In this document: positions 1 through 64,000 of the stretch, piece by piece
How the letters are laid out: the number at the start of each line of letters is the position of its first letter
Numbering within the stretch: the stretch's first letter is position 1
Virus record (IMG/VR): IMGVR_UViG_3300045988_033017
Location: 54,699-118,698 of that record
Source of the DNA: a virus
Direction: 5' to 3' (one strand)
Length of the DNA stretch: 64,000 bases
Position numbers and translations under genes: made by a program
Notes under the pieces: generated by a model
Seen by the model: only the letters and a program-made list of their open reading frames with translations
The model's database searches: none
What the model was told of the DNA's origin: nothing

Positions 1-486
1 TATCCAGCAGGATTGCAATACACATACAATGCTCCTTCATTCCCATTCTCTGGAAGATTTGGCGATGTGTCTTGGCATGAAGGTATTGGACACATGGTTG
101 GAGATAATAATCCGCAGATATTAAAGGCCAATCCTGGTATTAATAACAGAGTGGATTATGAATCCTCTACACCATTAGAGTCTCAAGTGTACAGCTCCCA
201 ACCTAATGAAAGACATGCGGACACGTGGGGATTTAGAGGAGCCAATGTAAATATGAAAGATGCGAATGGTAATTATTATATTGACCCTAATAGGCAATTA
301 AAAGGTACAGATATTCAGGAGATGAGAACTAAGGGAGCTAAAATACCTTCAGGGTTTAATACCCTTAGTGATGACGAGATAGCTAAACTGCATAATACCT
401 TCGCTAGTAATGCTAACAACAAAAGAAGTAATACTATGCTAATAGCTAAGAGAGGTGTGCAAATTAAACGTAGAATTATTAAATAA
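1..486 (+). CDS. hypothetical protein (5' partial, reading frame open to the window edge)
   Basis: ORF track 13..486; frame stays open upstream to position 1; TAA stop at 487-489. Confidence 0.5.
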   Translation, partial: YPAGLQYTYNAPSFPFSGRFGDVSWHEGIGHMVGDNNPQILKANPGINNRVDYESSTPLESQVYSSQPNERHADTWGFRGANVNMKDANGNYYIDPNRQLKGTDIQEMRTKGAKIPSGFNTLSDDEIAKLHNTFASNANNKRSNTMLIAKRGVQIKRRIIK

Positions 487-546
487 TAACAATCATGGCT
501 TTAATTCAAAATGAAGACAACAAATGCCCTACCACTAAACAAGTGA

Positions 547-885
547 ATGATGCACTCAAGTCTATGGGGGGGGGTTCAGACCCTAGTTTTAACAACACAA
601 GATTTGATATATCCAGGTAGAAGTAGTAATATAGAGGTTAACAGTGCTGATAGTGCTGTAATGGAGATTGTGAAGTCTAATATGACAGACATGGTCCCAT
701 TTCAGTTACTGTATTATGGAGTATCTAATGGTGCGCCAACATGTATTAGTGTGACAATAATCGGAATTCCAATAGCTAATTTGTTCACATTATACGTAAA
801 TGTAAGTCAAGGTGGTTTACAGCGCTTTAGCATTAACAAAGGCTCCAATCAAAAGTGGATTGCTTCTACACTTAGTAATTCTTAA
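547..885 (+). CDS. hypothetical protein carrying a G9 tract at its N-terminus
   Basis: ORF track; G9 run at 566-574 encodes WGG; upstream ATG at 495 would join in frame with one G fewer. Confidence 0.4.
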   Translation: MMHSSLWGGVQTLVLTTQDLIYPGRSSNIEVNSADSAVMEIVKSNMTDMVPFQLLYYGVSNGAPTCISVTIIGIPIANLFTLYVNVSQGGLQRFSINKGSNQKWIASTLSNS

Positions 886-916
886 CATTTAAGAATTAAA
901 GTACATTAATCGCAGT

Positions 917-1120
917 ATGAGAAATTTTATATTTGACGTCTGGGTTTGGTCTAAAGCTAAACACTCCAGACTACTTAAGCAAATAAGGGTAAAGGCACTA
1001 TCGTTTCCTTCAGATATATTCTGTTTGAATAAAGCTGCTAAAGATGCAGATGTATCACCCTATATGAAATCAGATGAATTTGAAGTAACAATCGGTAATT
1101 TAAGAGAATATCAAGAATAA
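917..1120 (+). CDS. hypothetical small protein
   Basis: ORF track, 67 aa. Confidence 0.3.
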   Translation: MRNFIFDVWVWSKAKHSRLLKQIRVKALSFPSDIFCLNKAAKDADVSPYMKSDEFEVTIGNLREYQE

Positions 1121-1614
1121 TGGAAAGTACTAATGAATTAGTAACAGCAGCTGAAGCCAGAGCAGAAGGCTTGAGCTTAGACGGAGTTGCGAACAATAGA
1201 TGCATTACTAAGCAACAGTTCAATGATAAACTACCGTCGGGGGGGGGTATTGCTGACGCTATAGATTTATTAAACGGTTCACTAAGCGGCAGCACCCTAA
1301 TATTCTTTAATAACACTACTACAGACACTACAATGGGTATATCAATCATAAGTATGTATGGTCAAGAAACATCGGCTACACCAGATATTCCTGCTTCATC
1401 TATGGTGGTATACCCTATAGCAGGTGTTATAAGAAATGTAGTTTTGTTTGGCAATAGTGTGATTGGAAGTAATATTTACGTAGCACTCCTATTAAATAAT
1501 GTAAAGAATATGAATCACTATTCTAATTATGAAACAGATAGACTTATTATAGGAACTAATCAGAATCTACCAGTACAGGGTCTACTTGCCGTTATGTGTA
1601 TAAACAATACATAG
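1120..1614 (+). CDS. hypothetical protein (possible virion component) with in-frame G9 tract
   Basis: ORF track 164 aa; G9 at 1239-1247 encodes GGG; start codon overlaps the previous stop. Confidence 0.5.
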   Translation: MESTNELVTAAEARAEGLSLDGVANNRCITKQQFNDKLPSGGGIADAIDLLNGSLSGSTLIFFNNTTTDTTMGISIISMYGQETSATPDIPASSMVVYPIAGVIRNVVLFGNSVIGSNIYVALLLNNVKNMNHYSNYETDRLIIGTNQNLPVQGLLAVMCINNT

Positions 1615-1787
1615 CAAGTATTTAAAATGACAAATAAAATTGCAACAGAACAATATTTAATTAATTTAGCTGGTGGAGGTACAAATACTCAACCAAGTGT
1701 GCCACTAGAGATAGAGTAGAGTTCTTCGGACTTGAAACTAACGATAATTACGCTAATAATCAGTTAGTTAAGGAAGAGGATATACAG

Positions 1788-2168
1788 TTGTCAACATTCC
1801 AGTATGACTTCAATATACATGTTTCAATAACTAACTCTGGGCTTACGTCTAAATCCTATGACTTTGTAGCAGATGTTTACATAGATGGAGTTCTAGATGG
1901 GTTTATAACAATTCCTAGGTCTGGAACTCTAGACTATCAAGGGGCAACTTTCTTTGACAGAAACTTCCACTTTAATTTACCAACTGATTTAACTAATGTC
2001 TCTAAATTATTGTTCACTGGATATTTCAGTACATACAGGGTGACTGTAGATGCAGATAGTGTAACAAATAACGCAGTATGCCAATCTGGGGTAACTACTG
2101 AAATACCAATAAATCAGGCATATATAGGAGGTGACACAGCTAATATTTCTATAAATGTAATTATATAA
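1788..2168 (+). CDS. hypothetical protein
   Basis: ORF track 126 aa, beta-rich composition. Confidence 0.5.
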   Translation: MSTFQYDFNIHVSITNSGLTSKSYDFVADVYIDGVLDGFITIPRSGTLDYQGATFFDRNFHFNLPTDLTNVSKLLFTGYFSTYRVTVDADSVTNNAVCQSGVTTEIPINQAYIGGDTANISINVII

Positions 2169-2410
2169 TGAAGTTTGTAACATTCTTAAAGCAAGTATTC
2201 ACATCCCACTCTGGCATATCATCTAAGAGACTCTGCGGAGTAGTAGGGTGGTTTGTCTGCTTGGGAGTGTTAATATACTGTGCAGTAAACGTAATTCAAG
2301 CCCCATTAATGATAGACACAGTCCTGTTGTGTTGTATGGGATTGCTTGGCATAGATTCAGTAACAGGAATATGGAAGAGATTCACCAATAACGATAAATC
2401 GAATAAATAA
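2168..2410 (+). CDS. small two-TM membrane protein
   Basis: 80 aa; two hydrophobic helices (VVGWFVCLGVLIYCAV, LLCCMGLLGI); stop/start overlaps the hydrolase-domain gene. Confidence 0.5.
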   Translation: MKFVTFLKQVFTSHSGISSKRLCGVVGWFVCLGVLIYCAVNVIQAPLMIDTVLLCCMGLLGIDSVTGIWKRFTNNDKSNK

Positions 2411-5400
2411 TGAAAGTAATACCTAAACTACAACAAGGAAACACCATAGAGTCCGATAATACTAAAGTAGTTAGGCCAGAAATTCATGAACCTATTAAAG
2501 CTAAACCTAAACAGTATTCCATTGTAGATTTAGGTGGAGAACCTTCTAATGATACCAGGTCAGCTGCTGAAAGAAATAGAGACTATTGGCATCCTATTAA
2601 AGGAGCTAAAGCCAGATTCAGGGCTTCTATGTCCAATGAGACTAATCCTCTAGTTGGAATAGAAAGAACTATACTTCCTTCAGCAGCTGGTGCTGCATTA
2701 GTAACAACTCCAGCCGCTGTTGTAGGAGGAGCTTTAGGTAATATGACTGTGGATAAGCTTACCGGGGGCTGGGGTAATTGGTTAGAAGATAAGACTGGCA
2801 TTCCGTCTGAAATTGGAGTTTATACTAATCCAGGAGCTTGGTATGGTGGTGCTAAAGGATATAAGATTGGAAAGGACAAGTTAATAACTAAATCAATTAA
2901 AGGTGACGCTGACTTAGCTTGGAATCCTATTAACAAGAATCATTGGATATTTAATAAGGAAGCAAGGACTCCTTCTAATATAGCAATGGCAACAGCTAAC
3001 AGAATTACTCCATTTCTATCTAAGGTAGAGAAATTACCATTAAAAGTGGCTGCTTATAAAGCTGCCAAGAGAACTAACGGTAATGCATCAGTAAGTTTGC
3101 AAGATATAAAAACAATGCCAGCCGACTACACAGGTTCTTCAATACTAGATGGAGGAAATTTAGAAGGCAGGAATCTATTAGCTAAATATATATTTGATGA
3201 GAATCCAGTAGTTAAAAGAATGTTCTTTAATAAAGCTACTAGTAATATCAAACCTATTAGCCGTAATGAAGCAAGGAGAGGATTTAGTCATGGGGATAGA
3301 TATGAGCAGCTTTATCCTGGAGTTCATAACAGAAGATACGAAATGAGTGCAGTAGTACCCTCTGGTAGACCTCTTAAGTTTGAGAATGTTACAAAGTTTA
3401 CTGATTATGCTGGAAAGAATCCAATCAGCAAGGTTGTTGGTAAGGAGACTGAACCAGTAATGCGTATGGGAGATAAAGAGTTCATGACCTTTAGGCAGCC
3501 AGGAACTGATTATATAGGTCCTATTGATGACGTTGCCGGACACTTGGTTAAGTTTCAAATGAACAAAGGTAAATTAAGACAGACTTCTCAAGATATGTGG
3601 AAATTTAATCCTGCTGACTATGCTAAGAGGTGGAATGATTCTCCTAATACCGCTAACCAAGTCAGGCTTATTAAACAAGCTGCATTAATGGATAAAGTAG
3701 GTCGTCCTTTCATATTACAGCAATCTAATCCTATATGGATTGAAGGTAAGTCTGTTAGAAATCCGGAATTGGTAACTATGGCACATGGTGGAAGATTTGA
3801 TTTTAAGAAGTCCCCTCTGCTAAAGAAACAAGAAGAGATTAACGGTAAGAGGGACATGCGCAAGAAGTTCATCAAATCAAGTCGCCCAACCTATAAGAAG
3901 CGAATCAAGAAAGCTCAACAAGGAATGAAGTTCGTAAGTTATAATCCAGTAAGTAATCCTACAATAGATTACACTGATATTACTAATCCTATTAATCCAT
4001 TCAGCGAATATAACTTTAATACAGTTTACGATAAACCAGAGGCTTTAGTAGTACCAGTAAGAGATACTGATGAAACTGATGTAGTAGCTAATAATCCTAT
4101 AGCAGAGCCAGTAATTAATAAGTCAGTAGCTAGTAAACCTGTTACCGATAAACCTGTTACTGCCAACTCAACTTGGAAGAGTCCATATACTAACAGAAAG
4201 CAATGGTCTACAGAACTTATTAATGCCTATAAGAAGGCAGGTATTACTAATGATAATGCAATTAGAATGTTATTAGCACAAGACGCATTAGAATCTAGTT
4301 GGGGTAAGTCTGCACAAGGTAAGTACAACTTTGGCAATTTAACTACTGGTAGTTCATGGAAAGGTGATTATGTAACTGGTAATGATAAGAATGCTAAAGG
4401 TGAAGCTATTAAGCAGAAGTTTAGGTCTTATAATTCTATGGATGAGTATGCAGCAGATAAGATACAATTCTTAAAGAGACTATATGACTTTGATGAGAAT
4501 GATGATATTAATAAGTTTGTAGCTAAGCTTACTGGTTCTAATAAAGGTAAGAGAAGATATGCAGAAGCTACTAATTATGCTAAAGTACTTACTGGAGTAT
4601 ATAATGGTATTCCTAAAGGTGAGAATGGTATGATTATTAAGTATCAGAATCCAGCTCAACCTATTAAATATATGGGAGGTTACGATAAGAGAGGTAACAT
4701 AGTATTGCCAGTTACTAATGAGAATGGTATGAATAATGTAACTTTACCAGAAGTAACAGTTACTCCTAGAAATATTAATCTAGCAGGAGCTGTAGATAGA
4801 GGAAGGAGAGAAGCCGCACCTTATGTTAGTACATTATTAACAGGTGCAATATTTGGACCATTATCAGTAGCAGGTGGATATGCAGGTAATGAAGCAGTTA
4901 ATAAGATAACTAATGTAGCTAGTAATGACAAATATAAAGACTGGGCTGATATGCTCTCTAAGACTACAGGAATGAATCCGGTAGTTGCAGATTTCTTTAA
5001 CATAGGTAATTTGGCAGGTGGATTTGGAATGCGTAACTTTGGACCTAGGTTAAAGCCAGTAAAAGATATGGCTGTTGGTGGTAATAAATGGGCTAGAGCT
5101 AGAGTAATTAGTAAGGCTATAGATAAAGGGACTCCTTCAGTTGAGCCATTGCCCAATAATGTAGGTTGGGGACCTAGACAATCCATACATGTAGTACATG
5201 ATAAGAATAGTGCTAGACTCCCGAAATTATACTTTCCAGAAAGGTGGGATGCTATTCATGAAGGCGCTCCTGAAGCTGGTATATGGTATCAAGGTAAATT
5301 TGGCAATCCAAGAACAGCAGCTAATCACTCTGTTCCAGGTAAGGCAGAGAAAGCGGCTAAGGCTAGAGAGAGATTTGCCAAGAGACCTTACAGAGTAGAA

Positions 5401-6168
5401 GGTGATTTAGAGTTAGAGAGACCAATAGTTACTGTAGGTGATGTACCTAACAGAGCAGCATTAGAACGAGCAGCTGATAAGATGAGTGCTGACGGGGTAA
5501 TCTTTAATAATGTATATGATAATGGATATTCTAATAACCAAGTAATCTTTAGTCTTAGAGATAACTTGAAGAATAGCACTATGACCCATAAGCCAACTGG
5601 TAAAATAGTTACTCCGACCGAGAACAATCCATATCCTAAGATAGGAACAGCTACTATAGTAAATGGTAAGTTTGAGCCTACTGGAGATATCTTTGGAGAA
5701 ATTCTCCCCACACAGGGAACTAAGCAGGCTGTGTTTCATCATAAAACTGACCCTACTAAGGTAGTCAAAGTGTCTAAAGTTCCAGAGGAAGGATATAGAA
5801 CTGTAGATGAGTTACGTAAAGCTATTAAGATGTCTAGAGCTAGGGATGAAGTGCCTAGTGCTGTACCCACAGAACTTCAAGGTTACTTACAAGGAGAAAA
5901 GGGAATGTATCCGGTGTTTACTCAGACCAAAGTAGGGCCTATTGAAAAGGAGAATGTGCTTGACGAGTTAGCAAAGATATTTGAGTCTAAAGGATGGACT
6001 AGGATTAATGATTCGTCCTATAAGAACTCTAAAATTACAGTCGGAGACATTACTACAGAGAATGTAGGTATGCTTAACGGTAAACCAGTCATCTTTGACC
6101 CAGAAGCTGCTTACAATAAAGACATTATTAGGGTATCTAACGCTAAATTTAAGAATAAGAACAATTAA
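2410..6168 (+). CDS. large virion-associated protein with glucosaminidase (FlgJ-like) peptidoglycan hydrolase domain; tape-measure or tail lysin candidate
   Basis: 1252 aa; motif LLAQDALESSWGKSAQGKYNFGNLTTG matches the glucosaminidase family signature (E-S-x-W-G ... N-x-F-G); size and lytic domain are typical of tail-associated lysins. Confidence 0.7.
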   Translation: MKVIPKLQQGNTIESDNTKVVRPEIHEPIKAKPKQYSIVDLGGEPSNDTRSAAERNRDYWHPIKGAKARFRASMSNETNPLVGIERTILPSAAGAALVTTPAAVVGGALGNMTVDKLTGGWGNWLEDKTGIPSEIGVYTNPGAWYGGAKGYKIGKDKLITKSIKGDADLAWNPINKNHWIFNKEARTPSNIAMATANRITPFLSKVEKLPLKVAAYKAAKRTNGNASVSLQDIKTMPADYTGSSILDGGNLEGRNLLAKYIFDENPVVKRMFFNKATSNIKPISRNEARRGFSHGDRYEQLYPGVHNRRYEMSAVVPSGRPLKFENVTKFTDYAGKNPISKVVGKETEPVMRMGDKEFMTFRQPGTDYIGPIDDVAGHLVKFQMNKGKLRQTSQDMWKFNPADYAKRWNDSPNTANQVRLIKQAALMDKVGRPFILQQSNPIWIEGKSVRNPELVTMAHGGRFDFKKSPLLKKQEEINGKRDMRKKFIKSSRPTYKKRIKKAQQGMKFVSYNPVSNPTIDYTDITNPINPFSEYNFNTVYDKPEALVVPVRDTDETDVVANNPIAEPVINKSVASKPVTDKPVTANSTWKSPYTNRKQWSTELINAYKKAGITNDNAIRMLLAQDALESSWGKSAQGKYNFGNLTTGSSWKGDYVTGNDKNAKGEAIKQKFRSYNSMDEYAADKIQFLKRLYDFDENDDINKFVAKLTGSNKGKRRYAEATNYAKVLTGVYNGIPKGENGMIIKYQNPAQPIKYMGGYDKRGNIVLPVTNENGMNNVTLPEVTVTPRNINLAGAVDRGRREAAPYVSTLLTGAIFGPLSVAGGYAGNEAVNKITNVASNDKYKDWADMLSKTTGMNPVVADFFNIGNLAGGFGMRNFGPRLKPVKDMAVGGNKWARARVISKAIDKGTPSVEPLPNNVGWGPRQSIHVVHDKNSARLPKLYFPERWDAIHEGAPEAGIWYQGKFGNPRTAANHSVPGKAEKAAKARERFAKRPYRVEGDLELERPIVTVGDVPNRAALERAADKMSADGVIFNNVYDNGYSNNQVIFSLRDNLKNSTMTHKPTGKIVTPTENNPYPKIGTATIVNGKFEPTGDIFGEILPTQGTKQAVFHHKTDPTKVVKVSKVPEEGYRTVDELRKAIKMSRARDEVPSAVPTELQGYLQGEKGMYPVFTQTKVGPIEKENVLDELAKIFESKGWTRINDSSYKNSKITVGDITTENVGMLNGKPVIFDPEAAYNKDIIRVSNAKFKNKNN

Positions 6169-6227
6169 CTTTAGGCTAACATCTATTAACTAATATCACT
6201 TGGATAGTATATTTAGATGTAGTAAAT

Positions 6228-6899
6228 TTGCAATGTAAAAGAATTAACAACATGAGTAAAATAGCAACAGAATTAGAAGCTAAGACTATGGGGGGGGGGA
6301 CTCTCTCGGTAATTGATAATAAGTGCTGTACTAAAGCTAGAGCACTTGAATTAGGATGTCAGATTAAAAGTGGATTTAGTTATACTGATAATCAGTTAGT
6401 GGAGTTAGAAGGTATAGAGGCAGCTATAACTGCTCCAAATGTAATCCTTCATTATGGTTGGCAGGATATGCCAATTAATAATATACAGCAATTTAGAGTA
6501 CGTTTCTCATTTGTTAATGAGAGTTCAGTGAATGGAGAGCCATTTAAGTATTCTGACAATACTATGTACTTTACAATTACTCCAAGATTAGAGCAAGGAG
6601 AACAAACGTACACTAAGACTTTAGCAAATCCTCTTAAATATTACTTAGAGAAATTAGCACCTTCTAACCAAGACCCATATAATACACCTGTTTGGATACG
6701 TTTTGAGGGATACATGATGCTTAGGCAAGTATCTCAAATTACATTAGCAGTAGATTCTCAATCTGAGAATTGGGCAGAAGGAGTAACATTTCCTTCATCT
6801 GGAAAGTGGGTCAAAATGAATAATTCTGGTAGAGTATTTAGATTTACTGGTGGGGAAATAGACCTAAACATAGAACTGTATACAGCGTCAGCGCAATGA
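6228..6899 (+). CDS. hypothetical protein with in-frame G10 tract
   Basis: ORF track 223 aa; G10 at 6290-6299 encodes MGGG. Confidence 0.5.
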   Translation: MQCKRINNMSKIATELEAKTMGGGTLSVIDNKCCTKARALELGCQIKSGFSYTDNQLVELEGIEAAITAPNVILHYGWQDMPINNIQQFRVRFSFVNESSVNGEPFKYSDNTMYFTITPRLEQGEQTYTKTLANPLKYYLEKLAPSNQDPYNTPVWIRFEGYMMLRQVSQITLAVDSQSENWAEGVTFPSSGKWVKMNNSGRVFRFTGGEIDLNIELYTASAQ

Positions 6900-7093
6900 T
6901 TAAAGTAACTGATAATAAAGAAGTAAAGGAAACAGTCCTAGCAGGACTTAAAAGGAATAAAGAGAAGTATGGTAAGAAGTACTGCCCATGCTCCTTAGTA
7001 AGAGATGAAAATACAGTATGTATGTGTAAAGAGTTTAGGGAAATGGAAGAAGGGACTTGCCATTGCCAACTTTATGTTAAAACTAAAGACTAA
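6896..7093 (+). CDS. Cys-rich protein resembling ferredoxin-thioredoxin reductase catalytic subunit (CPC...CxC...CHC)
   Basis: 65 aa; spacing CPC-X9-CMC-X11-CHC matches the FTR beta-subunit Fe-S/disulfide motif. Confidence 0.45.
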   Translation: MIKVTDNKEVKETVLAGLKRNKEKYGKKYCPCSLVRDENTVCMCKEFREMEEGTCHCQLYVKTKD

Positions 7094-7259
7094 TAATTAT
7101 GGATGAATTAAAGAACCAATTAGCACAGTATTTATGTAGCCAAATTCATAATGGCACTAAAGATTTGATTGAATTAATTGAATCGGAAGACCTTATTAAT
7201 GAACAGTGGTATAAGAACTGGAAGGAAGAGATGAGAATCTTACTACAGGAGAAGTAATT

Positions 7260-7499
7260 ATGATAATACTTAGTGGAAATTGTCCTAGGCATCATAATGC
7301 CATTATGTTGGAACTTACAGACTTTGATGACAGTAAAATTTCCTATCTAGCTAGAATATCTAGAGGACATCATGTTGATACTCTGTTAGTTCCTAGGGAA
7401 TATAAAGATACATTTGAATCTACAGAACTATATAAAGTATTACTGCCTAATATTAGTATAGGTGATGTACAATTTGCTAAAATATACTATTATGATTGA
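7260..7499 (+). CDS. hypothetical small protein
   Basis: ORF track 79 aa. Confidence 0.3.
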   Translation: MIILSGNCPRHHNAIMLELTDFDDSKISYLARISRGHHVDTLLVPREYKDTFESTELYKVLLPNISIGDVQFAKIYYYD

Positions 7500-7722
7500 C
7501 GTTAGAAAGACATTAGAGAATTTACATCAGATACTTCCAAACTTATCAATAGAGGACTTATTTAGAGTTCTTGATAACATAGTAGAGATTCCACAATTTA
7601 ACGTAGGACAGACAACTACTATACGTAGAGATAATAGTGGCTGGAGACCATATGACACAGGTACATTTATATCTTATGCTAGTAATGGAATAACACTTAG
7701 TGATGAAGGAACTTGTAAATAA
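7462..7722 (+). CDS. hypothetical small protein
   Basis: ORF track 86 aa; overlaps its neighbour by 38 nt. Confidence 0.3.
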   Translation: MMYNLLKYTIMIDVRKTLENLHQILPNLSIEDLFRVLDNIVEIPQFNVGQTTTIRRDNSGWRPYDTGTFISYASNGITLSDEGTCK

Positions 7723-7909
7723 CTGGAATGAGAAACATCCCGAATACGTATTGGTACACGGGATGTATTCTTATGTAGACAATGGACAATCTAAGGATAT
7801 GCACATGCTTACTATCTTTAATAAGGATAATGAATGTGTATGTGAATATAAAGGAGAAGATTTTATTAAATTATATAATACATTAGAAGAAGAATGGGAA
7901 AGCGATTAA
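7700..7909 (+). CDS. hypothetical small protein
   Basis: ORF track 69 aa. Confidence 0.3.
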   Translation: MMKELVNNWNEKHPEYVLVHGMYSYVDNGQSKDMHMLTIFNKDNECVCEYKGEDFIKLYNTLEEEWESD

Positions 7910-8076
7910 TTAATGTTGATGAAGTGGAGGAGATAGTACCTGTCCTAGTAGGCAAATTACTAGAGAACAATTTGATAACAGAGGAACAAGCAAACCAAAT
8001 CATCTGTGCAATCTTTAATGATAACTATCTAGGAGAATATAGTGAGGGAGATGTATTAGTTCACACTTGTATGTAA
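7894..8076 (+). CDS. hypothetical small acidic protein
   Basis: ORF track 60 aa. Confidence 0.3.
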   Translation: MGKRLINVDEVEEIVPVLVGKLLENNLITEEQANQIICAIFNDNYLGEYSEGDVLVHTCM

Positions 8077-8086
8077 TTAATGAGTT

Positions 8087-8644
8087 ATGGAGAATGATAG
8101 GCTAAATGAAATTAGGGAATTAAATCCAGATTATGATATTAGTATGCATGAGCTAGATGTTTGTGTAGGAGACAATCAATATAGGCTAATGTATTATGTG
8201 TATGTTCAGCATAAAGAATCTGGAATAGGTGTATATGGTGACAAGGACTTTGATATGCAGGAAGTAATAAATAGGCTTCCTATTAAGTTCACAATAGAGA
8301 AAGAACATAGTATAATACCTAAGGGAGTGCATATAAAAATCTGCGACTTCTCCAGTAGCCGAGGAGTCTTTCTCTTTAGTGACGTTGATAACTATTTTAA
8401 AAACCATACAGTAAGTGTGACTATTGACTATCCACTAAAGAATCCATACACATTCACTGTTAAATGTATCGTTTTGAATGATTTGATAAATGAAATAGTT
8501 CTTGCATATAGAAGGATTTACGAAGAAGAGAAGGAGAATCCAGGTAAGTATGGAATATGGGGACACCGTATAGAAGATTTATGGCTTGAGAAAGCTACTC
8601 TCGATATAGAGACTGGTAATGTTAAAATACTTGTAGGTAGTTAA
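8087..8644 (+). CDS. hypothetical protein
   Basis: ORF track 185 aa. Confidence 0.5.
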   Translation: MENDRLNEIRELNPDYDISMHELDVCVGDNQYRLMYYVYVQHKESGIGVYGDKDFDMQEVINRLPIKFTIEKEHSIIPKGVHIKICDFSSSRGVFLFSDVDNYFKNHTVSVTIDYPLKNPYTFTVKCIVLNDLINEIVLAYRRIYEEEKENPGKYGIWGHRIEDLWLEKATLDIETGNVKILVGS

Positions 8645-8645
8645 T

Positions 8646-8927
8646 ATGGATAATAAATTAAATGTACAGAAACTAGGATATGAAGTAGGAGAACCTATGT
8701 GGGTTCGTTGGGATAATAGATACGTATTGCGTGGAGGACATATACTAGGAAAATGCCCAGATGAGAATTTGATAACCACAGTGGGCTACTTGGCATATAT
8801 GGACGACAAATCAATAATATTGGGAAGAGGCATTGAGAATCATTGTGATGAGGACGGTACTCGCAGAGTAAAAGATACAATACACATACCAATGAGCTTA
8901 GTAGCTAGTTTTGGAAGTTTTGATTGA
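8646..8927 (+). CDS. hypothetical protein
   Basis: ORF track 93 aa, close-packed with neighbours. Confidence 0.45.
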   Translation: MDNKLNVQKLGYEVGEPMWVRWDNRYVLRGGHILGKCPDENLITTVGYLAYMDDKSIILGRGIENHCDEDGTRRVKDTIHIPMSLVASFGSFD

Positions 8928-8933
8928 TGAACT

Positions 8934-9788
8934 ATGACAAATGAGGAGTATAATAAATGGCTAATCCTTTACTTTGATATGCAATCTATAAATTTACAGT
9001 TCAATTGTAATGATATAGCATCATCATTAAAGGCACAAAGAGATAAGATAAAACAATTCTGTATTGACTGTCTAACAGGAGTAAAACATCAGGCTGACAG
9101 CTTTCTATTTGACACAAATGCCTGCATATTTTCTACTTCCGAAACTAGAGGACTGTTGTTCTCATATGAAGAATATCCCATTCTTGATACTGATACTACT
9201 AAAGTAGTTGACGGAAAGTATCCCTTAGACTATGCTACTGAAATAGTAGAATCTAATTTGGATGATATCATTGACTATATAGTACAATCGGGAACAGAAA
9301 CATACAATGATAGAACCAGTAGAGGATTTGGGAATAGGTGGAGTCCTTATAATGAGGAGGAACGTAAACAAGTAATTAAACTGTTTAACTCTGGAACTTG
9401 GTATGATACATTTGGAGCTTTAAAGAATTTATATTATGAAAGAACTCCCAAAGGCTTAAGAATGTGTAACCTTACTGGTAAATCTTTACAAGATAATGTT
9501 CTAGGATATATAGAAGATATTATTTTGAATATAAAAGACCATTATGAAACATTTGCTGTTATTCCTAGAGGTAAATCTAAATTACAAGTTTATATGACAA
9601 TAAGCAATGGAACAAATGGAGCTGAAGGATGTATTATTAATTCTATGGAAGATGTTCTAAATGTGCTTAAAAACTTAAGGAAATATAAAGGAGTAAATTG
9701 GTCACAGCTACTGGAAGTTGGGATAGATAATGCAGATGATTTATATTGGTGGTACGTGACATTCTCTATAGACACTACAGCTATATAA
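8934..9788 (+). CDS. hypothetical protein
   Basis: ORF track 284 aa. Confidence 0.55.
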   Translation: MTNEEYNKWLILYFDMQSINLQFNCNDIASSLKAQRDKIKQFCIDCLTGVKHQADSFLFDTNACIFSTSETRGLLFSYEEYPILDTDTTKVVDGKYPLDYATEIVESNLDDIIDYIVQSGTETYNDRTSRGFGNRWSPYNEEERKQVIKLFNSGTWYDTFGALKNLYYERTPKGLRMCNLTGKSLQDNVLGYIEDIILNIKDHYETFAVIPRGKSKLQVYMTISNGTNGAEGCIINSMEDVLNVLKNLRKYKGVNWSQLLEVGIDNADDLYWWYVTFSIDTTAI

Positions 9789-9919
9789 TAAAATTGATAC
9801 CAGCCAGTAGATGCTAGGCACAAAGCCTAAGATAGTTTTTACATCTTCGTCTTGGTGGTCTACGCCAGTGCGCTCTGACGTATTCCCACTTACCGAGACG
9901 GAATCTTATTATAAACAAC

Positions 9920-9960
9920 AAAGCCCGAACTTAGTTTAATTACTAGGCTCGGGCTTTATT
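9920..9960. terminator. bidirectional rho-independent terminator between convergent genes
   Basis: Perfect 9-bp stem AAAGCCCGA/TCGGGCTTT with AT-rich flanks, between a + gene and a - gene. Confidence 0.6.
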
Positions 9961-9971
9961 ATATCAACCTG

Positions 9972-11056
9972 TTATGTATTAATTTTAATTACTTGTCTAG
10001 AATAGTCAGGCAAGTCAAGTATTTTATTACTTTGGTCAAATGTAGAAGCTGTATTCTGCAATAGGAGTCTTTTAGTTCCATTCGAACCAATTGCATACCA
10101 ATTTGAATCTACATATATTAAATCAGTAAGAGTATATTCACCTAGTGTAGATGTAGTCCAATTATTACCCCTATCTGTAGACACACTCTTCATATTATTT
10201 CCTATAAGCATAAATGTATTAGTCCCAGCTTCATTTACATACAATCCTTTAGTCAAACCTGTTAGTTGTGGTCTAGTGGTTGCAGCAGTCCATTGAGTTC
10301 CAGTTGGGTTAGTACTAACGTATGTATAATTACTTGTAGTGCTATATACTACACTTCTTGGTGAAGAATGAAACCCTTGTATTACTGCACTTGGTGTAAA
10401 CATTCCAGGAGTATAATAAGTAAGAGAATCTGGTACAGATGTAGCCAAGAAGGTATATATTCTAGCTCCTCCCTGATATGATGCCCCAACACAGCAGTAA
10501 TCATAAGGCCCAGTTGATATGCTACTGACTGGACCTACAACACTACGCTCCTTTACTGTACCGTCATCATACACTATAATAACATAGTTCTTATTGTCTC
10601 CTGCTGCTCCTTTATAAAATACCCAGCCAGTAGAGAATCTAGCCAAGTGAACATAAGCATAAGCTTTTACAGTATCTTTGTATTTTAATTCCCACTGTTT
10701 GGTAGACTGATTAACTACATACAATCCTCCAAGTATAGACAATGCTCCAATTGCTTCACCTTCTCCAGCTATGTATATAAAATCCTCATGGCCGTCTATA
10801 GCTGGAATTTGAGCATAGGTCCCACCGCCAGCAAAGTATAAACTACCTGTCTCCGTATTAATAAGGAATAAGTCTTTATTTACAACTATATCTTCTTCTT
10901 TAACTAATTGATTTGGCTGGTAGTTACTAGACGCAACTACGCTACCCCAGAGACTAACTATGGTTTGGTAGTGAGGACAATACCCCCCCCCTTCCCGTAA
11001 TCTATATTCTTACCTGTTAATTCGTTTAATTTACTTTGTGTTACTATTCTACTCAT
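9972..11056 (-). CDS. BNR/Asp-box repeat protein (putative receptor-binding or glycosidase-like); N-terminal 25 codons separated by a frameshift in a C9 tract
   Basis: ORF track body 9972..10742 contains the Asp-box STDRGNNWT and S/T/G/Y-rich beta-propeller composition. An ATG at 11056 with a 25-codon leader lies in a different frame; one extra C in the C9 run 10983-10991 fuses the leader and body into one protein of about 360 aa. Confidence 0.5.
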
Positions 11057-11318
11057 GATTCTTGTATCGTTCTGTAATATTAACTAAATCTTTGTTGTCA
11101 TGTAATAACTCTAGGAAAGCCTTGTCTACTGCTATATCAAATGCAGTATTAGTAATGATTGGTTCTTTATGCACTCTCTCAATCTCTTCTCTAATCATTT
11201 GTTCAGATAATTGAGTGTATAATCGTCTGGTATAATCATTATACCAAGGCTCTTTAAATGTTACTATAATTTCTTCTCCTGTCATAAATATATTGTCTTT
11301 AGTAATCCAGGTAGGCAA
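11049..11318 (-). CDS. hypothetical protein
   Basis: ORF track 89 aa. Confidence 0.45.
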   Translation of the reverse strand: MPTWITKDNIFMTGEEIIVTFKEPWYNDYTRRLYTQLSEQMIREEIERVHKEPIITNTAFDIAVDKAFLELLHDNKDLVNITERYKNHE

Positions 11319-11388
11319 TACTTCCAGCCTGGATATATGTACGCATTCCTATATAATGCTTCTTCTACTAATTCTACTTCTTGTGTTA

Positions 11389-11700
11389 TCATTGATTAGC
11401 CTTTGCTCTTGCTAAATAGTCTCTAGTTTGCCATCTGCCATCATATTCCATATCCCATGGAGCTACCTTATTTAGTATTTGTAGTAGCTCCTCACCACTT
11501 ATAGAGTCTCTATGTTTGAGTGTATGAAGTATTTCATCCTTAAGGTTTCTAATATAGAAGTCTCTCATATGTATGTTAGCATATAATTCCTTTATATAAT
11601 CCCTCATATACTCTGCTAATTCATAGTCATTAGTCTTTAATAATTCTAGAGCTCTCTGGTCTACATTATCATAATCACCTGGTATCTGTTCTAGTTTCAT
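11389..11700 (-). CDS. hypothetical protein
   Basis: ORF track 103 aa. Confidence 0.45.
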   Translation of the reverse strand: MKLEQIPGDYDNVDQRALELLKTNDYELAEYMRDYIKELYANIHMRDFYIRNLKDEILHTLKHRDSISGEELLQILNKVAPWDMEYDGRWQTRDYLARAKANQ

Positions 11701-12071
11701 TGAAGTTTCTCTAAGTTCTTTACTATCGTGAATAGCTCATCTGGTTCGAATGATGTGATATCATTAATAACATCAACCATATACTCTTTAACTTCATCTA
11801 GAGTCATTATTTTAAATTCGTCCTTAGATAGACCTTTAGTTTTGATAAATTTACTAAATATATCTACAATCTGGGCTAAGTTGTGCTTATCTTGTAAATA
11901 GAACTCACCCCTCTCGGGATGAGATGCTAATTTAAATATATCTGCATTATCTGTAATTACTTGTTCATATTCCTCATCACTAAGAAGATTCATTAACGCT
12001 ACAGCTTTATCATATAGCAATTTAACTTCCTTCTCTTCATACTGCTTATTAATTCTATCAATATGTCTCAT
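11697..12071 (-). CDS. hypothetical acidic protein
   Basis: ORF track 124 aa; overlapping stop/start. Confidence 0.45.
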   Translation of the reverse strand: MRHIDRINKQYEEKEVKLLYDKAVALMNLLSDEEYEQVITDNADIFKLASHPERGEFYLQDKHNLAQIVDIFSKFIKTKGLSKDEFKIMTLDEVKEYMVDVINDITSFEPDELFTIVKNLEKLQ

Positions 12072-12073
12072 TA

Positions 12074-12328
12074 TTAGCGAATGTTATTATAAATGCAAGA
12101 TAGTTGCATTAAATATTCAATACCAGCTCCATTAGCTAGTCCGTCTTGCAATTTATTTAATAATTCTAATTTTACATCTGTTGTTTTATTGTCTAACTTC
12201 ACCCAATTAGTTGCCTTTGATTCATTACATCCTAAATCAGTATTTACTGGACATTCTGACAAACTAGTCTTTAATATTTTTACTTCATCTACTTCTTTAC
12301 TTGTTAAGTCTTTAACTTCTTTAGCCAT
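12074..12328 (-). CDS. hypothetical protein
   Basis: ORF track 84 aa; first gene of the minus-strand unit, diverging from the repeat region. Confidence 0.45.
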   Translation of the reverse strand: MAKEVKDLTSKEVDEVKILKTSLSECPVNTDLGCNESKATNWVKLDNKTTDVKLELLNKLQDGLANGAGIEYLMQLSCIYNNIR

Positions 12329-12460
12329 TGTTATAAATTTTAATTGTTATTAAATTCTGCGATTTAAGTTCGCAAATATATTACTATTTAATTTGACAAT
12401 ACAAAATTAGTTATATATTTCAATATTACCAAATGGTAATATAATTATTAATATATATTA

Positions 12461-12674
12461 TATATTGCCAACTCAAATTCACAGTTAATATTAAGTATAT
12501 TGCCAACTCGGAACTTCATGACGTGCTGTGGCAATCTGCGCCCCTTCGGGGCTTGCTTGCAATTAGTAAGATGAATAGAAATTAATATATATTGCCAACT
12601 CACAAGTACGGGTGCTCAAAATCACACCCCCTCCCACCCCGGGAGTGGGTCATCATATTATATATTGCCAACTC
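12461..12674. repeat. array of four direct repeats TATATTGCCAACTC (12461, 12496, 12588, 12661) interleaved with GC-rich hairpins
   Basis: Exact 14-nt motif repeated 4 times at irregular spacing in a 630-bp non-coding divergent intergenic region; hairpins GCCCC-UUCG-GGGGC and CCCAC...GTGGG lie between copies. Confidence 0.7.
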
Positions 12675-12985
12675 GGATGCTAGGTGAATATTGCAAGATT
12701 TGTGTATATTGCGGATACGACAGTCGTGTTACCCTTCACACCCCTCACCCATGTTTGGAGAAAATCAAAAGATTTATATCATTTGGTTTTGCTTTATAAT
12801 ATTCATTTTAAAATTATTAGAGTTATGTTTACTTATCTTTCAAACGGTTATGTTTTAGTTAATGCTACGCGTTGTATAATCACACGTGAAGAATGTGAAG
12901 AAATTAAAGCAAATCTAATTTAAAAGCTAATCAGAACGGACAAATAAGTCCGTTCTATATTGTTTCACTAATAAATTATTAAACT

Positions 12986-13468
12986 ATGAATTTAGCAGAA
13001 TTACAAGAAGTTAACAAGAAGTTACCGAAAGCAAGCAAAAACGAAATTGCGGCGGCTTTAAACCGTTTGGGTGTGAATCCTGATTCTATCAAGGTAGGCG
13101 ACAAATTGAAATTTCCCGCTGAAATTAACGAATTCAACGGAACAATCACAAAGGGTGTTGTAAATGGCAATACGTTCTTTCAAGTTGCCGTTGAGGTCAA
13201 TGGAGTGGCAAGAAACGTATCTATAAACTCTTTGTTCCGGTCTTTCAACGACCGTGAAAACAACAAGCGTATTACACCGGTTGACATTCTTCCAGAGGCG
13301 GACAAAGACAAATGTATTTTCAATATGTTTGAAAATAAGACAATAGCGGAATGTCTTGCAGATTTACAAGGTACGGAAGTAACCGCAAAGGCAATAGAAA
13401 CGTTTGAAAGCGTAGCAAGGGACGGCAGCCAAATGAACGTAAATGTTATTGCATATTGTAAGGAATAA
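12986..13468 (+). CDS. hypothetical protein (higher GC than neighbours)
   Basis: ORF track 160 aa; uses GCG/CCG/CGT codons that are rare elsewhere in the window. Confidence 0.5.
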   Translation: MNLAELQEVNKKLPKASKNEIAAALNRLGVNPDSIKVGDKLKFPAEINEFNGTITKGVVNGNTFFQVAVEVNGVARNVSINSLFRSFNDRENNKRITPVDILPEADKDKCIFNMFENKTIAECLADLQGTEVTAKAIETFESVARDGSQMNVNVIAYCKE

Positions 13469-13575
13469 CAAAGTACTTCTTATTGAAAGGCACATTTAGA
13501 AAGTCTATTTGTGTCTTTCTTTTTATCATGCTTATTCAGATATATTTGTTAGTATGTAGTTAGCTGAATAGTGAA

Positions 13576-13773
13576 ATGAAAGCGAAGAAATCAAAATTAA
13601 GAACTGTATTTGGACGTAATCGGAACGATGCAATTCATGCAAATAATGGTATAATGTATAAACTGACAAATCCTCTGTTTGAGGAAGCAGTAGGCTATTA
13701 TTTGCTTGAACAAATCTCCACTTGGAGTGGGACGAGATATAAAGTACTAAAGTACGTAGTTCAGACCGTTTGA
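13576..13773 (+). CDS. hypothetical small protein
   Basis: ORF track 65 aa. Confidence 0.35.
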   Translation: MKAKKSKLRTVFGRNRNDAIHANNGIMYKLTNPLFEEAVGYYLLEQISTWSGTRYKVLKYVVQTV

Positions 13774-13865
13774 ATGTGTAAAATGAATATTATTAAGAGT
13801 ATGTAGGTCTGTGATAGATATACATGCTCACCTTTTATTCGAGTTGACAATAATACTATATATTT

Positions 13866-14120
13866 ATGGACTACATCGAAGACGATTTCACAGATGCTCT
13901 GATTGATGCAATTTGTGAGAAATCACCAAGAAACTGGTACACCTTGGTGGGAGAGAACTTTGACCCAGATGAAGAAACAATAGTTAAGGAATCTGACAAT
14001 AAGAAGGACATTGAAGATGCATTTAATGAAAGTAAAGACGACTTTGATTTATTATATGTAGTACTTAATGATGAATCTTATGCGGCATGTTCCAAAGGCT
14101 CTAAACTTATTTGGAAGTAA
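13866..14120 (+). CDS. hypothetical acidic protein
   Basis: ORF track 84 aa. Confidence 0.45.
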   Translation: MDYIEDDFTDALIDAICEKSPRNWYTLVGENFDPDEETIVKESDNKKDIEDAFNESKDDFDLLYVVLNDESYAACSKGSKLIWK

Positions 14121-14137
14121 ATAACGATTAAAACCTC

Positions 14138-14455
14138 ATGGTGTATAGGTTAACCATGCGCACATTTATGGTATTCGAATACGTTCATTCAAGCGGAATT
14201 AAACTACGTCCGGCTAGACCTTTAACTAACAGCATATTATACATTTACAATCCAATTGGCAACGAATGGATGCATTTGTGTAAAGAGGACATACATGGAC
14301 ATCTAGAGCTATTGACATGCTTTAGTAATGGTGCTACTATGTATCAAGTAATTGAAGGTCTTAAGAAGGTAGTAGAGTATTGGGGAGATGACTATCTCGT
14401 AGGTCGTAGAGACTTTTACAAAGAGATTATAGACATCTATTCCTCACACCGATAA
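14138..14455 (+). CDS. hypothetical protein (true start probably the ATG near 14157, after the conserved hairpin)
   Basis: ORF track 105 aa; the annotated start lies inside the conserved TTAAAACCT hairpin motif. Confidence 0.45.
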   Translation: MVYRLTMRTFMVFEYVHSSGIKLRPARPLTNSILYIYNPIGNEWMHLCKEDIHGHLELLTCFSNGATMYQVIEGLKKVVEYWGDDYLVGRRDFYKEIIDIYSSHR

Positions 14456-14716
14456 CATCACAGGGTTTAGCTCTTCTAAGTAGTTGCAAATGCTTAGAAT
14501 CCTTTACATGCAAAACGGACATAATGCATGTATTGCCCAAATTAAGACGTTCCTGTTTCACGCGTTAAAGCAGGAGTCCATTATGGTTGTTTTAATTACA
14601 TTAATCTTTAAGTTTTAAACAGCGTCCTACATTGTTTGTGGGTTTTGGTATGGCTCCTCTGCCAAGTAATGCGTACAAAGAGCCACTAATCAAAAACCTC
14701 ACACTGAATAGGTAAA

Positions 14717-15016
14717 GTGTACATAGTTATGAGTAAATACGATGATTGTCATAGAGTTGACAATAGATATACCACAGCTATAGGAATGAGCGTGTGGAGA
14801 TTCTTCAATGTTGGCAAATATAAGAATCAGAAAGTGAAAGACGTCTGTTACTTCAATCCATTCTATGTAGCATGGTGTCTGGAGAACTGGCAGGGATTCA
14901 GTCTTACTAGCTACGAACGTTCCAATTACATGAAAGGACTGGAACGTCAGTTAGAGAAAGACCCTGAAGACCAAGAACTCATCTTAAAGGTGAGTAGATA
15001 TAAAACCATTGTTTGA
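14717..15016 (+). CDS. hypothetical protein
   Basis: ORF track 99 aa. Confidence 0.45.
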   Translation: MYIVMSKYDDCHRVDNRYTTAIGMSVWRFFNVGKYKNQKVKDVCYFNPFYVAWCLENWQGFSLTSYERSNYMKGLERQLEKDPEDQELILKVSRYKTIV

Positions 15017-15335
15017 TATTTTTACAGAAATGATATAATCTTCCACCATAATGGGTACGCCCGGAGACTAATGCAGAGTATCTTCCTTTAATACTGGAGA
15101 GATGTCTTATCGTGAGATAAGGCAAAGGAGTGTGGCACAGGAAGGTGGATTCCTTTACTTGTAATAATATTTTTGTTCATTTTATTACAGCATATCCTCC
15201 CGTGACGGGAGTGGCATCATGACTAAGCCTTTACGTGGCGATGCTATAAGTAAGTCAATAGACTGAAACTAATTAGTTCTTTATTAACGTTTCACTAAAA
15301 CCTCGTGAGTGTATAGGTAACTCATTAGATTAATT

Positions 15336-16142
15336 ATGAAGACATTAAAATCATCTCTCAAGTTCAGTGTAGTAGAAATCACACCGAAAGATGCAGAAGT
15401 ACTATTGTCAAAGTATTTGCACAATCGGCCTATTTCTAGAGACAATATCAACAAGTATGCTATTCAAATGTCTGAAGGTAAATGGCATTTGAACGGTGAA
15501 GCAATCATTATAAATGATAAAGGTCTTACTGATAACGGCTATCATCGTCTAGCAGCGTGCATACAGGCAGGTGTTCCATTTCAAACTGTGCTCATAGAAG
15601 GTGTTAAACACGAAACTTGGACTACCATAGATACTGGTAAAACAAGAAGTGTAGGTGATGTGTTTGGAATCATGGGCATTACTAATCCTACCCAGAAAGC
15701 TTCCATTGTGGCTAAATATTACGCTTTGACCAAGGGCTTGAAAGGTTTGGCTGATGCTGGCGCTCTTCACAGACTTAGAGGGACTGGTCTGACTCGTCAA
15801 GATTTGTTGAACATGTATAGAAAGCATGAAACTACCTTTGATGAGGTTACAGGACTTGCACTCAAGTACAAGAAGTACACTAAAGGATTACTCCATGCAT
15901 CTATGATTGGTGGTGTAACAGCTTATCTTGTTCTTGATAAGAAGCATAAATTAGATACTCTTGACGACTTCTGGAACAAAGTATCTACAAGCACACTTCC
16001 GTTGTATACGAGTGGTCGTAATCGTTTGCTGTCTGTGCGTGGTCAGGACAAACAAAAGGTTGTGACTGACCTGTGGAATAAATATATCTCTTCTAAAGAG
16101 AACATCCGCGTTAATATCACGTCTGCAATAATCTTTAAGTAA
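15336..16142 (+). CDS. ParB/Srx-like N-terminal domain protein
   Basis: 268 aa; segment KGLTDNGYHRLAACIQAG resembles the ParB-like nuclease / Srx fold GxxRxxA arginine motif. Confidence 0.5.
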   Translation: MKTLKSSLKFSVVEITPKDAEVLLSKYLHNRPISRDNINKYAIQMSEGKWHLNGEAIIINDKGLTDNGYHRLAACIQAGVPFQTVLIEGVKHETWTTIDTGKTRSVGDVFGIMGITNPTQKASIVAKYYALTKGLKGLADAGALHRLRGTGLTRQDLLNMYRKHETTFDEVTGLALKYKKYTKGLLHASMIGGVTAYLVLDKKHKLDTLDDFWNKVSTSTLPLYTSGRNRLLSVRGQDKQKVVTDLWNKYISSKENIRVNITSAIIFK

Positions 16143-16181
16143 CCAAAGGAGTGTGAGATTTCCATATTTTAAAACCTGGCA

Positions 16182-16721
16182 GTGAGTAGGTTAACTGCCA
16201 ACTTATCTATGACTAATGAATTAGCAGAGGAATACAGAGAGCTTAAACGTAACTTAATACCCATATTGTTACAGACATGTGGTAAAGAGCGTTTATGTGA
16301 TGCTGTAGACAAATGGTTATTAGTAAAATCCGGTATCAAAGTAATATCTAAATCATGGTATGAAGGTGGATTGCCTGGTAAAGAGTATGTGGTAATTAAG
16401 GATACTTCAGTACTTGCCAGCTATCCCTCTAAAGGTGCTAATTATGAACATCGTCTTGCGAGGTATAGAGCCTACACTAAGGCATTTAACCATGTAAGAG
16501 AAGAAGGAATACCTTTGGCTCCTATACAGGTTGATAAATTTACCAAAGTACTTGTCAATGGAGTAACACTATGCCTTATCGGAACTTTTGAAGGTAAATC
16601 AGAGAATGACTTTATCAAAGAGATATCTGGTAAGGTTTACGTAAAGGCAGGTACTGATTCGGTAGATGTTATTAATCTACAAACTAGAAGAACTAAAAGA
16701 TATAAAGTTCAGTACACATGA
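16182..16721 (+). CDS. hypothetical protein (start probably the ATG near 16209)
   Basis: ORF track 179 aa; the annotated start lies inside the conserved hairpin motif. Confidence 0.45.
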   Translation: MSRLTANLSMTNELAEEYRELKRNLIPILLQTCGKERLCDAVDKWLLVKSGIKVISKSWYEGGLPGKEYVVIKDTSVLASYPSKGANYEHRLARYRAYTKAFNHVREEGIPLAPIQVDKFTKVLVNGVTLCLIGTFEGKSENDFIKEISGKVYVKAGTDSVDVINLQTRRTKRYKVQYT

Positions 16722-17062
16722 AACTATACTTTAACTATACACAGAACTTCATCCTTGCAGATTGTGAGGGTGAGGTTATTGATATGAGAACTGGCCAGCC
16801 TTCTGATGCCAAACTACAATCTCATCTTAATAGCTACAAAGATGAAACTACATCTAAGTGGATTCCTATTAAGGACTTAGGAGATTTGTATGATATGTCA
16901 GATAGTGATGTGACAGTTTCTGGCAGCTTAATCACGATGTCCATTGACGGACATAAGGTTACAGCTAGACATAAGGTGTCAGCAGGAGTTAATTATGTAC
17001 AACTGACTGGACACTTCCCTCGCTACTTCTGGAAAGGATTTGCTAACTTATTAACTAAGTAA
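16718..17062 (+). CDS. hypothetical protein
   Basis: ORF track 114 aa. Confidence 0.45.
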   Translation: MKLYFNYTQNFILADCEGEVIDMRTGQPSDAKLQSHLNSYKDETTSKWIPIKDLGDLYDMSDSDVTVSGSLITMSIDGHKVTARHKVSAGVNYVQLTGHFPRYFWKGFANLLTK

Positions 17063-17064
17063 CA

Positions 17065-17298
17065 ATGTTATCGCAGATACAATTTAGGAAACAGAGAATA
17101 CCATGTACTCTCAATCATCAATCTGTTACTTCTCGTGAAGGTAAATTGCTTCTTGGGTTTGGAACTAACCAGCCCATGATGCAGCAAGCCGAAAGACAAA
17201 TTGCTAAACATCAGGTTCCTTATGAGACATCTGATTTAAACGGCATGCTTTCAATCATTATCGATTATTCTATTATCAGCAGTGTAACAACAATCTAA
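17065..17298 (+). CDS. hypothetical protein
   Basis: ORF track 77 aa. Confidence 0.35.
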   Translation: MLSQIQFRKQRIPCTLNHQSVTSREGKLLLGFGTNQPMMQQAERQIAKHQVPYETSDLNGMLSIIIDYSIISSVTTI

Positions 17299-17308
17299 CC
17301 TTTAAACA

Positions 17309-17551
17309 ATGGATATAAAGAACAGCCCTATAGTTAAACATGCAATTAACAATGACAAATCTCTTCTTCCCGGAATCATCGCTTACAGCTGCAAAGAAGC
17401 TATGGTAATGGCTAAGAGAGAATGCGGTGATTTTATAGACTTCGCCAAGGAGTGGATACAGTCCTCCAAACAGCTTTGCGAAGAAGAGAACATTCCATGG
17501 GAACAGATTAGGACAGCAACTGGAGATTCTATTGATAATTATATATCATAA
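17309..17551 (+). CDS. hypothetical protein
   Basis: ORF track 80 aa. Confidence 0.4.
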   Translation: MDIKNSPIVKHAINNDKSLLPGIIAYSCKEAMVMAKRECGDFIDFAKEWIQSSKQLCEEENIPWEQIRTATGDSIDNYIS

Positions 17552-17568
17552 TCTCCTTTCCGTCTAAA

Positions 17569-17643
17569 AGAGAGTCTGATGAGTCGTTGAAAATTACGAC
17601 GAAACTTCACTGTGATTTGGCACGTCACGGTGGAGTCACTCTT
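17569..17643 (+). ncRNA. type I hammerhead self-cleaving ribozyme (predicted cleavage between 17637 and 17638, GUC|A)
   Basis: Stem I GAGAGU/ACUCUU; CUGAUGA core; stem II GUCGU-UGAAAAUU-ACGAC (G10.1-C11.1); GAAA; stem III CUUCAC...GUGGAG closing with the A15.1-U16.1 pair; all invariant core nucleotides present. Confidence 0.8.
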
Positions 17644-17661
17644 AACCAATATTAGTAATTA

Positions 17662-17832
17662 TGAAACTCACTAAGAATAAGAAAGACAATATAATAATTA
17701 GTTCTGCCATTGGAGCATTAGTAATTATTAATATCATGTTACCCACAGCTGGCGATTTTACATATGTAATCGGAGCTATAGGTATTGTTGCGGCCATAGG
17801 AGTCTGGTTCTTACCAGATTAATCAAATAATT
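17662..17832 (+). CDS. small hydrophobic membrane peptide (56 aa), not in ORF track
   Basis: ATG at 17662; MKLTKNKKDNIIISSAIGALVIINIMLPTAGDFTYVIGAIGIVAAIGVWFLPD; two TM-like segments; immediately downstream of the ribozyme. Confidence 0.4.
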
Positions 17833-17863
17833 AATAAATCAAACTCTTTAAATTTAGAAGGAA

Positions 17864-18487
17864 ATGAAGAAATTACAAGAACGCCTGAAAGCTGGTATTG
17901 ATTTCAATCCAAAGAAAGACCCATGCTATGATTCTATCGTAGAAGAAGCTGAAACTATTCTTGGGCATGTGCTCGATGCCGCTGAAGGCAAAGAAGTTCC
18001 TTACAAGAATTTCACTGTTGGTGGCGGTTATGACGAAAGGGAAGACCGTGAAATCGTCATTGTTCGTGGCGACGGTGAAGACTTGCTCGTTATGGAAGTT
18101 AAAGACGAATCTATTCGTGTTCAACCTCATGAACGTCATGCTGTCACTCTGAATGAGGATGACGAAGCTTCTGCCCGTGAAATCTTTGACATTCTTATGA
18201 AAATGAGAGACCAAAGACAAGGCTCTACATTTAAAGTCGAAGAAGGCAAAAAAGCTTTGTTTGAGTTTCTGAAGGATATATCTAAGGCTATCGGTGCTGA
18301 TGTTGAAGGTGTTGAAACGCCAGAAGAGCTATTAAAAGCTCTCAAGGCTAGAGAAGAAGGCAATGAAGGAGCCATAGAAGATTTGATGCGTGAACAACGC
18401 ATTCATCTTACTATGCACATGCTTGACTGTTCCCGTGAGAAGGCAGAGAAGATTGTAAAGAACTTTGAAGAAGCTGTGAAGCGTTAA
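17864..18487 (+). CDS. hypothetical acidic protein (locally higher GC)
   Basis: ORF track 207 aa; strongly acidic. Confidence 0.5.
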   Translation: MKKLQERLKAGIDFNPKKDPCYDSIVEEAETILGHVLDAAEGKEVPYKNFTVGGGYDEREDREIVIVRGDGEDLLVMEVKDESIRVQPHERHAVTLNEDDEASAREIFDILMKMRDQRQGSTFKVEEGKKALFEFLKDISKAIGADVEGVETPEELLKALKAREEGNEGAIEDLMREQRIHLTMHMLDCSREKAEKIVKNFEEAVKR

Positions 18488-18497
18488 TAATGCCAAG

Positions 18498-18571
18498 AGA
18501 GGATTAGTTTAATGGTAGAAGGCTAGTTGCGAACTGGCGGAGGGAGTTCGAATCTCCCATCCTCTCCAATC
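18498..18571 (+). tRNA. tRNA, anticodon loop UUGCGAA (GCG, Arg?), non-canonical D-arm
   Basis: Acceptor AGAGGAT/ATCCTCT, T-arm GGGAG-TTCGAAT-CTCCC, anticodon stem GCTAG/CTGGC; only 69-70 nt. Confidence 0.45.
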
Positions 18572-18649
18572 ATTTTAAAGTTTTGTTTTGTATTTTGAGT
18601 TTGCCCAGCCATGTTGTGAAACACACTTGGGCTTTTAATTAATAAGTGT

Positions 18650-19003
18650 ATGAATCAGAATGCAGTTAATTCTTTAAGGAATGCCAAGAGGCATATTCTT
18701 ATTAGCGATGTTGATAAGTTCAATAGCCATTTATTGTATTACATATTAAATGTTATATATGGAACACATGACCATATTAAATTAAATACGATACGTGAAA
18801 GACTTGAACGTGAGCTTAAATGGTCATTGGACGAGCATATTCCTGATAAGGATGTAATTAGAGAATGGCTTGACAATGATTACCCTCTTATATGCATAAC
18901 AGAGTTATCGTTTGACAGTTGTATTAAACTTGCCAACGATTTCCCAGATTATGAAATTGTAGTTTATAGTTGGATGAAACATGAAGGAAACTTACCATTT
19001 TAA
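18650..19003 (+). CDS. hypothetical protein
   Basis: ORF track 117 aa. Confidence 0.45.
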   Translation: MNQNAVNSLRNAKRHILISDVDKFNSHLLYYILNVIYGTHDHIKLNTIRERLERELKWSLDEHIPDKDVIREWLDNDYPLICITELSFDSCIKLANDFPDYEIVVYSWMKHEGNLPF

Positions 19004-19685
19004 ATGGAACAAATAACTCGTAAGCTGCCAAGTCCATAATGGGTACGCCACTTAATGTGGCACAGGAGGATACTGGCTGCTATATTCATTATTTTAAATG
19101 AGACTCCTGGCATGAGAGTATAATCATGCCACTTATGGGCCATACATGGAATTGATTCATGATGACTGGGTAGTAAGACGTGTAGAGTTCGTACCAACTC
19201 TTTAATAATGATACGGCAATTTAAGTGGAAACACTACTTACAGAATGGCAGCCTAAGCTGCTGGCTTAATTAGTGGACGTCATTGATTAAGTCGGGTTAA
19301 TTGGAGAGACCTAGAAACAGAAGAGGTGTGGGAAGAAGCATATAGGGCAGTCCACTTAACTTGAAAGCCAAAGGTTAGTAAAGCTGAAATCTCCACTACC
19401 TATCTATGGGTTACAAATAGAAACGTTCTCCAACGTAAATGGAGTGGTGGAGCGACCGTTCGGTCAAGCCCAGTTTGGTAGTTTATGAACAACTAAGTCG
19501 TAGCCCTACGAGGGAGACGTAATTGGTGAATTAACACTCGGCTTCTTAGTAAAACTACCTACATGCTGAACTCAACAGCTGATGTAATAAAATAGAGACA
19601 CACGTAATCTTATTGTTTAGAGTTGTGAAGACCGCGGTTCGAGTCCGCGATGGTCCACTATTATTAACGTTTAAATATCAATTTT
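19004..19685 (+). other. 680-bp non-coding structured region ending in a tRNA T-arm plus acceptor-like minihelix (19626-19661)
   Basis: No ORF; 3' end CGCGG-TTCGAGT-CCGCG then GTCCACTA, which pairs with TAGTGGAC at 19268-19275 about 390 nt upstream; shares the motif CCATAATGGGTACGCC...TGTGGCACAGGA with 15046-15170. Confidence 0.4.
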
Positions 19686-20039
19686 ATGGGATTATTTATT
19701 ATTGCAGTGATTGTTTTACTTATTTGTGTATGTCTTTCGCGAGTAGGGTCTGAAGACCTAAGAGGAGTTGCAGTGGCAGTTGAGGTTGTATTCTCAATAG
19801 CAACAGTTGGGGCAGCGATTTCATTACCATTCGCTATTACAAGGAATATTCAAATTATTGGCAAGCACGCAGTGCTCAAAGAAACATTAGAAGCTACTAA
19901 TAGGAAGAATTATTATCTTATATCTAGTGATGTCTTAAGGCTTAATTATACTATCATGAATCATAGGAACTTTGTAGACAACTTCTGGATTGGGATATGG
20001 TATGATAAGGACGTAGCTAAATTGGAACTATTAAAATGA
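19686..20039 (+). CDS. hypothetical membrane protein
   Basis: ORF track 117 aa; hydrophobic N-terminal helices. Confidence 0.45.
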   Translation: MGLFIIAVIVLLICVCLSRVGSEDLRGVAVAVEVVFSIATVGAAISLPFAITRNIQIIGKHAVLKETLEATNRKNYYLISSDVLRLNYTIMNHRNFVDNFWIGIWYDKDVAKLELLK

Positions 20040-20317
20040 AAGCAAGGTTATTAAAGAAACTTCGCAAGGAGTCAAAGAAGCTGAAATTAATAAGAGGTGA
20101 GGATTATCAATACATAGTTACTGATAGTCCTCATGACATATTAAGACCAAAGCTTGATACTTACTACAGTGGCACATACTACTGTGGTCAAGAATTATTA
20201 TTTGACGAAGATGTAATTGCATGGTTACATCAATGCAGACGTGATTGGATTCTGTCCGAGGTTAAACGAATGCGTGTACATCTGCGTAAATCTCGAATTA
20301 GAATATATAAAGAGTAA
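20036..20317 (+). CDS. hypothetical basic protein
   Basis: ORF track 93 aa. Confidence 0.4.
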   Translation: MKARLLKKLRKESKKLKLIRGEDYQYIVTDSPHDILRPKLDTYYSGTYYCGQELLFDEDVIAWLHQCRRDWILSEVKRMRVHLRKSRIRIYKE

Positions 20318-20343
20318 TTGTTTCACTAAAAGTTATTGAAATT

Positions 20344-20841
20344 ATGGGAAAGAGGTCAATATCCGACGATGACATCGTTCGGATTTTTAACACGGTAAAG
20401 GCAATGAATCCTGGGCCTTTTAAGATTACAGATGTAGTCAGGGATTTAAAGAAGAATGGCTTCCCAAGGCCAGAGAACTTCATGGCTGTTTTGCGTAAGC
20501 AGGGAGTGATTGAACCTGACGGTGCTATCTATACTAAAGGATTTATGTGGAAAGAACATGGCCCTTTGTATAAGACTAGAGTCATTGAATTGATAACTAT
20601 CAGCAGGAAAGAAATGGCTAAGATACAGAGAGATGCATATGCTAAGAGAATGGCTATTAAAGCTGGCACTTACGTAGCACCTCCTAAACCTAAGCCACAA
20701 GCTGAAATGGAAGCTGTTACAGAAGCGGAAGAAGACAAACATCTGATTCCTATTACACAGGCTGAAATGGAAGCAATCAAATTCCTGAAATCGAGAGGTT
20801 ATAGAATCACTAAATTAATAACAGTTGAACAGATAGTATGA
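20344..20841 (+). CDS. hypothetical protein
   Basis: ORF track 165 aa. Confidence 0.5.
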   Translation: MGKRSISDDDIVRIFNTVKAMNPGPFKITDVVRDLKKNGFPRPENFMAVLRKQGVIEPDGAIYTKGFMWKEHGPLYKTRVIELITISRKEMAKIQRDAYAKRMAIKAGTYVAPPKPKPQAEMEAVTEAEEDKHLIPITQAEMEAIKFLKSRGYRITKLITVEQIV

Positions 20842-21533
20842 AGTTTACAGTACAAGGGAACACGCCATTCAGTGCACATATTTGCCAATATCTATATGAT
20901 TTGGAAAGCAACTTTGCTAAGGAGAAATTGTCATTGCCACTTAGTCAGATTATAGCTCATATCTTATATGGGACTAAGAGAATCAGACTTGGTAATGAAG
21001 CTATTCCGTCCGAAGCAATCACTATTTTGGAAGAATGTATTGAAGCTAATCAGCCAATACCAGTCAATTGTATCTTCGGCAGTTCTGAATCGGAGAAAGA
21101 CTATGTTGACATTGCTGAATTTCAATCTCTTCAAACGTTGAAGGATATAAGCAGGAGAGTTGCTAAATTCTACTATCCAGGCTTGAACATAAGACTAGAT
21201 GTAGTAGGCGATTCAAAATATGTTAGTAAGGTGATGAGACTAGCAACAGTCCTAGGTGGTTTTACCATAGGCACACACCAATCAGCTATTAATGTATCAT
21301 TCGCTCACTACCGGCCAGCACACTATTATTATAAGTCTATTCCGTCTCGAAACATTCTACGAGGTGGATATGTTCCAGCTTGGGATGGTAGAGGTTATTT
21401 ATACTTAGAATCCCCACATGATATTGTGAGTATGATAACTACAGCTGACAATCCTGACATTCTTTCGACGACTGTGGTGTTAGAAGCAAACGAAGAGACG
21501 GTAGACCTTCGTGTGGACTATCTAATACCGTAA
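20838..21533 (+). CDS. hypothetical protein
   Basis: ORF track 231 aa. Confidence 0.5.
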   Translation: MKFTVQGNTPFSAHICQYLYDLESNFAKEKLSLPLSQIIAHILYGTKRIRLGNEAIPSEAITILEECIEANQPIPVNCIFGSSESEKDYVDIAEFQSLQTLKDISRRVAKFYYPGLNIRLDVVGDSKYVSKVMRLATVLGGFTIGTHQSAINVSFAHYRPAHYYYKSIPSRNILRGGYVPAWDGRGYLYLESPHDIVSMITTADNPDILSTTVVLEANEETVDLRVDYLIP

Positions 21534-21913
21534 ATCCACTATTGACGAATGGTGGTAGCAAAACTTGGTCTGAAGAACCAGTAGACATATTCCGGAGTAT
21601 GTCTATGACTTAAAGGCTATATCAAAGAGTTGAAACCTGTATCTATTCGAACAGTAGAAGTTCACCTGATTAAGCATCAGAAAACAGTAGTGCAAATCTA
21701 CTATAGATATTGTGTAAGAGAGAATCTACACGGTCTGCATTATATAATCAGCATGCAGATAGGTCACCAAGCAAACCTCTTTCCTGCCTGGTCAAGTGTG
21801 CATTACGGTCTGTAAGTGGCGAGCGGGTTAACGTATGTCCGATTGCCGTAATGCCGCTTGTTTATTGTTTAGAATAAAGAAAGACTCTCATAACAATAAA
21901 TTTAAACAAAGAG

Positions 21914-23608
21914 ATGGAAATGAAAGGAGCACAAAGGCCAAGGAGGCCTTACCCTAATGCCGCACGTCAAAGGCGGGATGAGAATAAACCTAAGTTTGTG
22001 GATAATAATCAGTTATTCATAGACCAGTTTGTTAATCTTAAGAAATGTCTTCAGCCACGTACCTACGTGCAAGTGGCTAAAGATATGTATCCTTTATGGA
22101 AAGCTAATCCATTACTATGTACTAAGTTTACTGCATATACGAGAATGATAACTCGTAAATGTAGAATAACTACCCCGGAAGGAGTTATACAACTTGATAC
22201 ACAGCAAGGAGAAGGTTTGAAGAATGAAGGTATAATGAGAATGTTGTGGTTGGCAATCTATCACAAACCCACATTCCATGCCAACATTGTTTATTTTGCA
22301 GCAGCTGGATGCTGGAAAGATTTCATTACTATGATGGCTTTAGATGTTCAACTCCATGGCTTTAAGCACAGATTGGATTGGGACTTCTTCAAGAAAGTCA
22401 TATTCGCAGGTCTTGCCAACGGTCAGACATGTGATTTAGTAAAGAAGTATCTTCCTCGTGTTCGTTCCAGTGTTGCATGTAAGACAGATGAGGCAAAAGC
22501 ACGTAACACAGTAGCCAAATTCTTGGCGGAAGGCCTTTATGGTAAACCTAAGGACGAAGGAGACTATTCAACCTATCGTAAATATAGGAAGATGAAGAAT
22601 AGCGGGAAAGCAGCCCAATGGCAGCAGTTAATCAGTCAAAAGAAATTCTTGGAAATTGATTTTGACACTGTTACTGGAAAGGCGCTGGCACAGCTAGTAG
22701 GCTCTAAATTCCTCAAACATCAAGGTCTTAAAGAGAAGTATCAGAACTGGTTGAAGAACCGTAAGAAGCCCTCTAATAGCGGATTTCTACATACTCTGTT
22801 CAAACCATACGGATTGGATAAAATTGCCGAAGAGATTCCAGAATTTATGGAAACTTCTATTAATGCAAGTTTCAATGTATTTGTTGATAATGCTAAACGC
22901 AATAGAGTAGCTCCGTTGTTGGTAGTAAGAGATATAAGTCATTCTGCTAATGGTGAGATAGAGAATAGCGAAACATCTGCTTACAGTTTGGGTAAAGCAT
23001 ATGCTTTATATCATTCTGAATTACTTCCTACAATATTCAAGAACTCCTATGCCGTGTTAGAGGATAACATGGTTCTACGTAAGTTCAAAGGTCAGAATGT
23101 CATTGAGAAATGGAAATCTGACAAAGAAGAAGCATTATGCCAGAATCCTTCTATTATTAATATAGCAGAAATGCTGTGTAAAATGAAAGAAGATTATGGT
23201 GTGGATGAAGGAGAGTTCCCTAGAGGCTGTGTGGTAATTACTAACCATACATATTTTACCAAGTTGAACAACCAAGCATTCGTGGAATTTAAGCAGAGAT
23301 TGCTTAAAGCAAATTTCAGTAAGGAATTTGTAAGAGCATTCAAAGTTATCATTTGGAGAGTTCCTTTAGCATATAAGGGAAGACCTAATGTGGCTTTGGT
23401 TCCAGGAGTGTCAAATTGCTTCTTAGTAAATGGACTTAATAATTCAACATCCTCATTTATTACTGGAGAGAAGAGGTTCCAGGTGCCTAAAACCACTAGA
23501 GACATTTTTAAGCATGCTATGAATCAAGAGTTGCTTAATATGATGATTCTAGAGAAGGATGTTGTCAAGAAGAATGCAAGCGTGCAGAAGAAGCCTGTGA
23601 AGGCCTAA
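21914..23608 (+). CDS. Ro60/TROVE-like protein with C-terminal vWA domain (Rsr-like candidate)
   Basis: 564 aa; vWA MIDAS motif in APLLVVRDISHSANG (compare human Ro60 KRFLLAVDVSASM); upstream blocks MLWLAIY and LHTLFKPY resemble Ro60 PMLFALAI and LLRLSHLKP; architecture is an N-terminal alpha region of about 330 aa followed by vWA, as in TROVE proteins. Confidence 0.5.
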   Translation: MEMKGAQRPRRPYPNAARQRRDENKPKFVDNNQLFIDQFVNLKKCLQPRTYVQVAKDMYPLWKANPLLCTKFTAYTRMITRKCRITTPEGVIQLDTQQGEGLKNEGIMRMLWLAIYHKPTFHANIVYFAAAGCWKDFITMMALDVQLHGFKHRLDWDFFKKVIFAGLANGQTCDLVKKYLPRVRSSVACKTDEAKARNTVAKFLAEGLYGKPKDEGDYSTYRKYRKMKNSGKAAQWQQLISQKKFLEIDFDTVTGKALAQLVGSKFLKHQGLKEKYQNWLKNRKKPSNSGFLHTLFKPYGLDKIAEEIPEFMETSINASFNVFVDNAKRNRVAPLLVVRDISHSANGEIENSETSAYSLGKAYALYHSELLPTIFKNSYAVLEDNMVLRKFKGQNVIEKWKSDKEEALCQNPSIINIAEMLCKMKEDYGVDEGEFPRGCVVITNHTYFTKLNNQAFVEFKQRLLKANFSKEFVRAFKVIIWRVPLAYKGRPNVALVPGVSNCFLVNGLNNSTSSFITGEKRFQVPKTTRDIFKHAMNQELLNMMILEKDVVKKNASVQKKPVKA

Positions 23609-23779
23609 GTATTTCGCGCACCGTTTATTTAATAGTTGAATTAATGTTCTGATTGGATAGAAGATAGATTTCATTATGCATGGAGAAGAGCGCATATTTG
23701 GTATAGTAATCTTTGTGCATATCTAGTAACACTAGGTGGGAATTTATTGGATGATTCCATAGGGACTGGATAGAGATAT

Positions 23780-23853
23780 AGTTCAGTGGTAGAACAGCTA
23801 AAGTCAATCTTTAGAAGAACATCAGTTCGAATCTGGTTATCTCTACACCATTT
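23780..23853 (+). tRNA. tRNA, anticodon loop GUCAAUC (CAA?) with short variable arm; identity uncertain
   Basis: Acceptor AGAGATA/TATCTCT, D-arm GTTC-AGTGGTA-GAAC, T-arm ATCAG-TTCGAAT-CTGGT; a degenerate copy of its 5' end (TGGATAGAAGATA) lies about 110 nt upstream. Confidence 0.5.
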
Positions 23854-23947
23854 TATTAATATGATTCTTTCAACATATGCAGTGTCATTTCTATCTCGAC
23901 TCATAGTCATTATTACGAGTTAAAGTATCTGCAATTGTTGAATAACT

Positions 23948-23985
23948 ACTAAGCTCATCGGTTCGAGAGAATATGTGAGCTTAGT
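23948..23985 (+). ncRNA. hairpin with T-loop-like loop CGGTTCGAGAGAATAT (tRNA T-arm mimic, copy 1)
   Basis: 11-bp stem ACTAAGCTCAT/GTGAGCTTAGT; the loop shares GGTTCGAGAGAATA with the hairpin at 24243-24270. Confidence 0.5.
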
Positions 23986-24105
23986 TTAATACCGAGCAAA
24001 CTTCTATCGTATTTAATACATATTAACTTTTACATGTGGGGAAGATTCATTACCTTTGCACTCACAATTCACAGTTAATATGGATTGTGTGATTCGGGCA
24101 CGTAA

Positions 24106-24189
24106 CCGGTAATTGGTAGCCGCGTAGACTGTAAATCTACTCCTTAATTGGACTGGAGGTTCGAGTCCTCCCGGGCCCACTCACACTGC
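24106..24189 (+). tRNA. tRNA-Tyr(GTA), type II with long variable arm
   Basis: Anticodon stem GTAGA/TCTAC, loop CTGTAAA; 14-nt variable arm; T-arm GGAGG-TTCGAGT-CCTCC; one mismatch in the acceptor stem. Confidence 0.55.
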
Positions 24190-24242
24190 GATAATTAAAT
24201 ACAATATCTGTTGAGGTCAAACTCGACAAACCCTTCTATGGT

Positions 24243-24270
24243 TCGAGAGAATAGTAGAAGTAAACTGCGG
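24243..24270 (+). ncRNA. hairpin with loop GGTTCGAGAGAATA (tRNA T-arm mimic, copy 2)
   Basis: Stem CTTCTAT/GTAGAAG; loop identical to copy 1. Confidence 0.45.
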
Positions 24271-24280
24271 GATTCGTATA

Positions 24281-24619
24281 ATGGTTATTATAACAGCCTT
24301 CCAAGCTGAAGATGACAGTTCAATTCTGTTATCCCGCTCATTATTAATAATAGATGAGATTATGAAAGAGACATCATTTAAGGCAGGTGTTATTGGTGGA
24401 TTATGTGGAGTATTTACCTTCTTGGCATTATTTGCAACCACAAGTAAAGTATCAATTAATGAGTCTGCTGCTACTAATGGAGATTATAAAATCAACAGAG
24501 TGCAGTATGAATTTATTAACGAACTAACCATTTATAAGGTATCAGGTCCTGGTATTCCAGGTATTAAGTATGTGCTTAGAGATTCCGAGAAAGGTGGTTT
24601 ATGTGTATTAAATCCATGA
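24281..24619 (+). CDS. hypothetical membrane protein
   Basis: ORF track 112 aa; TM segment VIGGLCGVFTFLALFATT. Confidence 0.4.
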   Translation: MVIITAFQAEDDSSILLSRSLLIIDEIMKETSFKAGVIGGLCGVFTFLALFATTSKVSINESAATNGDYKINRVQYEFINELTIYKVSGPGIPGIKYVLRDSEKGGLCVLNP

Positions 24620-24897
24620 GTGAACACTGTCTTATTAAGAAGAATACTCCAGAACTTCGTAAGAAACTAGAGGATGCTGGGTTAAGTGTGTGTATATGTA
24701 CTACATTTGAGGATGCTGATTGGCTTAGTTGCTGGGGTTCTCATATGTCATATGATGTACATGGTGTGTATCCGGATGACGTGGACGATTTGTCTAAAGA
24801 AGCCTATCTGGAGATGTATCTCAAGGAAACGAATCCGATTATATGTGAATCGGATGATGAGTTTATTAACATGTGTAAACAAATTAAAGGGAAATGA
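24601..24897 (+). CDS. hypothetical acidic protein
   Basis: ORF track 98 aa. Confidence 0.4.
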   Translation: MCIKSMSEHCLIKKNTPELRKKLEDAGLSVCICTTFEDADWLSCWGSHMSYDVHGVYPDDVDDLSKEAYLEMYLKETNPIICESDDEFINMCKQIKGK

Positions 24898-24986
24898 TTA
24901 TGCGGTAGATTACTTACAAGCCACCATAAGATAGTTGATTATTAATTAAGGCAATTTATTTATTAACTTATTAACAATTAACTATC

Positions 24987-25325
24987 ATGGCAACAATTAA
25001 ACAATTTAAACAAGAAATCGCGAATTTAGTAAAAGCACAGAAAGCAGCTAAGAATATTAATGACTGCTCATCAGTTTATTACAACAGAGGAAGATTACAT
25101 GCAATGTATGTAGCTTATTACATATTAAAGCATAAACTAATCGGAGAAGCTATGAATGAGTATCTAGCTAAAGTTATCAAAGAATGGAAATCACTTGAAA
25201 CTCAAGGTTGGTGTGGTTATTCTAAGATGTATAGTGGAGAGAAGTATTTCCGAGAAAGAGTTGATTCACTGATTGATACATATTCTGATGAAGAGATTGT
25301 ATGTGCTGATAGACCAGAAGCTTGA
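24987..25325 (+). CDS. hypothetical protein
   Basis: ORF track 112 aa. Confidence 0.45.
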   Translation: MATIKQFKQEIANLVKAQKAAKNINDCSSVYYNRGRLHAMYVAYYILKHKLIGEAMNEYLAKVIKEWKSLETQGWCGYSKMYSGEKYFRERVDSLIDTYSDEEIVCADRPEA

Positions 25326-25575
25326 TGCAGTTTATGGTTGTGTACAAGGAGGTCATGCAGTAGCGCAGTGGTTATTAGAACATCCTAAGCAGGATTGGAA
25401 TAATAACTATTTAATCTACTTATATGCAGACTTAGACAAATGGAAAGTAAGATTAGACTTAGTAAATAAGGACTATTCTTCATTCTATGAACCAGACCTT
25501 GGCAATCAATTAACAGCAATCGCATTACAAGATGACGGTCGCATGTTCAAGAAACTTAAATTAGTAAGAGAATGA
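25273..25575 (+). CDS. hypothetical protein (start uncertain)
   Basis: ORF track 100 aa; 53-nt overlap with the upstream gene. Confidence 0.4.
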   Translation: MIHILMKRLYVLIDQKLDAVYGCVQGGHAVAQWLLEHPKQDWNNNYLIYLYADLDKWKVRLDLVNKDYSSFYEPDLGNQLTAIALQDDGRMFKKLKLVRE

Positions 25576-25889
25576 TATACAATCGAGATTATTATGTTAG
25601 TGTAGGAGATGACCATGTAGTTATCACTAAGAACCCTAATCCTCATTTAACCACATTAGAGGATTTAAAAGACCTCAACAAGAGGTATCTTTACAGAGAA
25701 GGGCAGAAGATTCTAACTCCTTTTGGCATCGAAACCATTAAGGAGATTATTAGAACTCATAGCAAGCAACGTGGCTACGAATGGTTAATCCTTGTAGAAG
25801 AGAATGGAAACCAATATACTCCATTTGAACTAAATGGCATAGTAGTCAAGGAACTTACACTTGAACAGTGGAATCAAATTATCGAATAG
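25572..25889 (+). CDS. hypothetical protein
   Basis: ORF track 105 aa. Confidence 0.45.
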   Translation: MIYNRDYYVSVGDDHVVITKNPNPHLTTLEDLKDLNKRYLYREGQKILTPFGIETIKEIIRTHSKQRGYEWLILVEENGNQYTPFELNGIVVKELTLEQWNQIIE

Positions 25890-25926
25890 TTGATGAGTTG
25901 TGGGTAATCTCGTAAAACCCTCTGTC

Positions 25927-25998
25927 GCCCCATTACTTCAGTGGTAGAAGAGCAAATTCTAAACTTGTATGGCGTTGGTTCGAGTCCAACATGGGGCA
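25927..25998 (+). tRNA. tRNA with CTA anticodon (amber suppressor-like)
   Basis: Acceptor GCCCCAT/ATGGGGC, D-arm CTTC-AGTGGTA-GAAG, anticodon stem GCAAA/CTTGT, loop TTCTAAA gives CUA; T-arm GTTGG-TTCGAGT-CCAAC. Confidence 0.5.
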
Positions 25999-26000
25999 CT

Positions 26001-26071
26001 TGCGGTGGTGGAGCAATGGTAGCTTACTGGGCTCATAACCCAGAGACGACGTTCGAATCGTCCGACCGCAA
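26001..26071 (+). tRNA. tRNA-Met(CAT)
   Basis: Anticodon stem CTGGG/CCCAG, loop CTCATAA; T-loop TTCGAAT; one acceptor mismatch. Confidence 0.55.
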
Positions 26072-26106
26072 CTACAGTCATTGTGCATTTGCATTTTCAG
26101 AATGCT

Positions 26107-26171
26107 AAGAAGACAAACAGCAATTTCCTGTATGTTGGCATAAGTAAATGAATCTATTGTCTTCTGATGAT
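26107..26171 (+). repeat. tRNA-leader stem-loop element, copy a (AAGAAGAC...ACAGCA...GTCTTCTG)
   Basis: 8-bp inverted ends enclosing about 45 nt, immediately 5' of tRNA-Ile. Confidence 0.6.
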
Positions 26172-26245
26172 GGGTGTGTAGCTCAGTCGGTTAGAGCACA
26201 TCTCTGATAAGGATGAGGTCCCTGGTTCAATTCCAGGCACACCCA
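26172..26245 (+). tRNA. tRNA-Ile(GAT)
   Basis: Acceptor GGGTGTG/CACACCC, D-arm AGCTCAGTCGGTTAGAGC, anticodon loop CTGATAA, T-arm CCTGG-TTCAATT-CCAGG. Confidence 0.75.
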
Positions 26246-26274
26246 CAATACAACAATTTTCAATAGCTTTGAAT

Positions 26275-26347
26275 AAGAAGTCTTACAGCACGAAAGAAAG
26301 TGTTTCATATTTTATGATTTTAATTAAACTAAGAGACTTCTGTAGTT
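26275..26347 (+). repeat. tRNA-leader stem-loop element, copy b (AAGAAGTC...ACAGCAC...GACTTCTG)
   Basis: Inverted ends, 5' of tRNA-Pro. Confidence 0.55.
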
Positions 26348-26420
26348 ATGGGTGTAATTCAGTAGGTAGAATGCTAGGTTTGGGACCTAGTTGTCGCCAG
26401 TTCGAGTCTGGCTACCCATA
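26348..26420 (+). tRNA. tRNA-Pro(TGG)
   Basis: Anticodon stem CTAGG/CCTAG, loop TTTGGGA; T-arm GCCAG-TTCGAGT-CTGGC. Confidence 0.7.
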
Positions 26421-26645
26421 CTCCCCGTGGTATCCAAGAGAGGATGCTGATAATCCCATAATAGCAAATATGGACAACTACTCAGTTCGTGAGAATAGAG
26501 TAGTTTTAATAAGAACCATAATTAACACAATAATATATAGTTTCACTAAACAATCATCAAATCAACTCAACAATCAACCCAACAACTTTTAATTTATGAT
26601 TTGATTAACCTGTTTCATAGTTAAGCCCATAAGTCGTATTGATAT

Positions 26646-26717
26646 GTGGGCTTGCCCGAGAGGTTTAGGGGCTGGTCCGCAAAACCAGTTAGGACGGTTC
26701 GATTCCGTCAGCCCACT
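26646..26717 (+). tRNA. tRNA-Cys(GCA) (unusual C33)
   Basis: Acceptor GTGGGCT/AGCCCAC, anticodon stem CTGGT/ACCAG, loop CCGCAAA; T-arm GACGG-TTCGATT-CCGTC. Confidence 0.5.
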
Positions 26718-26735
26718 CTCGATTTAGTGAAACAT

Positions 26736-26800
26736 AAGAAGGCGTACAGCACTAATCATTGTACAGTTTACATGTTTTTGATAACGCGCCTTCTGTGGAT
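26736..26800 (+). repeat. tRNA-leader stem-loop element, copy c (AAGAAGGC...ACAGCAC...GCCTTCTG)
   Basis: Inverted ends, 5' of tRNA-Lys. Confidence 0.55.
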
Positions 26801-26872
26801 GATTCCGGAGCATGTATGGATATGCTATAGACTTTTAATCTATAGAACAGGGTTCAAGTCCCTGCGGAATCA
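26801..26872 (+). tRNA. tRNA-Lys(TTT)
   Basis: Acceptor GATTCCG/CGGAATC, anticodon stem ATAGA/TCTAT, loop CTTTTAA; T-arm CAGGG-TTCAAGT-CCCTG. Confidence 0.65.
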
Positions 26873-26977
26873 CATATGTACTAAGATTGTACATGATGTC
26901 AAAGAACGAGTTTAACCACTCAGTCTGTGAAGATAGAGTGGTTTATTTAGATTATTAATTTAAAATCAGATACATTT

Positions 26978-27121
26978 ATGAGTAAGATTATTGGAGTATT
27001 GTTAGTAATTGGTTCTGTTATAGGAACAGTTGCTTGTATAGCTCAACATCAATTTAATCCATTCACTGGAGTATTGTTGTTGCTAGTATTTTGCTTTGGT
27101 TGCTGTTTAGTGATGAGCTAG
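26978..27121 (+). CDS. small hydrophobic peptide (47 aa) within the tRNA island
   Basis: ATG at 26978; MSKIIGVLLVIGSVIGTVACIAQHQFNPFTGVLLLLVFCFGCCLVMS; not in ORF track. Confidence 0.35.
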   Translation: MSKIIGVLLVIGSVIGTVACIAQHQFNPFTGVLLLLVFCFGCCLVMS

Positions 27122-27297
27122 ATTATTTATTTATTGACTAAAACTGATGTATTATGAGACTATTTAAGTTAATTAAGAAAGCAGTTCGTTGGTATTTCAA
27201 AGTGTCAGCTGATAGCTACACGTGGTATCCAACAGGAGTAGTTCCTTACCATAGGGATTAACTCCGATGCAATCGGGATAGGTCAATTAAACATTTG

Positions 27298-27372
27298 GGA
27301 AGGAAGCTTAAGTGGTATACAGCTGCGGCCTGTTAAGCCGAAGATAGCGAGTTCGAGTCTCGCCCTTCCCGC
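27298..27372 (+). tRNA. tRNA-Asn(GTT)
   Basis: Acceptor GGGAAGG/CCTTCCC, anticodon loop CTGTTAA, T-arm GCGAG-TTCGAGT-CTCGC. Confidence 0.6.
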
Positions 27373-27485
27373 ATTATTAACATTAAATTATAAGATTATG
27401 CATAGTTTTGGTGCTTACATTGTGGGAGCTATAGTGCTAGTAGTACTGTATTATATCTTTAAAGATTCCACAATCTAAAATTGAT

Positions 27486-27560
27486 GCGTCCTTAGCTCAA
27501 TCGGTAGAGCCCCTGTCTCCAAAACTGGGTGTGTTGCATGTTCGAGTCGTGCAGGGCGTG
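27486..27560 (+). tRNA. tRNA-Trp(CCA)
   Basis: Anticodon arm CCTGT-CTCCAAA-ACTGG resembles E. coli tRNA-Trp (CCGGU-CUCCAAA-ACCGG); D-arm AGCTCAATCGGTAGAGC. Confidence 0.6.
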
Positions 27561-27570
27561 CTTATTAATT

Positions 27571-27656
27571 GGAAGTATGGCAGAGTTGGTCGATTGCACT
27601 GGTCTTGAAAACCAGAGGTCCTTCGGGGTCCGGGGGTTCGAATCCCTCTGCTTCCT
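27571..27656 (+). tRNA. tRNA-Ser(TGA), type II
   Basis: Anticodon stem CTGGT/ACCAG, loop CTTGAAA; long variable arm AGGTCCTTCGGGGTCC; T-arm GGGGG-TTCGAAT-CCCTC. Confidence 0.75.
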
Positions 27657-27675
27657 CAACTAATTTGAATGTACT

Positions 27676-27999
27676 ATGAAGTTTAAAGTGAAATTAAGGA
27701 GAGTGTCTACGTTAAGTAGAAACCAAATTTGTAGAGTGTACGAATCTGGAATGCGAGTAATGGTGAAACGTCCCACATTAGTTAGAGTCCTTCTTAAGGA
27801 TTACAAAACTAAAGAAGATGTTAATGCTTTACTTGAGCAATTAAGCGAAGCAAGTAGAGCCGCTGAACAGGATTTATATGCAGAGTACCCAAAGTTGCCC
27901 AGAAAGGCTAAGAAGGAACTCAAGAAAAGGTTGAATGCAGTCAATAATGCCTATTGTGTTGGTATTACTTTATTGCTGGCTGAATCAGATGGCTTATAA
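27676..27999 (+). CDS. hypothetical basic protein
   Basis: ORF track 107 aa. Confidence 0.45.
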   Translation: MKFKVKLRRVSTLSRNQICRVYESGMRVMVKRPTLVRVLLKDYKTKEDVNALLEQLSEASRAAEQDLYAEYPKLPRKAKKELKKRLNAVNNAYCVGITLLLAESDGL

Positions 28000-36795: not shown

Positions 36796-37863
36796 ATGAT
36801 TAGTATTGTATTAGGAACATTCTTTGGAGACGAAGGTAAGGGACAGACAGTTCACAACTTATGTAACAAGTACATAGGTAAGCGAGAGTCTGTATTAGTA
36901 GTCAGGTTTAGTGGTGGACATCAAGTAGGACATACTGTAAAGCATGGAGACATGATGCACACCTTTAGTAACTTTGGCAGCGGAACCTTACTTGGAGTGC
37001 CGACGTATTGGTCCGAATACTGTACTGTAGACCCAATTACCTCTATGTTAGAGGGTGCAGACTTAGCTAAAATGGGAGTTCGTCCCATTGTTCAGTATCA
37101 CCCTCACTGCCAAGTTGTAATTCCCTTCGATGTCTATTCCCAAGTTAATAACGAAGAGAACTTACGACATGGTACTGTAGGTACAGGGTTTAAAGCTTGT
37201 TTGGACCGAGTTAAGGCAGGATACAGCTTAACAGTTGTAGATTGTATGAATCCTTACATACTACGTGAGAAATTAAATGCCATAGTGGATAACTATTACA
37301 ACATGTCTAGTAAATATCCCTCGATAGACCTAGACAACTGGTGTAGGTTAGCACATGCTTATTTCTTACATACAGGTGCGGTTAATGAAGATTGCTTGTT
37401 AAACTATGACAACCTAGTGTTTGAAGGTTCACAGGGAATATTGCTTGACCAAAGATTCGGCATAATGCCTTATTGCACTCCGTCTAATACAACTTCACAA
37501 AACGCTTACGAGCTGTTGCGGAAAGCAGGCATACGTAAAGAAATCCAAACTTGTTATGTAACTCGTCCTTATATAACAAGGCATGGTAACGGCCCATTTC
37601 CTTCTGGAATGTCTGTTAGGGATGTCGATGACCCTAATAATAAGTTCAACGATTTCCAGAAGACGCTTAGGGCTATTGATTTCGACAAAGACCTATTCGC
37701 ACACAGTGTACGCATTAACCGTTCATTTAAAGTTCCTTATAGGAATGAACGAACGGAGAAATTGTACGTATCACATTGGGATGAAGCATCTGACGCAGAG
37801 CAAGAAATGCTAGCGAATTTATGGATGTCAATACAACCCATGATATTCGATAAGTTAGTTTAG
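36796..37863 (+). CDS. adenylosuccinate synthetase family protein, short archaeal-type (PurA/PurZ-like)
   Basis: 355 aa; P-loop VLGTFFGDEGKGQTV and FSGGHQVGHTV match PurA GDEGKGK and GGHNAGHT; FEGSQGILLD...PSNTT matches FEGAQGTLLD...SSNTT; about 80 aa shorter than bacterial PurA, as in archaeal PurA and phage PurZ. Confidence 0.7.
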   Translation: MISIVLGTFFGDEGKGQTVHNLCNKYIGKRESVLVVRFSGGHQVGHTVKHGDMMHTFSNFGSGTLLGVPTYWSEYCTVDPITSMLEGADLAKMGVRPIVQYHPHCQVVIPFDVYSQVNNEENLRHGTVGTGFKACLDRVKAGYSLTVVDCMNPYILREKLNAIVDNYYNMSSKYPSIDLDNWCRLAHAYFLHTGAVNEDCLLNYDNLVFEGSQGILLDQRFGIMPYCTPSNTTSQNAYELLRKAGIRKEIQTCYVTRPYITRHGNGPFPSGMSVRDVDDPNNKFNDFQKTLRAIDFDKDLFAHSVRINRSFKVPYRNERTEKLYVSHWDEASDAEQEMLANLWMSIQPMIFDKLV

Positions 37864-37884
37864 GAGTCTTCGGACTCCTTTTAC
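37863..37884 (+). terminator. rho-independent terminator after the PurA-like gene
   Basis: Hairpin GGAGTC-TTCG-GACTCC followed by TTTT. Confidence 0.65.
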
Positions 37885-37956
37885 TGGGCTATGGTGTAGT
37901 GGTAGTCACACAAGGTTTTGGCTCTTGTAGCCCAGGTTCGAATCCTGGTAGCCCAA
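37885..37956 (+). tRNA. tRNA-Gln(TTG)
   Basis: Acceptor TGGGCTA/TAGCCCA, anticodon stem CAAGG/TCTTG, loop TTTTGGC; T-arm CCAGG-TTCGAAT-CCTGG. Confidence 0.65.
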
Positions 37957-38052
37957 CTACTAATTATTTCAGTTTAAAATAGGATTTATCATGAAGTCAC
38001 TAACAACACTACTCTTTGAGAACTGTTAATTGTGAGTAAACATGGGCGTTCG

Positions 38053-38126
38053 GGGCCCGTATCTCAATCGGTTAGAGAAACTGACTCATAATCAGGAGGT
38101 TGTCGGTTCAAGTCCGGCCGGGCCCA
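38053..38126 (+). tRNA. tRNA with CAT anticodon (Met or Ile2)
   Basis: Acceptor GGGCCCG/CGGGCCC, D-arm TCTC-AATCGGTTAG-AGA, anticodon loop CTCATAA; T-arm GTCGG-TTCAAGT-CCGGC. Confidence 0.6.
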
Positions 38127-38138
38127 CACAGTTAATAG

Positions 38139-38411
38139 TTGAATCGAATGAGTAAGGTAGTAGGTAGCATTGACGGCTACGATGTCATTTATGTGGAAGG
38201 CAAGAATATGATATTCTGTAAGAATACTATATTACCCTTTCCACTCATTAAAAGAATTATCAGAGGAGGTCTATGTAGGGAAACAATCGAAGAGAAGAAC
38301 CTGACTATCACTCAAGACGGTTCTATTATTCAACTTGGTTGTTTAACTACAACAAGAGAGAATTGTGAGGCAATCATTAAAGAAGTAAATAAGATTAATA
38401 AACCTAATTAA
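38139..38411 (+). CDS. hypothetical protein
   Basis: ORF track 90 aa. Confidence 0.4.
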   Translation: MNRMSKVVGSIDGYDVIYVEGKNMIFCKNTILPFPLIKRIIRGGLCRETIEEKNLTITQDGSIIQLGCLTTTRENCEAIIKEVNKINKPN

Positions 38412-38414
38412 GTA

Positions 38415-39872
38415 ATGGCAAAGAACATTATTCCGCAAGGAACTACAGCTGCTATTAAGCAGAGAGTTAACAAGTACGAGGAAACTCAGAAACAGAGAAT
38501 GATTGAAGTGCTCCAAAGCAACGTGAAGTATGCTGATGCTCTGGGATTCATCGAAGGTGAAATCAAACAGTCCAAGAAAATGGCAAGTTTCAAATACTCG
38601 CTGCTTTGTTGGAAACCGGACGGTGTATATCAGTTGAACAGAGCAATCAATGAAATCTTCGGTTCTGCCGTTAGTAAGGAGGATAACAGTCCTTCTGGAA
38701 ACAGCAATATTGATACCGTAGACGTTGTTCTGGCAGACGGTTCTCGTACCAAGGTTCCGTTTGGTAAAATCAGCCTTGAAGAATTGGGAGAAGATTCTGA
38801 AATCAACATCAACTATGACAATGACCGTCATTTGCTCCTTATTAAAGGACAATGCCAGTTCAAATACCAGTCATTGATTGATGATATTGTTGACAGAACT
38901 AAAGAGCTGTTAGCATCGGAGTCTATCTACAAGAATCAAGCACTGGAAATCAGCAATCTGTCTGAACCTACTATCATGACACTTGCCGGCATTGAGAAAC
39001 AATTCATGGTTCTTTCTAAGAAGACTGAATTTGAATTGCAACCGCTACGTTCAAGAATCTTGTATCCGGAGAAATGTCTGGCTAAAGGTATTCCATTGAA
39101 GTACGGTTGTTTGCTGGAAGGTAAATATGGTACAGGTAAGACCTTGCTGGCATTTAAGCTGGCTAAAGATGCTGTGACAAACGGCTGGTCATTCGTGTAT
39201 TTGAAGAATCCTTCTCTTCTTGCAGAAACTCTGCGCATGTGTAAAGTTGTTGACCGTTCGGGCCATGGTGTTGTCGTATTTGTTGAAGATATTGACCAAG
39301 TAACTAGAGGTAACAGAGATGCTGCTATGCAAGACATCCTGAATACTCTGGACGGTGGTGATACCAAAGACATGAACGTAATCACCTTGTTCACTACTAA
39401 TCACATTGAATTGATTGAACCTACCTTCTTGAGAGGTAAGAGAATCGGCTCTGTGATTACTATGGACTGCCTGGACGCTGAAACTGCGGAGAAATTCATC
39501 CGTTCTACCTTCACCGCTGAAGAAGGATATACAATCGACGATGATTTGAGTGAAGTATGTAACTACATTCAAGAAGCTGAAATTGCTCCGGCATTTATGG
39601 CTGAAATCGTTGAATCAACCAAATCCAAACTTATCTTTACAGAAGAAACCCATGTAACATCGTTCCATATCAAAGCTAGCGTTGAATCTTATCAACGTCA
39701 ACTTGGACTCGCATCCAAGAAAGCTGTTGTGGAAACTCCGGCTGAAAGATTGGTAAATGCTCTCAAACTCGTTCTGGGTACAGAGAAGCTTGAAGCAATC
39801 ACTCAGATGTGTGAGTATCAGTGGGAACTCGACCGTAAGGACTATTCTACGGAGAAGAAAGACAACAAATAA
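38415..39872 (+). CDS. AAA+ ATPase
   Basis: 485 aa; Walker A LLEGKYGTGKTLLA, Walker B VVVFVEDID, sensor-1 LFTTN, arginine-finger region LRGKRIG. Confidence 0.7.
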   Translation: MAKNIIPQGTTAAIKQRVNKYEETQKQRMIEVLQSNVKYADALGFIEGEIKQSKKMASFKYSLLCWKPDGVYQLNRAINEIFGSAVSKEDNSPSGNSNIDTVDVVLADGSRTKVPFGKISLEELGEDSEININYDNDRHLLLIKGQCQFKYQSLIDDIVDRTKELLASESIYKNQALEISNLSEPTIMTLAGIEKQFMVLSKKTEFELQPLRSRILYPEKCLAKGIPLKYGCLLEGKYGTGKTLLAFKLAKDAVTNGWSFVYLKNPSLLAETLRMCKVVDRSGHGVVVFVEDIDQVTRGNRDAAMQDILNTLDGGDTKDMNVITLFTTNHIELIEPTFLRGKRIGSVITMDCLDAETAEKFIRSTFTAEEGYTIDDDLSEVCNYIQEAEIAPAFMAEIVESTKSKLIFTEETHVTSFHIKASVESYQRQLGLASKKAVVETPAERLVNALKLVLGTEKLEAITQMCEYQWELDRKDYSTEKKDNK

Positions 39873-39877
39873 ACCTT

Positions 39878-39910
39878 GGAGGGCGAGAGCAATCTCGCTC
39901 TCCTTTTATT
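39878..39910 (+). terminator. rho-independent terminator after the AAA+ gene
   Basis: 10-bp stem GGAGGGCGAG/CTCGCTCTCC followed by TTTTATT. Confidence 0.6.
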
Positions 39911-39919
39911 AACAACTAA

Positions 39920-40138
39920 ATGAAACATTTATTGATATTCCTATTAGTCTTATTAATGTCTGCAACTAAGGTGGATAACACACCTAGAGACTTTCATGTA
40001 AGTATAGTAGGAGAAGAGAAAGTAGAACAATTTGAATCCAAATTCCCTCAAATAGTTAAGGACGAAGCCGTGTATATTGCATATCTTCAGCGATACTATA
40101 GAGGACATGAAGATGAATTTATCAATTTGATGAAGTAA
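39920..40138 (+). CDS. hypothetical secreted protein
   Basis: ORF track 72 aa; N-terminal signal-like helix. Confidence 0.4.
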   Translation: MKHLLIFLLVLLMSATKVDNTPRDFHVSIVGEEKVEQFESKFPQIVKDEAVYIAYLQRYYRGHEDEFINLMK

Positions 40139-40141
40139 CAA

Positions 40142-40223
40142 TGGGGTAGTGGCGTAACGGTAGCCGCGTTGGTCTTAGGAACCAATGAGCTAAGCTCGTG
40201 TGAGTTCGAGTCTCACCTACCCT
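40142..40223 (+). tRNA. tRNA-Leu(TAG), type II
   Basis: Acceptor GGGGTAG/CTACCCT, anticodon stem TTGGT/ACCAA, loop CTTAGGA; long variable arm; T-arm GTGAG-TTCGAGT-CTCAC. Confidence 0.7.
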
Positions 40224-40403
40224 ACTAGATTATTAACTATTAAATGTATTTAATTATGGTAGAAACTTTAAGTGAGCTGCTTGAAAATGCAGCTAACGTA
40301 GCAGAGGACAACGGTGGTAAGCTTTCTATAGCAAGTGCGGCAGTATTAATTGCTGAAGCTTACGAGTTAGGAATGGATAAGGCAACTAAATTATTGACAG
40401 AAG

Positions 40404-40862
40404 ATGCCGACAATTGTTGATATGAGACCACCAGCTAACACTTTCAGACATGCAACTTTGATAGTAATATGGCTGGTGGTGTGCTTAGTAGGACTAGGAG
40501 GATGTAAATCTAACTTAGTTAAAGAAACCTGTATTGACAAACCTGTGTGGACTACAGTAGTTGCTAAGGACTGTTATACCGAAACAGTTAATCAACAGAC
40601 GCATACTGTATATGAGCTTACACTAATAGCTGACGGTAGAGACAATCAGTTTAAACTACGTGTAGACAAACCAACCTATGATAGAGCTTTTATTAATAAC
40701 AAGCCTAATAGGCTTAGCTTTAATCTTAATAGAAGTGATTATGGGACTGGTTGGGAACCACTAATTGTTGCATTATACTTCATTATGCTCGTTGGCGGGC
40801 TAGCATGTGTGATAATTGAAGGTATAAAATACATGATTGATATTAAAGAACATTTATCATAG
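40404..40862 (+). CDS. lipoprotein with C-terminal TM helix (u-spanin-like topology)
   Basis: 152 aa; signal peptide with lipobox LGGC; C-terminal hydrophobic helix LIVALYFIMLVGGLACVII. Confidence 0.4.
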   Translation: MPTIVDMRPPANTFRHATLIVIWLVVCLVGLGGCKSNLVKETCIDKPVWTTVVAKDCYTETVNQQTHTVYELTLIADGRDNQFKLRVDKPTYDRAFINNKPNRLSFNLNRSDYGTGWEPLIVALYFIMLVGGLACVIIEGIKYMIDIKEHLS

Positions 40863-41688
40863 TATGGAGAAATTGAGTGCAGATGCGTTACGTTTAGCCT
40901 TAGTAACAGCATCTATGGAGTACTATAAGAAGTACGTAGAAGGCAATCAAGACTTTGACAATTCCGAGCAAATCAAAGAGGAGCTTGATAAGTTGGAAGC
41001 AGCAGGTTTAGGTAGAACTAAGAATGCAGATACCCTTAGGACTATTCTCGAGTCTAAGAAGTATAAGTCAGCTTTAGGTCCAGAGAAATTAGACCTGAAG
41101 AAGGTTAACGAAATAACATCCTGGATTAAAGAATCGTATCCTGATGCACTGGTTGTAACTTACGAGGATTTCTTTGCAATCCTGAAGAAGTACAATTTGT
41201 ATTGTGGTCCAATATCGACCTTCAGCGGATTCATTCCAAGTGAGAATGTGTCACAAATAGCAAAGGCTTCTAACGCTTTGAACTCTTTAAATCTTAACTA
41301 CGTCAGTTGGGTTGAAGCTGCGAGAATAGATTCAAGAATGTCTAAGGACATGACCAAACGGCTTGTTGAGTATTTCTCTAGATTCCCATTTGTATTCAAA
41401 GGTATTGACCGTGGTTATCAGTACATGAGGTCTATAGGTGGAAGTTATAAGGAGGAAGATTACCTACATCTTGGCACCTCATATCTAGACCATAGTGCTT
41501 GGTTAATTGCCGCGCCTTATGATACTATGGAGAATAATATTCGCATAGAAATCTTCTCTAAAGCTGAAGAAGACCGTAAAAGAAGGTTAGAAGACCCAAT
41601 AGTATTTAGGGCTACCAAAGTAGGTATTGTTATCGTGTCTATGTGGGGAGAAGAAGCATCAGACAGCATGTTCGATAAATACCGATAA
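40837..41688 (+). CDS. paralog family member A (conserved C-terminal LIAAP...IVSMWGEEASD motif), unknown function
   Basis: 283 aa; shares AGLGRTKNA, KKYNLYCG, SGFIPSEN and C-terminal blocks with the proteins at 46428 and 49311. Confidence 0.55.
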   Translation: MILKNIYHSMEKLSADALRLALVTASMEYYKKYVEGNQDFDNSEQIKEELDKLEAAGLGRTKNADTLRTILESKKYKSALGPEKLDLKKVNEITSWIKESYPDALVVTYEDFFAILKKYNLYCGPISTFSGFIPSENVSQIAKASNALNSLNLNYVSWVEAARIDSRMSKDMTKRLVEYFSRFPFVFKGIDRGYQYMRSIGGSYKEEDYLHLGTSYLDHSAWLIAAPYDTMENNIRIEIFSKAEEDRKRRLEDPIVFRATKVGIVIVSMWGEEASDSMFDKYR

Positions 41689-41832
41689 ACATGTAATCCA
41701 CCACTTAAATGTGAGCAGGTGTAGAAATGACTATAGGGCTATTTCGGTTTAGCAGACGTGCTATTCCATAGATTAGCTGACGTCAATAATTGGTAAGGCA
41801 GCTCGCAGCCCTGCCAGGCGGATTATTCATAT

Positions 41833-41938
41833 ATAAGAACATAAGGAGACAAAGCCAGACTAGCCGGCAGTGAAGCAAACGGGAGGTATTAAGGTTGCAT
41901 TGGTAACGATGTAGACACGATGAGCTTTATGTTCTTAT
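41833..41938 (+). repeat. perfect 12-bp inverted repeat (ATAAGAACATAA/TTATGTTCTTAT) enclosing 82 nt, 5' of tRNA-Met
   Basis: Arms at 41833-41844 and 41927-41938; ends 4 nt before the tRNA. Confidence 0.55.
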
Positions 41939-41942
41939 TAAT

Positions 41943-42016
41943 GGCGAGATAGCTCAACTGGTTAGAGCGTAATACTCATAATATTAAGGTTGGGTGTTCG
42001 AGTCACCTTCTCGCCA
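41943..42016 (+). tRNA. tRNA-Met(CAT)
   Basis: Acceptor GGCGAGA/TCTCGCC, D-arm AGCTCAACTGGTTAGAGC, anticodon stem TAATA/TATTA, loop CTCATAA; T-arm GGGTG-TTCGAGT-CACCT. Confidence 0.7.
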
Positions 42017-42041
42017 CATTACTAATTAATACTTAAAGATT

Positions 42042-42437
42042 ATGTTTGTAAAATTTGTAAAAGACGATAAAGTAATACAAGAGGTATCAATCTCGCCAGA
42101 GATGATTCCATTCCCTACAGACACAGTAGCGTTAGAAGTTGGTAAGTTTACTGTAGAGTCTAGAGAGTATGATATACTTGACGGAACTTGTTCAGTTATT
42201 TTAGACAAGCAAATCATCTGGACAGAAGCTTCTGGAGAGTATGATGATGCAATGCTTGCATATAAGAAGCACTATGATAACACAATCGATTTGTTAGTTG
42301 AGGATTTCTTTAAAATGAAGGAACTTTTACAAGACGATTCTAAATTACAAGCAGTTAAACATGTAAAGGATTCTGCTAAATGTAGTTTGAGGGAAGCTAA
42401 AGATTTTGTGGACACTTATTGTGATTATATTCTATGA
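42042..42437 (+). CDS. hypothetical protein
   Basis: ORF track 131 aa. Confidence 0.5.
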   Translation: MFVKFVKDDKVIQEVSISPEMIPFPTDTVALEVGKFTVESREYDILDGTCSVILDKQIIWTEASGEYDDAMLAYKKHYDNTIDLLVEDFFKMKELLQDDSKLQAVKHVKDSAKCSLREAKDFVDTYCDYIL

Positions 42438-42671
42438 GATGGTTATATCATATCCTAATTAATTGGATAGACTTAGTAAGAGATTGATATGGAAACAGCA
42501 TTAATGATTACTGTAGTCATTGCATTTGTGGCTGCATTAATAGCTATGTTACTAACTATATGGGATTGTGACTTTAAATGGGTTAAGATATTCTTAAGTA
42601 TAGCTGCTATAAGTACTATAGGAATGATAATTGTAGTTACAATCAAGGTCATGATGTCAGTATAAGGGTAT

Positions 42672-42757
42672 GGCTTGATGGCGAAATTGGTAGACGCCCC
42701 AGATTTAAGCTCTGGTGTCCAGAAATGGACGTGTGGGTTCGAATCCCACTCAAGCTA
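42672..42757 (+). tRNA. tRNA-Leu(TAA), type II
   Basis: Acceptor GGCTTGA/TCAAGCT, anticodon stem CCAGA/TCTGG, loop TTTAAGC; long variable arm; T-arm GTGGG-TTCGAAT-CCCAC. Confidence 0.75.
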
Positions 42758-42960
42758 CTAATAATTAAAGGAAGGAGGATTTATGAAAGAACTATTAGAA
42801 GAATTAAAGAAACAGTATGAGGGCAATAGCGTCATGGAAGCTGTTGCTGTATCTATAGAGAAGGCATATAAAATCGGGTATTCTGAAGGTTTTGCTGCTG
42901 GTGAAGAAGCAATGAAGAATCTAATTGACAAGTTAACATCACCTACAATATCTAATTAAT

Positions 42961-43452
42961 ATGACTATAGAAGAGTTCCTGCGCAAAATAGTTGAGATTG
43001 ATTTAACTCAAGCTCAACACGTGTTCCATGATTGGGATGCTGCTCTGGAGAATTATGCTATTAGGTACAAGAAACACGGTTCACCCAATGTAGTTAGGTT
43101 ATTAAAGATTGCCAACTCATTGGGTGAACTTGTTGATTTATATAGGGGAGTAGTGCTAAGAAGATATCCAATGACTATAGCTTCGTTGAATAGTAAAACT
43201 GTCAGATATAATGAGTTGATATCTTACTATAACTACAAGAATGGGCAAGAGTTAACCTTGTTTGAAAGGGTAAGTAATGGCTCTACCATGGAAGAGAGAT
43301 TAAACTTTGTATATTTAATGTCTAAAGCCGATGCATTACAAGGAGAGACTATTGACCGAAGGAAAATCCTTCAGAACCTCAGAGAAGGGAAACTCTATGA
43401 CTCCTCTAATCAAATCTGGCCAAGAGCATGTCTTGAGTCCTATAAATCTTAG
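42961..43452 (+). CDS. hypothetical protein
   Basis: ORF track 163 aa. Confidence 0.5.
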   Translation: MTIEEFLRKIVEIDLTQAQHVFHDWDAALENYAIRYKKHGSPNVVRLLKIANSLGELVDLYRGVVLRRYPMTIASLNSKTVRYNELISYYNYKNGQELTLFERVSNGSTMEERLNFVYLMSKADALQGETIDRRKILQNLREGKLYDSSNQIWPRACLESYKS

Positions 43453-43615
43453 CGATGTAGAGGTAGGTGATATAGTATTCTGCAAAGTTAAAGGTAGATA
43501 CTATACTCACTTAGTCAAAGCTAAGGGAGACAGAGGAGTTCTTATAGGCAACAATCATGGTAAGATTAATGGGTGGACCAAATCCGTATTTGGTAAAGTA
43601 ACTAAAATACTATAA
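43397..43615 (+). CDS. hypothetical small beta-rich protein (start moved to internal ATG)
   Basis: ORF track 43331..43615; the ATG at 43397 reduces overlap with the upstream gene to 56 nt. Confidence 0.4.
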   Translation: MTPLIKSGQEHVLSPINLSDVEVGDIVFCKVKGRYYTHLVKAKGDRGVLIGNNHGKINGWTKSVFGKVTKIL

Positions 43616-43616
43616 C

Positions 43617-44810
43617 ATGAGTGAACGAAGACTTAAACTTGGTCATAGGAAAGAGTATAAACGTAAAAGCAAGCATACTCGTAATCCAAGCTACTATCCT
43701 AGACACCTTACTAAAGTGACGCTAGCTGATTTTGATGCTGATTTCAATTTGAGAGTATCTAAAGAAGTGGCAGCGCAGAGAGGATATGGTAGAAAGGTAT
43801 TAGACAAAAGTTGTCATATAGCTTGGGACCACGGCTATGGATACGTTAAAGAATCTAGGATTGTGAAATTCATAGCCAAGTATGTAGGTAAGCCTTATAA
43901 AGAGCTAGCCAAAGCCTGGAATGAGTGGATTAAGCCAATTAAGAATACTGACAAAACTGAATACCTAGACGACTACTTCACTGATTATAGGTGGAGACAG
44001 GCGTTCTTTAGAGTTGATGATAATGGATTAGTACAATCTGTTGAGCAGACTCCTAGAGGTCGTCGATACAACATTAGTACTAAGCAATGGAAGGAGAACA
44101 GGAATCATGCTTTGCCCAAGTTTGGTAAGATTGCTAAACCTCATAAAGCAGCAGACTATTATGATTACTGTTATGGATTTGCCAATTCTAATCCTGACTC
44201 CAATGGAACAGACTCTGACTTTTATAGACCGAGGTTGCTAGGTCATTATTGGTGTATGGTTAATGGTACTCCAGTTGAGTTGCCAGTATATCATGTGCGT
44301 GATGCTCGTGACTATATAAGGTGGTGGTTAGACGGCAAGCAAGGCAGACTTCCTGGGACTAGAGAAGTAGTTAAAGTCGATACGTACCAGCAACTCTTTA
44401 GACCTGGAACTCATGCTTATGAACAAGCTGTTAAGTTTGATAACAACTGGGTTTATCTTCCGATTCCATGTAGCAAAGGAGGTTATATAGGTGAAACATC
44501 TAAGCATTTTATGCATTTAGAGACGGAGCAGATTCCTAATCCTAGATATGCAGAAATTCAAAGTAGCTTAGATGCTCTTACTAAGAGTGTAGAAGATATA
44601 GAAGCAGGCATAACTGTTACATTTAGTGACGGAGTAACTCCTGTAACTATGGAGTATCTTACTAACGAAATTAACAATGCTCACTATCGTCTGTCTATAA
44701 CATCTAGGTATATAACAGTTAATCACGGCTATGGACAACTATATCCATTAGTAAAACGAATTGATTATGAAAGAACTATTCAAGAAATGGCTAGAGAAAC
44801 TGGCATGTAG
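43617..44810 (+). CDS. hypothetical protein with basic N-terminus
   Basis: ORF track 397 aa. Confidence 0.55.
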   Translation: MSERRLKLGHRKEYKRKSKHTRNPSYYPRHLTKVTLADFDADFNLRVSKEVAAQRGYGRKVLDKSCHIAWDHGYGYVKESRIVKFIAKYVGKPYKELAKAWNEWIKPIKNTDKTEYLDDYFTDYRWRQAFFRVDDNGLVQSVEQTPRGRRYNISTKQWKENRNHALPKFGKIAKPHKAADYYDYCYGFANSNPDSNGTDSDFYRPRLLGHYWCMVNGTPVELPVYHVRDARDYIRWWLDGKQGRLPGTREVVKVDTYQQLFRPGTHAYEQAVKFDNNWVYLPIPCSKGGYIGETSKHFMHLETEQIPNPRYAEIQSSLDALTKSVEDIEAGITVTFSDGVTPVTMEYLTNEINNAHYRLSITSRYITVNHGYGQLYPLVKRIDYERTIQEMARETGM

Positions 44811-45077
44811 GCATGAATGGACTATAATAGCAAAAACTAGCTATACTGATTGTAACAGATACTTACTAGTATGTTCCAAGTGTGGTAAGCTTAAAAGGAA
44901 ACGAGTATAGACCAGGCTGGAACCTGGGTTAAATAAAGTCCAGCGATGACAACTAAAGCAGAGTTGAGCGTATGTAATAAGACGTGCAGTTTAGCGCTGA
45001 CTGTGGGGTGGTTGCAGAACACCTCTTTAGGAATGACTATTAGTGTTTGACTATTAGTATTCTAACCACTGCTCCAT

Positions 45078-45160
45078 GCGGTTGTAGTGTAAAGGAGGGC
45101 ACATCACTAATTTTAGTATGCGCACAAGTGATAGATTGGGTTCGATTCCCGACAGCCGCT
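45078..45160 (+). tRNA. tRNA-like gene (83 nt) with enlarged anticodon region; identity undetermined
   Basis: Acceptor GCGGTTG/CAGCCGC, D-arm GTGT-AAAGGAGG-GCAC, T-arm TTGGG-TTCGATT-CCCGA; TCACT/AGTGA stem encloses 18 nt containing palindromic TGCGCA. Confidence 0.35.
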
Positions 45161-45192
45161 CACCCTGAACCCTGTAATTCTAATCCTATAAG

Positions 45193-45444
45193 ATGTTTGG
45201 AAAGAAACAATCAGCCAAACCGGCTAAAGTAACAAGTACCTCACTAGCCGAAGAATCAGCTAAGACTATTGATGTATTTGAGAAAGCTGTTACCAATCTT
45301 AAAGAGGTAGCATCTAAAGCTCAAGCAGAGAAAGAGGTTAGAGAACAAGAGATTATCGAATTACAAACTGAAGCTGCAAACCTTGAAGCAGTTTCTAACA
45401 AAGCAACAGCCATGGCCGAGAAGATTGGTGGGTTGCTATCATAA
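45193..45444 (+). CDS. hypothetical coiled-coil protein
   Basis: ORF track 83 aa. Confidence 0.45.
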   Translation: MFGKKQSAKPAKVTSTSLAEESAKTIDVFEKAVTNLKEVASKAQAEKEVREQEIIELQTEAANLEAVSNKATAMAEKIGGLLS

Positions 45445-45913
45445 CATTATGGACAAAATCAGAGACGTATCAGAAATTGATTTCAAAGTAGAAGAAGTAA
45501 TGAAAGCTAAATCTTTCAATGACTTCGTGAACAGAAATGTAGAGAAAGCTTTCTATTTGGGCTTCTTTAGAAATGAATTGCAACAACCTCTATCTGTTGC
45601 TATGCAAATTAGAGGTGATGAAGGCATAGCCTTAGTAAAGAGTTTTGACGAAGCAATGCAGAAGGCTAGACCTTATGTAGAAGAAATGTCTGCTATAGCT
45701 GACGATGCTATGGCTAAAGAGGAGTTCACAATGTTAGATGTAGTTAATGAAGTCTCTGACAAGGTTAACTACAAACAGGAGGAAGACAAATTCTATGTCA
45801 TCTTTATCTTAGGTATGTGGGTTAAGCATCTTATTGATGAGGATGTCATATCCGAAACCGAAGAAGATGAGGATGATGAGGATTTTGTTGAGAATCCTAA
45901 TGCCGACGCATAA
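45383..45913 (+). CDS. hypothetical acidic protein
   Basis: ORF track 176 aa; acidic C-terminal tail. Confidence 0.45.
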   Translation: MKQFLTKQQPWPRRLVGCYHNIMDKIRDVSEIDFKVEEVMKAKSFNDFVNRNVEKAFYLGFFRNELQQPLSVAMQIRGDEGIALVKSFDEAMQKARPYVEEMSAIADDAMAKEEFTMLDVVNEVSDKVNYKQEEDKFYVIFILGMWVKHLIDEDVISETEEDEDDEDFVENPNADA

Positions 45914-46307
45914 GTACAGAATATACTGTGATGGTGCCTATTCTCCTGCGAGAAATCAAGGGGGAATAGGCTTTGTCATTTTAGAGGATGACAAGAAGAT
46001 ATTCCAATACAGTAAGATGTATAAGAACAGCACCAATCAGCGAATGGAACAAATGGCTGCCATAGTTGCCCTGGAATCCATAAAGGAACCTTCTGAAATT
46101 ACAATAGTAACAGATTCTATGTATATTGTAGGAACTCTTACTAAAGGGTGGAAGAGGAAAGCCAATACTGATTTGTGGGAACGTCTTGATAAGGCTGTGA
46201 ACAGGCATAAAGTAGTGTCTGTTGAGTGGTGTAAAGGTCACGCAAGTGATGAACATAATAAGGAAGCCGACAAGCTTGCTTATAATGCTAGTAACGAAAT
46301 AGGATAA
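45900..46307 (+). CDS. rnhA: ribonuclease HI
   Basis: IYCDGAY..RMEQMAAIVALE..IVTDSMYI..WCKGHASDEHNKEAD aligns with E. coli RnhA FTDGSC..RMELMAAIVALE..STDSQYV..WVKGHAGHPENERCD; start set at the ATG at 45900, overlapping the upstream stop. Confidence 0.8.
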   Translation: MPTHKYRIYCDGAYSPARNQGGIGFVILEDDKKIFQYSKMYKNSTNQRMEQMAAIVALESIKEPSEITIVTDSMYIVGTLTKGWKRKANTDLWERLDKAVNRHKVVSVEWCKGHASDEHNKEADKLAYNASNEIG

Positions 46308-46427
46308 ACCTATGAAATACAAGAAGAAAGTACAACGTCTTAAAGACCGACAGGCTTGGTGGGATAAGCAATCTGATTCATTTAAGAGAGCTACTACCAG
46401 ACCAGGTTCAGTTAAACAAAAGTAATT

Positions 46428-47294
46428 ATGAACAATTTTAGTCCTTCTACAGATACGTCTGTAGGCACAAAGAGATTCACAGCCCAAGAAGTGCAATTAG
46501 CTTATACTCTAATGGCTGTAGAGTACATGAAGACTATTAAGGGTCTGAATCCGAATCATCAACTAGTTGATAAGGCTGTCAAACTGAAAGCTTTAGGATT
46601 TACTAATTCTAAAGAAGTAGGTGATGCTATCACTTCGGAAGAGGACCTTAAAGTCTTAAAATGTTATAGCTTTTTGCAAAGACATTTCCCTGGCTCATTG
46701 ATACTTAAGGAGGAGGATTTCATTAATCTGAATGTTAAGTATGGATTAGTTGTTGGAAGACTATCAGCTTATAAAGGTTCTGTGCCTGACGAGAACATTG
46801 ATGAAATCTCTAAGGTAATGGCCACTGCTCAAGCACTTGAAGCAAATGAGTATGTTAACTATAGCGGAAACGGTTCACCTTTACGGTATGTTACTGGTAT
46901 GCAAGTTGCTACTCACCCTATGCCTATTGATAGCATGTCCTATCCGGTTGGAAGGTACTTCATTAGGCAGGAACCTTCCCATATTGGACTTATGTATTTG
47001 AGTAGAAATAAGGCTAGAATGAATGCATATCCATTCTTTCATATCCTTAATAAAGCCAAGGCACATGATGTGAACATTGCTGATTCAAAAGAATGTAGCA
47101 GTGCTGACTTATTCATTGCCGCTCCTATTGAAGAAATGAATGAAACGATGCAGTTTACAGTTCCGGAAAGGAAGATTATTCCTATCAATAATGACCCATT
47201 TGTATTTCAAGTAACTCCAATAGGGGTAATGATTCACTCTAAATGGGGAGTAGAAGCCGAAGACAATATATTCGACAATATTAAACCTTTATAA
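46428..47294 (+). CDS. paralog family member B (C-terminal LFIAAP...IHSKWGVEAED), unknown function
   Basis: 288 aa; shares N-terminal and C-terminal conserved blocks with 40837 and 49311. Confidence 0.55.
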   Translation: MNNFSPSTDTSVGTKRFTAQEVQLAYTLMAVEYMKTIKGLNPNHQLVDKAVKLKALGFTNSKEVGDAITSEEDLKVLKCYSFLQRHFPGSLILKEEDFINLNVKYGLVVGRLSAYKGSVPDENIDEISKVMATAQALEANEYVNYSGNGSPLRYVTGMQVATHPMPIDSMSYPVGRYFIRQEPSHIGLMYLSRNKARMNAYPFFHILNKAKAHDVNIADSKECSSADLFIAAPIEEMNETMQFTVPERKIIPINNDPFVFQVTPIGVMIHSKWGVEAEDNIFDNIKPL

Positions 47295-47298
47295 GATT

Positions 47299-49311
47299 AT
47301 GGAATTTGTCAAGTTTAAAAGAGCAGTCCATGCGCAGTTTAATCGACTAGCTGCTGGTGCAGACATGCTCTTTCTGACTAATGTAGACAAGGATGCATTA
47401 TGGGATTGTTATCTTAATTCCTTTCCGGAGGAAGAGAGACAATCTCATAATTGCAACAATTGTAAACATTATATCAGACATTATGGTAGAGTTGTCGCCA
47501 TTAAAGACAATAAAGTAGTAACCATGTGGGAGAACCTACAGTTGGATGAACCTTATGCTACTGTAGCTAGAAATCTCGATGCATTAGTGAAATCAAAACC
47601 AGTTGTAGATGTTTTTATCACTCGTGATTATGAACTAGGAATTGATAGAAACAATGCCTATATTGACAGTTTGCAAGGTCCTAAAGTAATTACCTGGAAT
47701 CATCTTTACTATCATATGCCAAATCAATTGGTGTATACAGGAACTGAATCCGTATCTGCTGTAATGGGGACTTTACGCACAACTAAGGAAGTGTTCAAAC
47801 GTGCACTGGAGGAATTAACTATCGATTCTATAGAAACAGTTCTGGACTTAATAGGTCAGAATGCTTTATATAGAGGAGAACAGTTTAAAAATGACTTAAG
47901 TGTATTCCTGGGTCATAAAAGACACTATGATTCATTACCTGATGAAGAGAAAGACAACTGGTGTTGGGCAAACTTCAATCGTGTAGGATGTGCACGCATT
48001 CGTAATACGGCAATTGGTACATTGTTGGTAAATATATCATCAGGACTTGAATTGGACGATTGTATGACTGCATACGAACGTATCATGGCTCCAGAGAACT
48101 ATCAAAGACCTAAGTCAATTGTTACTAAAAGAATGATTGAGGAAGCACAGAAGAAAGTGCAGGAACTAGGTCTTATGGATTCTCTACCTCGTAGACATGC
48201 TGCCTTAGAGGATATAACAGTCAACAATGTTATATTCGCTAACCGTGATGCCAAGAAGGTAATGGCTGGAAATATATTCGAAGAACTAGCCGCAGACACT
48301 AAAGTCAATCCTAAGAAGTTTGACAAGTTAACTGAAATTAGCATTGATGATTTCATTGCTAATGTAGTACCTACTGCCACTAACATAGAAGTGTTAATGG
48401 AAAGTAGACTGTCTAATAACTTAGTAACTCTTACAGCTCCTGTTAATAAGGATGCTAAGAATCTATTTAAATGGCCGAACAACTTTGCTTGGACATATAA
48501 TGGAGGAGTAGCTGATTCTATTAAAGAGAAAGTAAGAGCTGCTGGCGGTCAGACTGAAGGGTTCTTAAGATGTTCGTTGGCATGGTCTAACTATGATGAC
48601 TTGGATTTGCATGTCGTTGAACCTTCATACAACGAAATCTACTATTCTAACAGAACTGGTAAAAGTGGCGGTAAGCTAGACGTGGATGAAAATGCTGGAT
48701 ATTGCAAAACTCGTAAACCCGTTGAGAACATCATATGGGTTGACGAACGTAAGATGCTTGAAGGCAATTACACCGTATATGTTAATAACTTCTGTTGTAG
48801 AGAATCTGTTGACACAGGCTTTACATTGGAAATAGAATATAACGGAGAAGTTCGACAATTTGTCTATGACAAACCCGTTAAACATAAAGAGAATGTCATG
48901 GTTGCCGAGATTACTTACAGTAAATCTAAAGGCATCCAAATAAGAGAGCTAATACCCAGTACTAGCCATTCGTCAGTAAGCCTATGGAATATTGATACTA
49001 ACAAGTTCCATAAGGTGAACGTGATGATGCTGTCCCCCAATTATTGGGATGAGCAGGGTATTGGCAATAAACATTACTTCTTTATGTTGGATGATTGCAA
49101 GAATCCGGAGCCTGTTCGTGGATTCTTTAACGAATATCTTAACAGTGAGCTAACTCCTCACCGTAAGGTATTTGAGGTTCTAGCTGATAAGATGAAGACT
49201 CCTTACCAAGAACATCAATTGAGTGGATTAGGGTTCTCATCTACTATGCGTAATTCCGTTATTGTTAAAGTGGACGGAACATTTAGTAGAACTTTAAAAG
49301 TCAATTTCTGA
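47299..49311 (+). CDS. large hypothetical protein (670 aa) flanked by paralogs B and C
   Basis: ORF track; CNNCKHY Cys/His cluster near the N-terminus; no recognisable catalytic motif. Confidence 0.55.
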   Translation: MEFVKFKRAVHAQFNRLAAGADMLFLTNVDKDALWDCYLNSFPEEERQSHNCNNCKHYIRHYGRVVAIKDNKVVTMWENLQLDEPYATVARNLDALVKSKPVVDVFITRDYELGIDRNNAYIDSLQGPKVITWNHLYYHMPNQLVYTGTESVSAVMGTLRTTKEVFKRALEELTIDSIETVLDLIGQNALYRGEQFKNDLSVFLGHKRHYDSLPDEEKDNWCWANFNRVGCARIRNTAIGTLLVNISSGLELDDCMTAYERIMAPENYQRPKSIVTKRMIEEAQKKVQELGLMDSLPRRHAALEDITVNNVIFANRDAKKVMAGNIFEELAADTKVNPKKFDKLTEISIDDFIANVVPTATNIEVLMESRLSNNLVTLTAPVNKDAKNLFKWPNNFAWTYNGGVADSIKEKVRAAGGQTEGFLRCSLAWSNYDDLDLHVVEPSYNEIYYSNRTGKSGGKLDVDENAGYCKTRKPVENIIWVDERKMLEGNYTVYVNNFCCRESVDTGFTLEIEYNGEVRQFVYDKPVKHKENVMVAEITYSKSKGIQIRELIPSTSHSSVSLWNIDTNKFHKVNVMMLSPNYWDEQGIGNKHYFFMLDDCKNPEPVRGFFNEYLNSELTPHRKVFEVLADKMKTPYQEHQLSGLGFSSTMRNSVIVKVDGTFSRTLKVNF

Positions 49312-50249
49312 TGTTTAGATTTCTAAAACGCAATGATTCTGAAGTTATAACTCCAGAAGTGGTTGACGTGCCGGTGATGACTATTCAGTCCAGCATAGCT
49401 ATGGCTCTTGCTTTATGTATGGAGGAATATCTACGTTCTGTTTCCAAGACATCAGTTGATATTCCTAATAGAGATACATTAGTAAGAGAATACAACACGT
49501 TGGTTGATGCTGGGCTAGGTAGCTCAAAGAATGCCAGGCTATTACAAGCTAAAATATCTGAATATAATCAGATAGCTCTGGATGCCATGCGCGCTAAGAA
49601 CCTATTTAATTTCGTAAAGCGTGCAAGAGAGGTGTTCGGAGAGAGTACTCTTTTGGTTGGCTCTAAACAATTTGATGAAGTTTGTAAGAAATATAAACTT
49701 GTCAAAGGTCTACTAAAACAATACACTGGAGTAATTCCTGACCGCAACATCAGAGAAATCATAAAAGTTAAGCGCAAGCTTAATGGTGAAGGACCAATGT
49801 TCTCTGATTTGGGGTTGGAGTGTACTAATGGAGCATATTATTATGTTACAGGTATCAACTATGGATATAATGACAGCGAAACTATGTTGAACAATCTGAA
49901 GAAATACATAGAATCACATAATCATATAGTTGTTGGTCCTGATATAGAAGGCACACTCAGGCTGTCCAGTATAGTTAACAAGAATCCTGGTCTTCCTGCT
50001 GATGTAAAGGGTTTTAGCTATCCTAACATAGTTTCCTTTGATGCTGTTAAGATAGGTAGAAATGAGCTATTTGTAGCTTGCCCTCCTAGTCAATTAAACA
50101 ATCCAGAGGTTACAATCACTAAGAAGGCAGTAGACCCTATTGTGTACCAGCCTTGTGCTTATGGTATTCTCATTCACAGTATGTGGGGAGAAGAGTCAGA
50201 GGACAAAGTGTTTGAAGAATATAAACGTATTAACAATTTAATGCTATAA
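49311..50249 (+). CDS. paralog family member C (C-terminal LFVACP...IHSMWGEESED), unknown function
   Basis: 312 aa; shares blocks with 40837 and 46428. Confidence 0.55.
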   Translation: MFRFLKRNDSEVITPEVVDVPVMTIQSSIAMALALCMEEYLRSVSKTSVDIPNRDTLVREYNTLVDAGLGSSKNARLLQAKISEYNQIALDAMRAKNLFNFVKRAREVFGESTLLVGSKQFDEVCKKYKLVKGLLKQYTGVIPDRNIREIIKVKRKLNGEGPMFSDLGLECTNGAYYYVTGINYGYNDSETMLNNLKKYIESHNHIVVGPDIEGTLRLSSIVNKNPGLPADVKGFSYPNIVSFDAVKIGRNELFVACPPSQLNNPEVTITKKAVDPIVYQPCAYGILIHSMWGEESEDKVFEEYKRINNLML

Positions 50250-50251
50250 TT

Positions 50252-50626
50252 ATGTTTGAGAAAGCATCTAGAATGAAATTGCGTTTTAACACGCAACGTG
50301 GAGTTCTTTCTGTTGAAGACTTGTGGGATTTACCCTTAATTCAACTTGACAATATTGCAATTGCTCTTAACAAGAAATTGCAAGAGTCTAAAACTGAAAG
50401 CTTCATCAAAACCCGGACTAAAGACACTACCGAACTTGAACTGAAATTCAATATTGCAAAACACATTATTGATGTTAAGTTGCAAGAACAGGAAGACCGT
50501 CTACTTGAAAGTGAGAAGAAAGCTAAGCGTCAGAAGATTCTTGACCTTATGGCTAAGAAACAAGACGCTGAGCTCGAAGGCAAATCTCTGGAAGAATTAG
50601 CTAAAGAACTTGAAGCACTTAATTGA
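50252..50626 (+). CDS. hypothetical coiled-coil protein
   Basis: ORF track 124 aa. Confidence 0.45.
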   Translation: MFEKASRMKLRFNTQRGVLSVEDLWDLPLIQLDNIAIALNKKLQESKTESFIKTRTKDTTELELKFNIAKHIIDVKLQEQEDRLLESEKKAKRQKILDLMAKKQDAELEGKSLEELAKELEALN

Positions 50627-50889
50627 TTATGGACTTTGAGAAAGAAATAAAGAAATGGCAGAAGGTGAACAGCTCTGAAACTAAAGCCCAGCTCTTTGAA
50701 GCAGTAGATTACATCTGCGCTGATGAGCCTAATGGATTAGTAGGAGTGACTGGTTTGCTATTTGATGCCGATAAACTCAAGAGGAGTATCAATGCTGCGC
50801 TTTCCAGGAGAGCGGAAGCTAACGTGGTTACACGTAGATATGGTTTGCGTCAGCAAGTACTATACTTGATGTACTATGGCGAAGAGTGA
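50623..50889 (+). CDS. hypothetical protein
   Basis: ORF track 88 aa. Confidence 0.4.
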   Translation: MIMDFEKEIKKWQKVNSSETKAQLFEAVDYICADEPNGLVGVTGLLFDADKLKRSINAALSRRAEANVVTRRYGLRQQVLYLMYYGEE

Positions 50890-51035
50890 CTATAAGTGCT
50901 CTTGCGCTGGAAGAGGCTAAAATTAAAGGAAGCATGTAAGTAATACTGTGAGTTATGCTGACAGACCGTCCACGTGAAAAGCCCAGTACGTGATACTGGC
51001 AAGGGCGGCCGTTAAATCGGAATTGCTTCCTGTAT

Positions 51036-51107
51036 GGTCCCATAGTTCAATGGATAGAACGCTGGTCTACGGAACCTGAAATGGCAGTTCGACTCTGCCT
51101 GGGACTA
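51036..51107 (+). tRNA. tRNA-Arg(ACG)
   Basis: Acceptor GGTCCCA/TGGGACT, D-arm GTTC-AATGGATA-GAAC, anticodon loop CTACGGA, T-arm GGCAG-TTCGACT-CTGCC. Confidence 0.65.
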
Positions 51108-51127
51108 CTAACTTAATAAGGAAAGAG

Positions 51128-51730
51128 ATGACTAACTTAGAAATTATTAAAAGATTAAAGACTGCTAAAGACTTGTACGATAAAGATACAAAGCCAGGTA
51201 GTGATAAGAATGGTGGTATGTGCCACTATATGAAGCAAGCATTCAACGGAGTGTTTAAAGAAGGAATACCTCCCTCTTATAATGAATTAGTGGCATTAAT
51301 TCCGGAGTTTAACCCAGAGTTTCTAGGAGGTAATGTCAAACAAGAAGAAGTAGCTAGGCTGGTCTTTTGGTGGCCCGTAGATGAGAAGAAACACAGGCTT
51401 ATAGCCTTCGATAAACTCATCCATTGGTACACAGAAAGAATCAATAAGCACACTATCTTACTAAAAGCTAAGAAGCTGTTTGAAGACCATTCAGAATACT
51501 GGGGAATGTGTTTCTGCATTGAACATGCTATGGCTGGCACAGAAAGAGGAATCAACATCTACGATGAACGTGATGTAGTTGCTATGTTTCCAGAGTTCAA
51601 TAGAGAGTTCTTAGGCGCACCTAAAGACAGGTATGGTAAGGCATTTTGGTGGACTCCCGATGACGAGAAGGGTCACAATGCTAGGATTGAAGCATTTGAT
51701 AAACTGATTAAGTATTACGAAGGAAGATGA
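51128..51730 (+). CDS. hypothetical protein with internal tandem domain duplication
   Basis: 200 aa; EFNPEFLGG...FWWPVDEKKHRLIAFDKLIHWY repeated as EFNREFLGA...FWWTPDDEKGHNARIEAFDKLIKYY. Confidence 0.5.
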   Translation: MTNLEIIKRLKTAKDLYDKDTKPGSDKNGGMCHYMKQAFNGVFKEGIPPSYNELVALIPEFNPEFLGGNVKQEEVARLVFWWPVDEKKHRLIAFDKLIHWYTERINKHTILLKAKKLFEDHSEYWGMCFCIEHAMAGTERGINIYDERDVVAMFPEFNREFLGAPKDRYGKAFWWTPDDEKGHNARIEAFDKLIKYYEGR

Positions 51731-52092
51731 ACTGGATAAAAAGAATCATGAATAAGTTATTTATTGATAATGAGTCCTATAACATTGAAGAGGACAATAT
51801 CACTATCTCACAAATCAAGCGTAAAATTTACGTAAATGGCAAATTAATATCTGAAACTAATAAGGATAGTGTACATATCAGTTTTACTGGTAACGTAAAA
51901 GAGCTTAACTGCAACACATGTGATATTGACGGAGACGCATTTGCTGTACATGGTAATAGTGTTAAAGTTAAAGGCAATGTGGGAGGTTCTATAGAAGCTA
52001 ACAGTATTGAGGTTGGTGGTAATGTACAAGGAGACATTGATGCTAACTCTGTTAAAGTAAAAGGCAGACACACTGGGAGTATTAACGTATAG
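51727..52092 (+). CDS. bactofilin-like / beta-helix repeat protein
   Basis: 121 aa; C-terminal half made of GNV..G.I.ANS..V.G repeats as in bactofilin (polymer-forming cytoskeletal) domains. Confidence 0.4.
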   Translation: MNWIKRIMNKLFIDNESYNIEEDNITISQIKRKIYVNGKLISETNKDSVHISFTGNVKELNCNTCDIDGDAFAVHGNSVKVKGNVGGSIEANSIEVGGNVQGDIDANSVKVKGRHTGSINV

Positions 52093-52099
52093 CTTTCAA

Positions 52100-52173
52100 G
52101 GCTCAGTAGCTCAATAGTATAGAGCATCTCCGTCCTAAGGAGAGGGTTGTGGGTTAGAGCCCCACCTGAGTCA
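52100..52173 (+). tRNA. tRNA-Arg(CCT) with non-canonical T-loop
   Basis: Acceptor GGCTCAG/CTGAGTC, D-arm AGCTCAATAGTATAGAGC, anticodon stem TCTCC/GGAGA, loop GTCCTAA; T-arm GTGGG-TTAGAGC-CCCAC. Confidence 0.55.
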
Positions 52174-52193
52174 CAAACCAATTATTAGTTATT

Positions 52194-52517
52194 ATGAAGA
52201 ATATCTTTAATTTTGGTAAATTGTTGGAAGGTGAATCTATGAATGCGGACGAGGCATATTCAGTTGCCACTTACAATGAAGTGGTGACACAAGAAACTCT
52301 AATTAAGAGGTTTCTAGATACTACTGACCAACTTATTAAGGCTAAGAGTGAGAACAATTACTTTAGTCTTGTTATGGATTTGAATGATGATGTAGCTAAA
52401 GCCAAGGATGAAATCCTTAAATACTACGAAGATAAACGATTCTTCGTTAAGGTTATTGATAAAGAAGGATATCCTGGCTTAGTTGGAGAATATCTATTCA
52501 TATCCTGGAAGAAGTGA
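52194..52517 (+). CDS. hypothetical protein
   Basis: ORF track 107 aa. Confidence 0.45.
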   Translation: MKNIFNFGKLLEGESMNADEAYSVATYNEVVTQETLIKRFLDTTDQLIKAKSENNYFSLVMDLNDDVAKAKDEILKYYEDKRFFVKVIDKEGYPGLVGEYLFISWKK

Positions 52518-52670
52518 ATTTCTTTATTCTAACATAACCACAGGCATAATTGAGAGTGAAATGCCTGTTTAAGCAGTCCCCACTGCTGTAATGGTGATTT
52601 GATTACCATACATTATCTTAAGCCCTTGAGGGTTGGTGTGAATAGACTATTCACATGTTCTTAACATTAA

Positions 52671-53039
52671 TTGTTAACAACAATGACATTCGATGAACAA
52701 GACTCTCTTATAGAGTCATTGAACGCGGCTTATGATAAAGCCGGAACTATTACAGATGAAGACATCAAAGAACTGTTTGCCAAGAAGAATGCAATCGCTG
52801 ATGAAGACGAGCAAACTTCTTATGAGTTCGATGAATTCTTTGCAGAAGTAGTAAGTAAATGGGCGCAAGACGGGCTGACTGATGAGAAAGCTCAATTACT
52901 GCTCAATCTTATTGATAGCGCTGACGGTAGTGTGGACGATTCTGAAGACGCAATGTTGGAAGAATTATCTATGGCTGAACTGACTGGCGTGGACATATCT
53001 GAAATATTAAAAGATAAGTTCCCAGACTACTTTGAATAG
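52671..53039 (+). CDS. hypothetical acidic protein
   Basis: ORF track 122 aa. Confidence 0.45.
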   Translation: MLTTMTFDEQDSLIESLNAAYDKAGTITDEDIKELFAKKNAIADEDEQTSYEFDEFFAEVVSKWAQDGLTDEKAQLLLNLIDSADGSVDDSEDAMLEELSMAELTGVDISEILKDKFPDYFE

Positions 53040-53312
53040 TTCTTATGTATGGTGATAGGTTATGGAATAGACATTCCAGCCAAAATATCACTAGGGGGGG
53101 GGGTGTAGGCTCTTCTTCGTTGCTCCTAGCAACACACCTAATGCCAATCCTTGGTATTATTGTTATCATCTATGATAACGGACTTTAGGCTACGTTATAT
53201 TTAATGTAGTGCTAATCGCGCAGAACGATATTCGTACTGCCGTTTAGGGTCAAATTCAGATTAGTTATTAGATTATTCTTTACTTCTAATGAGGTAAGGT
53301 CTACTCTAGTGA

Positions 53313-53618
53313 TTGTCTGGGTTTGGCCCTTCTTTTTTAACTTTAGATATGCAGAAATTTAAGTACGAAGACAATGAATTAATACCCATTTTACAGGTAG
53401 GAGACCTTATCACTGTAAACGGCAGTCCGGTAGAAATCGTTGACAGTGGTTGCGCGTGCTTTGGCTGTTACTTTAAAGCCAGTGACTGTACTATGGAGTG
53501 TAGATGTCCACTTGACGAAGACTTGATATTTCGAAAGGTGGAAAAGAAGATTAAACAAGATGAGAGGGTTGAGCAAACTAAAAGCGTGGCTGAAGAGGAA
53601 GGGATTTACTTCTACTAA
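53313..53618 (+). CDS. hypothetical Cys-rich protein
   Basis: ORF track 101 aa; CACFGCYFKASDCTMECRC. Confidence 0.4.
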   Translation: MSGFGPSFLTLDMQKFKYEDNELIPILQVGDLITVNGSPVEIVDSGCACFGCYFKASDCTMECRCPLDEDLIFRKVEKKIKQDERVEQTKSVAEEEGIYFY

Positions 53619-54036
53619 TTATAAGGGAGATTCGGAGTACTACACATTAAATGGATTCTCTGCTACTGTGAGGTTAGCAGACCATGTAGGAAGAGAAGGA
53701 ACTGAAACTGATAAATATATAAATATCATTCCAGACGGAGTTGATAGATATGTATTTATTTATGACAGAATATCTACTTCTATGAGCCATAAGGAACTTA
53801 TTAAGGCATTAGATGCTTTAATATATCTGCATGGTAAAATTCCCAAGTATTTCGAGAATAGAGACCTTATTAAGAAGAGATACGAAGATGCTGTTTCCAG
53901 CGTCCAATCTCATTTAGCTAGAAGGACGGTAGACCAACGAGCAGTGTTGGTTAAGGGTGTTAGTACCTTAGAACCCGTCATACTCGAGTTGCAGAAACTA
54001 TGTTGTCAATTTAGAGTAGAGAAAGAGAAATTGTGA
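53560..54036 (+). CDS. hypothetical protein
   Basis: ORF track 158 aa. Confidence 0.45.
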   Translation: MRGLSKLKAWLKRKGFTSTNYKGDSEYYTLNGFSATVRLADHVGREGTETDKYINIIPDGVDRYVFIYDRISTSMSHKELIKALDALIYLHGKIPKYFENRDLIKKRYEDAVSSVQSHLARRTVDQRAVLVKGVSTLEPVILELQKLCCQFRVEKEKL

Positions 54037-54245
54037 TTGTAATATTAATAGTGCTCGCACTGTATGGTGTGTCTTACTTACTAAACATTGTACTGAACTA
54101 CATGCTTGCATACTACGACTTGGATGAAGAATACTTCTGGGAAGTCGTAGAGGAGGATGTAGGTTGGTGGATGACATGTCCAGTCATATCACCATTCTTA
54201 TACTTATGGCTAATAGGTAAGGTATTAGAAGAACAATCAGATTAA
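54033..54245 (+). CDS. small membrane protein
   Basis: ORF track 70 aa; two hydrophobic helices. Confidence 0.4.
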   Translation: MIVILIVLALYGVSYLLNIVLNYMLAYYDLDEEYFWEVVEEDVGWWMTCPVISPFLYLWLIGKVLEEQSD

Positions 54246-54274
54246 ACTAATACTAACTTTACGGATAATCAAGT

Positions 54275-54547
54275 ATGATTATTGAAGAAGCTGACTTTAG
54301 AATGGAATCTGTAGGTGACAATTTACACTTCTGGGACCTATCTATACTAAAGACTATTAAATCTAAGGACGGAGAACGTCAGGAGTTTAAAGTAATTGGT
54401 TATGGACTTCCCATATCTGCATGTCTTCAAAGAATAGCAGATTACAGAATAGAGTGTAAGCACCCAGATGCCATGTCTCTGAAAGAATATATTCAAGATT
54501 ACAAACAAGAAGTAACTAGATTAGAAGAGTTAACTAAAGGAATTTAA
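54275..54547 (+). CDS. hypothetical protein
   Basis: ORF track 90 aa. Confidence 0.4.
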   Translation: MIIEEADFRMESVGDNLHFWDLSILKTIKSKDGERQEFKVIGYGLPISACLQRIADYRIECKHPDAMSLKEYIQDYKQEVTRLEELTKGI

Positions 54548-54550
54548 GCT

Positions 54551-54727
54551 ATGGCTTCACGTAAGAAAGGTACGGCACCTCATAAGCCGAAGAAGGTGTA
54601 TGAATTTGTTAAGTTAATGAATTGTGCAAGGTGTGGTAGAGATACTACTCACACGCTGTTCGATTATGACAACAGGCTTTATAAATGTAATGTCTGTGGG
54701 GCAGTTTATACCAAACGTGGTAAATAA
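54551..54727 (+). CDS. zinc-ribbon small protein (58 aa), not in ORF track
   Basis: ATG at 54551; MASRKKGTAPHKPKKVYEFVKLMNCARCGRDTTHTLFDYDNRLYKCNVCGAVYTKRGK; two CxxC pairs. Confidence 0.4.
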   Translation: MASRKKGTAPHKPKKVYEFVKLMNCARCGRDTTHTLFDYDNRLYKCNVCGAVYTKRGK

Positions 54728-54757
54728 CTAATATTTAACTCATTAAACTTATCAGTA

Positions 54758-55216
54758 ATGAAGAAGGAAACTATCAAAGAGACTCCAGAGGAGAGATTCA
54801 AAAGACTAAGAATCAAGGATTTGACCGATGATGCTTTCATGGTAGCAGAGCATTTAAGACAGCCGTCTGTAACACCACGTGACCCAAGTGTGTGGAGTAA
54901 AACTCCTAAAGAACGTAAGTTGTGGAAACGCTATAGACGATTCCCCGCTCCAAGTTATCAATGGCCGGCTCCTGCCAAATCTATTCCTATTCCTGGAACT
55001 CTGGTCGTGTATGTAAAGGGTGGTAACTTTACTACTGGTAAAATGAATCCAAAGACCAACAAACCTATACCAAAGAACACATTTAGCCATAAATGTATTC
55101 AATCTGACATCCCTTTCTTATTAAGTAAATATAAGACAGAGAAGTCCCAGGTTACTAAATATTCTTGGAATGGCAAAACCTACGCCCCCGACTGTCTACC
55201 ATTCTGGGGACGTTAA
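54758..55216 (+). CDS. hypothetical basic protein
   Basis: ORF track 152 aa. Confidence 0.45.
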   Translation: MKKETIKETPEERFKRLRIKDLTDDAFMVAEHLRQPSVTPRDPSVWSKTPKERKLWKRYRRFPAPSYQWPAPAKSIPIPGTLVVYVKGGNFTTGKMNPKTNKPIPKNTFSHKCIQSDIPFLLSKYKTEKSQVTKYSWNGKTYAPDCLPFWGR

Positions 55217-55514
55217 ACTAACAGTATATCCTTCCTTTCTATATGAAGTACAACTATACCTCATTAGGAAGGATAGGGTAGAATGTGTAGGTTCTAAGTT
55301 CTATACTACTGATAAGCCTATTAAGGTAAGGGAATCGCAGTTTATTAAAGTCGACGATGAGATTACATGTGCTAAGTATATTACTTGGCTAGCAGCTCCC
55401 CTAGATTATTTAATGAACAACAATTTTAAAGTGTTAGAACGTGAGAATGCTAGACAAAGACGGAAATCCAATACAGGAGAAGACAAGCGAAGGAGTTCAA
55501 ACCGTAGGCGCTGA
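55170..55514 (+). CDS. hypothetical protein with basic C-terminus
   Basis: ORF track 114 aa; overlaps the upstream gene by 47 nt. Confidence 0.35.
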   Translation: MAKPTPPTVYHSGDVKLTVYPSFLYEVQLYLIRKDRVECVGSKFYTTDKPIKVRESQFIKVDDEITCAKYITWLAAPLDYLMNNNFKVLERENARQRRKSNTGEDKRRSSNRRR

Positions 55515-55521
55515 ACCTACT

Positions 55522-56082
55522 ATGAAGTATACAGAGCAGGTGATTGATAAGTCTAGACGTGTTTGCCCACTATCAACTGTAATGGTTGAGATGTTGGTAA
55601 AACAGATGTCAGCCGAACTTGCCAACCATGCTCTGTATATGACCTTTGCCAATTACTTTGAAGTAGAGGGTTTGCCAAAGCTAGGTATTTACTGGAGAGG
55701 TCGTGCTAAGGAAGAATATTTGCATCATTCTTGGATATTTGAATATCTAACCACTAACGATGCTCTGTTCCAATATCCGCCTGTTCCAGCCATTAATGTT
55801 GAAATCACTGATAGAGTCATGCCCTTTGCTGCCACAGTAGATAGGGAGATTGAGACTACTCGTGGTATTAATAAGATTGTAGACCAAGCTCAAAAAGAGA
55901 GTGATTGGGCTACATTCCAATGGTTGAATGGAGAGGATGAGGATGAAGGTATGTTAGTTAAAGAGCAAGTAGAAGAAGAATCTATTAGTCGTACTATTCT
56001 TGATATGGCTAAAGAACAGGCTACTTGGCTTCGTAAAGAGAATGCAATACTTGATTTCTATAATGGTCTAGGTCGCAAGTAA
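55522..56082 (+). CDS. ferritin-like / four-helix-bundle diiron protein
   Basis: Start set at the ATG at 55522; ELANHALYMTFANYFEVEGLPKLGIYWRGRAKEEYLHHSWIFEYL matches the ferritin/Dps helix pattern E...H..Y...A...G.......A.EE..H. Confidence 0.5.
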   Translation: MKYTEQVIDKSRRVCPLSTVMVEMLVKQMSAELANHALYMTFANYFEVEGLPKLGIYWRGRAKEEYLHHSWIFEYLTTNDALFQYPPVPAINVEITDRVMPFAATVDREIETTRGINKIVDQAQKESDWATFQWLNGEDEDEGMLVKEQVEEESISRTILDMAKEQATWLRKENAILDFYNGLGRK

Positions 56083-56146
56083 TTGCCTATAATCAGATTA
56101 ACTTATCTAAAGAGATTACATTTGGAAACATTTAATCTACAAGTTT

Positions 56147-56674
56147 ATGAAAGAAAGAGTTGAGTATAGAGTTGACAGTTTTGTTGATTTTACTGGCATG
56201 GAACGTAAGTTCGTAATGGTTGCATTGTCACAAGAAGTATGTGCTGAAATTGACCCAGATACAGAGAACTGGGATGAAGATGCACTCTTAAGTGATAAAT
56301 GTCTGTCTATTGGCGTATCTGTATGTCAACCAGAAGATGAGTTTGATGAGAATATGGGAGTTCAAATAGCTCTTGGTAAAGCTCGTAAACTACATAATCA
56401 TGCTCTGTACAGTACTGACCCCGGATTGATTAACCGTGGTGTAGTTAATGCTCTTCTTGACCAGGAAGTAGCATTCTTCAAACAATGCCCTGGCAAGTAT
56501 CTGAAAGGATATGATACAGCTAAGGCTATCTATGAAGAAGGACGTAAAATGGTTGAACTAGAAGCATCACTATCTGATGAAGAACGTACATGCTTGGATA
56601 CCTTATTAACTTCTAAGAATGATAGAGTGGATGTTATCTATGATATCTATAACTACTATCAGTCTCAGAAATGA
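56147..56674 (+). CDS. hypothetical acidic protein
   Basis: ORF track 175 aa. Confidence 0.45.
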   Translation: MKERVEYRVDSFVDFTGMERKFVMVALSQEVCAEIDPDTENWDEDALLSDKCLSIGVSVCQPEDEFDENMGVQIALGKARKLHNHALYSTDPGLINRGVVNALLDQEVAFFKQCPGKYLKGYDTAKAIYEEGRKMVELEASLSDEERTCLDTLLTSKNDRVDVIYDIYNYYQSQK

Positions 56675-56988
56675 AATTTAAGGATGCTTTCGTTGGAGGT
56701 GTGATTGCTGCTGCTATATGCCTTGGTATAGCATGGGCTTGCAAGGATAGAAACACAGTAGTTATTCCTGACAACACTAAATATGAGCAAGCTATAGACT
56801 CGCTCAATAAGGAAGTAAGGAAGTTAGAAATTACTAACGACAGTCTAATTAGTGTCATTACCAATTCTAAAGGTAAGATAGACACTATTAATAATTGGTA
56901 TGAAAAGGAGCTTATTGATATTACTAATCAGTCTATTGCCGCTGATGCATCTTTCTTCGCAGAATATGTATCCCAAGCTGGTAGATGA
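56671..56988 (+). CDS. membrane-anchored coiled-coil protein (N-terminal TM; i-spanin-like topology)
   Basis: 105 aa; TM VGGVIAAAICLGIAWA followed by coiled coil. Confidence 0.4.
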   Translation: MKFKDAFVGGVIAAAICLGIAWACKDRNTVVIPDNTKYEQAIDSLNKEVRKLEITNDSLISVITNSKGKIDTINNWYEKELIDITNQSIAADASFFAEYVSQAGR

Positions 56989-57313
56989 CTCTTTAGTTGT
57001 GATTACTCCACAGCAATTAAAGGCTAGTAACCTTATATTTCTGGAGCATAAGAAGCTTAAGCTAGAGAGGTTTGAACTCAATAAACAGCTTACATCTTAT
57101 GAATTACTAACTGCTAACTATGCTAAAACTGATAGTATAAGACTTCAACAACTAGCACGAGCAGAATTGCAAATGCAGATGTATGATGAAGCTATTAGTA
57201 AGCAACGGGAGCAGATAGCTAAGATGAACAAAAAGAACAAGAGATTAACTACATTGTCAATAGGAGGATTTGCTATCAGTGTAGGCTTATTATTAGCCTT
57301 ACTGATTAAATAG
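56900..57313 (+). CDS. secreted coiled-coil protein with C-terminal TM, overlapping the previous gene in another frame
   Basis: 137 aa; signal-like N-terminus without lipobox Cys; C-terminal helix LSIGGFAISVGLLLALLI. Confidence 0.35.
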   Translation: MKRSLLILLISLLPLMHLSSQNMYPKLVDDSLVVITPQQLKASNLIFLEHKKLKLERFELNKQLTSYELLTANYAKTDSIRLQQLARAELQMQMYDEAISKQREQIAKMNKKNKRLTTLSIGGFAISVGLLLALLIK

Positions 57314-57342
57314 CAAATTCTTGGCAAACTACTATTCGGAAC

Positions 57343-57549
57343 ATGGCGAACAAACTATCTGACAGTTTTGATAAGGACAGAGATGGAGTAAAGTACAAAT
57401 ACCCCGAGAGAACTTGCAAAGACTGTTCTAGATATCCCTGTTTCAGAGGTATTGAGCGCAGTGTTTGTGATTTCGCCAAGTATGGTTGTGTGCATTATAA
57501 AGACGGTGGGGTTAATAAACGACAAAATGAGCTGGTGGGCTCGGAATGA
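57343..57549 (+). CDS. small Cys-rich protein
   Basis: ORF track 68 aa; CKDCSRYPC..C...C. Confidence 0.35.
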   Translation: MANKLSDSFDKDRDGVKYKYPERTCKDCSRYPCFRGIERSVCDFAKYGCVHYKDGGVNKRQNELVGSE

Positions 57550-57851
57550 TGATTCAATATACCATACGCGTTGAATTACTAGCTAGTAAGGAAGATGCTG
57601 GTGGTTATATAGTCTATGCATTCAAAGATTTGTCAAACGGCACATATAAAATGTGTACCCGATGTCCTAACTGGGAAGGTCCATTCTTAAGAGTTGGTGA
57701 CATCGGGTATTTGAAATGTAAGGAAGTATATGCAGGGGAAGACACATGGTATAATCCCATCACTGACTCCTTTGAGAAGTATAAATATACCGATATATAT
57801 TTCGAAGACTTTGTTTATGAGAAACCACCAGAAGGTGAGATTATACTGTAA
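57546..57851 (+). CDS. hypothetical protein
   Basis: ORF track 101 aa. Confidence 0.4.
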   Translation: MMIQYTIRVELLASKEDAGGYIVYAFKDLSNGTYKMCTRCPNWEGPFLRVGDIGYLKCKEVYAGEDTWYNPITDSFEKYKYTDIYFEDFVYEKPPEGEIIL

Positions 57852-57907
57852 AAGATTATCTAAATTAACGAGATTAGACCATTATCTAAAATTAATATGA
57901 TATATCT

Positions 57908-58750
57908 ATGTTCAGAGAGAAATTGGCATCAGCTATCGATAGAAAGAATAATGACATCAACTCTTTCATTTGGAAGGGTCGTAAGCAAGAAGTAAATGGA
58001 GCTTTAGTACAAGAGGAGAAACGCTTGGTTGATTGTACTGAAGAAGAACTTCGTAATTTCTATGCACATTGTGATTCTATGCTCTATAATACTAACAAGG
58101 ACTATCCTGGTCGTTATGTTCTATTGGACATTATTAAAGACCAGCGTCAGCGTTGTAACGCAGAATTGTTCTTGCGCTGGTTAGAACAGGAGCAGCATAT
58201 GCCAAGGTTTAAGTTCCTAGAGGCGTTAGTCTCTTTCTTGGATATTAATAAGGACGGTATAGACCCGAAAGAGTATCCAATTGAAGGAACTATGTGCGGC
58301 TGTCCTAAAGAGTTTGGAGACATTCCAACAGAGACAGTACGCGAAGGTTGTTTGGACAGACTGGGAAAGTTCAACAAACAACACATTACTCTTACATTTA
58401 TTCTCAAGCAAGGTCTATGGTTCACTGCTCAAGAGAGCAAGGACTTAGTGGAGAAAGACCCTAAGACAGGTCAGATAAGAGATAAGATTGAAGTGGCGAA
58501 GGAAAGACTAGGTCTGAAGCCCACAATGCCTCTTTATGTTACTCCTAAAGGACTTAGCTATTCACAGCTTCGTTCTATGGTTAATTTGAAGAGTAAGAAG
58601 TATACAGAACTAACTACTGACCAATTAAAGGTTCTTAGAAATAGAATCTTGTATTCTTTGGAAGATGAAGTGAAGTTCCATATATCTCAGTGGGAAACTC
58701 GCAAGAACCAAATTAAATTAGTATGTGATGCTAAAGGCTATACTTTATAA
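57908..58750 (+). CDS. hypothetical protein
   Basis: ORF track 280 aa. Confidence 0.5.
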   Translation: MFREKLASAIDRKNNDINSFIWKGRKQEVNGALVQEEKRLVDCTEEELRNFYAHCDSMLYNTNKDYPGRYVLLDIIKDQRQRCNAELFLRWLEQEQHMPRFKFLEALVSFLDINKDGIDPKEYPIEGTMCGCPKEFGDIPTETVREGCLDRLGKFNKQHITLTFILKQGLWFTAQESKDLVEKDPKTGQIRDKIEVAKERLGLKPTMPLYVTPKGLSYSQLRSMVNLKSKKYTELTTDQLKVLRNRILYSLEDEVKFHISQWETRKNQIKLVCDAKGYTL

Positions 58751-58903
58751 TGTACTCTGGATGCTGACCACAGTTAATCCAGATTACTATGTAGTAGGTA
58801 TAAGCTGCTTAACGTAACTTGTGAGAATTTACTAATATTAAATAACAGGGTTCAAGGTAATAGATTCAAATGAGTTATTAATTAAGGGCTTAGCCTATAA
58901 CAA

Positions 58904-60178
58904 GTGGCAGACTTATTCGGAAACGTAAGCAGAGATGAACGCCAAGCAATTGGTGTTCAACGTTGGGTAGATAATAAGTTGCGTGGTTCTTTAGTCTATT
59001 GTACCGGTTTCGGTAAGACTAGAACTGCCATTATGTGTATGAAAAGATTCTTGGCTAAGAATCCTGGTAGAAGAATTATAATAGTAGTACCTACTGATGC
59101 ACTACAGAGACAATGGCTTAGTGATTTAACAGAGCAGCAAGTCCCAATGGTGTACGAGGTACTAATAATAAACTCTGTTGTGAAACATGAGTGGACATGT
59201 GATTTGCTAGTACTTGATGAATGTCATAAATATGCTTCCGACCTGTTTGGAAAGGTATTTGAAGTAGTCAAGTATAAAATAATTCTAGGTTTAACTGCAA
59301 CTATGGAACGACTAGACGGTAAGGATAGTTATATCAAGAAGTATTGTCCAGTAGTTGATAGAGTAGATGTTAGTGAAGCTACTGCTAGAGGCTGGCTATC
59401 TCCTTACAGAGAATACAAAGTCATGGTAGAAGTAGACAATCTAGACAAATACTATGAGTTAAATAGAGAGTTTTATGAGCATTTTGCTTTCTTCGGTCAT
59501 GATTTTACACTTGCTATGGCTTGTGCTACTAAATGGCAGAAGAGAATTGAGCTAGCTAAAACTATGCTTCCCGACTTTGACAAGAAACCAGATGAATGGA
59601 AAGCTCTTAATAAGACCATTCTAATTCATGCTATGGGTTTCAATAGGACTTTACAGGCAAGGAAGAAGTTCATTTATGAACATCCTAAAAAGATAGAACT
59701 TACAAATATGATACTTGAGCATAGGCAAGACAAGAAATGTATTACTTTTAGTAAGACAATCAAGATTGCCGAACAAATCAAGTATGGTAAGGTACTATCT
59801 AGTAAGGAAACTAAGAAGAAGGGAAGGATGACTTTAGAGGAGTTTAAATCAGCATCTGTGGGAGTACTTAATACTTCTAAGATGTTAGATGAAGGAGCTG
59901 ACATACCAGGACTGTCAGTAGCCGTTATTCTTGGATATGATTCCAGTCCTACGTCTAAGACGCAGAGAATAGGTAGAGTTATTAGAAAGGCAGAGAATAA
60001 AGTAGCGGAAGTCTTTACTTTAGTAATCAAGGGAACTGTTGAAGAAGAATGGTTTCGCAAGAGTACTGGTAGTAAGGATTATATCACTATAGCCGATTCT
60101 GATTTATTAAATCTACTAGAAGGGCGAGAATTTACTCCTAAGAAGAACAAAGAAACTAAAATGATATTTAGGTTCTAA
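58904..60178 (+). CDS. uvsW: SF2 DNA helicase, UvsW-like
   Basis: 424 aa; motif I YCTGFGKTRTA, motif II LVLDECHKY, motif III GLTATMER, C-terminal helicase domain. Confidence 0.7.
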   Translation: MADLFGNVSRDERQAIGVQRWVDNKLRGSLVYCTGFGKTRTAIMCMKRFLAKNPGRRIIIVVPTDALQRQWLSDLTEQQVPMVYEVLIINSVVKHEWTCDLLVLDECHKYASDLFGKVFEVVKYKIILGLTATMERLDGKDSYIKKYCPVVDRVDVSEATARGWLSPYREYKVMVEVDNLDKYYELNREFYEHFAFFGHDFTLAMACATKWQKRIELAKTMLPDFDKKPDEWKALNKTILIHAMGFNRTLQARKKFIYEHPKKIELTNMILEHRQDKKCITFSKTIKIAEQIKYGKVLSSKETKKKGRMTLEEFKSASVGVLNTSKMLDEGADIPGLSVAVILGYDSSPTSKTQRIGRVIRKAENKVAEVFTLVIKGTVEEEWFRKSTGSKDYITIADSDLLNLLEGREFTPKKNKETKMIFRF

Positions 60179-60439
60179 TGTTTAGAGTGTTATATTGCAA
60201 CATAGGTGCTGAAGGGGCAGCCTGATAGAACTTCAACAGTATCTACTGATGTTGATGCTGTTAAGCTATTAGAGCTGTTAGAGAAGCATTCAGAGCATCG
60301 TATTTGCATGATGTCTGTGCATTTAGAGCGTAGCCCTCTAGATGTGCAGAGTCTTATTACGAGCCTGAAATTTAAGTAGATTCGTTTTGAAATGTAACAA
60401 GATTATCGTATCTTTGTAATCCTTAACGGTCAAAATTAC

Positions 60440-60664
60440 ATGACAACTGAAAGATTGCTTGAACTTGTAATGCTTACTAACACGTTTGATAGTATCATTC
60501 ATGCTAGTGGTGTCAACGAAAACGGTGAAATTGAATTTGAAGGTGGAATCTATGACGTCAAGGCTATGGTAGCAAGGCAGACAGAACTCTTTAAAGAGTT
60601 TATAGCTCCTTACGAAGTAGCAGGCGAAGCTTATGTGATTGAGGACACTGAGAAATCAGAATAA
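60440..60664 (+). CDS. hypothetical small protein
   Basis: ORF track 74 aa. Confidence 0.4.
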   Translation: MTTERLLELVMLTNTFDSIIHASGVNENGEIEFEGGIYDVKAMVARQTELFKEFIAPYEVAGEAYVIEDTEKSE

Positions 60665-60717
60665 CAAAGTATCACAGCTGATAGATTAGTAAGTTATTTA
60701 CTTATTAATCAATACGC

Positions 60718-61341
60718 TTGGAGAAATTAAGTTTAACAATAGAGAATCAGTTGTTAATAATGGAGCAGTATAGGCTTACTGCTGAGGAGTTGTTAATGAT
60801 TGAGTTGCTATTCTTGGCACAACCAGAAGAGGGACATAAAGACTCCCTCATCCGATATCTGGGAATGCCAATAACTAAAACCCGCCTTAGAGACGTATTA
60901 TTAAGTCTACAGGTGAAGGGAGTCATTACTAAGAAGTATAAAATTCCCGCAGAGGGTCAGACGTTTGACCCTGAATCTGTAATCTTTAATGAAAACTTCA
61001 TTAAGAATTATAGAAAGTATTCCGGAGACCTGGGAGGAGAGTTCTGGGAAGCATACCCAGATATTGTCATTATTAATGGTAGGGAGTATAGTTTAAAGAA
61101 CTGGTCTAAGAAGTTTAACACTTTAGAAGACATGTTCTTTAGATATGGCAAAAATATAGGGTGGAAACTTGAGAATCATAAAAGGGTGATAGAGTTAGTC
61201 AATTGGGCTAAACAGAACAAATGTAATCTGATAAACGTCAATATTGCTGACTTTATAATGTCTAAGGCTTGGGAAGGCATCGAGAAGTTTAAAGATGGAA
61301 CATATGAAGAATTAGTGTTTGATACTATGACGGAACTATGA
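60718..61341 (+). CDS. hypothetical protein
   Basis: ORF track 207 aa. Confidence 0.45.
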   Translation: MEKLSLTIENQLLIMEQYRLTAEELLMIELLFLAQPEEGHKDSLIRYLGMPITKTRLRDVLLSLQVKGVITKKYKIPAEGQTFDPESVIFNENFIKNYRKYSGDLGGEFWEAYPDIVIINGREYSLKNWSKKFNTLEDMFFRYGKNIGWKLENHKRVIELVNWAKQNKCNLINVNIADFIMSKAWEGIEKFKDGTYEELVFDTMTEL

Positions 61342-62429
61342 CATATACTAGCAGACTAATCGAACTTATCAAAAGAGGCAGAGAAGGTGACAATCAAGGA
61401 TTATCACTTGGAATGCCTAAGCTGGAGCATATAATTGACGGATTAACTCAAGAGACCTATTACCTGATTGCCGCAGGAACTGGTAACGGTAAGACTAGTT
61501 TCGTGCTTCACTCCTTTATATATAAGGCTCTACTGGACTCTGATTCTGATAAGGATGTTCAGTTTATTATATTCTCTTTGGAGATGAGTGCTGAGCAGTT
61601 ACTTGCTAAATTGCTCTCTCTTCATATATATGAGACATATGGTAAACAAATATCTTTTAAAGAGTTATTGTCTAGAGGCAAGGACTCTACACTCTCTGAT
61701 GAGGATTATGAGTTAGTACAGGAATGTATTCCATGGCTAGAATCTATAGAGGACAGACTAATAATACATGACGGCACTCTCAATTCAGAGAAGTATAAGT
61801 CTCTAATCATAGAGGATTTAAGGAAATTTGGAACCTTTGTTGATGAAGATACTTATGAACTTAATAATCCGAAACAAATTATCGCAGTAATTACTGACCA
61901 CTTAGGCTTAGTGAGACCACAGTCGGGTCGTAGCAAGAAAGAGGAGATTGATACCATATCGGCATATGGTGTCTCATTTAGAAATAAATGTAAGATATCT
62001 CCAATCAATATTATGCAGTTCAATAGAAATGCTAATAATGCAGAACGACTAAAACAAGGCTTGCAAGAACCTGATTTGTCAGATTTAAAAGAGAGTGGTT
62101 CTCCGAGTGAGGATGCCAATGTAGTATTGGTATTATTTAATCCATTTAGAAGCAAATTGTCTACATATAGAGGATATTGCATTAAAGAGCTAAAGGATGG
62201 TTTCAGGTCATTATTGGTTCTTAAGAATAGATTTGGTGCGTCTGACGTAGCCATTGGTGTAGGATTTTATGGTAGGTGTGGTATCTTTAAAGAGCTTCCG
62301 TCTGCGTCTGAAATCAATGATTATGACAAGTATAAGAATCCAGATTGGACTATTATTGATTTCCCAGACAGGGAAGTCGAGATAGAACGAACTAAGAAAG
62401 ATGATTTACGCGTAACCATAACATTATGA
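61338..62429 (+). CDS. DnaB/gp41-family RecA-fold helicase (C-terminal ATPase domain type)
   Basis: 363 aa; LSLGMPKLEHIIDGLTQETYYLIAAGTGNGKTSF is a Walker A loop in the DnaB-C/RecA family context; Walker B IIAVITDHLG. Confidence 0.65.
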   Translation: MTYTSRLIELIKRGREGDNQGLSLGMPKLEHIIDGLTQETYYLIAAGTGNGKTSFVLHSFIYKALLDSDSDKDVQFIIFSLEMSAEQLLAKLLSLHIYETYGKQISFKELLSRGKDSTLSDEDYELVQECIPWLESIEDRLIIHDGTLNSEKYKSLIIEDLRKFGTFVDEDTYELNNPKQIIAVITDHLGLVRPQSGRSKKEEIDTISAYGVSFRNKCKISPINIMQFNRNANNAERLKQGLQEPDLSDLKESGSPSEDANVVLVLFNPFRSKLSTYRGYCIKELKDGFRSLLVLKNRFGASDVAIGVGFYGRCGIFKELPSASEINDYDKYKNPDWTIIDFPDREVEIERTKKDDLRVTITL

Positions 62430-62433
62430 TTTA

Positions 62434-63126
62434 ATGAGCCAAATTATAGGACTTGGAGGATTTTCGGGAAGTGGTAAGTCTAGTTCCCTACAGTATTTAA
62501 ACCCAAAGGAGACATTTATCATTAGCTGTACTCCTAAACAATTATCAATTCCAGGATTTAGGAAGAATTACAAGAAGCTAACTCAGGACAAAGACAAGAA
62601 CTATGTCGGAAATTGGTATTTCAGTAATGAATTTGCCAAAGTGATGAACATCATGAATGTAGTTAATGTTAAAATGCCGGAGATTAAGGTCTTAGTAATT
62701 GATGATAGTAATTATCTTCTTTCACAAGAGGTGATGTCTAGAAGTGCAGAGAAAGGATATGACAAGCATATTGACTTTGCAAAGCACTATTATGATTTAA
62801 TAATGAAAGCTATGACTCTTAGAGAGGATTTAATTGTAGTGTTCATATCTCATATTGTAAATGACGGTAACGACTATGACCCTAAATATAAGTTATTTAC
62901 TACTGGAAAGATGTTGGATAGGTCTGTTAATATAGATGGACTGTTTAATTATTTGCTGTATGCAGAGAAGATTGTAAATGATGAAGAGGTTGACTATAAA
63001 TTTAGAACAAGGTCACTTGGTCCAGATACTTGTAGAAGTACCGCAGGATGTTTCCCTGATTTATATGTTGAACCTAATATGAAGATGGTGATTGACACAA
63101 TCAATAAATTTGAATACGGAGAATGA
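62434..63126 (+). CDS. P-loop NTPase (possible nucleotide kinase or Sak4-like ATPase)
   Basis: 230 aa; IIGLGGFSGSGKSSSL Walker A; LVIDDSNY Walker B-like. Confidence 0.45.
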   Translation: MSQIIGLGGFSGSGKSSSLQYLNPKETFIISCTPKQLSIPGFRKNYKKLTQDKDKNYVGNWYFSNEFAKVMNIMNVVNVKMPEIKVLVIDDSNYLLSQEVMSRSAEKGYDKHIDFAKHYYDLIMKAMTLREDLIVVFISHIVNDGNDYDPKYKLFTTGKMLDRSVNIDGLFNYLLYAEKIVNDEEVDYKFRTRSLGPDTCRSTAGCFPDLYVEPNMKMVIDTINKFEYGE

Positions 63127-63683
63127 TAGTTAAAATGCTGTTAACTTTGGACTTTGACCCAGCTACTGGAGAGTATAAATCTCTAAAGCAGGAGATTGTC
63201 AAAGAAGAAGTAAAGACTAGAACAGTCAAGGAAGAGGTTCCAGAGACATCTGAACCGCAAATTACCCTAGACCCTAACAAGTACATACTTAATAAAGCAG
63301 CTGCCCAATTAATGGGAGTTGCTTGGGAAGATAGACTTAGTATTAAATATCAGAAAATTGACGGAATCACTTTCCCCGTTATAGGAACTGATGAAGCCTT
63401 TGGAACCAAAGGTGGAAACAAACTTACTAAGAGTCTGTCTGTCAGCTGTAGAGGTAAAGCTAATGACATGCTACGTCAGTATGGCGATACATTTACAGTA
63501 ACTACGATGAAAGGTCAAGACGACCTCTTCGTATTAGTTGGTAATGCTGAAAGGCCGGAAGAGCCTGAAGTAGATAACATAGAGGTATTAGAAGATGAAA
63601 GCGACAACATTGATTTGCCGTTAGACACAGAGATTGGATATGAGTCAGCTAAAGAGATTGACCCATTAACTTTTGAACTTTAA
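63123..63683 (+). CDS. hypothetical acidic protein
   Basis: ORF track 186 aa. Confidence 0.45.
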   Translation: MIVKMLLTLDFDPATGEYKSLKQEIVKEEVKTRTVKEEVPETSEPQITLDPNKYILNKAAAQLMGVAWEDRLSIKYQKIDGITFPVIGTDEAFGTKGGNKLTKSLSVSCRGKANDMLRQYGDTFTVTTMKGQDDLFVLVGNAERPEEPEVDNIEVLEDESDNIDLPLDTEIGYESAKEIDPLTFEL

Positions 63684-63696
63684 TACTTATAAACTA

Positions 63697-64000
63697 TGTC
63701 AATGAATTTCAACTTAACAAACACGAACGGTACATCATCTATTAAACCAAGACTGAAACCATGGGAAATCCACGATGTTATCTTCAAGGGAATAACATTT
63801 AATGAGTTTAAGGGTAAGAAAGACCCTGACGCAGTGTACAAAACCATGAGAATTTCATTCGAGAATGAGAATGGTGTTTATGAAGAAACAGTATTCTGTC
63901 CTAAAGAGGGAGATGATGTAAGACAAGTAAGCTCTAACAATGGAGTTGAACGTGAAAGTCCGTCCAACTTTGAGAAGTTTAAATTTATGTTAGCTCATAT
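63697..64000 (+). CDS. hypothetical protein (3' partial; possible ssDNA-binding protein)
   Basis: ATG at 63697; open to the window end; sits in the replication module. Confidence 0.35.

What the first reader, a model, noticed from the sequence alone, without database searches (positions are those of the whole stretch)
21914..24290. Ro60/TROVE-like vWA protein followed by tRNA T-arm mimic hairpins: candidate phage Ro-Y RNA particle
The 564-aa ORF has a C-terminal vWA domain. Its MIDAS segment, APLLVVRDISHSANG, and two upstream blocks, MLWLAIY and LHTLFKPY, line up with human Ro60 (KRFLLAVDVSASM, PMLFALAI, LLRLSHLKP). In bacteria and mycobacteriophages, Rsr/Ro60 genes sit next to Y RNAs whose hallmark is a tRNA-like domain. 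The 680 bp immediately downstream is non-coding and holds two tRNAs, a degenerate tRNA 5'-end copy, and two hairpins (23948-23985, 24243-24270) whose loops share the T-loop-like sequence GGTTCGAGAGAATA. A Ro60 orthologue with cognate tRNA-mimic RNAs in a phage with low overall GC would be unusual and functionally interesting for RNA quality control or anti-defence.
Basis: partly seen in the sequence, partly recalled or inferred. Interest (0 to 1): 0.85.

Follow-up and report, generated by a model that had tools for sequence, protein, structure and literature searches.

The report
Phage Ro60-like protein; flagged RNAs wrong
The gene is a distant phage relative of the RNA-chaperone Ro60 sitting in a tRNA island, but the two flagged hairpins are copies of a common phage stem-loop rather than tRNA mimics; the likelier partner RNAs are a different, apparently undescribed family of small stem-loop RNAs found next to this gene family in many phages.

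Summary
The 564-aa ORF (21914-23608) is real. It belongs to the DUF2828/DUF7788 family, a remote Ro60 relative. There is no Pfam TROVE hit. A family profile aligns to Ro60 at 94.7% probability over 267 columns, Ro60 structures are the top fold matches, and the MIDAS DxSxS motif is invariant.

The two hairpins exist and share an exact 14-mer, but they are not T-arm mimics. The 14-mer folds as a GUUC/GAAU stem capped by a GNRA tetraloop on a covarying outer stem. The motif is widespread in phage contigs, and only 1 of 105 sampled loci carries DUF2828. No Y RNA or YrlA match occurs in the window.

The gene family is instead accompanied by small units: a 6-9 bp terminal stem, ACAGCAA, a variable loop, then CUG. 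I found them beside the gene in seven phage lineages. Longer units hold a permuted tRNA-like domain with YrlA topology. Short ones nearly reach Rfam's threshold for Dictyostelium Class I RNA. The window has four short units, as tRNA leaders 2.5-9.5 kb downstream, and a RAGATH-34 RNA upstream of the gene.

Verdict: the Ro-Y idea is plausible for the family but unproven. The specific RNA claim is wrong.

The parts
21914..23608 (+). Gene for a 564-aa DUF2828/DUF7788-family protein. It has an all-helical N-terminal domain (about residues 31-330) and a C-terminal vWA domain with an intact MIDAS motif (D340-x-S342-x-S344). It is a remote Ro60 relative.
21536..21643 (+). RAGATH-34 RNA (Rfam RF03103), an orphan structured RNA, 270 nt upstream of the gene on the same strand.
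   Evidence: 119.1 bits against a gathering score of 60.7. It holds the same position in relatives down to 43% protein identity. Of 63 IMG/VR matches to its core, 39 have the DUF2828 gene an estimated 111-374 nt downstream (38 of them 236-374 nt), 12 are cut off, and 12 have none within at least 1.5 kb.
21644..21913 (+). Conserved, structured non-coding leader between RAGATH-34 and the start codon. It includes a covarying hairpin GUGUA-AGAGAGAAUC-UACAC and a T-arm-like hairpin AGUAG-UGCAAAU-CUACU.
   Evidence: Alignment A3 with relatives at 44-68% protein identity shows conserved blocks. Fold of 21530-21913 has z -3.2.
23772..23846 (+). tRNA-Leu(CAA).
   Evidence: ARAGORN. Rfam 52.5 bits.
23948..23985 (+). 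Flagged hairpin A: a 12-position outer stem (one mismatch), G.A, an inner stem GUUC/GAAU and a GAGA tetraloop.
   Evidence: MFE -17.7 kcal/mol, z -5.4. In L016 and L017 the homologous hairpin has GUCU-GUGA-AGAU.
24096..24180 (+). tRNA-Tyr(GTA).
24233..24260 (+). Flagged hairpin B: the same motif on a 7-bp outer stem, ending 6 nt before tRNA-Gly.
   Evidence: MFE z -4.2. The motif starts 27-28 nt before the tRNA start in the window, L002, L016, L017 and L073.
24267..24339 (+). tRNA-Gly(TCC).
26478..26503 (+). Third copy of the GNRA-capped hairpin (AGUUCGUGAGAAUA), between tRNA-Pro and tRNA-Cys.
26110..26163 (+). ACAGCA unit 1 (AA-GAAGACAA-ACAGCAAU-loop-UUGUCUUC-UG), ending 8 nt before tRNA-Ile.
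   Evidence: Script scan. Held-out covariance model R1, 34.7 bits, E 1.2e-5.
26277..26340 (+). ACAGCA unit 2, ending 7 nt before tRNA-Pro.
   Evidence: R1 26.7 bits, E 1.3e-3. MFE z -2.5.
26738..26793 (+). ACAGCA unit 3, ending 7 nt before tRNA-Lys.
   Evidence: Fold. R1 did not report it at E<=1.
33016..33070 (+). ACAGCA unit 4, lying between the SPFH/Band-7 gene stop and tRNA-Ser, 9 nt before the tRNA.
   Evidence: R1 28.7 bits, E 4e-4.

Best explanation
The ORF encodes a divergent, Ro60-like RNA-binding protein of the DUF2828/DUF7788 family. This family is a conserved resident of the tRNA/tmRNA island of a group of roughly 160-190 kb phages, probably from the human gut, and is widespread in other tRNA-rich phages.

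By analogy with Ro60/Rsr, I infer that it binds small structured RNAs made from the island. The best candidate ligands are the 'ACAGCA units': a closing helix formed by the 5' and 3' ends, the single-stranded motif ACAGCAA on the 5' side, a variable loop, and a 3' CUG. In relatives these units lie directly beside the gene, and the longer ones carry a permuted tRNA-like domain (T arm, acceptor-like hairpin, D arm) with the same topology as bacterial YrlA Y RNAs.

In this window the units are short, without a tRNA-like domain. They serve as 5' leaders of four tRNAs, so RNase P cleavage would release them carrying a 7-9 nt 3' tail. The position directly upstream of the gene is taken by RAGATH-34 and a structured leader, which may be a clade-specific partner or a cis-regulator.

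The two flagged hairpins are a third, unrelated element: a generic phage intergenic GNRA-capped stem-loop. It is probably a transcript 5'-end, processing or stability signal.

Shown: the protein's homology and fold, the RNA structures and covariation, and the genomic association.
Inferred: RNA binding, the identity of the ligand, and any role in tRNA quality control, repair or defence evasion.
For: Protein:
- hhalign of A6 against A4 gives 94.7% probability and E 6e-8, aligning residues 221-515 to Ro60 232-549.
- hmmsearch of PDB sequences ranks human Ro60 (E 1.6e-4) and Xenopus Ro60 (E 3.7e-4) first.
- 13 of 29 homologues weakly match PF25045 vWA_Ro60.
- Curators already label homologues 'Ro-like RNA binding protein'.

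Genomic context:
- The gene lies among tRNAs, often with a tmRNA nearby, in the diverse IMG/VR loci scanned.
- It abuts the tRNA array in Tsamsa, Sf14 and P100.

Units:
- In 80 distinct DUF2828 loci there are 88 units on the gene strand and 2 on the other. 49 of the 80 loci have at least one unit, and a 50-kb Bxz1 control has none.
- The window has 4 units against 0.32 in shuffles.
- A covariance model trained on other clades finds three of the four window units, at 34.7, 28.7 and 26.7 bits. It finds nothing in 50 kb of Bxz1 or in 713 kb of 78 unrelated phage fragments.
- Units lie beside the gene in Lbo-JY46, Tsamsa, and P100, Sf14, ValKK3 and GuuelaD.
- In ValKK3 the unit's loop holds the Shine-Dalgarno sequence and its 3' stem holds the AUG of the gene. 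That arrangement is typical of autoregulation by an RNA-binding protein.
- Long units give sub-threshold but significant full-length Rfam YrlA hits (39.4 bits, E 3e-5; 37.2; 35.5; 29.1), and they fold into T, AS and D arms.
- In a sample of motif-bearing IMG/VR stretches, 6 of 9 multi-unit loci hold DUF2828 within 15 kb, and the other three have their units at the fragment edge. Only 1 of 87 loci without a valid unit holds it.
Against: - No binding data exist for any DUF2828 protein.
- TROVE (PF05731) does not match. The N-terminal 220 residues have no detectable similarity to Ro60. The overall superposition is poor (TM 0.32, model pTM 0.51), so a closed Ro-like ring is not shown.
- In this window the units are 2.5-9.5 kb from the gene and always 7-9 nt upstream of a tRNA. 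That also fits a plain tRNA-leader or processing role.
- The closest sequenced relatives at 63-68% identity (L016, L017) show no unit within 3 kb.
- The conserved motif (ACAGCAA) differs from the Ro60-binding motif of YrlA (GNCGAAN0-1G; PMC4201824).
- The window units do not hit Rfam YrlA or Class I models at E<=2.
- Co-occurrence is partly confounded by shared descent within lineages.
Confidence: 0.55

Rival explanations
1. One reading: the two GGUUCGAGAGAAUA hairpins are tRNA T-arm mimics that act as Y RNAs for the Ro-like protein.
For: GGUUCGA resembles the T-loop consensus. The hairpins lie within 700 nt downstream of the gene. In one related clade (L052, L053, L055, L057, L060, L076) a copy sits 30 nt after the gene's stop codon.
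Against: - The structure is an extended helix capped by GNGA. Across 16 instances, 96.6% of cells pair, 7 of 7 outer pairs covary, and 0 of 500 shuffles reach the observed covariation.
- The inner stem shows a compensatory GUUC/GAAU to GUCU/AGAU change.
- No 7-nt T loop on a 5-bp stem can be drawn.
- In a sample of 120 IMG/VR stretches there are 122 valid hairpins with 65 distinct stems, and only 1 of 105 loci holds DUF2828.
- There is no Y_RNA or YrlA hit.
Confidence: 0.03
2. The protein is a vWA/MIDAS adaptor unrelated to these RNAs. The ACAGCA units and GNRA hairpins are only punctuation of polycistronic tRNA transcripts (leader, processing or stability elements). The association with the gene reflects inherited synteny of the tRNA island.
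For: - In the window all four units end 7-9 nt before a tRNA.
- 30 of 88 units in related loci are followed by a tRNA within 5-12 nt.
- vWA domains are usually protein-binding modules.
- The hairpins are demonstrably independent of the gene.
Against: - Units flank the gene where no tRNA is within 4 kb: ValKK3 in the 5'UTR, and GuuelaD between terminators.
- In Tsamsa and P100, units lie between a sigma-70-like promoter and the gene.
- Hosts span Firmicutes, Actinobacteria, Proteobacteria and Cyanobacteria. A host-specific processing signal is therefore unlikely, and a phage-encoded reader is favoured.
- Ro60 is the nearest structural and sequence relative.
Confidence: 0.22
3. In this clade the cognate RNA is the upstream RAGATH-34 plus leader. 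It would act as a cis-regulatory 5'UTR, for example for autoregulation of the gene, or as a processed partner RNA. The tRNA-leader units would then be incidental.
For: - RAGATH-34 scores 119 bits, 270 nt upstream.
- It keeps its position in relatives down to 43% identity, and 39 of 63 core matches in IMG/VR have the gene at a nearly fixed distance.
- The whole 380-nt upstream gap is conserved and structured.
- In other lineages units occupy the same upstream position (P100, Tsamsa, ValKK3).
- The RAGATH-34 consensus has G-CAGCAAA after its first helix.
Against: - The CAGC of RAGATH-34 is base-paired and varies (UAGC, GCGC, CACG), so the likeness to ACAGCAA may be coincidental.
- Variant RAGATH-34-like cores exist in contigs with no DUF2828 gene within 3 kb (L206, L259).
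- No promoter or terminator could be placed.
Confidence: 0.2

Closest known systems
Ro60/Rsr with Y RNAs (YrlA/YrlB), including the phage Ro60 proteins of mycobacteriophage Bxz1 and Thermus phage phiLo
   Same: - A helical domain plus a C-terminal vWA with MIDAS; the nearest fold and profile relative.
- The gene is accompanied by several small RNAs whose 5' and 3' ends pair and which carry a conserved motif on the 5' strand.
- Some RNAs have a T arm, an acceptor-like hairpin and a D arm in the YrlA order (topology from PMC4201824).
- The host phages are rich in tRNAs and carry a tmRNA, as Bxz1 does.
   Different: - No TROVE HMM match; the N-terminal half is unalignable; a ring is not demonstrated.
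- The RNA motif is ACAGCAA, not GNCGAAN0-1G.
- Rfam YrlA scores are 29-39 bits against a threshold of 69 in relatives, and there is no hit in the window.
- The window units lack a tRNA-like domain and are not adjacent to the gene.
DUF2828 (PF11443) / DUF7788 (PF25043) family; PHROG 850 'RNA-binding protein'; labelled 'Ro-like RNA binding protein' in mycobacteriophage records
   Same: The window protein is a divergent member. 28 of 29 close homologues match PF11443 and 23 of 29 match PF25043. PHROG 850 matches at E 4.6e-11. tblastn links it to Tsamsa gp247, which matches both Pfam models strongly.
   Different: The window protein itself scores below the Pfam cutoff (13.8 against 29 bits). The family has no demonstrated function or RNA partner in the literature I could search.
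Dictyostelium Class I RNAs (Rfam RF01414)
   Same: Short phage units match the model almost end to end. The consensus GaUcuC-CUUACAGCAAU...GagAuC-UG shares the 5' G, the short terminal stem, CUUACAGCAA next to the 5' strand, a variable A-rich loop and the 3' CUG. Scores reach 39.7 bits against a threshold of 41.5.
   Different: The scores are below threshold, and the window units are not hit at E<=2. Class I RNAs are Pol III transcripts reported only in dictyostelids (PMC7919456). A shared origin or shared protein partner is untested.
RAGATH-34 RNA (Rfam RF03103)
   Same: Full-length match at 119.1 bits.
   Different: Rfam lists it as an sRNA without a function. Its fixed position upstream of a Ro60-like gene is, as far as I could find, not described.
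tRNA T arm / T-loop
   Same: The hexamer GGUUCG is shared.
   Different: There is no 5-bp stem closing a 7-nt loop. The sequence forms a 4-bp stem with a GNRA tetraloop.

Membership tests
Ro60 / TROVE family | Match to the TROVE domain model (PF05731). | tested here: not met
   No hit at E<=10 for the window protein. No hit at E<=1 for any of 29 homologues. Positive control Bxz1 gp220 matches at E 9e-50.
Ro60 / TROVE family | C-terminal vWA domain with a MIDAS DxSxS motif, of the Ro60 type. | tested here: met
   vWA fold at 335-545. D340, S342 and S344 are invariant. The region aligns to the Ro60 MIDAS. PF25045 vWA_Ro60 matches only weakly, in 13 of 29 homologues, best E 0.0023.
Ro60 / TROVE family | Detectable homology to Ro60 beyond the vWA domain. 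| tested here: inconclusive
Ro60 / TROVE family | Closed ring of HEAT-like repeats with a central cavity. | tested here: inconclusive
Ro60 / TROVE family | Binds Y RNA and misfolded RNA. | not testable with these tools
   Needs RIP/CLIP or EMSA.
DUF2828/DUF7788 | Matches to PF11443 and PF25043. | tested here: met
   The window protein is sub-threshold (13.8 bits), but 28 of 29 and 23 of 29 homologues match, as do the precomputed domains of the database hits. PHROG 850 matches at E 4.6e-11.
Y RNA / YrlA (the flagged hairpins and the window) | Covariance-model match to Rfam Y_RNA or YrlA. | tested here: not met
   No hit in 21-27 kb at E<=10 or in 17-53 kb at E<=2. In relatives, long units score 29-39 bits against a threshold of 69.
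Y RNA / YrlA (ACAGCA units) | 5' and 3' ends form a stem carrying a conserved protein-binding motif; a modular loop; several copies near the Ro gene. | tested here: inconclusive
   The architecture is met and the strand bias is 88 to 2. But the motif differs from GNCGAAN0-1G, binding is untested, and in the window the units are 2.5-9.5 kb away.
Y RNA / YrlA (ACAGCA units) | tRNA-like domain (T arm, acceptor-like stem-loop, D arm). | tested here: not met
   Absent from the four window units. Present in relatives: L066:4919-5041, L082:2182-2304, Sf14 L388:6446-6565 and GuuelaD L390:5525-5655.
tRNA T-arm mimic (flagged hairpins) | A 5-bp stem closing a 7-nt loop UUCRANY. | tested here: not met
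   The covariation-supported structure is an outer stem, G.A, GUUC, GNGA, GAAU.
Intrinsic terminator (flagged hairpins) | GC-rich hairpin followed by a U run. | tested here: not met
   The terminator scan did not call them. The tails are UUUAAUACC and UAAACUGCG.
RAGATH-34 (RF03103) | Score at or above the Rfam gathering threshold over the full model. | tested here: met
   119.1 against 60.7 bits, model positions 1-107 of 107.
Dictyostelium Class I RNA (RF01414) | Score at or above the Rfam gathering threshold. | tested here: not met
   Window: no hit at E<=2. Relatives reach 39.3-39.7 bits against 41.5.

The most novel reading that the evidence does not exclude
DUF2828 proteins and the 'stem-ACAGCAA-loop-stem-CUG' RNAs would form a second, unrecognised Ro-Y-type ribonucleoprotein family. 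It would be present in hundreds of phages (FelixO1-like, P100-like, KVP40-like, Tsamsa-like, mycobacteriophages, cyanophages and this gut phage group).

It might also extend to eukaryotes. Dictyostelid Class I RNAs, whose function has been open since 2004, would be the same RNA class. The uncharacterised protein DDB_G0281243, which was pulled down with a Class I RNA (bioRxiv 10.1101/2020.04.05.026054), could be the DUF2828 orthologue.
Probability: 0.2. Interest if true: 0.9.

Novelty: new variant of a known kind. Interest (0 to 1): 0.68.

Why it matters
Ro60-Y RNA particles are a conserved RNA-surveillance machine. Their bacterial and phage biology is known only for true TROVE orthologues.

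The evidence here suggests a much larger, divergent branch. tblastn finds it in 711 phage records, and a profile search finds 2,854 cluster representatives. It seems to have its own partner RNA family, including tRNA mimics, embedded in phage tRNA islands.

If the particle is real, three things follow:
- It gives a function to a large domain-of-unknown-function family and to RAGATH-34.
- It offers genetically tractable systems (FelixO1-like phages, Listeria P100, mycobacteriophages) for asking how phages protect, repair or police their tRNA pools against host tRNA-targeting defences.
- It makes the unexplained Dictyostelium Class I RNAs testable.

For genome annotation, it also shows that GGUUCGNGAGAAUA hairpins are a common phage element that should not be read as tRNA remnants.

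Tried and rejected
- Direct DNA similarity to known phages: none. The nearest isolate homologue of the gene is Leptolyngbya phage Lbo-JY46 at 35%.
- Single-sequence and narrow-profile (A1) searches of PDB sequences found nothing.
- hhalign of the narrow profile against Bxz1 Ro, or against a Ro alignment, aligned only the MIDAS strand, at 21-42% probability. Only the broader 51-sequence profile worked.
- Hammerhead reading of RAGATH-34 (CUGAUGA...GAAAC): rejected. CUGAUGA lies in a covarying hairpin loop and no stem II exists. Rfam ribozyme models do not hit.
- Y-RNA-like pairing of UGGUC with GACU in RAGATH-34: rejected by covariation favouring the local hairpin.
- Terminator reading of the hairpins: no U run.
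- A sigma-70 promoter scan of 21.3-24.4 kb was uninformative (15 found, 9.9 expected).
- MAFFT alignment of whole units misaligned the 3' stems, so I used anchored, loop-trimmed pseudo-sequences for the covariance model.
- cmsearch with filters off lost the long-loop matches. The default mode found them.
- My first unit definition (7-bp stem, UG tail) missed the units of P100, Sf14, ValKK3 and GuuelaD, which I found by eye and with a 6-bp rule.
- The literature held nothing on DUF2828 function or on RAGATH-34.
- Avesson 2011 (the Class I RNA pull-down paper) is not held, and DDB_G0281243 could not be looked up.
- The PurA-like gene at 36796-37863 matches cellular adenylosuccinate synthetases, not clearly PurZ.


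Full report
**What is at the coordinates.**
The window is part of a phage genome with 29 ARAGORN-called tRNAs on the + strand. It also has a tmRNA-like gene at 19137-19660 (Rfam 60 bits). It has no close sequenced relative. A neighbouring 670-aa protein is 50% identical to one from a human faecal phage contig. Homologous IMG/VR contigs are mostly 90-190 kb.

The flagged ORF (21914-23608, 564 aa) is real. Downstream lie tRNA-Leu 23772-23846, tRNA-Tyr 24096-24180 and tRNA-Gly 24267-24339. The 14-mer GGTTCGAGAGAATA occurs exactly twice, at 23960 and 24240. A diverged third copy is at 26484.

**The protein.**
- Pfam gives no TROVE or vWA hit for the window protein, only a sub-threshold DUF2828 hit.
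- PHROGs places it in phrog_850, 'RNA-binding protein', at E 4.6e-11.
- A database search found 601 homologues. Most of those listed carry PF25043 (DUF7788), many also PF11443 (DUF2828).
- An AlphaFold model built on 29 homologues has mean pLDDT 78.9 and pTM 0.51. It shows an all-helical N-terminal domain and a C-terminal alpha/beta vWA domain.
- Foldseek's only hit with E<1e-3 is human Ro60, but with TM 0.32.
- A narrow family profile aligned only the MIDAS strand to Ro60.
- After collecting diverse representatives (2,854 clusters at E<=1e-3), I built a 51-sequence profile. It aligns to a 19-sequence Ro60/TROVE profile seeded on Bxz1 gp220 at 94.7% probability and E 6e-8 over 267 columns. Residues 221-515 align to Ro60 232-549.
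- The same profile ranks human and Xenopus Ro60 first among PDB sequences.
- D340, S342 and S344 (DxSxS) are invariant.

Conclusion: the protein is a remote Ro60 homologue, secure for the end of the helical domain plus the vWA. It is not a TROVE orthologue, and a closed ring is not demonstrated. tblastn with the Tsamsa homologue finds the family in 711 phage records, several annotated 'Ro-like RNA binding protein'. The Ro-like label is therefore not new.

**The flagged hairpins.**
I collected all copies from the window and 80 related loci. This gave 16 distinct hairpins with variable, complementary flanks. For the structure 'outer stem (7 bp), G, GUUC, GNGA, GAAU, A, outer stem':
- 96.6% of cells pair, against 36-54% when partners are slid.
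- All 7 outer pairs show double changes.
- 0 of 500 shuffles reach the observed covariation.
- The one variable base of the 14-mer is tetraloop position 2 (A, U, G or C).
- In relatives at 63-68% protein identity, the homologue of hairpin A reads GUCU-GUGA-AGAU, a compensatory change in the inner stem.
- MFE folds agree.

This is an extended helix capped by a GNRA tetraloop, not a T arm. No U run follows, so the hairpins are not intrinsic terminators.

In that sample there are 141 copies. Of these, 122 have at least 5 flanking pairs, with 65 distinct stems. Only 1 of 105 loci holds a DUF2828 gene, and only 18 of 122 hairpins lie within 30 nt of a tRNA. They typically sit in AT-rich intergenic DNA ahead of a gene or a tRNA. 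They are thus a generic phage intergenic hairpin that Rfam does not match, unrelated to the Ro-like gene. No Y_RNA or YrlA hit exists in the window.

**What does accompany the gene: upstream.**
Rfam finds RAGATH-34 (RF03103) at 21536-21643, at 119 bits. The whole 380-nt gap up to the start codon is conserved and structured. RAGATH-34 holds the same position in relatives down to 43% identity. Of 63 IMG/VR matches to its core, 39 have the gene an estimated 111-374 nt downstream on the same strand (38 of them at 236-374 nt). Twelve are cut off, at least six of which are on contigs known to carry the gene. Twelve lack it; these are variants or chance matches.

**What does accompany the gene: the ACAGCA units.**
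In Leptolyngbya phage Lbo-JY46 (35% identity) five tandem elements follow the gene. In Bacillus phage Tsamsa (22% identity), the gene follows a 19-tRNA array. Two elements flank a 330-nt structured spacer between a perfect sigma-70 promoter and the gene, and a third lies inside the tRNA array.

All of these share one design: A-A-G, a 6-9 bp helix closed by the 3' end, ACAGCAA(A/U) immediately 3' of the 5' strand, a 25-115 nt loop, then C-U-G.

- In 80 distinct DUF2828 loci there are 88 such units on the gene strand and 2 on the other. 49 loci have at least one unit. 17 units carry a T-arm motif in the loop. 30 lie within 1 kb downstream of the gene. 30 are followed by a tRNA within 5-12 nt. 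A 50-kb Bxz1 control has none.
- Long units fold into a terminal stem, T arm, 6-7 bp acceptor-like hairpin and D arm. That is the order described for YrlA (PMC4201824).
- Long units also give significant but sub-threshold full-length Rfam YrlA hits, the best being 39.4 bits at E 3e-5.
- Short units nearly reach the Rfam threshold for Dictyostelium Class I RNA (39.3-39.7 against 41.5 bits). The alignment shows the same 5' G, stem, CUUACAGCAA and 3' CUG.

**Independent lineages.**
I looked at four further isolates, and each has units beside the gene:
- Listeria P100: three units between a promoter-like site and gp165.
- FelixO1-like Shigella phage Sf14: four units, one of them YrlA-like, in the tRNA array that starts 166 nt after the gene.
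- KVP40-like Vibrio phage ValKK3: one unit in the 5'UTR, whose loop holds the Shine-Dalgarno sequence and whose 3' strand holds the AUG. No tRNA lies within 4 kb.
- Mycobacteriophage GuuelaD: three units, the middle one YrlA-like, between the stop codon and a terminator. No tRNA is nearby.

In a capped sample of 120 IMG/VR stretches matching GATAAG-N7-ACAGCAAA, 33 have a valid unit. Nine of those hold DUF2828 within the fragment, which is at most 15 kb. Among multi-unit loci the figure is 6 of 9, and the other three have their units at the fragment edge. Only 1 of the 87 stretches without a valid unit holds the gene.

**The window itself.**
It has no exact ACAGCAAA on the + strand. It does have four units with the variants ACAGCAAU, ACAGCACG and ACAGCACU, at 26110-26163, 26277-26340, 26738-26793 and 33016-33070. 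Shuffles give 0.32. Each ends 7-9 nt before a tRNA (Ile, Pro, Lys, Ser).

I trained a covariance model on 55 units from other clades. It recovers three of the four held-out window units, at 34.7, 28.7 and 26.7 bits (E 1e-5 to 1e-3). It also recovers P100 and GuuelaD units. It finds nothing in 50 kb of Bxz1 or in 713 kb from 78 unrelated phage fragments.

None of the window units has a tRNA-like domain, and none is adjacent to the gene.

**Interpretation.**
The RNA call is wrong. The general hypothesis, a phage Ro-like protein with cognate structured and tRNA-mimicking RNAs, is well supported by comparative genomics at the level of the family. It remains without any biochemical evidence.

My best mechanistic reading is as follows:
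- The protein recognises the helix end plus the single-stranded ACAGCAA of the units.
- Units are released from tRNA or mRNA precursors by RNase P and 3' processing.
- Variable loops, some of them tRNA-like, tether other factors, as Y RNA tethers PNPase to Rsr.
- Where a unit or RAGATH-34 sits in the gene's own leader, binding autoregulates expression.

A role in quality control, repair or protection of the phage tRNA pool is inferred only from the location. The main rival is that the units are merely tRNA-precursor punctuation. It fits the window but not ValKK3, GuuelaD, Tsamsa or P100.

**Novelty.**
Searches of the held literature found nothing on DUF2828 function, on RAGATH-34 context, or on these units. 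The resemblance to Dictyostelium Class I RNAs is striking. One of their four pulled-down proteins, DDB_G0281243, is uncharacterised. I could not test whether it is a DUF2828 protein.

Noticed in passing
window 19137-19660 (+): A phage-encoded tmRNA-like gene: Rfam tmRNA 60 bits against a gathering score of 47, 524 nt, longer than usual. ARAGORN does not call it. tmRNA hits also lie near the DUF2828 gene in L016, L026, L030, L043, L047 and L080.
   Followed up: partly
window 25927-25999 (+): A tRNA with anticodon CUA (an amber suppressor; ARAGORN labels it 'Pyl'). This suggests possible TAG recoding in part of this phage's genes.
   Followed up: no
window 31031-32992 (+): A 653-aa SPFH/Band-7 protein (PF01145, E 1e-24) inside the tRNA island, immediately followed by ACAGCA unit 4 and tRNA-Ser. 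From memory (Burroughs & Aravind 2016, not held here), SPFH modules have been proposed as RNA-repair scaffolds with a tRNA-like RNA partner.
   Followed up: no
window 23948-23985, 24233-24260, 26478-26503; IMG/VR loci L267-L346: The GNRA-capped hairpin (outer stem, U/C, G-GUUC-GNGA-GAAU-A, G) is a widespread phage intergenic motif with 65 distinct stems in a capped sample. Rfam does not match it. It often lies between an AT-rich promoter-like stretch and a gene or tRNA. It is a candidate new RNA motif of unknown function.
   Followed up: partly
window 24009-24095: GTATTTAATACATATTAACTTTTAYATGTG is invariant apart from the single Y position across relatives at 63-68% protein identity. It is followed by a conserved mini-hairpin CACAAU-UCACAGUUAAUAUGG-AUUGUG-UGAUUC just before tRNA-Tyr. 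This could be a promoter plus a degenerate unit.
   Followed up: no
L389 (Vibrio phage ValKK3) 3935-3976: A single ACAGCAA unit whose loop contains the Shine-Dalgarno GAGGAAA and whose 3' stem strand contains the AUG of the DUF2828 gene. It directly follows a TTTACA-17-TATAAT promoter. The layout suggests translational autoregulation.
   Followed up: partly
L082 (Bacillus phage Tsamsa) 3462-3790: A 330-nt GC-richer, apparently structured spacer between two ACAGCAAA units upstream of the DUF2828 gene. It has no Rfam match at E<=5.
   Followed up: no
window 36796-37863 (+): A truncated adenylosuccinate-synthetase-like gene (PF00709, E 9e-35, 355 aa). It matches cellular PurA structures. Whether it is a PurZ-type enzyme for 2-aminoadenine DNA was not resolved.
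   Followed up: partly
window 45078-45160 (+): Rfam calls an additional tRNA (38.5 bits) that ARAGORN did not report.
   Followed up: no
L052:1090-1127, L057:550-587, L057:1362-1572: Related phage loci carry abiF RNA motifs (50 bits) and a group I intron (57.7 bits) upstream of the DUF2828 gene region.
   Followed up: no
L204, L206, L233, L251, L258, L259: Shorter RAGATH-34-like variants (CUGAUGA directly joined to UGACUUAAAC...UAAAUAAAAGUUGAAACCUCUUAU). Some are in contigs with no DUF2828 gene within 3 kb, so the RAGATH-34 core may be a module used in other contexts.
   Followed up: no

Follow-up and report, generated by a model that had tools for sequence, protein, structure and literature searches.

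The genome to which the analysed stretch of DNA (64,000 nucleotides; hereafter, the window) belongs encodes a tRNA with the anticodon CTA, while TAG is still a stop codon there. It is probable that this tRNA is an active amber suppressor, selectively kept in a standard-code zeta_9 phage of Bacteroides, and that the phage is in a 'suppressor-first' or 'suppressor without reassignment' state. The expression, charging, and suppression activity of the CTA tRNA, as well as the benefit that maintains it, are what I infer here. The occurrence of a CTA suppressor in standard-code zeta_9 phages is already on record. The additions are evidence for selection on the tRNA and the ruling out of nearly all cis targets and of programmed read-through. 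In the literature, the combination of the standard code with a CTA suppressor is seen as a possible first step to stop-codon recoding (PMC7886860; 10.1101/2021.08.26.457843). A purely transitional pre-recoding state is insufficient alone to account for long-term retention across clades. Rather, judging from the sequences compared, the long-term conservation speaks for selective maintenance of the state and against a mere transition. It is no fleeting accident: across clades the CTA tRNA is conserved with compensatory changes, and it is retained with greater constancy than several sense tRNAs. Thus, zeta_9 phages offer a concrete test case of selection for a suppressor tRNA before any codon reassignment.

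Identity of the CTA tRNA and its array

A preliminary description of the window had reported a tRNA of the amber-suppressor type, with the loop TTCTAAA on a GCAAA/CTTGT stem and the anticodon CUA. The arm and the anticodon were confirmed by the sequence itself, ARAGORN, and Rfam, and the CUA anticodon supports the suppressor type. ARAGORN assigns the same anticodon (cta, at tRNA position 33) to a tRNA at 25927-25999 on the plus strand. The Rfam tRNA model RF00005 matches 25927-25998 with 62.7 bits (E=3e-11; gathering score 29), which is in the upper range among the window tRNAs. The features in and around the array are as follows.

18498-52174, plus strand (all genes): 29 tRNA genes in an array, with small ORFs between them (ARAGORN, Rfam); the CTA tRNA is the fifth
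19137-19660, plus strand: phage tmRNA (Rfam RF00023, 60 bits), beside the tRNA array; ribosome-rescue context
25927-25998, plus strand: CTA tRNA of the amber-suppressor type (ARAGORN, Rfam RF00005, sequence, covariation among orthologues)
25959-25961, plus strand: anticodon CTA (ARAGORN and sequence); CTA and the next AAAC (positions 37-39) are invariant in 3/3 tRNA sequence variants
26001-26072, plus strand: tRNA-Met(CAT) (ARAGORN), beginning 2-3 nt past the suppressor tRNA; only some near-identical strains have it

The CTA tRNA has an acceptor stem of GCCCCAT/ATGGGGC with the discriminator A73, and the 3′ CCA is not encoded. The D-arm (CTTC-AGTGGTA-GAAG) has the normal GG in its loop, the variable loop is 5 nt in length, and the T-arm is GTTGG-TTCGAGT-CCAAC. 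In the anticodon arm (GCAAA-TTCTAAA-CTTGT), the pair adjoining the loop is an A.C mismatch. ARAGORN prints the label 'Pyl' for every CTA tRNA. A tRNA-Pyl identity was rejected, since the CTA tRNA is a standard cloverleaf in which the acceptor and D stems are two bases apart, with a GG D-loop and a TTCGA T-loop. Pyl-type tRNAs have a short variable loop, one acceptor-D base, and neither G18G19 nor T-psi-C, and their system includes pylS and pylBCD. No Pyl-related Pfam match was found among the 40 window proteins scanned. The CUA anticodon is the sole likeness between tRNA-Pyl and the CTA tRNA.

The 29-tRNA array covers 19 amino acids plus the suppressor; tRNA-Val is absent, and there are three CAT tRNAs (an initiator, an elongator, and probably an Ile2). 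At 23772-23846 (+) lies a 75-nt tRNA with the anticodon CAA (Leu) but with no long variable arm of the tRNA-Leu kind. In the tRNA lists of Yutin et al., its counterpart is 'Undet', and similar short CAA tRNAs were found on the unrelated viral contigs L199, L205, and L209. The tmRNA has G3.U70, the alanine identity pair, in its acceptor, and a plausible tag frame ends in ...YRMAA-UAA; it has large insertions relative to the Rfam model and received no ARAGORN call. RAGATH-34 RNA is matched strongly over its whole length (119 bits; gathering score 60.7) at 21536-21643 (+), between ORFs of 231 and 564 aa. Among the 40 window proteins scanned, no release factor, synthetase, or tRNA-modification gene was found near the array. 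A TAG-rich 'ORF' at 34650-35051 was dismissed as a non-coding spacer around tRNA-Glu. The palindrome GCTAGC occurs three times within 34930-35100, in the spacer between tRNA-Glu(CTC) and tRNA-Asp, and these repeats contribute to the run of ten TAGs in one frame there.

Phage assignment and conservation of the suppressor

The window has a G+C content of 36-40% and a strong gene bias to the plus strand; five minus-strand ORFs at 9972-12328 (-), with a local GC-skew reversal, lie within the plus-strand early region. The window products include a DnaB-like helicase, a ResIII/DEAD helicase, an AAA ATPase, an SPFH protein, a PurA-like protein, and a 1252-aa protein containing glucosaminidase. Many human-gut samples have contigs of 182-188 kb that encode identical copies of proteins from the window. 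The nearest annotated homologues of the DnaB-like helicase belong to uncultured human-gut phages and crAss-like phages, and no near-identical genome was found within the annotated phage collection.

The genome was walked both ways out of the window, which gave a 147,288-bp composite tiled from near-identical strains and a further ~21 kb. In total, ~168 kb of the ~183 kb was read directly, or ~175 kb with the gene call for a 3254-aa ORF. A divergently transcribed block 5′ of the window encodes TerL (phrog_6681), portal (phrog_6547), tail, tail-fibre, and major head (MCP; phrog_11589) proteins. Further on, there are genes for proteins matching Pfam CrAss_Ring_1 and crAss_MUZ, followed by genes of 1555, 610, 2967, and 3254 aa.

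From these sequence features, the genome is identified as that of a Zeta-group crAss-like phage of the human gut, subgroup zeta_9, ~183 kb in length. The subgroup assignment is based on the genome size, the number of tRNAs, the gene content, and a tRNA order identical to that of the zeta_9 cMAGs, as seen by comparison with Supplementary Data 1 of Yutin et al. 2021 (PMC7886860). The zeta_9 cMAGs listed there (OCHL01000028, OLRX01000007, OWII01000011, OAWA01000024, OKVF01000023, OJPU01000022, and OGTB01000008) are 176-186 kb in length and are annotated as c11 (standard code) with Sup CTA. The CRISPR-predicted host of most of them is Bacteroides xylanisolvens, and the subgroup is abundant in the human gut, accounting for 2.3% of the virus-mapped reads (PMC7886860).

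Several other features of the genome were noted. An RNA ligase, a PolyA_pol/CCA-adding-family nucleotidyltransferase, and a polynucleotide kinase-phosphatase (PNKP) are encoded close together at L494:1550-8436 and look like a tRNA repair/maturation kit. An NAD salvage cluster (isochorismatase/nicotinamidase-like protein, NAPRTase, NAD synthase, nucleotidyltransferase, and NUDIX) lies at L494:18458-21418 and L499:7039-12506. In some strains (L409, L410, L412, L413, and L416), the match to the MCP extends over 2.3-2.8 kb rather than 1.4 kb, a sign of an insertion. In strain L448, a 568-aa late gene is interrupted beside a DUF723-type endonuclease ORF (L448:16064-18817). The MCP insertions and this break fit the reported load of introns and homing endonucleases in Zeta phages.

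Identical copies of the 72-nt CTA tRNA sequence were found on 18 contigs. It is kept in all of 15 loci from sister strains with ~99% identical proteins, while the Met-CAT, Ile, Tyr, Pro, and Asn tRNAs are variably missing from the same loci. The spacing within the array shifts by hundreds of bases between strains (L180-L194; equivalent of window 23.7-27.4 kb). Since the ORF at 21914-23608, when used as an anchor, recovered only the ~99% clade, the SPFH protein was used instead. Sister clades were recovered in this way (SPFH 69% and 75% identical; portal 87-88%), and their CTA tRNA lies at the equivalent site of the array, after Tyr and Gly and before Ile, Pro, Cys, and Lys. The CTA tRNA is common to at least three sequence-diverged clades.

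The three distinct CTA-tRNA sequences differ at about one quarter of their positions, while C34-U35-A36-A37-A38-C39 is invariant. Compensatory changes have altered both sides of 7 of the 21 stem pairs, in the acceptor, D, anticodon, and T stems. Among these three sequences, 95% of the cells are paired; none of 500 shuffles scored as high, and slid controls had zero or one compensatory pair. In addition, the D-loop change GG>GA goes with the T-loop change TTC>TTT, which on the alignment reads as an apparent tertiary covariation from G19:C56 to A19:U56. The tRNA is therefore real, far beyond chance, being identical on 18 contigs and having syntenic orthologues with compensatory stem changes. A search of IMG/VR with a degenerate pattern of the tRNA body, in which the anticodon was left open, matched 26 contigs. 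All of the 26 carry CTA, and no orthologue with a sense anticodon was found among them; thus, the tRNA has no sense-anticodon counterpart there, and its lineage appears confined to this subgroup. Taken from these comparisons, the CTA tRNA, anticodon included, is evidently under purifying selection.

The anticodon arm is odd in all clades. The pair at 31-39 is never a standard one (A.C or C.C), so that in effect the stem is reduced to 4 bp and the loop widened to 9 nt. In the commoner sister-clade variant, position 33 is C and the loop is CCCUAAA (L348:2109-2181 and L355:2365-2437). U33 is near-universal in tRNAs. The non-standard 31-39 pair and the C33 of the sister clade may lower the decoding efficiency.

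TAG stop codons and programmed read-through

TAG ends 12 of the 94 genes called in the window. In the composite, for which a simple codon-usage gene caller gave 201 genes and 88% coding, the stop codon is TAA in 134 genes, TGA in 44, and TAG in 23. No in-frame TAG was found in any called gene over the ~168 kb read directly. This holds for TerL, portal, the tail proteins, MCP, crAss_MUZ (muzzle), and the 1143-1610-, 1555-, and 610-aa proteins, as well as for the stretches read of the 2967- and 3254-aa genes. No TAG-containing ORF with coding signal was found in the composite gaps of 300 nt or more. When TAG was read as sense within the window, no long ORFs merged, and the extensions (1-71 codons) were short or off-frame artefacts. 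The preliminary description had stated that long ORFs are intact in the standard code and that there is no global recoding; this stands and is extended here from the window to ~168 kb. Recoding of TAG to Gln (code 15) was rejected, since the hallmark genes TerL, portal, and MCP are without in-frame TAG. About 96% of the genome is without a codon that needs the CTA tRNA, and zeta_9 genomes should be translated with code 11 in annotation despite the suppressor tRNA.

The 2967-aa gene is split in strain L501. Recoding was rejected as its cause, since the breaks are frameshifts ending in TAA. The three ORFs at L501:10001-18901 (704, 601, and 1632 aa) are in alternating frames, each ending in TAA; the frameshifts are either real or assembly errors.

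A relative of the phage served as a positive control. L099 (IMGVR_UViG_3300045988_108145; 178,663 bp), whose portal protein is 67% identical, is TAG-recoded in its late genes, and reading TAG as sense lifts its ORF coverage from 0.28 to 0.83. Thus, recoding is detectable by the method where it is present. In L099, 83 in-frame TAGs are spread across 27 genes, none of which ends in TAG. The portal gene has 16 in-frame TAGs, and the closest standard-code relative has Gln at 15 of these 16 positions. L097, a close sister of L099, uses the standard code.

It had also been proposed that the tRNA could drive programmed read-through of chosen TAG-ended genes. Four TAG-ended genes of the window are as follows.

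25572-25889, plus strand: 105-aa ORF directly 5′ of the suppressor tRNA; TAG stop; the read-through extension is 5 non-coding codons
33618-34511, plus strand: 297-aa ORF; TAG stop, a second TAG two codons on, and TGA one codon further
36796-37863, plus strand: PurA-like gene, 355 aa; TAG at 37861-37863, then a terminator-like hairpin and tRNA-Gln; the extension is neither coding-scored nor conserved
43617-44810, plus strand: 397-aa ORF; TAG stop with a back-up TGA one codon downstream

The PurA-like gene had been cited as an example of TAG termination. It does end in TAG, at 37861-37863 and not at 37864-37866 as first given. The PurA-like protein matches adenylosuccinate synthetases over their first ~280 residues only, and a PurZ identity was rejected, as its best solved relatives are ordinary PurA.

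For all but one of the 23 TAG-ended genes, the codon-usage score up to the next TAA or TGA is about zero or negative. The median extension past TAG is 6 codons, compared with 7 for the equivalent distance after TAA or TGA stops, and TAG stops are not trailed by closer back-up stops than other stops have. The exception is a late-block homing-endonuclease-like ORF: three codons past its TAG, and in the same frame, the next gene starts with an ATG. This apparent TAG fusion of 182+148 codons was rejected, since it consists of a homing endonuclease and a separate gene with its own ATG; it is an adjacency. In diverged orthologues, the stop codon is kept for 18 of 24 TAG, 112 of 157 TAA, and 36 of 43 TGA stops, so that TAG is retained at roughly the rate of the other stops. 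No conservation of the extension was found in orthologues of 44-89% identity, where the translated extensions hit other stops. Thus, none of the 23 TAG stops has a coding extension, save the endonuclease ORF that shares a frame with the next gene, and the proposed programmed read-through is unsupported by the codon-score, length-control, and conservation tests.

In the late block, 35 of the 40 stops are TAA, two are TGA, and three are TAG, the three TAG-ended cases being homing endonuclease or strain-variable genes. Among the early genes, 19 of 154 end in TAG. The difference between late and early TAG use is small. A late DUF192 gene (L448:17389-17982) has a tandem TAG-TAA stop, where strain L497 has TAA alone. 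TAG stops that are not purged (11% of genes) and have no closer back-ups would be unexpected if suppression were efficient and costly.

Charging, possible roles, and known systems

In the suppressor-first interpretation, the CTA tRNA would presumably be transcribed with the other phage tRNAs, since it lies within the array of the early/middle region. The CCA would be added post-transcriptionally; the genome has a CCA-adding-family enzyme, besides the RNA ligase and PNKP. A host synthetase would charge the tRNA, and the charged tRNA would compete with release factor 1 at UAG. The expected effects are short, non-conserved C-terminal tails on the ~11% of the phage proteins whose genes have a TAG stop and read-through of host TAG stops. 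No phage ORF would depend on the CTA tRNA, and the state would be an enabling step from which relatives may have moved on to late genes with TAG read as Gln. A suppressor-before-recoding model has been put forward by Yutin et al. (PMC7886860) and Borges et al. (10.1101/2021.08.26.457843). Host interference and nonsense buffering are candidate selective pressures.

Which amino acid would be inserted? By analogy with the TAG=Gln of the relatives, Gln is the likeliest candidate; the zeta_4 genomes are listed as 'TAG|q' (PMC7886860). The acceptor stem of the CTA tRNA, together with A73, is found as well in tRNAs for Glu, Arg, Thr, Lys, Leu, and Met from bacteria and viruses, and inference of the amino acid from the stem was given up as uninformative. 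The tRNA-Gln identity elements of E. coli are unlike G1-C72, C2-G71, and A73 in the acceptor, which makes Gln charging uncertain. Under the E. coli identity rules, a CUA tRNA with these elements might equally be charged with Lys or Thr. As for the origin of the CTA tRNA, the best identity to the other window tRNAs is ~70% (Arg), and that to the phage tRNA-Gln(TTG) is 60%. Duplication of another phage tRNA was rejected because of the former value. A tRNA-Gln-derived (supE-type) origin was rejected by the latter value, for which the comparison is with phage tRNAs, and by the absence of a sense-anticodon orthologue in IMG/VR. A 141-aa protein with a YqeY/GatB-like domain (PF09424) is encoded at L499:13415-13840. 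Domains of this type are tRNA-binding and linked to Gln-tRNA formation; it is speculative that the protein is a charging helper for a Gln suppressor.

Whom, then, does the suppressor serve? It is somewhat doubtful, but conceivable, that the tRNA has been kept under purifying selection across a long divergence for a purpose other than the decoding of the phage's own genes. Such a purpose might be read-through of TAG in the host or a rival phage as a weapon or counter-defence (with the tmRNA and the repair enzymes), or compatibility of gene exchange with TAG-recoded relatives. That the tRNA is kept mainly for a role in trans, against the host or a competitor, appears unlikely. There, read-through of host TAG stops would corrupt or extend proteins, including those of defence, and would load ribosome rescue. 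The abundant late phage proteins would be spared by ending nearly only in TAA, and the tmRNA and the tRNA-repair genes would belong to the same toolkit for the takeover of translation. Long-term conservation of the tRNA without a cis target would suit such a role, as would the TAA stops of the late block (35/40), the phage tmRNA beside the array, and the encoded RNA ligase, PNKP, and CCA-adding-family enzyme. Yutin et al. also propose that suppressor tRNAs bring a benefit by impairing protein production in the host (PMC7886860). However, TAG is used freely by the phage's own early genes, and the difference between 3/40 late and 19/154 early TAG stops is small. Moreover, a preference for TAA stops is typical of highly expressed genes.

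It is quite improbable that the suppressor is inactive, that is, poorly charged or poorly decoding, and is kept as a decoy or substrate of tRNA-targeting host nucleases or as a processing signal of the array transcript. The odd anticodon arm and the tolerance of TAG stops at 11% without extra back-ups would agree with inactivity, and the encoded tRNA repair enzymes suggest pressure from tRNA-targeting defences. On the other hand, while the stems drift, CUA and positions 37-39 are conserved above all other parts of the molecule, a pattern that indicates selection on decoding. The acceptor, D, and T arms are kept as in working tRNAs, as is the contact of the D-loop with the T-loop, and related phages clearly decode TAG. 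Partial recoding seems very improbable indeed. A few genes with in-frame TAG would have to lie in the remaining ~8 kb, in the unread part of the 3254-aa gene, among tiny ORFs, or among mobile genes that vary between strains (homing endonucleases and intron ORFs, for example). Recoding in crAss-like phages is often limited to a part of the genome or to late genes (PMC7886860), Zeta introns and homing endonucleases are numerous, one endonuclease gene has its TAG in frame with the next gene, and L099 is recoded. Nevertheless, ~168 kb read directly (~175 kb with gene calls) has no in-frame TAG, hallmark late genes and giant genes included. Complete zeta_9 genomes were annotated as c11 by Yutin et al. 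(PMC7886860), and where a strain has the 2967-aa gene split, the breaks are due to frameshifts that end in TAA.

The suppressor-first state can be placed among known systems. A mismatch between suppressor tRNAs and recoding was noted by Yutin et al. 2021 (Nat Commun 12:1044, PMC7886860). Nothing material differs between the zeta_9 Sup(CTA) recorded there and the tRNA described here; that paper is without a conservation analysis or read-through test of this tRNA. The recoded Delta and zeta_4 crAss-like phages, Lak phages, and other gut phages (PMC7886860; 10.1101/2021.08.26.457843) likewise have a phage CUA tRNA among early genes in a low-GC gut phage of Bacteroidetes, and the zeta_9 tRNA would function as theirs do. 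In contrast to the present genome, in which TAG still ends 11% of genes and none has it in frame, the recoded phages have in-frame TAG. The zeta_4 suppressor lies in a differently ordered tRNA array (PMC7886860). The alpha-group OKSC01000115 (Gln TTG->TTA) and the Agate phage (TGA suppressor) also have a suppressor without reassigned codons and are near recoded phages (PMC7886860; 10.1101/2021.08.26.457843). Unlike these two, the zeta_9 suppressor is old, occurs in at least three clades, has evolved with compensatory changes, and lacks a sense-anticodon counterpart; the alpha-group case amounts to one Gln TTG>TTA mutation.

The classical amber suppressors, E. coli supE tRNA-Gln CUA and T4 psu, are sense tRNAs altered by point mutation, either rare or of laboratory origin. 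They resemble the zeta_9 tRNA in being elongator tRNAs that are normal apart from their CUA anticodon, for which competition with release factor 1 at UAG is expected. In contrast, the zeta_9 tRNA is a fixed, conserved gene whose acceptor stem is unlike that of tRNA-Gln.
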